A DNA stretch of 45,042 bases from positions 1 to 45,042 of the IMG/VR virus record IMGVR_UViG_2563366951_000002, one strand, 5' to 3'. The position numbers and the translations under genes were made by a program. The notes beneath the pieces are model-generated. The model did not search any database, was not told where the DNA came from, and saw only the letters and a program-made list of their open reading frames with translations. Position 1 is the stretch's first letter. The number at the start of each line of letters is the position of its first letter. Positions 1-45,042 of the stretch are shown piece after piece. Source of the stretch: a virus. Its lineage: Duplodnaviria > Heunggongvirae > Uroviricota > Caudoviricetes.

Positions 1-1284
1 TTACTTCTTCGCCTCTGCAACCACTTTGCTACCCACGCCGCGGTTATTGTATTCCCACATGCGGTTGTAGTTAGTGTCATTCAGATTGCGCTGTATTTCG
101 TCGTTATCATCTACGCTGCCGGTATTACCCGCAAACGGACGATTAGAGATCACCGCATCAGCCCACGGTTTAGCCGTGTTAAAACCTTCGTTGATGGCGC
201 TATCACGGATCACCACCTGACCGTTGGTATTGGCATCAACATCCAGCGAGCGGCCCAGTTGCGCCACACCATCACCGAAAGCATTGAAACGGCTGTTTAC
301 GGCGAGGAAACCGTAGTAAATGTTGGACAGCGTAGCCGGTGCAAACACATACGCTTCTTGCTGAGTACGTGAGTTCACCACGCGGAATTCGGTGTTATCG
401 AACACCACTGCGCCGCGACCAGAAACGATATCCACATCCCCTTCAATGTAGCTGTTGGTCACCAGCGTACGCGGCTGACGATTCGTTTCCAGACGGTTCT
501 GCACACCGCTGTTGGTGACAAAGAAGGTGTTCTGACGACCGAGAATGTTAACGTTGTTAATCTGTACCTGGTCACCATCAGTACGCAGTGCCACCGCCGG
601 ATGGTTACCTGCATCTACGCTATCGCCCAGCGTGTTTTCGATGGTCAGATTTTGCAGTTGCAGGCCATTGTTTTGTGACCAGAAGACCGCAGAGCAGAGA
701 ACACCGATACTGTCGCTGCGTTTGCTCTGGCAGCTATCGTACATATACCACGCTGGTTTACCTGGCATATATTTGCCGCGCGGGTTGACGTCGTGACGCC
801 AGTCGGTAGGGCTCATGCCACCATCAAGGGAAAGCCCAATCTTCACATCAATCGGTTTTTCACCTGTACCGTACAGAGTAATTCCACCCGGAGCGGCAGG
901 GACATATACCGTTCCCTGATACTCACCAGGCATCACGGCAATATACTGGCGCTTGTTGGTACGCTTGATAATTGCCGCATCTACCGCCGCCTGAATCGTG
1001 GTATGCGTTACACCTTGAGTGCCCGCCGGGCCGACAACAAATTCAGGTTGCGCAGGCAGGGTAATCGGGGAAGGATTCCACGCTGCAGCACCTGGTGTCA
1101 GGGATGCAAAATAGTGTTGAGCATCGAAATTCTGCGCTTCTTTTGCCGACAGAATCGGGCGAGAAGAGGTACCAGGCGCGGTTTGATCAGAAGGACGTTG
1201 ATCGGGCGGGGTTGAGCTACAGGCGGTCAGCGTCACGCCAAAAGCCAATGCCAGCGCCAGACGGGAAACTGAAAATGTGTTCAC
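1..1284 (-). CDS. ybhC: YbhC outer-membrane lipoprotein (pectinesterase-fold thioesterase family); host gene on the gal side of attB-lambda
   Basis: Complete 427-aa ORF from the track, GTG start; N-terminal lipoprotein signal with LTAC lipobox; recognised by recall as E. coli ybhC, consistent with position next to the lambda att core. Confidence 0.85.
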   Translation of the reverse strand: MNTFSVSRLALALAFGVTLTACSSTPPDQRPSDQTAPGTSSRPILSAKEAQNFDAQHYFASLTPGAAAWNPSPITLPAQPEFVVGPAGTQGVTHTTIQAAVDAAIIKRTNKRQYIAVMPGEYQGTVYVPAAPGGITLYGTGEKPIDVKIGLSLDGGMSPTDWRHDVNPRGKYMPGKPAWYMYDSCQSKRSDSIGVLCSAVFWSQNNGLQLQNLTIENTLGDSVDAGNHPAVALRTDGDQVQINNVNILGRQNTFFVTNSGVQNRLETNRQPRTLVTNSYIEGDVDIVSGRGAVVFDNTEFRVVNSRTQQEAYVFAPATLSNIYYGFLAVNSRFNAFGDGVAQLGRSLDVDANTNGQVVIRDSAINEGFNTAKPWADAVISNRPFAGNTGSVDDNDEIQRNLNDTNYNRMWEYNNRGVGSKVVAEAKK

Positions 1285-1330
1285 AGGTTGCTCCGGGCTA
1301 TGAAATAGAAAAATGAATCCGTTGAAGCCT

Positions 1331-1345
1331 GCTTTTTTATACTAA
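1331..1345. other. attL core (common core O of lambda att)
   Basis: GCTTTTTTATACTAA flanked on the left by host attB half (tgaagcct) and on the right by lambda P' arm (gttggcattataaaaaagcattgc...). Confidence 0.9.
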
Positions 1346-1390
1346 GTTGGCATTATAAAAAAGCATTGCTTATCAATTTGTTGCAACGAA

Positions 1391-1422
1391 CAGGTCACTA
1401 TCAGTCAAAATAAAATCATTAT
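1391..1422. promoter_or_regulatory. Int arm-type binding sites P'1-P'3 in the P' arm
   Basis: caggtcactatcagtcaaaataaaatcattat matches the lambda P' arm-type site cluster as recalled. Confidence 0.6.
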
Positions 1423-2489
1423 TTGATTTCAATTTTGTCCCACTCCCTGCCTCTGTCATCACGATACTGTGATGCCATGGTGTCCGACTTATGCCCGAGA
1501 AGATGTTGAGCAAACTTATCGCTTATCTGCTTCTCATAGAGTCTTGCAGACAAACTGCGCAACTCGTGAAAGGTAGGCGGATCCCCTTCGAAGGAAAGAC
1601 CTGATGCTTTTCGTGCGCGCATAAAATACCTTGATACTGTGCCGGATGAAAGCGGTTCACGACGAGTAGATGCAATTATGGTTTCTCCGCCAAGAATCTT
1701 TTTGCATTTATCAAGTGTTTCCTTCATTGATATCCCGAGAGCATCAACATGCAATGTTGTTGGGATGGCAATTTTTACGCCTGTTTTGCTTTGCTCGACA
1801 TAAAGATATCCATCTACGATATCAGACCACTTCATTTCGCATAAATCACCAACTCGCTGCCCGGTAACAACAGCCAGTTCCATTGCAAGTCTAAGCCAAC
1901 ATGGTGATGATTCTGCTGCTTGATAAATTTTCAGGTATTCGTCAGCTGTAAGTCTTGATCTCCTTACCTCTGATTTTGCTGCGCGAGTGGCAGCGACAGG
2001 GTTTGTTGTTATATGGCCTTCAGCTATTGCCTCTCGGAATGCATCGCTCAGTGTTGATCTGATTAACTTGGCTGACGCCGCCTTGCCCTCGTCTATGTAT
2101 CCATTGAGCATTGCCGCAATTTCTTTTGTGGTGATGTCTTCAAGTGGAGCATCAGGCAGCCCCCTCCTTATTGCTTTAATTTTGCTCATGTAATTTATGA
2201 GTGTCTTCTGCTTGATTCCTCTGCTGGCGAGGATTTTTTCGTAGCGATCAAGCCATGAATGTAACGTAACAGAATTATCACTGTTGATTCTCGCTGTCAG
2301 AGGCTTGTGTTTGTGTCCTGAAAATAACTCAATGTTTGCCTGTATTGCTTCAGTAATTGCTATCCTCCTGTCTCTGCCTAATCCGAACTCTTTACCCGTC
2401 CTTGGGTCCCTGTAGCAGTAATATCCATTGTTTCTTATATAAAGGTTAGGGGGTAAATCCCGGCGCTCATGACTTCGCCTTCTTCCCAT
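1419..2489 (-). CDS. int: Tyrosine integrase, lambda Int type (356 aa)
   Basis: ORF translation MGRRRSHERRDLPPNLYIRNNGYYCYRDPRTGKEFGLGRDRR... recognised as lambda Int; ATG at 2487-2489; adjacent to attL; overlaps xis 3' end as in lambda. Confidence 0.95.
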   Translation of the reverse strand: MGRRRSHERRDLPPNLYIRNNGYYCYRDPRTGKEFGLGRDRRIAITEAIQANIELFSGHKHKPLTARINSDNSVTLHSWLDRYEKILASRGIKQKTLINYMSKIKAIRRGLPDAPLEDITTKEIAAMLNGYIDEGKAASAKLIRSTLSDAFREAIAEGHITTNPVAATRAAKSEVRRSRLTADEYLKIYQAAESSPCWLRLAMELAVVTGQRVGDLCEMKWSDIVDGYLYVEQSKTGVKIAIPTTLHVDALGISMKETLDKCKKILGGETIIASTRREPLSSGTVSRYFMRARKASGLSFEGDPPTFHELRSLSARLYEKQISDKFAQHLLGHKSDTMASQYRDDRGREWDKIEIK

Positions 2490-2685
2490 TTCTGATCCTC
2501 TTCAAAAGGATACCTGTTATTGGTCGATTTAAGTCAACCTTTACCGCTGATTCGTGGAACAGATACTCTCTTCCATCCTTAACCGGAGGAGGGAATATCC
2601 TGCACTCGCGTACCCATCGACGAACTGTTTCAAGGCTTCTTGGGCGTCGCTGGCGTGCGTTCCACTCCTGAAGTGTCAAGTACAT
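2467..2685 (-). CDS. xis: Excisionase Xis (72 aa)
   Basis: Internal ATG at 2683-2685 gives MYLTLQEWNARQRRPRSLETVRRWVRECRIFPPPVKDGREY..., recognised as lambda Xis; GGAGA Shine-Dalgarno 7 nt upstream; the track ORF 2467-2892 continues in frame upstream without a stop. Confidence 0.85.
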   Translation of the reverse strand: MYLTLQEWNARQRRPRSLETVRRWVRECRIFPPPVKDGREYLFHESAVKVDLNRPITGILLKRIRNGKKAKS

Positions 2686-2992
2686 CGCAAAGTCTCCGCA
2701 ATTACACGCAAGAAAAAACCGCCTGATGGCGGTTTTGTGTTCTTTCAGTTCTTCAATTCGAATATTGGTTACGTCTGCATGTGCTATCTGCGCCCATATC
2801 ATCAAGTGGTCATAGCAGTCGTTGAAGTCCTCTGCTTCGATAACCCTGTTGAATGGTTCTCCATTCCATTCACCTGTGACTCGAAAGTGCATTTATCATC
2901 TCCATAAAGCAAAACTCGCCGTAGCGAGTTCAGATAAAAGAAATCCCCGCGAGTGCGAGGATTGTTATTCACCTTTAACGGCAAGTTGCAGG

Positions 2993-3793
2993 TTAGCCAC
3001 GGTTTACCTCCTGCGGCGGTTCCGGTAGCGGCATCCAGTGAGTTGCCTGCTCAATATCATTACCAGGCTTAATCGTTGCATCTCCGCGCCGAAAGGTGCT
3101 TCCGGTATAGCGTGCGGAGCATATTAGCGGTTCAACCAGAGAGCTATCGAAATTCACCGAAATAAGCACGTTCTGGCCCTTTTCAGGCATTCGCTCACTA
3201 CAGCTTATCCAACCATCCGGAGTTACCGGATAGTTGCCACCCTGAACAGTAGGCATATCCGGACCTTTGCGAATCGCCCTGGCAAGATCGATTTGGTCGT
3301 CGTACAACCAGTCACCTGTTTGCGGATGATTGGCTTCTGCCAATTGTGCAGCCCATTCAAGGCCGTCTTTGTGACCTTGCAGATAGTCCAGCGGTAACTC
3401 ATCACTATTACTTACAGGTTCGGCCTGAAGCATGGCGGCGCGATAGGCGTTCCAGCCGACAGCTTTTCCGTGTTCAAACGCGCTGTCAAAGTCATCATCA
3501 ATTTCCATCGCAGCGGGCACAGATACCGGCGCTGGCGGGGCGGTGTAGAGCGGCATTACCTCAATATTGAAGATATCCCCCTCGCTTGGACACGCCTCTG
3601 CGCTACCGTAAACCCAAGGGTGAACGACTCCGTTACGCTTGTTGATTAATCTGTGCGCCCACGCCACAGGCTCCGCTTCGAGCGATGCCAGCGCGATACG
3701 CGCCAGCGCCGAAGCCTCACCGCATTGAACGTGGTCAGTTTCGATAATTTGCTGTAACTGCTCTTTGGTGAATTCTCTGGTAATAGTGCTCAT
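2993..3793 (-). CDS. DUF551-like early-region protein (266 aa)
   Basis: ORF from track; C-terminal region (WISCSERMPEKG...THWMPLPEPP) resembles DUF551 proteins common in prophage early-left regions; same strand as int/xis. Confidence 0.6.
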   Translation of the reverse strand: MSTITREFTKEQLQQIIETDHVQCGEASALARIALASLEAEPVAWAHRLINKRNGVVHPWVYGSAEACPSEGDIFNIEVMPLYTAPPAPVSVPAAMEIDDDFDSAFEHGKAVGWNAYRAAMLQAEPVSNSDELPLDYLQGHKDGLEWAAQLAEANHPQTGDWLYDDQIDLARAIRKGPDMPTVQGGNYPVTPDGWISCSERMPEKGQNVLISVNFDSSLVEPLICSARYTGSTFRRGDATIKPGNDIEQATHWMPLPEPPQEVNRG

Positions 3794-3803
3794 AGGTTAG
3801 TCC

Positions 3804-3980
3804 TCAGTATCCAGAGTACGCGCGGAGTGATGCTATTCTCGCGGTGATATCATTGATGATTTCCTCCACTACCTCTGCGTGCTCATGTTCATCACGCAAG
3901 ACATCAAGGGCGCTGTCTATTTCACGGAGCATATCCTGCTGCCATTCAATATCTTCTGATTCCGGGATTTCGTATTTCAT
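3804..3980 (-). CDS. Small hypothetical protein (58 aa), not in the ORF track
   Basis: ATG at 3978-3980 immediately after the upstream gene's stop, TGA at 3804-3806; translation MKYEIPESEDIEWQQDMLREIDSALDVLRDEHEHAEVVEEIINDITARIASLRAYSGY; fills an otherwise uncoded gap in a tightly packed operon. Confidence 0.4.
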   Translation of the reverse strand: MKYEIPESEDIEWQQDMLREIDSALDVLRDEHEHAEVVEEIINDITARIASLRAYSGY

Positions 3981-3982
3981 GC

Positions 3983-4327
3983 TTACTCCCCTTTACCGGC
4001 TGCGGTGACGTTGATGCCAGCGTTATCACAGGCGATGCGGAATGCCTCTTGAAGTTCTCGCGCAACGTGTGGCACATAGCCGTCGAAGGTTGGCATTTCG
4101 ACAGTCTTCTTTTCTGCGGCTTCCAGCTCATCCAGCAGCGCCAGCACGGTAGTGGGGTTTGCTGCGGAGTTCAGCGCGTTCAAGGCAGTGATATCTGCAT
4201 CAAGCTGAGTTCCTTCTGCCAGTGAGATATCGAAAATGTCATCAGGCGGCATAACACTAAGGAGCTCATGTGCGCCAACTGCTGCCGCTGCGATTTCACG
4301 CAGCGCCTGTTTGTCGATGTTGCTCAT
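3983..4327 (-). CDS. Hypothetical early-region protein (114 aa)
   Basis: ORF from track; same strand and tight spacing with neighbours in the leftward early operon. Confidence 0.55.
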   Translation of the reverse strand: MSNIDKQALREIAAAAVGAHELLSVMPPDDIFDISLAEGTQLDADITALNALNSAANPTTVLALLDELEAAEKKTVEMPTFDGYVPHVARELQEAFRIACDNAGINVTAAGKGE

Positions 4328-4596
4328 TGGGCGGTTCCTTCGTAACCGATGGCTTCTGCAATTTCAGCAAGTGTCTCTGCACTTTCACCCACTGGCTCAT
4401 TCATCCAGTCGAAGGAAACAAGCTTACCGCCTTCGATAACGCCGATGTTGAAATCATCACTACCTTGTGTTTTCAGACCATGCTTGATTGCCTTATCGCG
4501 CTTATCGAAGTCAACGCCGTCTGTCGTGTATTCAACTCCATGGCCTTTCTCGTTGCACCACCAGTACTGCTGAATAACGATGTATGATTTTCTCAT
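4324..4596 (-). CDS. Hypothetical early-region protein (90 aa)
   Basis: ORF from track; 4-nt overlap with flanking genes suggests translational coupling. Confidence 0.5.
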   Translation of the reverse strand: MRKSYIVIQQYWWCNEKGHGVEYTTDGVDFDKRDKAIKHGLKTQGSDDFNIGVIEGGKLVSFDWMNEPVGESAETLAEIAEAIGYEGTAQ

Positions 4597-5225
4597 GACT
4601 GCACTCCTTTGCGAATTTGGTAGGCATGGACGCGCATTATGTCGATTGCCTTCGATGTGACAGGATGCTGATGGTTCATCATCGCAATGACTGTGTTAAT
4701 CGCTGAATCCACACCCTGCGCCCGCACTTCAGCCAGAAAAGCATCGGTGGCTGGGGTTTTGTTATCTGACTCCAGCCACTGGTTGTAGTAATAATCGAAC
4801 ATGCCAGTAGGATAACCACATCCGCTGTGCACGTGGTCTTTCATAGCAGAACCACACATGCAGTAGTCATTGTCAGTATTACTAATGATGTCGATAAGTT
4901 GCTGTGTCCGTTGCTTCAACATCGCATTCTCCGCCGCCAGCGCCGAAAACTTCTCGTGTGCCAACTTAACAGCTGCATCAGCCTGCTTAATTGACTCAGT
5001 CGCTTTCTGGTGGTCTTCGGCCAGCCCTGCTAAATCAGCCTCCAGTTCGGCTAGGCGTTCATTTAATGCATCTCGTTCATCCAGTAGAGCCAGCACAACC
5101 TGAGGTGTGACTTTCATACGAAATGCCAGCAATTTTTGAGGTGTTGCTACTGTTTCAATTGCTACTGCTGCCTCACGCAGTACCTGATAGTCAATCTTGC
5201 TCACTGGTTGCCTCCTTTGCGCCAC
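4593..5225 (-). CDS. Hypothetical coiled-coil protein with Cys/His-rich C-terminus (210 aa), possibly Ead/Ea22-like
   Basis: ORF from track; central Ala/Glu/Leu-rich heptad-like segment; C-terminal CMCGSAMKDHVHSGCGYP cluster; family assignment is by recall only. Confidence 0.55.
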   Translation of the reverse strand: MAQRRQPVSKIDYQVLREAAVAIETVATPQKLLAFRMKVTPQVVLALLDERDALNERLAELEADLAGLAEDHQKATESIKQADAAVKLAHEKFSALAAENAMLKQRTQQLIDIISNTDNDYCMCGSAMKDHVHSGCGYPTGMFDYYYNQWLESDNKTPATDAFLAEVRAQGVDSAINTVIAMMNHQHPVTSKAIDIMRVHAYQIRKGVQS

Positions 5226-5384
5226 ATCGCATTCAGATATTTGTTGTCATTAACAGAACCGAAACTATTTCTCTTAAGCAATTACTCTCTCGATGGCATT
5301 GGCTTTACGCGTTGGCGAATAATCATTTCTGCCGGAAGAATGCCGGGATTGTATGCAAGTCCTCTCATGGTAAATTCCTCTTTG

Positions 5385-5699
5385 TTAATTTATTCGTATG
5401 CCTGCTCTTTCTTCATCGAGTTTTTTTAGCTTGTATCGCATAGCTCTTACTGAATAAATTGAGCGGCAGGTTGCAATTGCTATTTCTTCTGCGGAGAACT
5501 TACCGAAAAGTGATACTTCGGCTCTTGTCCATCGTCTTCCACGAAGTCTGCTAACAATGTCAGCGCCAATCCTTGTTGCTTTCGCCATTACTGCTTTTTC
5601 AGTCCTTTCCAGTTTTTCAGCGATAACTTCAACTGGCATTGTCGCCGCTACTTCGCGCAAGAAATCGACTTCCCATTTCTCCCAAGGAGTCTTTTTCAT
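5385..5699 (-). CDS. Hypothetical protein (104 aa)
   Basis: ORF from track with ATG start; basic protein in the early-left operon. Confidence 0.5.
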
Positions 5700-5710
5700 A
5701 GGCGATACCG

Positions 5711-6193
5711 TTATTTGATAAGAAGTGAAGGTTTCCCAACCTTGAGTTGAGCACCGGGGATATTTATTCCTGCTTTTAGTTGGTGTTTGATTGCCAGTTT
5801 GTCGGCTTTAATTGTCGTTTCAAACTCAACGTATTCAGGAGGAAGGGCGCTTGAGTCGATTATTTCTACAATTTCTGACGGTTTGCGGATTGTTACCTGG
5901 TGAATACCTGCTCGAATCTTTTTCTTGCCAACCATTTCAAGCGATGACGCTATATACGCCATAATGCTGTCAATCTTATTTTGAATTACTGCGGCTCGCT
6001 CATTTAGTGACTTTGCCTCTTCCTTGAGGCGTTCAGCATAACCAGATTCATTTTTAATAATGGCAAGAAGTTGTTCTATTTTATCGGTAAATTCTCCTTC
6101 CATGCCTTCTATTGTGTCAGCAATCATCTCTGGCTCTAAATCTGAATCCATCAGCTTTGCGTATTCATTGGCTATTTCATACAGTTTGCTCAC
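5711..6193 (-). CDS. Gp157-family protein (siphovirus Gp157-like), partner of RecT
   Basis: Track ORF 5711-6199 starts at TTG; GTG at 6191-6193 has GGAGG 6 nt upstream; translation (P)VSKLYEIANEYAKLMDSDLEPEMIADTIEG... resembles Gp157 proteins found beside recT. Confidence 0.6.
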   Translation of the reverse strand: MSKLYEIANEYAKLMDSDLEPEMIADTIEGMEGEFTDKIEQLLAIIKNESGYAERLKEEAKSLNERAAVIQNKIDSIMAYIASSLEMVGKKKIRAGIHQVTIRKPSEIVEIIDSSALPPEYVEFETTIKADKLAIKHQLKAGINIPGAQLKVGKPSLLIK

Positions 6194-7088
6194 TGGCAAC
6201 CTCCAGTTTCGCTTTGCATTCTGCGTAAATGGCTTGTACGTTCTGCTGCAATTTCATTCCAGATGTCAGGCGATATGCTTCTGCAAAATATCGCTTCAAA
6301 TCATCCATGTTTTCAGCATGAGCCATTTCATCACAAAGAAGTTGTGCTTTATCCGTTATTTCCTGCTGGCGTTTCCTTTCATCTTCGCGGATATCTTCCT
6401 CTGATTTGTGCGGCATAACTGGTTCAGTCCACACACCTTCTTCTTCGTTTAGTACGTGAATAGCACTATCAAGACGTGATGCCTTAGGCCAATACTTGCT
6501 TGCACGCTTTACGACAGTCTTTCGCGCCATCTCATTCCAGTGATTTACCCATGGTCCTTTATCGCTGAATGCTGCCTTGCTTGTTTTCCTTACAGCCTCA
6601 ATTTCAGCCAGACTCATCTCTTCCGTTAGATAATCACCTGCTGGCGTCTTAACTGTGCAGTAAACGCCAACAATATCACCACGATCACCGAAGGCGTTGT
6701 ATTTATGGGTTGGTGCTTTATCAAGCCCGTTTGACTCATAGTTATCGTTAGCATGAACAATTTTTGCCTGACCCCATGAGATAACACCAGACTCCATTGC
6801 AATATGGAGCAATCCCATATAACTGATATCAAGGCACACCATGCCGTCGCGCGGAACCAGATAAGCCAGTTTGCTGGCCGGGTTTAAGGTGATACCGATC
6901 GCCGCAACATTGATGATGGCGTTCTGTGCGCTGGTTGGATTTGCCAGTGCTGTTTTAGCCAGGTAATCATTTTTCTGGAAATACTGAATTGCAAACTGGC
7001 TTTCCTTAGCCCATGTCACCGTCTGTTCAGTCAATGCTCCGCAGAATAACTGCTCTTGCTGTTTAACGAATTCAACGATATTGCTCAT
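6177..7088 (-). CDS. recT: RecT-family single-strand annealing recombinase (303 aa)
   Basis: ORF from track, ATG start; length and sequence character recognised as RecT family; sits where lambda bet would be. Confidence 0.8.
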   Translation of the reverse strand: MSNIVEFVKQQEQLFCGALTEQTVTWAKESQFAIQYFQKNDYLAKTALANPTSAQNAIINVAAIGITLNPASKLAYLVPRDGMVCLDISYMGLLHIAMESGVISWGQAKIVHANDNYESNGLDKAPTHKYNAFGDRGDIVGVYCTVKTPAGDYLTEEMSLAEIEAVRKTSKAAFSDKGPWVNHWNEMARKTVVKRASKYWPKASRLDSAIHVLNEEEGVWTEPVMPHKSEEDIREDERKRQQEITDKAQLLCDEMAHAENMDDLKRYFAEAYRLTSGMKLQQNVQAIYAECKAKLEVASEQTV

Positions 7089-7396
7089 GCTGCTTCTCCA
7101 TAAACGTGTCTGCGTTTGAATATTGCGAAGGCATATTCAGCCTTAACTCTTTCGGTTATTGCATCCCAGAACCATTCAGCGGCTTTTTCCTGATAGTTAC
7201 AGTCATCATCTTCCAGCCAGTCGATAGCGTCCTTAGTGTGTTCATCTGGTTTATATGAGCGAAGCATTTCGCTTATTGGGTCGCAACGTTTGCAGAGGCG
7301 ATCAACTTCACTGTTGATTCGTTCGTAATCTTCATCAGTAAAACTTGCGATAATTTGCGATATTTCACGCTTATCATTCAGAGTCAGAATCATCAT
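7085..7396 (-). CDS. Hypothetical acidic protein (103 aa)
   Basis: ORF from track; ATG start overlapping recT stop. Confidence 0.5.
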   Translation of the reverse strand: MMILTLNDKREISQIIASFTDEDYERINSEVDRLCKRCDPISEMLRSYKPDEHTKDAIDWLEDDDCNYQEKAAEWFWDAITERVKAEYAFAIFKRRHVYGEAA

Positions 7397-7477
7397 CTTT
7401 CTCCTGTTCTTTGTGCTGATTGAGCATTTTGTTCATCTGACGAATGAATTCTTCGTCTGACCAGTTATCTGTAAAAC

Positions 7478-7648
7478 TCATGGACGGCCTTGTTGTTTCA
7501 AAATATCCCAAAGCTTTTCGAGAAAACTTTTCATTCTTGGTTGTTTAAAGTCTGCTCCGGTTAAAATATTTTTTCGTGAATGCTGTACCGATAAAATCGG
7601 GTTGAAAGGGCGAACCGATGCCGCCCCTGCAATAGCGAACTGTTGCAT
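7478..7648 (-). CDS. cIII: CIII-like protein (FtsH inhibitor homologue, 56 aa)
   Basis: Internal ATG at 7646-7648 with AAGGAG 5-6 nt upstream; MQQFAIAGAASV...KLWDILKQQGRP resembles lambda CIII (MQYAIAGWPVAG...KRLIDILNQPG); the longer track ORF 7478-7753 would run through an upstream terminator hairpin. Confidence 0.65.
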   Translation of the reverse strand: MQQFAIAGAASVRPFNPILSVQHSRKNILTGADFKQPRMKSFLEKLWDILKQQGRP

Positions 7649-7710
7649 AGGATGCTCCTTCTGTTTGATTGCATAACGAAAACGCCTCAAGTGAAGCGTT
7701 ATTGATATGC

Positions 7711-7738
7711 ATATAAAAAGGCCCTCACACTGGAGGGC
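7711..7738 (-). terminator. Intrinsic terminator in the leftward early operon (tL-like)
   Basis: On the minus strand: stem GCCCTC/GAGGGC with 6-nt loop followed by CTTTTTATAT. Confidence 0.5.
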
Positions 7739-7833
7739 AAAGAAGATTTCCAATAATCAGAACAAGTCGGCTCCTGTTTAGTTACGAGCGACATTGCTCC
7801 GTGTATTCACTCGTTGGAATGAATACACAGTGC

Positions 7834-8037
7834 TTATTCGCGAGCTTTGAGCATTGCGTCTGCAAACTTATATGCAGCGCTTGCTGCATAATTAACAGCT
7901 CCATCAGAATCATTATCGATAATCGATGGATTGCTAATCATTGCTTGCATAGCCTTTGCCGCGAAGTAATCACGTAATGTCGCATCACTTGCCATTTCTG
8001 GGCGTTTGATATCTGCTTCATAAAACTCGCACATCAT
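7834..8037 (-). CDS. Hypothetical small protein (67 aa) between N and cIII
   Basis: ORF from track; 4-nt overlap with the upstream gene. Confidence 0.5.
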   Translation of the reverse strand: MMCEFYEADIKRPEMASDATLRDYFAAKAMQAMISNPSIIDNDSDGAVNYAASAAYKFADAMLKARE

Positions 8038-8327
8038 TCACCTCCCAGAGCCTTGCTGATTGCTGCAAGACCTTTATTAACAGCTCCATACCATTCTGGA
8101 TATGTTGTCGTTGTTCTATTTTTGGTTTGCTTAAGTAATAACTGAAGTGCTTCGAGAAGGTCAGGAGCTGCTGCTATCAGTAGCGCATCCTCCATTTCAT
8201 TTCTTGTTGCTACTTCAATGTATGTGTCACCAATCGTCACACCATGGAACGTAGTCATCATCTCGTTGACGTTTCTAACCGTGTACTTCCATTTACCAGG
8301 CGTACCCTTAAACTCTTTCATATTCAC
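8034..8327 (-). CDS. Hypothetical protein (97 aa) between N and cIII
   Basis: ORF from track, ATG start. Confidence 0.5.
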   Translation of the reverse strand: MNMKEFKGTPGKWKYTVRNVNEMMTTFHGVTIGDTYIEVATRNEMEDALLIAAAPDLLEALQLLLKQTKNRTTTTYPEWYGAVNKGLAAISKALGGE

Positions 8328-8375
8328 CTCTGTTGTTTATGCCAAAAGAAGGCCGACTATGCGGCATAATTATTT

Positions 8376-8564
8376 TTAACTATCATCAATACATGGCACT
8401 TTATTCCAGTCGATATCGTTTTTATTGTCGTCCCACATGTCTTTGTTTTTGTATTTCTCGCTACATCCTAGGCAAATGTTGTATGGCCTACCGATAAGGT
8501 TTAACGAAATACGTTGCATTTCATTTGATTCAAACATGTATCCACAGAACTGACATTTATGCAT
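8376..8564 (-). CDS. Small zinc-ribbon-like protein (62 aa)
   Basis: ORF from track; two CxxC pairs (CQFCG ... CLGC) spaced as in a zinc ribbon. Confidence 0.5.
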   Translation of the reverse strand: MHKCQFCGYMFESNEMQRISLNLIGRPYNICLGCSEKYKNKDMWDDNKNDIDWNKVPCIDDS

Positions 8565-8623
8565 ATCTCACCCCTCATACAGTAGCTTACTGCCTAATTT
8601 CATTTTCTGGCGACCAACACAAG

Positions 8624-9007
8624 TCACCTCGCCGTCAGTTGTTTTGATTTCCGGTAGCCTGCCGCGTAAATGGCTACGTTTGGAAGACATACACCAGTTT
8701 CTGGTTGCTTATGTCCAAACTCATTCGCGTACACAATGGCCGCTCGCTCCAGATTGCGTCTGTATTCTTTCTGTTGCCAGATCACGTCCTGTGCCATGAA
8801 CTTAATTGGCTTAGCGTCTTCTATGCGCTCAGGCGTTTCGTGAGTACCTTTAGCCTGAATCTGCGCTCTGCTTAGAGTAGGGCGGTGTAATACTTCTGAA
8901 CTTATTGCTTCTTCGCGGGCCAGTACGCCGTTAGCTAATGCCTTTGCCTTTAAACGCTCACGACGACGAGAACGTGAATTGCCTTTGAACTGAGTTCTGC
9001 GTGTCAT
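8624..9007 (-). CDS. N: Antitermination protein N, P22/phage-21 type (127 aa)
   Basis: ATG at 9005-9007 with AGGAGG upstream; N-terminal arginine-rich motif (NSRSRRRERLKAKA); C-terminus ...YAAGYRKSKQLTAR resembles P22-type N as recalled; first gene downstream of pL and nutL. Confidence 0.7.
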   Translation of the reverse strand: MTRRTQFKGNSRSRRRERLKAKALANGVLAREEAISSEVLHRPTLSRAQIQAKGTHETPERIEDAKPIKFMAQDVIWQQKEYRRNLERAAIVYANEFGHKQPETGVCLPNVAIYAAGYRKSKQLTAR

Positions 9008-9172
9008 ATAGACCTCCTGATGAACTTTGGTGGTGTGGTAGGTGGGAGACCCATTTCGACCTGTTTCGGCCTACTTCAATTCGGCAATAGTCCCGCAGGC
9101 CTCGCCGCTTTACGTGCGACATATTCCCGTCCATGAACCCTTCACCACACCCCAAAGTTCACTTTGGTTATT

Positions 9173-9187
9173 GCGCTTTGTCAGCGC
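9173..9187 (-). promoter_or_regulatory. nutL boxB hairpin
   Basis: Minus-strand sequence GCGCTGACAAAGCGC: 5-bp stem with GACAA pentaloop, the P22-type boxB as recalled; lies in the N leader between pL and the N start. Confidence 0.7.
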
Positions 9188-9255
9188 CGTAGATTCATAT
9201 TCGAATCGTTGTATATTCACCGCCCTGGTGAGTAGTGCGTCCTGCTGATGGCTAA

Positions 9256-9284
9256 ATAGTACGATGTGTACTTTATTGAGTCAA
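9256..9284 (-). promoter_or_regulatory. pL promoter with overlapping operator (OL)
   Basis: Minus strand: TTGACT, 17-nt spacer, TACTAT; 15-bp near-palindrome AGTACACATCGTACT covers the spacer and -10. Confidence 0.6.
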
Positions 9285-9345
9285 TACAAAATGTTCTAAA
9301 TATGGTTGGTTTTTTATAACACTTTGTATTTTATTGATTTATATT

Positions 9346-9378
9346 TTGGAAAAAGAAAACCCGACGCTAAGGTCGGGT
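9346..9378 (-). terminator. Intrinsic terminator downstream of the repressor gene
   Basis: Stem ACCCGAC/GTCGGGT with 6-nt loop; on the minus strand followed by GTTTTCTTTTTCC; the plus strand also has a U-rich tail, so it may act bidirectionally. Confidence 0.6.
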
Positions 9379-9409
9379 TATTGTTGTGTGTTTTAGAGTG
9401 GTGATGCTG

Positions 9410-10069
9410 TTAACTAAATGTCTCTTCAGGCCACTGGCTGGCGATAACTTTCCCTACTACGGAACAGCTATCATTGCATGGGATCATTGGATATTGCGGG
9501 TTTAGTGGTTGTAGGAACACCTGACCGCTATCCCTGATCAGTTTCTTGAAGGTAAACTCCTCACCACCAAGTCTGGCTATGCAGAAATCACCTGGCTCAA
9601 CAGCCTGCTCAGGGTCAACGAGAATTAACATCCCGTCAGGAAAACTTGGCTTGGATCCTGTTGGTGCGGTCATGGAATTACCTTCAACTTCAAGCCAAAA
9701 CGCACAATCACTGGCTTTTTTGGTTGTGCTGACCCATCTCTCCGCATCACCTTTGGTAAAGGTTCTAAGCTCAGGCGAGAACATCCCGGCCTGAACATGA
9801 GAAAAAACAGGGTACTCATATTGTTTTTTTACGGGGGCAGATGAGTATTCGCCAACAGGTGAAAATGTACCGTCGTGGTTGAATGAGACGTTATCAATAC
9901 CAAGGTATTTAAACACCACACCAATCTCGTCAAGAGATGGATGACGAGATCCGCGCAACCAGTGACCAATTCCACCCTGCGTCATACCAAGCTCTTCAGC
10001 TAACTTCTCTTGAGTTATGCCGAGCTCTTTCATTCTGGATCTAGCCAGTTCATACCATTTCATTTTCAT
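9410..10069 (-). CDS. cI: CI-type prophage repressor (HTH domain plus S24/LexA-like peptidase domain, about 219 aa)
   Basis: Internal ATG at 10067-10069 with AAGGA upstream gives [37 protein letters not shown]... (HTH); C-terminal half has S24 self-cleavage domain character; divergent from cro; the track ORF extends to 10144. Confidence 0.8.
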
Positions 10070-10125
10070 ATCCTTATTATTACGCTCTGTACTAAAACCA
10101 TCCATGCACAAGATGTATTTTTTGT

Positions 10126-10154
10126 TTGCATTCCAAGAGTACATATCGTATTAT
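10126..10154 (+). promoter_or_regulatory. pR promoter with overlapping operator (OR)
   Basis: TTGCAT, 17-nt spacer, TATTAT; AGTACATATCGTATT overlaps the spacer and -10 and is near-identical to the pL operator. Confidence 0.6.
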
Positions 10155-10180
10155 TGTTTCATGGTTACTATGGAGGGCAT

Positions 10181-10396
10181 ATGAGCAACCTACGAAAATA
10201 TCGAGAGTCACTGAATATCTCTCAAACAACCCTTGCTAAGGCGGTTGGATGCACACAGGGGGCTATCGGACATTGGGAATCTGGTCGTCGCTTCCCAGAC
10301 CTTAAAACATGCCGTGCTCTTGTTGCGTGCCTAAACAAGTTAGGCGCAAAAGTCAGTCTTGATGACGTGTTCCCGCCGGAACACCAAGCCGCTTAA
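10181..10396 (+). CDS. cro: Cro-like HTH repressor (71 aa)
   Basis: ATG at 10181 with GGAGGG upstream; HTH segment ISQTTLAKAVGCTQGAIGHWESG; divergent from cI across the operator region. Confidence 0.75.
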   Translation: MSNLRKYRESLNISQTTLAKAVGCTQGAIGHWESGRRFPDLKTCRALVACLNKLGAKVSLDDVFPPEHQAA

Positions 10397-10406
10397 TAAG
10401 CGGATC

Positions 10407-10452
10407 CGCTATTTTCACAATGGACATTCGTCCTACGTCGCTGACAAAGCGA
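10407..10452 (+). promoter_or_regulatory. nutR (boxA-like element plus boxB hairpin)
   Basis: boxB TCGCTGACAAAGCGA at 10438-10452 has the same GACAA pentaloop as nutL; upstream CCGCTATTTTCACAA resembles boxA (CGCTCTT(T)A...ACAA). Confidence 0.55.
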
Positions 10453-10536
10453 GTCCCAATATATCTGACCAACTAAGGCCATATGCGTTTCCACGCATAC
10501 CTTTCAGCTAAATATTCACTATTGGAATCATAAGAA

Positions 10537-10833
10537 ATGGAACAAACAAGTTACAGCAAACTATCACAGCGCGACGTTGATCGCGCTGAAACTGATTTAC
10601 TCATCAACCTGTCAACGCTTACCCAGCGCGGTCTGGCAAAGATGATTGGCTGTCATGAATCGAAGATAAGCAGAACGGACTGGAGATTTATTGCTTCGGT
10701 CTTGTGTGCTTTCGGAATGGCATCAGACATCAGTCCGATTAGCAGGGCTTTTAAGTATGCGCTTGATGAAATCACAAAGAAAAAATCCCCGGCCGCCACC
10801 GAGGATTTTAAGCAAATTGATATGCAATTCTGA
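10537..10833 (+). CDS. cII: CII-like transcriptional activator (98 aa)
   Basis: C-terminus ...KKKSPAATEDFKQIDMQF resembles lambda CII (...KKRPAATERSEQIQMEF); HTH-like segment; position between cro and the replication genes. Confidence 0.75.
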   Translation: MEQTSYSKLSQRDVDRAETDLLINLSTLTQRGLAKMIGCHESKISRTDWRFIASVLCAFGMASDISPISRAFKYALDEITKKKSPAATEDFKQIDMQF

Positions 10834-10865
10834 GGTAATTACTGGATCAATCCACAGGAGTAATT

Positions 10866-11027
10866 ATGACAAAACGTCGTAAGAAATACCAGGAAAAAGA
10901 AGAGATTCGACACCCTGATTCACCTGAGGGATTAGTGGTAGCCGCAGCAAATAACAGGGCGTTCGCAGAGCGCCTTGTTGGTGTTTACAGACTAGCCAAA
11001 GCAGGAGTGAAACATGGGCGTCGTTAA
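10866..11027 (+). CDS. Small basic hypothetical protein (53 aa), not in the ORF track
   Basis: ATG at 10866 with AGGAG 6 nt upstream; TAA at 11025-11027; translation MTKRRKKYQEKEEIRHPDSPEGLVVAAANNRAFAERLVGVYRLAKAGVKHGRR. Confidence 0.45.
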   Translation: MTKRRKKYQEKEEIRHPDSPEGLVVAAANNRAFAERLVGVYRLAKAGVKHGRR

Positions 11028-11076
11028 GTTAGCTGATTACAGGCATAACCCTGTACAACATCAGGAGGCATCCAGT

Positions 11077-11904
11077 ATGGGGTATGTCTCTATACACCGC
11101 CAGTTTATGGACAGCAGGCTCTATAAGGACTCTCAGGCAGTACATCTTTGGCTTCACTTAATCCTCAAGGCTAATCACGAATCTACTGTCGTCAATACGG
11201 ATATCGGTCCGATAACTGTTGATCGCGGTCAGATGATAACTGGACGCCCGTCGCTGGTCAGAGAAACATTCATCCCCGACAACAAAGTTCGGAGCTTATT
11301 ACGGACTTTTGAGTCGAAAGGGATGCTTAATATTTGCTCGATGGGGAAGAAATTTAGCCTGTTTACAATCGTTAAATATGACGATTTTCAGGCAAAAAAT
11401 TGTCCAACGGTTGTCCAACGGTTGTCCATCGCAAACACCAGTAATGGCGCGGCTCTCAGCGGAGATTGTCCAACGGTTGTCCAACGGTTGTCCATAAACA
11501 ATAATATAAATAATATCTCTAATACTGACGTATTAGAGAGTACCGCAGCAGACAAAAAGTCTGACAAGAAAAAACCTTCCGTTAGCTGTCAGGATGTTGT
11601 CGATGCTTACCACGAAATCCTTCCTGAAGCGCCAAAAATCCGCGCACTGAATGACAAGCGTAAAAACCAGATCCGAACGTTCTGGCGCAAAGCCGGAGTG
11701 ATAACCCGCCAGCTCGACGGGCATGGGTTCACGATGCAGGACTGGAGAAATTATTTGAGCTACGTAGGCGAAAATTGCCGATGGATGTTCGAAGAGCGCC
11801 CAAACCATCAGCGCGGAACCGTCTGGCACAAAAAGGGATTTGATTTCCTGCTTAACGATAATACCTACCTGAAAGTTCGTGAGGGTGAACACGATGACCG
11901 ATAA
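11077..11904 (+). CDS. Replication initiator, O-like, with origin iterons inside the gene
   Basis: ATG at 11077 with AGGAGG 8 nt upstream (track ORF starts at 11014); iteron repeats and an AT-rich block lie within the coding sequence as in lambda O; stop overlaps the helicase start. Confidence 0.7.
   Translation: MGYVSIHRQFMDSRLYKDSQAVHLWLHLILKANHESTVVNTDIGPITVDRGQMITGRPSLVRETFIPDNKVRSLLRTFESKGMLNICSMGKKFSLFTIVKYDDFQAKNCPTVVQRLSIANTSNGAALSGDCPTVVQRLSINNNINNISNTDVLESTAADKKSDKKKPSVSCQDVVDAYHEILPEAPKIRALNDKRKNQIRTFWRKAGVITRQLDGHGFTMQDWRNYLSYVGENCRWMFEERPNHQRGTVWHKKGFDFLLNDNTYLKVREGEHDDR
11400..11496. repeat. Origin iterons: two clusters of three 11-bp direct repeats
   Basis: TTGTCCAACGG at 11400, 11411, 11422 (third copy degenerate) and again at 11466, 11477, 11488; followed by AT-rich aacaataatataaataatatctctaatact. 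Confidence 0.75.
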
Positions 11905-14359
11905 TTTTTATGCGCCGCCCCATAGCATCGAGGCAGAGCAGGCGGTGATTGGTGGATTGCTTCTGGATGATGACAGCAGTGAGCGCGTCCAGAAAGTTCT
12001 GGCGATGCTGAAGCCTGATTCATTTTACTGCCGACCACACAAAATCCTTTTCGAAGAAATAACCAGAATGCACCGTGAGCAAAAGCCAGTAGATGGCCTG
12101 ACGCTTTTCGATGAACTGGAGCGTAAATCGTTAACGGCGTCTGTTGGCGGTTTTGCTTATATCACTGAGATCGCAAAGAACACGCCAAGCGCCGCAAACA
12201 TCGTTGCCTATGCAATGCAGGTTCGCGAAACCGCAATGGAACGCTACGCCATCAACCGCATGACTGAAGCGACGGAATTGCTCTATTCCCGCAACGGAAT
12301 GACTGCGACGCAGAAGTACGAAGCTATTCAGGCGATTTTCACGCAACTGACAGACCATGCAAAAACCGGATCGCGTCGCGGCCTTCGCTCATTTGGTGAG
12401 GTTATGGAAGACTGGGTTAGCGACCTTGAGAAACGATTTGACCCATCAGGCGAACAACGGGGAATGAGCACAGGGATCCCATCGCTGGACAGGATGCTGT
12501 CACCGAAAGGTCTGGTGAAAGGCTCTCTGTTTGTCATTGGCGCTCGCCCTAAGATGGGGAAAGCGCAACCGCTTAATTCACGCATTTTGCTTGCTGATGG
12601 TTCATGGACAACATTTCGTGACGTATGTGTTGGAGATTCCCTAGCATCAGTGGATGGACAACCATCATTCGTGTCTGGAGTTTTTCCTCAAGGGGAGCGA
12701 GATATTTACCGAGTTACGTTCTCTGACGGAAGAACCGTTGATTGCGCGGATGATCATTTGTGGGAGATTCATAGTAACCGTATTACCGGTGGCGTTGATG
12801 TTGTAGACACCTGCCGCCTACGGGACATGATGGAATGCGTTCGCTATCAAAGCCGCATTCATGTTCCTGGTATTAGCGGTGACTTCGGATTGCCTGTTGA
12901 TTTAGGGATTAGCCCATGGCTGTTAGGTGCGTTACTTGGCGATGGAAATCTTGCAGGTACGCCACGAATCAGCATGACGGAACCATACATCATTGAGCGA
13001 GTAAGATCTGAAGTGGGTGACGATATTGAAGTCAGGCATGTTTCTGGCTGCGATTACTCCCTATCTCACAAGTTTAGCCGCAAATTATCTCTTACGCGGG
13101 TTATGCAACGGCTTGGTATCTACGGCCGGATGTCAGAGATTAAAATTATCCCGGATATTATTTTTTCTGCTGATAAGCAAACTCGTATTGATGTTCTATG
13201 CGGATTACTTGAAACCGATGGTTGGGTTGAAGGAAATAATGCCCTGCGCTTTAGCTCGGCAAGCAAGTTCCTGTCAGATGGTGTAAAGCGGCTGGTGCAT
13301 TCTCTTGGTGGCGTGTGTCGTATGACAACCAAACAGGAGCCGAAATTCAGTTATAAGGGAGAAATGCGCAAAGGTATGGATGCCCATATTTGCGCAATCA
13401 GGTTGCCTGATGAGGTTCTATCACACATAAAATCTCCACGCCTGAAGCAAAAATTCACTGCAAAACGCATCAAAACAAGTGCGCCTGTTATCACGTCGGT
13501 TGAGTATATTGGACGTGAAGAGTGCATTTGCATCATGGTATCCCACGAGAGACATTTGTATGCAACTGACGGATACATTCTAACTCACAACACCACGCTA
13601 TACAGCCAGATGGCAATCAACTGCGCAGTGCATGAGAAAAAGCCCGCTCTGATGTTCAGCCTTGAAATGCCAGGTGACCAGATACTGGAAAAACTGGTGG
13701 GACAGAAGTCAGGTGTTAACCCGAATATTTTTTACCTTCCGGCGACAAATGACGCTGATGACAGCTATCAGGGTGATTACGATGGTGACTTCAACAGGGC
13801 GATCGAAACAGCCAATCGCTTGAGTGAAATCGACCTGCTTTACATCGACGACACGCCGGGATTATCTCTGGCTCAAATCGTCAGCGAAAGCCGTCGAATC
13901 AAGCGAGAAAAAGGATGTGTTGGCATGATTCTGGTCGATTACCTGACACTAATGACTGCTGAGAAGGCCGATCGCAACGACCTTGCTTACGGCATGATCA
14001 CCAAAGGATTGAAGAACCTTGCCAAAGAGCTTGATTGCGTTGTTGTGCTTCTGACACAGCTTAACCGCGCACTGGAAAGCCGAACCAATAAACGCCCATT
14101 ACCAAGTGACTCACGAGATACAGGGCAGATTGAACAGGATTGCGATTATTGGGTTGGGATCCATCGGGAAGGTGCTTTTGATGACAGCGTTCCTCCTGGT
14201 GAAACCGAACTAATCCTTCGTCTCAATCGTCATGGCAATACCGGCACGGTGTATTGCATTCAGGCAAATGGCGCTATTTATGACACAGACCAACAGTCTG
14301 CTGAAATGCGCCGACGTGAACGCGAGGAACCGCAGTCCAAGAAGAAAGGAGGATTCTGA
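11894..14359 (+). CDS. DnaB-family replicative helicase interrupted by an in-frame intein
   Basis: ATG at 11894 (track ORF starts at GTG 11879); N-terminal DnaB-like domain; Walker A GARPKMGK, then 343-aa insert, then TTLYSQMAIN...SLEMP...LVDYL...SDSRDTGQIEQDCD helicase motifs. Confidence 0.8.
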   Translation: MTDNFYAPPHSIEAEQAVIGGLLLDDDSSERVQKVLAMLKPDSFYCRPHKILFEEITRMHREQKPVDGLTLFDELERKSLTASVGGFAYITEIAKNTPSAANIVAYAMQVRETAMERYAINRMTEATELLYSRNGMTATQKYEAIQAIFTQLTDHAKTGSRRGLRSFGEVMEDWVSDLEKRFDPSGEQRGMSTGIPSLDRMLSPKGLVKGSLFVIGARPKMGKAQPLNSRILLADGSWTTFRDVCVGDSLASVDGQPSFVSGVFPQGERDIYRVTFSDGRTVDCADDHLWEIHSNRITGGVDVVDTCRLRDMMECVRYQSRIHVPGISGDFGLPVDLGISPWLLGALLGDGNLAGTPRISMTEPYIIERVRSEVGDDIEVRHVSGCDYSLSHKFSRKLSLTRVMQRLGIYGRMSEIKIIPDIIFSADKQTRIDVLCGLLETDGWVEGNNALRFSSASKFLSDGVKRLVHSLGGVCRMTTKQEPKFSYKGEMRKGMDAHICAIRLPDEVLSHIKSPRLKQKFTAKRIKTSAPVITSVEYIGREECICIMVSHERHLYATDGYILTHNTTLYSQMAINCAVHEKKPALMFSLEMPGDQILEKLVGQKSGVNPNIFYLPATNDADDSYQGDYDGDFNRAIETANRLSEIDLLYIDDTPGLSLAQIVSESRRIKREKGCVGMILVDYLTLMTAEKADRNDLAYGMITKGLKNLAKELDCVVVLLTQLNRALESRTNKRPLPSDSRDTGQIEQDCDYWVGIHREGAFDDSVPPGETELILRLNRHGNTGTVYCIQANGAIYDTDQQSAEMRRREREEPQSKKKGGF
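12563..13591 (+). mobile_element. Intein (343 aa) with LAGLIDADG homing-endonuclease domain, inserted in the helicase P-loop
   Basis: Insert begins AQPLNSRILLADG and ends YILTHN, followed by Thr; two LAGLIDADG motifs (LLGALLGDGNL, LCGLLETDGW); removing it restores GARPKMGK-TTLYSQ. Confidence 0.75.
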
Positions 14360-14387
14360 TGACCGTCTACATCACTGAGATAATAAC

Positions 14388-14419
14388 AGGCCTGCTGGTA
14401 ATCGCAGGCCTTTTTATTT
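14388..14419 (+). terminator. Intrinsic terminator after the helicase gene (tR2-like position)
   Basis: Stem AGGCCTGC/GCAGGCCT with 8-nt loop followed by TTTTTATTT. Confidence 0.65.
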
Positions 14420-14434
14420 GGGGGAGGGTAAATC

Positions 14435-14641
14435 GTGGCTGAGTTAATTTTCTCTGCATTGAGGATTCTCGGTGCTATGTGGATGGTGGCGACGTTCATT
14501 GTTGTTGCCAACAGTTTTGTCCTGTTGGTAGGCGAAGGTAAAGACCTGGTGGGTGTGCTTTTCGGTAGCATTTTCCTGTGGGTGATTATCGGTGTTATGC
14601 CTGTTGTCGTAGCAAAAGTGGCGTGGCGTTTTGTGAGTTGA
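14435..14641 (+). CDS. Small hydrophobic protein (68 aa), predicted membrane protein
   Basis: ORF from track, GTG start with GGGAGGG upstream; two predicted transmembrane segments. Confidence 0.4.
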   Translation: MAELIFSALRILGAMWMVATFIVVANSFVLLVGEGKDLVGVLFGSIFLWVIIGVMPVVVAKVAWRFVS

Positions 14642-14648
14642 GGTAACG

Positions 14649-15095
14649 ATGAAGCAAATATACATGCTTCGCAACGAAGCAATCAGAAACAACGCCATAG
14701 ACGCAATACTCTCACTTCCGATCGACGACAAGTCACCTCACGAAGTCCACGTTAGAGAACCCAAACGCAGCAAAGCGCAGAATGACCGTATGTGGCCGAT
14801 GCTGAACGATGTTTCGCGTCAGGTGCTATGGCATGGTCAACGGCTGGCGCCGGAAGACTGGAAAGACCTGTTCACTGCCCTGTGGCTTAAGACCAAAAAA
14901 ATGGAGCAAAGAAGTGCGCCTGGTATCGACGGTGGCGTTGTTATGCTTGGCGTGCGTACCAGCAAAATGCGAAAGGCCAGCATGACTGAGCTTATCGAAA
15001 TCATGTTCTGGTTCGGCTCAGAGCGCAACGTGCGGTGGAGTGATGACTCCCGGCGAGAGTATGAATGGTCACAACGAAAAGGGAAGGCTGCATGA
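14649..15095 (+). CDS. ninB: NinB recombination protein (148 aa)
   Basis: Translation ...WPMLNDVSRQVLWHGQRLAPEDWKDLFTA...MFWFGSERNVRWSD resembles lambda NinB as recalled. Confidence 0.75.
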   Translation: MKQIYMLRNEAIRNNAIDAILSLPIDDKSPHEVHVREPKRSKAQNDRMWPMLNDVSRQVLWHGQRLAPEDWKDLFTALWLKTKKMEQRSAPGIDGGVVMLGVRTSKMRKASMTELIEIMFWFGSERNVRWSDDSRREYEWSQRKGKAA

Positions 15096-15619
15096 CTATC
15101 AAATCAAATACGCCAGCACACGACAAGGACTGCTGGCAAACGCCGCTTTGGCTTTTTGATGCGCTGGATATTGAGTTTGGATTCTGGCTGGATTCGGCAG
15201 CGAGCGACAAAAATGCTCTGTGCGCTCACTGGCTAACTGAGGCCGACGACGCGCTCAATTCTGAGTGGGTAAGCCACGGTGCAATCTGGAATAACCCACC
15301 GTACAGCAATATCAGGCCGTGGGTGGAAAAAGCCGCTGAGCAGTGCATACAACAGCGACAGACGGTAGTTATGCTTGTACCAGAGGATATGTCAGTCGGA
15401 TGGTTCAGCAAGGCTCTGGAGAGCGTTGACGAAGTTCGCATCATCACTGATGGACGGATTAATTTTATCGAACCATCGACGGGGCTGGAGAAGAAGGGAA
15501 ACAGCAAAGGCTCAATGCTGCTGATTTGGCGACCGTTCATCAGTCCTCGACGGATGTTTACTACCGTATCCAAAGCGGCATTGATGGCGATCGGGCAGGG
15601 CGTCAGGAGGGCGGCATGA
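15092..15619 (+). CDS. Phage-type DNA N6-adenine methyltransferase (Dam family)
   Basis: ATG at 15092 overlapping ninB stop (ATGA); catalytic NPPY motif ([10 protein letters not shown]); track ORF starts at 15065. Confidence 0.7.
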
Positions 15620-15792
15620 GACGACAGCGACGAAGTATCACCGACATAATCTGCGAAAACTGCAAATACCTTCCAACGAAACGCTCCAGAAATAAACGCA
15701 AGCCAATCCCAAAAGAATCTGACGTAAAAACCTTCAACTACACGGCTCACCTGTGGGATATCAGGTGGCTAAGACATCGTGCGAGGAAATGA
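15616..15792 (+). CDS. ninE: NinE-like protein (58 aa)
   Basis: ATG at 15616 with AGGAGG upstream; [32 protein letters not shown]... resembles lambda NinE as recalled. Confidence 0.65.
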
Positions 15793-16196
15793 CAATGCTT
15801 TTAATTCAACCTGGATTTGGCCTTAGCATCAAAAAAGGGCACATGTTTGGCGAGAAAGAGTCTCAACGAAAAATGGTGTCTATCCAGTTGCCATTTATCA
15901 GTATTTTATGGCTAAACAGGGAGGCAACAAATTATTGGTATACATGCGCCAGAGCAGCATTTAACGACCCTGAGTGGTTTGTAGAAAACCACCACGCAGT
16001 TCGTCAGGCAAAGAGAAAGGCCAACATGACATACATGAAGGCGTATCGAAAAGCATGGAAAGAACACCGCGATCGATACCAGCAAGACATGGAAAAGCTT
16101 GAATCAGAAAACATGGAATTAAGACGAAAGCTTGGTGAAGCAAAACGAGACATTGATGCTTACAAGCGACTTTTTAATGGTGAAAGCCATGCTTAG
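15789..16196 (+). CDS. Hypothetical nin-region protein (135 aa)
   Basis: ATG at 15789 overlapping ninE stop; track ORF begins at 15753; C-terminal coiled-coil-like segment. Confidence 0.45.
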
Positions 16197-16365
16197 CCCA
16201 TCCCAATCCCTTCAATACCAGAAAGAAAGCGTCGAGCGAGCTTTAACGTGCGCTAATTGCGGTCAAAAGCTGCATGTGCTGGAAGTTCACGTGTGCTCCG
16301 ATTGCTGCGCAGAACTGATGAGCGATCCGAATAGCTCAATGTACGAGGAAGAAGACGATGAGTGA
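16189..16365 (+). CDS. ninF: NinF-like protein (58 aa)
   Basis: Internal ATG at 16189; [44 protein letters not shown]... resembles lambda NinF as recalled. Confidence 0.65.
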   Translation: MLSPSQSLQYQKESVERALTCANCGQKLHVLEVHVCSDCCAELMSDPNSSMYEEEDDE

Positions 16366-16867
16366 TGTTAAAGAAAAAGATATCCCCGGCTTTGAGGGTA
16401 TATATAAAGTAACTGAAAATGGAGACATCATTTCATGCCGTAAATCAAAAAAATTATCTCATGGCATTAAACCAGGAGGATATGCATTTGTCGGTCTGTA
16501 TCCAGGTGGCGGGAAAAGACCATCATATAAAATGGTTCACAGAATTGTTGCAGAAGTATTTATTGATAACCCAGATGGCAAACCGGAAGTTAATCACAAG
16601 GATGGAAATAAACTTAATAATAAAGTTGAAAATCTTGAGTGGGTAACGCGAACAGAAAATGCGAAACATGGATTTGATTCCGGATTGCTTGTTCATGGGT
16701 TTAATCATCACTTCTGCAAACTAACGCCAGAACAAGTGAAATCAATATATAAATCAAAAGGCAAATACAGAGATATAGCCAAAGAATTTGGTGTTTGTGC
16801 GCAGACAGTGTGCAACATAAAAAACAAATCAGCGTACCGACGTTTTTTGGAGGGGATTGATGTTTAG
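16358..16867 (+). CDS. Free-standing HNH-family endonuclease (169 aa)
   Basis: ORF from track; HNH-like core (EVNHKDGNKLNNKVENLEWVTRTENAKHG) with N-terminal GIYKVTENGDI segment; region is visibly AT-rich relative to flanks. Confidence 0.7.
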   Translation: MSDVKEKDIPGFEGIYKVTENGDIISCRKSKKLSHGIKPGGYAFVGLYPGGGKRPSYKMVHRIVAEVFIDNPDGKPEVNHKDGNKLNNKVENLEWVTRTENAKHGFDSGLLVHGFNHHFCKLTPEQVKSIYKSKGKYRDIAKEFGVCAQTVCNIKNKSAYRRFLEGIDV

Positions 16868-17135
16868 AAGCAAAAAATGGCTTCAGACAGTCAGGGATAT
16901 TGAATTTTGCGTTCTTTGCGGAAGATACGGAGTTCAGGCCGCTCACAGAAATGAAGGGAAGGGGGTTGGGATTAAAGTAGATGATTGCCTTACTGCTGCG
17001 CTATGTGTTGATTGTCATTCAAGAATTGATAATGGGAGAGATATGAGCAGGGAAGAGCGAAGGGCTGAAATGGATCGGGCCATTGTGCTTACCCTTAAAA
17101 AATTGGTTAACAATGGGAGGGTGTTTGTCCAATGA
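16860..17135 (+). CDS. Small Cys/His-rich nin-region protein (DUF1364/YbcO-like?)
   Basis: ATG at 16860 (track ORF starts at TTG 16857); CxxC ... C..C.H pattern (CVLCGRY, CVDCHSR). Confidence 0.5.
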   Translation: MFRSKKWLQTVRDIEFCVLCGRYGVQAAHRNEGKGVGIKVDDCLTAALCVDCHSRIDNGRDMSREERRAEMDRAIVLTLKKLVNNGRVFVQ

Positions 17136-17494
17136 ACGAATATCAGTTTGTGCTTCCGTACCCGCCGTCGGTGAACACCTACTGGCGAAGAAGGGAAAGC
17201 CAATACTACATCAGCGATAAAGGCCAGAAATACCGAAAAGACGTTCAGCAAATCATTCGCCAACTCAAGTTAGACATTTTCACCAAATCACGACTCCGCA
17301 TCAAAGTCATCGCAGACGTTCCAGATTCCCGCCGCCGCGACCTCGACAACATCCTGAAAGGTTTACTCGACTCCCTTATCCACGCCGGATTTGCGGAAGA
17401 CGACGAGCAATTCGATGACATTCGCGTAATTCGTGGTGTGAAAGTACCAGGCGGACGGCTTGGAATAAAAATCACCGAACTGGAGAACGTATGA
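17132..17494 (+). CDS. rusA: RusA Holliday-junction resolvase (120 aa)
   Basis: MNEYQFVLPYPPSVNTYWRRR...DSRRRDLDNILKGLLDSLIHAGF resembles E. coli RusA (...[25 protein letters not shown]). Confidence 0.8.
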   Translation: MNEYQFVLPYPPSVNTYWRRRESQYYISDKGQKYRKDVQQIIRQLKLDIFTKSRLRIKVIADVPDSRRRDLDNILKGLLDSLIHAGFAEDDEQFDDIRVIRGVKVPGGRLGIKITELENV

Positions 17495-17679
17495 ACGCCA
17501 CAATTCAAACGATACCAGAGCTTCTTATCCAGACACGAGGCAATCAGATCGAAGTGGCAAGGATGCTTTCCTGCGCAAGAGGAACAGTGCTCAAGTACAA
17601 CCGAGACAGTAAAGGCGAGCGTCACGTAATAGTTAACGGCGTCCTGATGGTCAAACAGGGAAAAAGGGGAAGGCCATGA
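17491..17679 (+). CDS. ninH: NinH-like protein (62 aa)
   Basis: ...GNQIEVARMLSCARGTVLKYNRD... resembles lambda NinH HTH region as recalled. Confidence 0.6.
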   Translation: MNATIQTIPELLIQTRGNQIEVARMLSCARGTVLKYNRDSKGERHVIVNGVLMVKQGKRGRP

Positions 17680-18299
17680 GACTCGAAAGCGTAGCTAAAT
17701 TTCATTCGCCAAAAAGCCCGATGATGAGCGACTCACCACGGGCCACGGCTTCTGACTCTCTTTCCGGTACTGATGTGATGGCTGCTATGGGGATGGCACA
17801 ATCACAGGCCGGATTCGGGATGGCTGCATTTTGCGGTAAGCACGAACTCAGCCAGAACGACAAACAAAAGGCTATCAACTATCTGATGAAATTTGCACAC
17901 AAGGTATCGGGGAAATACCGTGGCGTGGCAAAGCTTGAAGGAAATACTAAGGCAAAGGTACTGCAAGTGCTCGCAACATTCGCTTATGCGGATTATTGCC
18001 GTAGTGCCGCGACGCCGGGGGCAAGATGCAGAGATTGCCACGGTACAGGCCGTGCGGTTGATATTGCCAAAACAGAGCTGTGGGGGAGAGTTGTCGAGAA
18101 AGAGTGCGGAAGATGCAAAGGCGTCGGCTATTCAAGGATGCCAGCAAGCGCAGCATATCGCGCTGTGACGATGCTAATCCCAAACCTTACCCAACCCACC
18201 TGGTCACGCACTGTTAAGCCGCTGTATGACGCTCTGGTGGTGCAATGCCACAAAGAAGAGTCAATCGCAGACAACATTTTGAATGCGGTCACACGTTAG
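17676..18299 (+). CDS. Q: Late-gene antitermination protein Q, lambda type (207 aa)
   Basis: MRLESVAKFHSPKSPMMSDSPRATASDS...; recognised as lambda Q; followed by a lambda-like pR' promoter. Confidence 0.9.
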   Translation: MRLESVAKFHSPKSPMMSDSPRATASDSLSGTDVMAAMGMAQSQAGFGMAAFCGKHELSQNDKQKAINYLMKFAHKVSGKYRGVAKLEGNTKAKVLQVLATFAYADYCRSAATPGARCRDCHGTGRAVDIAKTELWGRVVEKECGRCKGVGYSRMPASAAYRAVTMLIPNLTQPTWSRTVKPLYDALVVQCHKEESIADNILNAVTR

Positions 18300-18341
18300 C
18301 AGCATGATTGCCACGGATGGCAACATATTAACGGCATGATA

Positions 18342-18370
18342 TTGACTTATTGAATAAAATTGGGTAAATT
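18342..18370 (+). promoter_or_regulatory. Late promoter pR' (with qut region)
   Basis: TTGACTTATTGAATAAAATTGGGTAAATT: -35 TTGACT, 17-nt spacer, -10 TAAATT, matching lambda pR' as recalled. Confidence 0.75.
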
Positions 18371-18405
18371 TGACTCAACGATGGATAAATGCACTCGTTA
18401 AATAA

Positions 18406-18437
18406 AGCCCTGAGTTAATAGCTCGGGGCTTTTTTGT
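18406..18437 (+). terminator. tR'-like intrinsic terminator (end of a short 6S-like late leader RNA)
   Basis: GC-rich stem (18407-18414 pairs with 18422-18429) followed by TTTTTTG; downstream tatctgcacaacag matches the lambda tR' flank. Confidence 0.65.
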
Positions 18438-18690
18438 ATCTGCACAACAGATAATTGCATTGGGGTGACCGGTTAATCCCGTTACGCTAACCGAAACAGG
18501 CGCAGTGCAATTATCGTTGTGGTGAATGCGCAGGCTGATGCGCTAACTTATCAGCTAGATGGTGAGGTAAAGGCTCACCATGGCGACGACGGGTAGTTCA
18601 TTTACATGCCGGAAAACACAGCACCGGTCACCACACACCAAATACCTACCAGGACCATAAGAGCAAAAGCTCAACGCACTACCCTCTATT

Positions 18691-18716
18691 GCCCACCGCG
18701 CCGTGGGCTTTTTTAT
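18691..18716 (+). terminator. Second intrinsic terminator upstream of the holin gene
   Basis: Stem GCCCAC/GTGGGC with 6-nt loop followed by TTTTTTAT. Confidence 0.6.
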
Positions 18717-18822
18717 TGCAGGCCGCAGATATCATTTTCAGATGCCATGTAGCAATCAGAGTCTGACGGCCTTTCCCCTACAAACACACACAGCACCATC
18801 CGGAAAATCGGAGGTGAGGCCT

Positions 18823-19146
18823 ATGAAAATGCCATACAAACAAGATTTCATCGCTGCGCTACTTGCCGCCAAGGAGCAGGGTATTGGTGCAATGCTGGCT
18901 TTTATCATGGCGTATCTGCGTGGTCGCTATAACGGCGGCGCGGTAACAAAAACGCTAATTGATGCGCTGATGTGCGCGATGATTGCCTGGTTCGTTCGTG
19001 ACCTTCTGGACTTTATCGGCCTGAGCAGCAACCTCGCCTACATAGCCAGCGTCTTTATTGGATACATCGGCACCGATTCGATCGGCAATCTTATTAAAAA
19101 ACTTGCAGCAAAAAAGGCGGGAGTTGACGATGCAAACCAGTCCTGA
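18823..19146 (+). CDS. S: Holin, lambda S type (107 aa, dual start Met1/Met3)
   Basis: ATG at 18823 then AAA ATG (MKM...); [39 protein letters not shown]... resembles lambda S; track ORF starts earlier at GTG 18703. Confidence 0.85.
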
Positions 19147-19579
19147 CGGAATTGCTCTGATAAAAAAATTTGAAGGTTGTCGGCTGACTGCTTACCCCGA
19201 CCCCGGAACGGGAGATGCGCCGTGGACCATCGGCTATGGCTGGACCCATCCGGTTGACGGAAAGCCAGTAAAGCGCGGTATGACTATCGACCAGCAAACC
19301 GCTGACAGGCTTCTGAAAACAGGGCTTGTTGGTTATGAGAATGACGTGCTGAAAGTTGTCAGGGTGAAGCTGACACAAGGCCAGTTCGACGCACTGGTGT
19401 CGTTCGCTTACAACGTTGGGTCGCGTGCTCTTTCCACATCTACACTGCTGAAAAAGCTGAATGCTGGCGATATAAAAGGCGCGGCAGATGAATTTCTGCG
19501 CTGGAATAAATCAGGCGGAAAGGTGATGCCGGGGCTCACGAATCGCCGCAAGGCAGAGCGAGCTCTGTTCCTGTCATGA
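19130..19579 (+). CDS. Endolysin, phage lysozyme (T4/P22 type), not the lambda R transglycosylase
   Basis: ATG at 19130 overlapping the holin 3' end; ...[24 protein letters not shown]... lysozyme catalytic region; C-terminus [11 protein letters not shown]. Confidence 0.75.
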
Positions 19580-20043
19580 TTAGCGCACTGGTTAAGCGTT
19601 ACTGGCTGCAGTTGCTGGTGCTGGCGTTAATCGGCGCACTGGCTTTCTTCGTGAACCACTACCGCGACAACGCCATCACTTACAGAGACCAGCGCGATAA
19701 GGCCACTGAGAAACTCCTCCTGGCGACCGCCACCATTAAAGACATGCAGACCCGCCAGCGTGATGTCGCTGCACTGGATGCCAAATACACCGGAGAACTG
19801 GCTGATGCGAAAGAAACCATTGAGCGTCTGCATAGCGATGTCATTGCTGGCCGTAAGCGGCTGCAAGTCGCCGCCACCTGTGCAAAGTCAACGACCGGAG
19901 CCAGCAGCATGGGCGATGGAGAAAGCCCAAGACTTACAGCAGATGCTGAACTCAATTATTACCGTCTACGAAGTGGAATCGACAAGATAACCGCGCAGGT
20001 TAACTACCTGCAGGAATACATCAGGACGCAATGCCTGAAATAA
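19576..20043 (+). CDS. Rz: Rz i-spanin (155 aa)
   Basis: N-terminal transmembrane segment, ...[11 protein letters not shown]...[16 protein letters not shown]... resembles lambda Rz. Confidence 0.85.
19805..19990 (+). CDS. Rz1: Rz1 o-spanin lipoprotein (61 aa), embedded in Rz in the +1 frame
   Basis: ATG at 19805; [20 protein letters not shown] lipoprotein signal with lipobox, then proline-rich [13 protein letters not shown]. Confidence 0.8.
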
Positions 20044-20074
20044 TTTTTTTGCAAATCACAAAGTCAATTTAATG

Positions 20075-20101
20075 AGCCTCGCGAAAAGCGGGGCTTTTTT
20101 A
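20075..20101 (+). terminator. Intrinsic terminator after the lysis cassette
   Basis: Stem AGCCTCGC/GCGGGGCT (one G-U pair) with 5-nt loop followed by TTTTTA. Confidence 0.55.
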
Positions 20102-20248
20102 TGTCCGCAGTAAACCGCGCATTCTCGTGCGCATATCAACCAAGAGCCTTTCGGGGTAGAGCTTGAGATAGGGCAGTGGTAACGCTGACCGCTCTTGGGC
20201 TGCCCGTATCTACGAGAACAGGCTCAACCACCAAAAGGTATCAGCGAA

Positions 20249-20746
20249 ATGAAATCATTAACCCTCTTCAATCAACCAATCCGTGTCGGAGAAGACGGCA
20301 TGATCTGCCTCACCGATATGTGGAAAGCCAGTGGCAAAAGTGATGCTGAATCGCCTTACCATTATCTGCGAAACAAGCAGACCAAAGAGTTCTTAGCCGA
20401 GCTGGAGAAAAACCACGAATCTGTGGTTTTCACTGCCCGCGGCGTACACGGCGGAACCTATGGCGGGAAGTTTGTTGCATACGATTATGCGGCATGGCTA
20501 AACCCCGGGTTCAAGTACGCAGCCTATAAGGTCCTCGATGACTACTTCACCGGAGAGCTTCAGCATCGCAACAGCTTAAGTGCGCAGCTCAACATGAAGT
20601 GTCATGAGTTTGACCAGAAGAAGGACATGGCGAGCTTCTGCGGGCAAGGCCTCGCTGCATGGCGCTATACAAAGCCTGTGCTGGTCGCTGAGATTAACAC
20701 CCTTGCTAACCAGCTGCAGATTACGCTCCCAGGGCTTCAAGGATGA
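20249..20746 (+). CDS. KilA-N domain protein (166 aa)
   Basis: ATG at 20249 (track ORF starts 20195); N-terminal region MKSLTLFNQPIRVGEDGMICLTDMWKASGK... has KilA-N/APSES-like character. Confidence 0.6.
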   Translation: MKSLTLFNQPIRVGEDGMICLTDMWKASGKSDAESPYHYLRNKQTKEFLAELEKNHESVVFTARGVHGGTYGGKFVAYDYAAWLNPGFKYAAYKVLDDYFTGELQHRNSLSAQLNMKCHEFDQKKDMASFCGQGLAAWRYTKPVLVAEINTLANQLQITLPGLQG

Positions 20747-21006
20747 ATAATCGCGTCATCGAATGCGCCTCCAGAGCGGGGCGCGACTTCTCAGAGTTCA
20801 TGAAAGGCGAGAAGGGCATGATGGAAGCATTGGCCTCGGTGGATGAGTTTGGCGAGCAGCTGCGCCTAAACGGCTGTGTCAATCATCACTTTGTTAGCTA
20901 CATGATGCGGAACTCGATCATGCAGGCATTCATGGACATGGCAAAAGCCGAGAGGAAAGAAGAGCGCCGGCGTAAGCGAGCGGAAGCAAAAGCAAAAGTG
21001 AAGTAG
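20743..21006 (+). CDS. Hypothetical protein (87 aa) with basic Lys/Arg/Glu-rich C-terminus
   Basis: ORF from track; start overlaps the KilA-N gene stop. Confidence 0.5.
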   Translation: MNNRVIECASRAGRDFSEFMKGEKGMMEALASVDEFGEQLRLNGCVNHHFVSYMMRNSIMQAFMDMAKAERKEERRRKRAEAKAKVK

Positions 21007-21300
21007 CCATTACAAAGCCCATTTACGGGTGGGCTTGATAATGAAACCGGAATTTATTCTGGGCAACCAGTTACGGCAGTACCACGAAGCAACCCAAGCC
21101 AGTAAGTGGGGAAATAACACTGGCAGCCACTGAAAGATGAACCTCCTGCCTTATGGCAAAAAAGATTCTTTGTGGTGGCAGGCTGATGGAAAGACATCGG
21201 TTATTGCAGAGGCCATTCAATGAGTGGTCTCGACAATGGCTTATACCCTGCACGGGATAACTTAACTGATATCCCTTTTAACGGATAAACGGAGCCAATA

Positions 21301-21855
21301 ATGGCAAAGCTCACAGACAAACAAGAGCTGTTTGCCCGTGAGTACCTGAAAGATTTAAACGCCACTCAGGCAGCTATCAGGGCGGGTTACAGCGAGAAAA
21401 CTGCTCGCGCCACTGGTAGCGAGAACCTGTCAAAACCTGACATAGCAGATCGCATTGCTGAGCTAAAGGCTGAACGCAATGAAGAGGTAGGTATAGACGC
21501 TGCCTATGTATTGCGACGGCTGACTGAAATCGATCAGATGGACGTGCTTGACATTCTGCTTGCCAATGGCGAACTGAAGCCGATTAAAGACTGGCCTAAG
21601 GTGTGGCGTACAACGCTATCAGGAATGGATGTCGTCGAGATGGCATCAGCAGATAGTGCTGCTCTCCTGAAGAAAATCAAATGGCCTGATAAGGTTAAAA
21701 ACCTTGAGTTGCTCGGGCGTCATGTTTCTGTTCAGGCGTTTAAAGACAATGTCAAAAATGAAGTGACTGGTGCTGACGGAGGACCAGTCAGAACAGAAAT
21801 TACCAACTTAACGCCGGAGCAGGCTGCAGAAGCGTATAAAAAAATGATGGGCTAA
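21301..21855 (+). CDS. Terminase small subunit (184 aa)
   Basis: [49 protein letters not shown]... typical terminase small-subunit N-terminal DNA-binding region; immediately upstream of the large subunit. Confidence 0.75.
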
Positions 21856-21857
21856 GT

Positions 21858-23480
21858 ATGCCGTTACCATTTCCCTTCGATTTTAAACATCCTGATTACC
21901 AGATGGTTTTTGAATGGCGGATGGAGCGCTTACAGCGCATTCGCCAGAACCCTGAAATGCTGCCAGCGCTAAAGCAGTTTTACCGCACCAACCCGGCACA
22001 GTTCATCATCGACTGGGGGATGACTACTGACCCGCGTAACATCGATTATGGCCTGCCGGTCACCATCCCTTTTCTGCTGTTCCCGAAACAGGAAGAGTGG
22101 ATTCACTGGATCATGGAGCGGCGCGAACGACTGGAGAACGGCATCACCGAAAAGAGCCGCGAAATGGGGCTCAGTTGGACCGCGATCGGGCTGGCCTGCT
22201 CGCTTTGTCTCTTCAACAAAGAAATGGTTATCGGTTTCGGCTCCCGTAAAGAGGAATACGTCGACAGCACCGGTGACCCGAAGGCGCTGTTCTGGAAGGC
22301 GCGAAAGTTCGTGGAAACACTGCCCATCGAGTTTCGTGGTTCGTGGGACGAGAAGAAGCATGCGCCGTATATGCGCGTTGAGTTTCCCGATACTGGCGCG
22401 GTCATCAAAGGCGAGGCTGGCGACAATATCGGTCGTGGTGACCGTACCACGCTCTACCTGGTGGATGAAGCTGCATTCCTCCAGCGTCCTCTGTTGATTG
22501 ATGCGGCGCTGTCGCAAACCACCCGTTGCCGTATTGACCTGAGCTCGGTTAATGGCATGGCGAACCCGTTCGCGCAGAAGCGTCACGGCGGGAAGATACC
22601 GGTATTCACATTCCACTGGCGGGATGATCCTCGCAAGGATGAAGAGTGGTATCGCAGGGAGTGCGAGAAAATCGACAATCCGGTGGTGGTGGCGCAGGAA
22701 CTTGACCTGAACTACAGCGCATCTGCGGAAGGCGTCCTGATCCCGTCCGACTGGGTACAGGCTGTCGTCGACGCGCATATCAAACTTGGTATTCAGCCAA
22801 CGGGCAAGCGACTGGGCGCGATGGACGTCGCCGACGAAGGCCGGGACAAAAATGCCTTTTCGACCCGTCACGGCTTCCTTCTGGAGAACGTGCGTGAATG
22901 GTCCGGCGTGGGCAGCGACATTTACCAGTCCGTTGAGAAGGTCTTCGGCTTTTGCGAACAGGACAACCTCGAAGAATTTCGCTTCGACGAGGACGGCCTG
23001 GGCGCTGGCGTTCGCGGCGATGCACGCGCCATCAACGAACTGCGTAACGCTGCGCGCCGACCGTCAATACTCGCCACACCGTTTCGTGGTAGCGGCGCGG
23101 TATTTGATCCGGACGATGAAGCGGTGCGCGGGGACAACGGACAGGCCGCCCGCCTGAATAAGGACTTCTTCGCTAACGCCAAGGCCCAGAGCTGGTGGCA
23201 TTTACGCAAGCTTTTCCAGAACACCTATCGCGCCGTGGTTGAGGGCATGGCCTACAACCCGGACGAAATCATCTCAATCAGCAGCGCCATGGCGAGCAAA
23301 GACAAACTCATCATCGAGCTGTCGCAGCCGACCTACTCCATTAATGGCGTGGGGAAAATCGTTGTTGATAAACAGCCTGATGGCACCAAGTCGCCGAACC
23401 TCGCCGACTCGGTGATGATCAGCTACGCGCCAATGAATTCAGCCCTGAACATCTGGGAGCTGCTAGGGAGACAGGCCTGA
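21858..23480 (+). CDS. Terminase large subunit (540 aa)
   Basis: Size and position between small subunit and portal; ATPase-like N-terminal half and nuclease-like C-terminal half inferred; high-GC coding with long spurious antisense ORFs. Confidence 0.75.
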
Positions 23481-24949
23481 TGGCACGAAACAAGCAATCC
23501 TCTCAGCGAACGGCACAGCCCACCGCTGACGGCTACGAGAACTTCGTCGCCCGCGTTGGGATGCAGACGCCTAACCAGCATTCAGCATCGACCTACCGGG
23601 CGAACTCCACCAGCCGCAACCGCATGCTGGTGGAATGGTCATATCGCGGTTCGTGGGTTATCGGTGAAGCGGTCGACGCTATCCCGGACGATATGACCCG
23701 AAAGGGCATTCGCATCACTTCGGAGATTGACGCCAAAGACCGTGGCACCCTCGAAGCGCAACTGGATGAGTTGCAGATCTGGGATGCGCTGAACGACGTG
23801 CTGAAATGGTCGCGCCTCTACGGCGGCGCGGTCGGCTTCATCATGATCGAGGGGCAAGCACCAATGACCCCGCTGCGACTCGAAACCATTGGCGAGGGCA
23901 AGTTTAAGGGCATTCTCCCGCTCGACCGCTGGATGATTAACCCGGTGCTGACACGCCGCATTAAAGAGATGGGGCCGGACCTCGGCAAGCCTGAGTTTTA
24001 CGACGTGGTGACCACCGCAACGGGCATTCCGGCCTGGCGCATCCATCACAGCCGCCTGATCCGCTTTGATGGCGTCACGCTGCCATTCCAGCAGAAGATG
24101 ACCGAAAACGAATGGGGAATGTCGGTTGTAGAGCGTATCTGGGATCGGCTTACTGCGTTCGATAGCGCCACTGTCGGCGCGGCGCAGCTGGTCTATAAAG
24201 CGCATCTGCGTACCTATAGCGTGGAGAAGTTGCGCGAGCTTATCGCGCTTGGAGGCCCGGCGTTCGAGGCGCTGCTGAAGAACATCGACCTGATCCGCCA
24301 GTTCCAGAGCAATGAAGGCATGACGCTCATGGACTCGCGGGATAAGTTCGAAACCCACCAGTACAGCTTCAGCGGTCTGGATGACATTCTTTCGCAGTTT
24401 GCTGAGCAGATCAGCGGTGCCGTTGGTATCCCGCTGGTACGCCTGTTCGGTCAATCCCCGAAAGGCTTCTCTACTGGTGATGCAGACCTCGCCAACTATT
24501 ACGACCGGGTGAGCTCATTGCAGGAGCGCCGCTTACGGCTGCCGATGCGCCGGATACTGGACATTATGCACCGCTCGGAACTCGGAAAGCCGCTGCCGGA
24601 CGATTTCACGTTTGAGTTTAACCCGCTATGGCAAATGTCAGACGTTGACCGATCAACGGTGGCCGTAAACACCACCAACGCGATCAGTACCGCGCTGGGC
24701 GACGGATTGATGACGCGTAAGGCGGCGATGACCGACCTGCGCGAAAACTCTGACGTCACCGGCATCGGGGCATCCATTACCGACGAGGATATCGAGAATG
24801 CCGAAGACGAAGCGCCGCCAGGCATCGGCGAACTTGGCGACAAACCGCCAGAGTCGCCAGGCGGAGATCCGATATCGAACGAGCCTACGGCAGATAGCGC
24901 GGGCGGTCGGGGATATCGTAAATGGGCGCTACGATGGTTCAAACGATAG
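23480..24949 (+). CDS. Portal protein (489 aa)
   Basis: Size, position after terminase with ATGA start/stop overlap, acidic C-terminal tail. Confidence 0.7.
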   Translation: MARNKQSSQRTAQPTADGYENFVARVGMQTPNQHSASTYRANSTSRNRMLVEWSYRGSWVIGEAVDAIPDDMTRKGIRITSEIDAKDRGTLEAQLDELQIWDALNDVLKWSRLYGGAVGFIMIEGQAPMTPLRLETIGEGKFKGILPLDRWMINPVLTRRIKEMGPDLGKPEFYDVVTTATGIPAWRIHHSRLIRFDGVTLPFQQKMTENEWGMSVVERIWDRLTAFDSATVGAAQLVYKAHLRTYSVEKLRELIALGGPAFEALLKNIDLIRQFQSNEGMTLMDSRDKFETHQYSFSGLDDILSQFAEQISGAVGIPLVRLFGQSPKGFSTGDADLANYYDRVSSLQERRLRLPMRRILDIMHRSELGKPLPDDFTFEFNPLWQMSDVDRSTVAVNTTNAISTALGDGLMTRKAAMTDLRENSDVTGIGASITDEDIENAEDEAPPGIGELGDKPPESPGGDPISNEPTADSAGGRGYRKWALRWFKR

Positions 24950-25571
24950 CGTCACCGAAATAATGGATGCGCTGGAGCGCTACAGCGAAATCATCACCCC
25001 CTGGGCGACGAAGGTTGCTGAGAACTTCACCGCAGACATAGCGCGCCAGAATGAAAAGCAGTGGCGTCAGCACAGCCGGAACATCAGCGCAGAACTACGC
25101 AACATGGTCGACCGCGCCCCGGTAGGCCAGGTGATGAAATCCATCGTCGCCGAGCAAATTAAGTACATCAAATCTCTGCCTCTTGAGGCCGCCGATCGGG
25201 TGTATGACATTCAGAACAAGGCCATCGAGGCTGTAGTAACTGGTGGCCGCGCTGAGCCATTCGCGAAAGAGATAGCTGCTTCCGGTGACGTGTCACGCTC
25301 ACGAGCGAACCTTATCGCCCGGACTGAGCTTGGGCGCGCAACCGGCGCGCTCGATCAGGCGCGTGCGCTGTCAATCGGCTCGAATGGTTATATCTGGCGT
25401 ACAGCCGAAGATGGCGACGTCCGGCATTCTCATCGAGAGATGGAAGGGAAGTTTGTCGAATGGGGCCGACCTCCAACGCTTGACGGCATGACCGGTCACG
25501 CTGGCGAGCTCCCGAACTGCCGTTGCTACAAAGAAATCGTCTTCCCCAACCCTCATTCTTATCTCGCCTGA
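24798..25571 (+). CDS. Head morphogenesis protein (Mu F / SPP1 gp7-like)
   Basis: ORF from track; position directly after portal; an alternative ATG at 24963 (MDALERY...) would avoid the 152-nt overlap with the portal gene, so the start is ambiguous. Confidence 0.6.
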   Translation: MPKTKRRQASANLATNRQSRQAEIRYRTSLRQIARAVGDIVNGRYDGSNDSVTEIMDALERYSEIITPWATKVAENFTADIARQNEKQWRQHSRNISAELRNMVDRAPVGQVMKSIVAEQIKYIKSLPLEAADRVYDIQNKAIEAVVTGGRAEPFAKEIAASGDVSRSRANLIARTELGRATGALDQARALSIGSNGYIWRTAEDGDVRHSHREMEGKFVEWGRPPTLDGMTGHAGELPNCRCYKEIVFPNPHSYLA

Positions 25572-25585
25572 ATCGCAGGTAAACC

Positions 25586-26806
25586 ATGAAATATTTTTTC
25601 AATACCCGGCTGGGGGAAACCCGTTATCAGCTGGCTGACGGCTCGCTGCTGTGCAAAGACGTGCCGATAGGACGAACAGGTAAGCAGCTCTATGGTGCTG
25701 ATGACCTGCCAAAACTGAAACCCGATAAGTTCGGTGAAATAGTCGTAACGCGCTCTCCTGAGCAGGTATTCCATCCGGCCACGCTCGCCTCATTCGAAGG
25801 GATGAGCATCACGATCCTGCATCCTGAAGATGAAAACGGGAATGTGCGGCTGGTCAACCCCGAGAACTGGAAAGAGCTTGCGGTCGGGCATCTTCAGAAT
25901 GTCCGGCGCGGGACGGGTGTGCAGTCTGATTTGATGCTGGCTGACCTTATCGTCAAAGACGAAAGCGCCATTCAGCTTATCGAAGATGGTCTGCGCGAAG
26001 TGTCGTGTGGCTATGACGCGGAGTACGAGCAGACCGAGCCAGGTAAAGCCGAGCAGGTCGATATTACCGGAAACCATGTGGCTCTTGTCCCCAAAGGCAG
26101 AGCCGGAAATCGTTGTGCAATTGGAGACAGAGACACAATGGCAAATCAAAAGAAAAGCTGGTGGACCCGCATGCGCACGGCCATCAAAACGGGTGACGCT
26201 GACACCATGAACGAACTGCTGGAGTCGGCTCCCGCATCGGTTACAGGAGATGAGGGGGATCTGCCGAGCGGCGTTAACCTCAACATTAATCTTTCACCGC
26301 AACAACCATTGCCGGACAAAAAGCCGGAAATGGGCGGAGAGCCAACCGGCGACGGCGAGGACGATATCAAAACCTTGCTCAAAGCCCTGCTGGCTAAGCT
26401 CGAAGGAACTGCGACGGGCGATAACGACAATAAGCCTGACGATAATCCGACCGGTGACGGCGAGGACGATGAAGAAGAAACCACGATTACTGGTGACGCT
26501 GCTTATCGTGCCGAAGTTATCGTTCCGGGTATCGATCTGAGCCGTAAGGTGAAACCGACCGCGTTCAAACGTGATGTGCTGGCTGCCGCTGACAAAACAC
26601 TGGTTCGCCAGGTTGTCGGTGATGCAGATATCCGCAAATTGCCCAAGCAATCGGTCGATATGGCGTTTAACGCCGTGTCTGAGATTGCCAAAGGGCGAAA
26701 CACCCGCAGCACCACGGGCGATGCACAACGTCCAAATATGGGCATGACCAGTATCGCTTCCCTGAACAAACAAAACGCTGAATTCTGGGCAAACCGTAAA
26801 GGGTAA
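25586..26806 (+). CDS. Putative prohead protease/scaffold protein (DUF2213-like, 406 aa)
   Basis: ORF from track; position between MuF-like and capsid genes; acidic low-complexity central segment typical of scaffolds; function assigned by synteny. Confidence 0.5.
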
Positions 26807-26809
26807 AAA

Positions 26810-27316
26810 ATGAATAATGTATTTCTGTACCGGATGCCTGTTGGCATTGCCGGGGCTATCTCTCGCCCGCAGGACTTAACCGTCGAACCGGTGATCCTTA
26901 AATCCGCTAACGCCTTCGCTGCCTATGGTCTGGCTGGCAAATATGACGCTGACGGCTTTTTCGTGCCGCTGGCGGACGGTGACACCGCCGACAAGGTGAA
27001 GGGGATCTACGTTCGTCCGTATCCGACCACATCGCAGCCAGACATGGTTCGCCAGGTGGGGACGGATAAGAACTTCCCGGGTGACGCCATGAAGCGTGGC
27101 TACATGACCGTTAATCTCGGTTCTGATTTTGATGCCAGCACCATCAAAAAAGGCGACCCGGTATACGTTGTCGTCTCCACTGATGAATCCATCAAAGTGC
27201 CGCTGGGCGGCTTCATGTCCACGTCCGTCAGTGGCAAAAACGTGGCGCTGACCAACGCCGAATTCACAGGGGCCGGTGACGGTAACGGCAATGCAGAAAT
27301 CTCCTGGAAGATTTAA
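26810..27316 (+). CDS. Putative head structural/decoration protein (168 aa)
   Basis: ORF from track; immediately upstream of the major capsid candidate. Confidence 0.45.
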   Translation: MNNVFLYRMPVGIAGAISRPQDLTVEPVILKSANAFAAYGLAGKYDADGFFVPLADGDTADKVKGIYVRPYPTTSQPDMVRQVGTDKNFPGDAMKRGYMTVNLGSDFDASTIKKGDPVYVVVSTDESIKVPLGGFMSTSVSGKNVALTNAEFTGAGDGNGNAEISWKI

Positions 27317-27327
27317 GGAACAGACGA

Positions 27328-37426: not shown

Positions 37427-37840
37427 ATGAAAATCATTACTTACACGCAAATGCGATCGGATTTATCTGCAACGCTGGACTGTTTACGCTCTGGTGAAAG
37501 CGTCACAGTTACGCAGCGCGGAAAGCCCGACCTTGTCATCAGTGCAAAATCAGTTGATGAAATCGCTTCCGCAGATGAGGTAAAAACATCTGCGAAAACA
37601 ATAGACACGCATCTTGCGCAATTAATTGCATCGAATTTGTCACCACAGATAACGGAGGGTGTCATGAAGCTTACTAAGCAATTGGATGCCCTTCTTCAGT
37701 CTGATGAGGCTCGCCAGACTATGATGAAGGCCACTAATGCAGCAGTTGCTTTGCAGGGCGTGTCTGAGTCATTTATCAAAGCTCTGCAACATACTCAGAC
37801 CAAGCATGCGGACATCATAAAAAAACTGGAAGATAAGTAA
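37427..37840 (+). CDS. Phd/YefM-type antitoxin with extended C-terminal region (137 aa)
   Basis: ATG at 37427 with GAGAGGG upstream; N-terminus MKIITYTQMRSDLSATLDCLRSGESVTVTQRGKPDLVI has Phd/YefM character; stop overlaps the toxin start (TAATG). Confidence 0.65.
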   Translation: MKIITYTQMRSDLSATLDCLRSGESVTVTQRGKPDLVISAKSVDEIASADEVKTSAKTIDTHLAQLIASNLSPQITEGVMKLTKQLDALLQSDEARQTMMKATNAAVALQGVSESFIKALQHTQTKHADIIKKLEDK

Positions 37841-38247
37841 TGACTGAGATTACATTCCTTTCGGTAGATGAGGTCATCGCTATTCAGAAGAGCACATTGC
37901 CAAATAGCGGACAACCAGACCGGGGAAAACTCGAAGGTGCCCTCAATCGCGTCGATAACTTACGCATGTATGAAGGATGTGAGGATTTATTTAAATTTGC
38001 AGCTATGTACATGGTTGCGATAGCGAAGTCTCACGCTTTTAATGACGCCAATAAGCGAACGGCTTTCCAGGCCGCCAGCGTGTTTTTGCTTTTGAATGGC
38101 TATGAACTGAATACCTCAATGGAGTTAGTCAAGCTGACCATCTTTGCTGCTACGGGAGAGGCCGACTGCGATAACACTGCTTTGGCGCTTAAACTTTTGT
38201 CAGATTATAAGAATGAGCTGCTGGCAGATACGATAACTGGCTACTGA
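37840..38247 (+). CDS. doc: Doc-family toxin (Fic/Doc fold, 135 aa)
   Basis: Motif HAFNDANKRTA matches the Doc signature as in P1 Doc (HIFNDANKRTA); translationally coupled to the upstream antitoxin. Confidence 0.8.
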   Translation: MTEITFLSVDEVIAIQKSTLPNSGQPDRGKLEGALNRVDNLRMYEGCEDLFKFAAMYMVAIAKSHAFNDANKRTAFQAASVFLLLNGYELNTSMELVKLTIFAATGEADCDNTALALKLLSDYKNELLADTITGY

Positions 38248-38270
38248 TAGCAAAAAGTAAATTGTACACA

Positions 38271-38295
38271 ACCCGCCGCCGAGCGGGTTTTTTTA
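38271..38295 (+). terminator. Intrinsic terminator after the toxin gene
   Basis: Stem ACCCGC/GCGGGT with 6-nt loop followed by TTTTTTTAT. Confidence 0.65.
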
Positions 38296-38305
38296 TGGGG
38301 TTTTT

Positions 38306-39043
38306 ATGCCAATTCCAACTCAATCACAGATCGGCGGTGAGCAGCAGACCGCGCAGGCCATTGCCGATTCGGTGTCGACCCAGATGCGCGTAGCGATGCC
38401 CGGCATCATTCAGTCGTTCGATCCTGAGACTGTTACCTGCACAGTAGAGGTGGCGCTACGCGGTATTGTTGGCGACGGCTCCACCGAATTAAAACCGCTG
38501 GTGGATGTGCCGGTTATCTTCCCGCGCGGTGGCGGTTGCACACTGACCTTTCCGGTTAAAGAAGGCGACGAGTGCCTGCTGATCTTTGCCGACCGTTGCA
38601 TCGATTTCTGGTGGCAGAGCGGCGGCGTTCAGGAGACCGTCGACCCGCGTCAGCATGATTTATCGGATGCGTTCGCCATCGTTGGCCCGCAGTCGCAAGC
38701 ACAAAAAATCGGTGGAATCAGTACCGGAGCAACGCAGCTGCGCAGCGACGATGGGAGCACGTATTTTGAGCTCAACCCCACCACGCAGAAAATTAAAATT
38801 GTAGCGCCAGGCGGCCTGGATGTTATCGCGCCTGAATCGACATTCTCAGCGAAGGTAACGATTACCGGTCTACTCACCTGGATGGGGGGGATGGTCGGCA
38901 GTCTTGCCAGCGGAACAGCGGCGAAAATTACTGGTGCGATTGAATTCTTTGGGACGCTTAAATCTAACGGTAAATCTATTGATGACACGCACACCCACAA
39001 AGGCGTTCAGACGGGTAGCGGCAATTCTGGTGGGGTAAACTGA
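38306..39043 (+). CDS. Putative baseplate spike/hub protein (gpV/Gp138-like, 245 aa)
   Basis: ORF from track; position in baseplate block; family by recall. Confidence 0.5.
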   Translation: MPIPTQSQIGGEQQTAQAIADSVSTQMRVAMPGIIQSFDPETVTCTVEVALRGIVGDGSTELKPLVDVPVIFPRGGGCTLTFPVKEGDECLLIFADRCIDFWWQSGGVQETVDPRQHDLSDAFAIVGPQSQAQKIGGISTGATQLRSDDGSTYFELNPTTQKIKIVAPGGLDVIAPESTFSAKVTITGLLTWMGGMVGSLASGTAAKITGAIEFFGTLKSNGKSIDDTHTHKGVQTGSGNSGGVN

Positions 39044-39396
39044 TGCGATACCGACGAGAAGATGCTGACGGCGATTACACTTTCGGGCAGGGTGACGACA
39101 CCTTCCTTATCGACAGCCCGGAGTGTGTCGCCCAGGCCGTAAAAACCCGTTTCGAGCTGTGGCGCGGTCAGTGGTTTCTCGATCTGACGGAAGGCACGCC
39201 GTATGTTCAGTCAGTGCTTGGGAAGCAGCGATCAGATGTCTACATCCTGGCTATACGCGAACGCATACAGGATACACCGGGCGTTCTGTCGATTCTTTCC
39301 TTCGATACCAATTATGACGGCACCAGCCGTCGCGTCACCTTCACTTCCTCCATTGACACAATCTACGGCCAGACGACTGTAACAAGCGAGGCATAA
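39043..39396 (+). CDS. Putative baseplate protein (117 aa)
   Basis: ORF from track; ATG overlaps upstream stop. Confidence 0.5.
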   Translation: MRYRREDADGDYTFGQGDDTFLIDSPECVAQAVKTRFELWRGQWFLDLTEGTPYVQSVLGKQRSDVYILAIRERIQDTPGVLSILSFDTNYDGTSRRVTFTSSIDTIYGQTTVTSEA

Positions 39397-40596
39397 ATGG
39401 CTTTGAACCTCGACACGCTGGGGCTATCGGCAACGGTAACCGCCCAGGGGATTAGTGCGCCTGATTACCAGACAATCCTTGATACACTGACCAGCTATTT
39501 CAGGCAGATTTACGGTAGTGATGCCTACCTCGAACCAGACAGCAAAGACGGGCAGATGGTCGCGCTGGTGGCTCTTGCCGTGCATGACGCGAACAATACT
39601 GCTATCGAGATCTACAACTCGTTTTCACCGACGACAGCGCAGGCCGCAGCGCTTAGCAACAATGTGAAAATTAACGGGATCACGCGAAAAGTAGCGACAA
39701 ACTCTACTGCTGACCTTCTGTTAACCGGTACGGCAGGCACGACTATCACGAATGGCTCCGCACGGGATAAAAACGGCATTATCTGGAATTTTCCCGCAAG
39801 TGTAGCGATCGGCGTTGATGGTACTGTGCTGGTGACGGCCACATGTGCGAATAGCGGTTCGGTTGCGGCGCTGGCCGGGACTATTACCACTATCAACACC
39901 CCGACCCGAGGTTGGGTGTCGGTAACCAATCCAGTTGCGGCTACTGTCGGTTCACCAGCCGAAACCGACGCAGAGCTGCGCATTCGGCAGGGGCAAAGCG
40001 TCGCGCTACCATCGATCACACCGTTTGAAGGTGTCGACGGTGCTATCGCTAATGTTGCTGGCGTGACACGTCACAAACTATATGAGAACGACACTGGGGC
40101 AACCGACAGCAACGGGCTGCCGCCACACTCTATTTCCGCCATCGTCGATGGAGGGGATGTTACCGAGATAGCCCAAACAATCCGGGGGAGTAAAGGGCAG
40201 GGAACCGCAACTTACGGTAAAACTTCTGTCACGGTGCCGGATACTTACGGTAATCCACACGTCATCAGTTTTTCGCGCTCTACCGATGTGCCAATTTTCG
40301 TAGCCATTACCCTGAAAGTTTTTACCGGCTATACCTCTCAAATCGGCGAGCAGATTAAACAGGCTGTTGCCGATTATATAAATGGCCTAACAATTGGCGA
40401 CGACGTTCTGCTGAGCCGTATTTATTCCCCGGCAAACCTCGGCGTTGTGAGCGGCGGGAATGCCCGCTATTACGACATTACCGAACTGCTGATCGGTAAG
40501 TCGTCTGGCAGCGTATCGGCATCAAATATTGATATTGCCTATGATGCTTCGGCGTCCTGTAGCACCGCGAATATCACAATCACGGTGACCTCATGA
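39397..40596 (+). CDS. Putative baseplate J-like protein (399 aa)
   Basis: ORF from track; size and position typical of baseplate J/gp47-like proteins. Confidence 0.5.
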   Translation: MALNLDTLGLSATVTAQGISAPDYQTILDTLTSYFRQIYGSDAYLEPDSKDGQMVALVALAVHDANNTAIEIYNSFSPTTAQAAALSNNVKINGITRKVATNSTADLLLTGTAGTTITNGSARDKNGIIWNFPASVAIGVDGTVLVTATCANSGSVAALAGTITTINTPTRGWVSVTNPVAATVGSPAETDAELRIRQGQSVALPSITPFEGVDGAIANVAGVTRHKLYENDTGATDSNGLPPHSISAIVDGGDVTEIAQTIRGSKGQGTATYGKTSVTVPDTYGNPHVISFSRSTDVPIFVAITLKVFTGYTSQIGEQIKQAVADYINGLTIGDDVLLSRIYSPANLGVVSGGNARYYDITELLIGKSSGSVSASNIDIAYDASASCSTANITITVTS

Positions 40597-41273
40597 GCAA
40601 ATACACCGAACTGATCACTAACTACCACGCTACCAAGCCACTCTTTTTTGACCATATAGATCTGAGCACCCGCCCGTTGATTGATGTGTCCAGCACTATG
40701 TCAGGACTTGTAACAGCCTTTGATATAGATACGGCGGTCGGCGTACAGCTCGATACCCTCGGTCTGTGGATTGGGCGTAGTCGTATAGTCAGCCAGCCAA
40801 TTAGCGGCGTTTATTTCAGCTGGGACACTGACGGGCTCGGATATGACCAGGGGGTATGGCAGGGACCATACGATCCTGATTCAGGATACATGTATCTCAG
40901 CGATGAAACTTATCGTGTCATTCTTAAAGCGAAGATTGCGATTAATAACTGGGACGGACGGAATGATTCGCTTCCAGTAATTCTTGACGCGGCAACAGCA
41001 GGATCCGGGCTGCGAATGCAGATAGTCGATAACCAGGACATGACGATATCGGTCTGGGTCTTTCCTGATACTGATATTTCAGATGTATCGCGTGAGTTAA
41101 TTGCCGCAATTAAACAGGGCTATCTCACCGTAAAAGCAGCTGGCGTATGGGCCGGTGATGTGGAAACGCCTTCGGTAGAAACACCGTCTGAAGGCACTAA
41201 ATTTTTTGGGTTTGATATGGACAACGAATATATCGGCGGTTTTGATACCGGCGCTTGGGGGGTATTACTCTAA
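40593..41273 (+). CDS. Putative tail protein (226 aa)
   Basis: ORF from track; precedes the tail fibre gene. Confidence 0.5.
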   Translation: MSKYTELITNYHATKPLFFDHIDLSTRPLIDVSSTMSGLVTAFDIDTAVGVQLDTLGLWIGRSRIVSQPISGVYFSWDTDGLGYDQGVWQGPYDPDSGYMYLSDETYRVILKAKIAINNWDGRNDSLPVILDAATAGSGLRMQIVDNQDMTISVWVFPDTDISDVSRELIAAIKQGYLTVKAAGVWAGDVETPSVETPSEGTKFFGFDMDNEYIGGFDTGAWGVLL

Positions 41274-42211
41274 TGGCAACAAATAACTTCAAAGCGTTCG
41301 CGCTTGATCCTAACGCTAATGTTACGCCACAAGCTGACTGGGAGGCGCTACCGACACTACTATCAGGATTTACTTCAGGTAAGGCATCAAGTGCGCAGGT
41401 GAATAAAGCGCTTAGACAGTCGTTGTTTATTGCTTCTACCTTGGCTGAATTTGTATCAACGACACTGAATACGGATATCCTTGATGATGGTGATGTCACT
41501 GGGTTCGTGAGTAAATTGACATCTGCATTACAATTAAATTCTCCAGGGCGTCTCATTAATATTCAGACTATCACTACTTCAGGAACGTACACAAAAACAC
41601 CTGGTGCGAAGCATGCTTTAATTCGTGCAGTAGGAGGGGGGGCAGGTGGTGGCGGGGCTCCTGCCACTTCATCAACGACTCAGTCAACAGCAAAAGGTGG
41701 GGAATCTGGCGCTTATATTGAAGCGTATGTTGATCTAAGTTCTGTGACTTCTTTATCTGCAATTATTGGTGCTGGTGGAGTTGGAGCCATTGCTGGCAGT
41801 AATAGCGGGACATCTGGCGGAACGACTTCCTTAGGGAGTCTAATTTCATGTCCAGGTGGTGAGCCTGGAATTGGTGGGAATACCAGCGCAGCAAGTTTTG
41901 TATCATCTGACAGGGCATCAAATAAAGCGCCAATGTCAACAGGCATGATTTTGGTTTCAACGCCAACATCGTTACCAAACCTTGGCCGCGTAGCAAATCC
42001 ATCAGCTCCTACTGTTGGTGGTACCGGTGGATCTAATCCTTTAGGGATGGGGGGGGCTGCTGGAGCTGCGGTACCAGGAACACCTACATTACCGACAAAT
42101 GGAAGTGGCTATGGTAGTGGGGGAGGGGGAGGCGTATCAGTTGGAGGGATGTCTGCAATGGGCGGTGGTAATGGTGCGCCTGGAATTATTATCATCATGG
42201 AGTATGCGTAA
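41273..42211 (+). CDS. Tail fibre protein with glycine-rich C-terminal region (312 aa)
   Basis: ATG at 41273 (TAATG overlap with upstream stop; track ORF starts 41255); C-terminal Gly-rich repeats (GGGAGGGGAP, GGTGGSNPLGMGGAAGAA); followed by a fibre assembly gene. Confidence 0.65.
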   Translation: MATNNFKAFALDPNANVTPQADWEALPTLLSGFTSGKASSAQVNKALRQSLFIASTLAEFVSTTLNTDILDDGDVTGFVSKLTSALQLNSPGRLINIQTITTSGTYTKTPGAKHALIRAVGGGAGGGGAPATSSTTQSTAKGGESGAYIEAYVDLSSVTSLSAIIGAGGVGAIAGSNSGTSGGTTSLGSLISCPGGEPGIGGNTSAASFVSSDRASNKAPMSTGMILVSTPTSLPNLGRVANPSAPTVGGTGGSNPLGMGGAAGAAVPGTPTLPTNGSGYGSGGGGGVSVGGMSAMGGGNGAPGIIIIMEYA

Positions 42212-42603
42212 TGAAATATGCAGTCATTGAAAACGGGAATGTTATAAACATTATTGAACTAGATGATTCAGAAATGCTTCCTGGAACCGAGTTAGAAATT
42301 ATACCTGAAGGTGAAGTTGTAGATATAGGCTATAAGTGGGTTGGAACGACATTTGAACCTCCACCAAAGCCAGATCTGACTGACACAGAACGCCTGGAAT
42401 TAATTACGATTCAGAGAGATGAGCGGATTTCAGCTGCTTTAAACTATGTATCATTTAACAACCTAAATGCAAAATTGTTGCTAAATATGCTTTCTGATGA
42501 GGAAAAAAACCTTTACGCTTCAATAATTAAATACGTTGATACACTTAGGGGTATGCAGTTCAATTCTTTATCTGAAATAAAGTGGCCTGCTCTCCCGTAC
42601 TAG
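42211..42603 (+). CDS. Tail fibre assembly protein (Tfa-like, 130 aa)
   Basis: MKYAVIENGNVINIIELDD... and position after the fibre gene with TAATG coupling. Confidence 0.65.
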   Translation: MKYAVIENGNVINIIELDDSEMLPGTELEIIPEGEVVDIGYKWVGTTFEPPPKPDLTDTERLELITIQRDERISAALNYVSFNNLNAKLLLNMLSDEEKNLYASIIKYVDTLRGMQFNSLSEIKWPALPY

Positions 42604-42608
42604 TTTAA

Positions 42609-42634
42609 CCCGCGACCTATCGTGAGGTCGCGGT
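42609..42634. terminator. Hairpin between convergent tfa and acyltransferase genes
   Basis: Stem CCCGCGACC/GGTCGCGG with 8-nt loop; no clean U-tract on either strand. Confidence 0.35.
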
Positions 42635-42642
42635 GTTATAGA

Positions 42643-43686
42643 TTACCCTGTAAATATGCTCATGATTATCTTTGAAGCGCGTTTACTTTCAAGGTGGCTA
42701 GATATCATTTTCACTAATTTTACTTGTGAATACACAACTAATAATGCAAGTGTATAAGTTACAATAAATGTTATCACAAAGTTTAAACTGAGTTTGTGGC
42801 ACATTAATATGAATAAAATGTGCCACAGATAAAGCCATATTGAGTTTTCTGAAGTAAATTTGACAAGTGTCCATGCAACAGTATTTTTTAAGCGAGCCAC
42901 AATGGCATCAGCATATAAATAAACCAGTGTGCTAACGAATACAGCATAGGATAAATAGTAAATCCCCGGGGGGTATTTATCAATTTGTGTTGGGATAAAG
43001 GAATTATCTACAAAGTAAAAATCAATAACTAAGAAAAAGAACAGGGACGCAGAACAAATAATCAACAGTAAAATTTGCTTTTTGTCTAAACTCATTAGTT
43101 TATAGCCGATTAAAAATACAAACATATAAGGTATAGTGTTTGCAATATAGGAGCCGATGAGAACCATTTTGTTCATTTCGTCAAGCTCTTTATAGAAACT
43201 TTTGAATTGACTATTAATAATTACGGTGAGAGCAAAAAAAGATAGTAGATACAACATTCTTGCATTGAGTAATTTCTTTGGTAAGAATATCGCAATTGTC
43301 GAAATTATGAAAAAAAGCCTTATAACCCAAACATATCCCAATCCGCTAGATAACGTAAATGAGGTAATTATATGCCCTTGTGGATAAGTGAAGTTTTTAA
43401 TATTAAATGCTAAGGCAAGACATTCATTTATTACGAAGAAAAAACCAAAGAAAATCCATGTAGGAAGAACTAATCGACGAAAGCGCGAGGCGATATAACC
43501 TAGTTTGTCTTTATGTCTTTCCTCTGTCACATAAAATGACATTCCCATGACCATAAACATTAAAGGTACATCGAAGTTACGCAGTTGAGCTAGCCATAAA
43601 GGAGGCTGGACATGGGCTAGAATGATTAGAGAAAGCCCGAGAAATCTTAAAAAATCTATTTTATCAATACGCATGACTTCGTCCAT
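42643..43686 (-). CDS. Acyltransferase-3 family integral membrane protein (O-antigen acetylase-like, 347 aa)
   Basis: ORF from track; about ten hydrophobic segments; N-terminal FLRFLGLSLIILAHV typical of acyltransferase_3; very AT-rich codon usage unlike neighbours; opposite strand to the tail genes, next to attR. Confidence 0.7.
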   Translation of the reverse strand: MDEVMRIDKIDFLRFLGLSLIILAHVQPPLWLAQLRNFDVPLMFMVMGMSFYVTEERHKDKLGYIASRFRRLVLPTWIFFGFFFVINECLALAFNIKNFTYPQGHIITSFTLSSGLGYVWVIRLFFIISTIAIFLPKKLLNARMLYLLSFFALTVIINSQFKSFYKELDEMNKMVLIGSYIANTIPYMFVFLIGYKLMSLDKKQILLLIICSASLFFFLVIDFYFVDNSFIPTQIDKYPPGIYYLSYAVFVSTLVYLYADAIVARLKNTVAWTLVKFTSENSIWLYLWHILFILMCHKLSLNFVITFIVTYTLALLVVYSQVKLVKMISSHLESKRASKIIMSIFTG

Positions 43687-44267
43687 TAGATTTTATAGAT
43701 CAACGATTATACATTAGTATTGATCGGCTATGACACCATTGCTTATAGGTATGCTCTCTGTTGTATGAGTACAGCTCAGGAGCTTCGCCTTGGTTTGTTA
43801 TAGCTTACGGTGCCGATTTACGATGTCGGAGTGCCGACACCGTATCGCAAATTCCCGGTAGGCAGTGGTTAGACACGATGCAGGCCGCCGGTGATTGTTG
43901 AGACTGGCAGCCTGCATAATTTACAGCCCAACCTGGCGAACTGTCGGGAACTCAGATACCAGCCACATATCGGCTTCTTCAAACATATCCTCGTTTCTGG
44001 TCAAGTGAGGAGTGAAAATTCATGTGCCATTTTTGTGTCACACAAGGTGAAGCATCTAACATTGTCTTGCATCATGTGCCATTAAGTTTCTTATAGTGAA
44101 TGCGGCAATGTGTATGTAAAACAGCTAGTTAAATGTGATTCTACTAATTCGTAATGCGAAGGTCATGTGACGTTACCGTCTATCCAGTACGCCCACCATT
44201 GCATCATTTCTCTGCGCTTATCGAGATACTGAGCATGGTTGTAAATTCAGCAAACGACGTAATGTGT

Positions 44268-44314
44268 TTGACAAAAAATTAGCGCAAGAAGACAAAAAAA
44301 TCACCTTGCGCTAA
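44268..44314 (-). terminator. sib/tI-like hairpin distal to int across the att site
   Basis: 10-bp perfect inverted repeat TTAGCGCAAG...CTTGCGCTAA with 16-nt loop; on the minus strand followed by TTTTTTGT; lies just beyond the P arm, where lambda places sib/tI. Confidence 0.5.
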
Positions 44315-44323
44315 TGCTCTGTT

Positions 44324-44367
44324 ACAGGTCACTAATACCATCTAAGTGGTTGATTCATAGTGACTGG
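44324..44367. promoter_or_regulatory. P-arm Int arm-type sites (P1, P2)
   Basis: acaggtcactaat and inverted catagtgactgg match the lambda P1/P2 arm-type site pattern. Confidence 0.55.
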
Positions 44368-44460
44368 ATATGTTGTGTTTTGTAGCATTATGCAGTCTAT
44401 TTTTTAGACTAAAGATATTGTAACACATTGATATTAATGTTTTTTAATGTTTCGCGTTCA

Positions 44461-44475
44461 GCTTTTTTATACTAA
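44461..44475. other. attR core
   Basis: GCTTTTTTATACTAA followed by host attB right half (cttgagcgaaacggg). Confidence 0.9.
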
Positions 44476-44534
44476 CTTGAGCGAAACGGGAAGGTAAAAA
44501 GACAAAAAGTTGTTTTTAATACCTTTAAGTGATA

Positions 44535-44557
44535 CCAGATGGCATTGCGCCATCTGG
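44535..44557. terminator. Perfect hairpin downstream of ybhB (candidate host terminator)
   Basis: CCAGATGGC attgc GCCATCTGG, 9-bp stem; weak U-tract. Confidence 0.4.
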
Positions 44558-44565
44558 CAGAGTGA

Positions 44566-45042
44566 TTAACTAAACATCGCAGTAATCGAGGCGCTTGCCA
44601 GAGAGTGGAAATGAACGTTAAACCCGACCATCGCGCCGCTGGCACCTTCATCGACATCAATACGTTCTATATCCAGCGCGTGAACGGTAAAAATGTAGCG
44701 ATGAGTTTCGCCTTTCGGCGGTGCTGCGCCATCGTACCCGGTTTTACCAAAGTCGGTACGCGTCTGCAAAACGCCGTCTGGCATTGCTACCAGACCAGAG
44801 CCAAACCCTTGCGGTAATACGCGGGTATCAGCGGGTAAGTTAACAACTACCCAGTGCCACCAGCCGGAGCCGGTTGGCGCATCCGGGTCGTAGCAGGTGA
44901 CAACAAAACTTTTCGTTCCCGCAGGAACATCATCCCACGCCAGATGCGGTGAAATATTATCGCCATCGTAACCCATGCCGTTAAAGACATGACGATGCGG
45001 CAATTTATCGCCATCGCGCAGATCGTTACTGATGAGTTTCAT
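44566..45042 (-). CDS. ybhB: YbhB, PEBP/kinase-inhibitor-family protein (158 aa); host gene on the bio side of attB-lambda
   Basis: Complete ORF from track, ATG at 45040-45042; recognised by recall as E. coli ybhB. Confidence 0.85.
   Translation of the reverse strand: MKLISNDLRDGDKLPHRHVFNGMGYDGDNISPHLAWDDVPAGTKSFVVTCYDPDAPTGSGWWHWVVVNLPADTRVLPQGFGSGLVAMPDGVLQTRTDFGKTGYDGAAPPKGETHRYIFTVHALDIERIDVDEGASGAMVGFNVHFHSLASASITAMFS

Follow-up and report, generated by a model that had tools for sequence, protein, structure and literature searches.

The window, as we call the whole stretch of DNA analysed here (45,042 nt), contains a 43-kb prophage inserted in the lambda attB site of Escherichia coli (gal-bio), with ybhC and ybhB as its flanks. 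The 15-bp lambda core GCTTTTTTATACTAA is found exactly twice in the window, and the two copies, both on the plus strand and assigned by core sequence match, mark attL (1331–1345) and attR (44461–44475). Outside the attL core lies a host gene, an ORF of the pectinesterase family (1–1284, minus strand), which we take to be ybhC from its position beside attB. On the right, a PEBP-family gene (44566–45042, minus strand) is annotated in E. coli genomes as ybhB next to bioA. Within the prophage, the P′ arm of attL (1346–1418) is 100% identical to lambda and is followed by two genes on the minus strand: int (1419–2489; 356 aa), whose product is identical to lambda Int at 352 of 356 residues, and xis (2467–2685; 72 aa), identified by alignment with lambda xis (97% over the region). 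The P arm of attR, delimited by alignment with the P arm of lambda attP, occupies 44323–44460. Additionally, a 12-bp perfect inverted repeat (TGCTTTTTTATA / TATAAAAAAGCA) spans the attL core and extends into the P′ arm (1330–1365); it surfaced in the count of chance repeats given below.

The hairpin studied here directly adjoins the P arm (plus strand 44268–44322, TTTGACAAAAAATTAGCGCAAGAAGACAAAAAAATCACCTTGCGCTAATGCTCTGT). A sequence-only reading had described it as a 10-bp perfect inverted repeat with a U-tract on the minus strand, located at 44268–44314 just beyond the P arm. Indeed, the 10-bp arms are present (TTAGCGCAAG at 44279–44288 and CTTGCGCTAA at 44305–44314); the perfect repeat is in fact 11 bp long, with a left arm at 44278–44288 (plus strand ATTAGCGCAAG) and a right arm at 44305–44315 (plus strand CTTGCGCTAAT), which in the minus-strand RNA form the 3′ and the 5′ arm of the upper stem, respectively. 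The U-tract was confirmed as U6 running from 44278 to 44273 on the minus strand, where the sequence directly 3′ of the stem is TTTTTTGTC and the longer reading after the stem is UUUUUUGUC. A repeat search extended the dyad, imperfectly, to 18 nt per arm with 83% complementarity (44271–44288 / 44305–44322). The hairpin thus lies where the sequence-only reading had placed it, whereas the complete element, as defined by RNA folding and by its match to lambda 27534–27585, spans 44271–44322 on the minus strand and reaches 8 nt further to the right. Between the arms is a 16-nt loop (44289–44304, minus strand; RNA GUGAUUUUUUUGUCUU), which carries a U7 run in place of the U5 of lambda and is the sole variable part of the element. 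The placement next to the P arm also held, as the P1 arm-type Int site abuts the element at about 44320–44339 when the lambda 'int 1' footprint (27583–27602) is used as a guide.

Structure prediction for the minus-strand transcript, one of the checks proposed with the sequence-only reading, gave a single continuous hairpin of 21 pairs from 44322 to 44271 with a free energy of −23.9 kcal/mol (z = −6.55), and none of 200 shuffled sequences folded equally well. From its base upwards, the predicted hairpin comprises a lower stem of 6 pairs (ACAGAG with UUUUGU), a 1×1 mismatch, an upper stem of 12 pairs, a second 1×1 mismatch and an apical stem of 3 pairs closing a U6 loop. This 6 + 12 + 3 helix was both the minimum-free-energy and the centroid structure predicted when 121 nt were folded. 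The 12-pair upper stem (−18.9 kcal/mol) followed by U6 has the anatomy of an intrinsic terminator on the leftward transcript, with the U6 tract at 44273–44278 being that of tI; in a read-through RNA, the same tract would form one side of the lower stem. An RNA ending within the U-tract loses 2–4 pairs of the lower stem in the prediction (−19.8 vs −23.9 kcal/mol for the full element). A terminator on the plus strand was ruled out, since no U-tract follows the stem 3′ on that strand; the nearest plus-strand gene ends at 42603 and is separated from the hairpin by a gene on the opposite strand.

A simple terminator and promoter scanner, which accepts loops of 3–8 nt only, passed over the hairpin for that reason, and its silence is hence no evidence against the element. 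An Rfam scan of 43600–45042 (E ≤ 10) matched no model to the element and returned weak chance hits elsewhere (snoR1, sok). The 'Sib' antitoxin sRNA of E. coli (Sib/Ibs toxin-antitoxin) has only its name in common with the element. When the window was simulated with a first-order Markov model, 0.87 perfect 10-bp inverted repeats with a spacer of 3–20 nt were expected per window, and 51% of simulations contained at least one. A bare 10-bp repeat is therefore not unusual, and the significance of the hairpin rests on the z-score of its fold and on its homology to lambda sib.

The sequence-only reading had named the hairpin sib/tI-like, and an alignment that could have shown no correspondence to the lambda sib region showed the opposite. 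The minus strand from 44322 to 44271 matches lambda from 27585 to 27534 at 52 of 52 lambda positions, with two extra U in the loop. A blastn search against lambda records returned a 77-nt match (E = 7e-28), and the surrounding 461 nt matched lambda, 434, HK97, HK022, phi80 and many other lambdoid phages among phage records. In GenBank, the homologous stretch is labelled 'sib retroregulation site' in HK97 (AF069529), 'sib transcription processing site' in HK022 (X51962), 'Transcription terminator tI' in O276 and 'terminator' in 434; the identification as sib or tI was thus borne out by three of these records (HK97, HK022, O276) in addition to the alignment. RNAalifold applied to 11 phages kept the same 20 pairs in its consensus. 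Every stem base of the window is that of wild-type lambda, so the window is wild type at any position of the lambda mutations sib1, sib2, sib3 and hef13 that falls inside the dyad. The details of RNase III, tI and the sib point mutations are reportedly to be found in work by Guarneros et al. 1982, Schmeissner et al. 1984 and Plunkett & Echols 1989.

Conservation was assessed with an IMG/VR scan whose pattern took the P1 site and the lower-stem CAGAG as anchors and was free elsewhere. Together with the named phages, this yielded 127 instances and 74 distinct sequences of 120 nt. Upper-stem pairs were canonical in 72–74 of the 74 sequences, with essentially one pair type at each. Variation was concentrated in the loop, where the U-run ranged from 5 to 8 and the 15-nt loop allele of the window occurred in 4 of the 74. 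Column entropy rose from about 0 to more than 1 bit at 3–4 nt past the U-tract, and the flank beyond GUCA was unrelated. The helix is kept fixed over its full length beside freely recombining DNA, even at the ACAGAG and GU, which termination by itself would not require; the 5′ side of the lower stem was fixed by the search pattern, so invariance on that side is uninformative. RNAalifold found no compensatory pair among the 11 phages, and the 74 sequences held one isolated change from A-U to G-C at the terminal pair. Since the stems never vary, covariation neither backs nor counters the structure. Fixed stems, free loop length and unrelated flanks in the 74 variants agree with the RNA-structure model of lambda sib. 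The element also shows the int-xis-attP-sib block to travel as one unit whose left boundary lies 3–4 nt past the sib helix.

These data bear directly on the idea that the hairpin is a chance inverted repeat without function. About 0.9 perfect 10-bp repeats with short spacers are expected in a window of such size and composition, which speaks for this idea. Against it stand the exact homology to an experimentally characterised element, the fold z-score of −6.55, the lack of variation among 74 distinct sequences with unrelated downstream flanks, and the matches that a 331-nt query (sib, P arm and core) has in 2782 of the 5426 complete E. coli genomes. A chance origin is refuted by homology and conservation, and we regard a functionless repeat as vanishingly improbable.

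Several relatives depart from the invariant pattern. In four IMG/VR instances sib is truncated, with the 5′ arm and loop intact and unrelated DNA (GTAAGCGTAAACCGATCGCC...) in place of the 3′ arm and U-tract; judged from this arrangement, the phages concerned should lack both tI and sib. PPompW-type prophages (PPompW_699, L006, 401–476, and 9 similar IMG/VR instances) carry a C·A in the upper stem, and most instances also have C·A and U·U in the lower stem, which may mark a weakened or decaying retroregulator. In phage BP-4795 (L007, 401–467), the sib hairpin and the P1-like sequence next to it have the type III effector gene nleA on one side and another effector-like ORF on the other, with no annotated att site or int adjacent. 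This arrangement suggests that a relic P arm of lambda type came to be surrounded by inserted accessory genes.

The close contact with P1 raises the question of whether the element is a DNA-level part of the attachment site, prolonging the P arm as a binding region for Int, IHF or Xis, with no role as RNA. Such a role would fit an element that directly adjoins P1, is overlapped by 3 nt by the lambda 'int 1' footprint and always accompanies attP. However, counted from the core centre (44468), it occupies positions −146 to −197, almost wholly outside the minimal lambda attP, which spans about −152 to +82, and the lambda record has no protein-binding feature annotated over it. In addition, a perfect dyad followed by a strand-specific U-tract is the signature of an RNA element, and the loop varies freely in length while the arms are fixed. 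A purely DNA-level function is therefore very improbable.

The geometry given in the sequence-only reading holds in both states of the phage DNA. In the circular phage, the hairpin starts 226 nt past the int stop on the int-coding strand (P′ 73 + core 15 + P 138), downstream of int on the leftward transcript; the spacing between the int stop and sib in lambda is also 226 nt (27586–27811). In the prophage, int lies at attL and the hairpin at attR, and the two are about 42 kb apart, separated by the whole genome. The element confirms that the window holds an intact lambda-type integration module in the gal-bio attB of E. coli.

The partners expected of a retroregulator were found in the same phage. 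The cII-binding repeat TTGC-N6-TTGC (TTGCGTGTAATTGC) in the −35 region of PI (2698–2711, minus strand) is identical to that of lambda, and the homologous site in the 434 record is annotated as the pI promoter and CII binding site. Overall identity to lambda across the region from xis to PI is 97%, with no change in the promoter. The PI activator cII is encoded at 10537–10833 on the plus strand (Pfam PF05269 Phage_CII, E = 5e-32), a CI-type repressor at 9410–10144 on the minus strand and an N-like antiterminator at 8624–9007 on the minus strand (Pfam PF25694 N_peptide, E = 2e-15; phrog_271, E = 3e-39). The phage also encodes a Q-like antiterminator. Between a candidate pL (hexamers TTGACT-17-TACTAT, read by eye) and N lies a boxB-like hairpin, GCGCU-GACAA-AGCGC (9173–9187, minus strand), and its twin is located between cro and cII (10438–10452, plus strand). 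Both have the GACAA pentaloop, and their closing pair is compensated (G-C vs U-A). The surroundings of the two boxB-like copies yielded no canonical boxA (CGCTCTTA). The placement of the two hairpins is the expected nutL/nutR layout.

Since xis, the PI/cII site, cII, an N-like protein and nutL/nutR are present, both int transcript classes of the lambda model, the N-modified one from pL and the unmodified, cII-dependent one from PI, can probably be made, judging by gene and site content. The N protein and the nut sites are of a non-lambda type, and read-through of tI by the N of the window is assumed by analogy. Just upstream of PI (2712–2735, minus strand), we also observed a terminator hairpin whose stem is kept and whose 4-nt loop is the reverse complement of that of lambda (CCGCC-AUCA-GGCGG vs CCGCC-UGAU-GGCGG), with one stem position changed from G·U to A-U. 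Judged from its sequence, this change appears to be an inversion of the hairpin loop.

The first gene that follows sib on its strand encodes a protein of the Acyl_transf_3 family (42643–43686, minus strand; 347 aa) that has no PHROG match and may be a surface-modifying accessory gene. Its position gives weight to the proposal that the hairpin is an intrinsic terminator (tI) and nothing else, which would end PI and other leftward transcripts without RNase III retroregulation and, in the lysogen, would block read-through from ybhB and insulate the acyltransferase gene (43686→42643). The 12-pair stem, GC-containing and with U6 after it on the minus strand, suits this proposal, as does the orientation of ybhB (44566–45042, minus strand), which is transcribed toward the hairpin with the acyltransferase gene downstream on the same strand; two records (434 and O276) name the homologue merely as a terminator. 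However, termination and retroregulation are two activities of the one lambda element and no true alternatives. Moreover, the conserved stretch runs past the U-tract: the lower stem is conserved too, with its ACAGAG upstream and its GU downstream. Retroregulation also has all its partners in this phage. That the hairpin serves as a terminator alone is accordingly improbable in our view.

Taken together, the identity with the lambda sib sequence, the predicted fold, the geometry and the full set of partner elements support the retroregulator interpretation. With high confidence, we consider the element to be the sib/tI of a lambda-type int-xis-attP module, acting as leftward (minus-strand) RNA with an effect that depends on the promoter and on the circular or integrated state of the DNA. 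The mechanism of int retroregulation in lambda has been outlined in a secondary summary (PMC5300877), with further secondary summaries elsewhere (PMC6379469, PMC3530522). By analogy with this established lambda biology, we infer termination, RNase III cleavage and mRNA decay for the window phage as well.

On the lysogenic route, transcripts from cII-activated PI would begin inside xis, encode Int alone and carry no N modification. They would end in the U-tract of the hairpin (tI, 44273–44278), and the terminated RNA, lacking part of the lower stem and ending in a stable 3′ hairpin, would leave the int mRNA stable so that Int is made. On the lytic route, with circular DNA, transcripts from pL would be N-modified at nutL and pass through tI. 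In the read-through RNA, the U-tract and the following GU would pair with the upstream ACAGAG, bringing the helix to about 21 pairs. Host RNase III would be expected to cut this helix; decay from the new 3′ end would then proceed 3′ to 5′ into int, and Int would be under-produced relative to Xis. Upon prophage induction, int at attL and sib at attR would be some 42 kb apart. A transcript from pL would leave int into host DNA (ybhC) and never meet sib, so that both Int and Xis would be made and excision would be possible.

Variation in the loop and the gene beyond the element leave room for further roles. The U5–U8 polymorphism in loop length might tune the balance between termination and cleavage. 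A second job for sib/tI was also considered, in which the element would act in the lysogen as an insulator against ybhB read-through and, after induction, the RNase III cut at sib would set the 5′ end of the read-through RNA that enters the acyltransferase (possibly O-antigen-modifying) gene. If true, this would couple acyltransferase expression to the N/RNase III circuit; we regard these further roles as doubtful. A query spanning the acyltransferase gene and its flank found no locus covered at 80% or more in the 5,426 complete E. coli genomes, and its best matches covered the sib-to-ybhB part only. Strain ETEC4073 carries a different acyltransferase gene at the same spot.

The remainder of the phage has other affinities. 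Its structural module (21000–42600) is myovirus-like, with a DUF3383 protein and baseplate J, and is 95% identical to that of Citrobacter phage Omnitron and related to those of Salmonella SEN34 and Hafnia yong1. The phage is a mosaic of a lambda int-att-sib module, a non-lambda N and immunity region and a myovirus structural module, with a clear mosaic junction. The element itself is the already known lambda sib/tI site in a mosaic relative; it is ordinary, and no new element. As a textbook lambda sib/tI element in a mosaic phage, it carries little weight as a discovery.

Comparison with the known systems shows how far the module extends in each. HK022 and HK97 have the identical hairpin; they differ slightly in the bases immediately 5′ of the lower stem (GAG vs TAA), and the downstream flanks are unrelated. 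In its own record, HK022 has an annotated attP site and an Int of 357 aa, which differ in specificity from those of lambda. Homology with lambda, HK97 and HK022 stops at the base of the sib helix, whereas phage 434 shares the element and a further 84 nt beyond it (44184–44267 of the window), past which the sequences are unrelated. The loop of 434 has U5, unlike the U7 of the window; exactly this U7 allele is found in PhiR70_1 and also in IMG/VR contigs. Lambda sib/tI (27534–27585, minus strand) has the same 52 nt and the same predicted 21-pair structure at the same energy (−23.7 vs −23.9 kcal/mol in the window). It also agrees with the element of the window in its strand, its 226-nt distance 3′ of the int stop, its contact with the Int arm site P1 and the att core; Int is 99% identical, and the PI/cII site is identical. 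In contrast, the apical loop is 2 U longer in the window (U7 vs U5), and the window phage differs from lambda in its N/nut type, its immunity region, its myovirus structural module and the acyltransferase gene that it carries where lambda has the genes of the b region.
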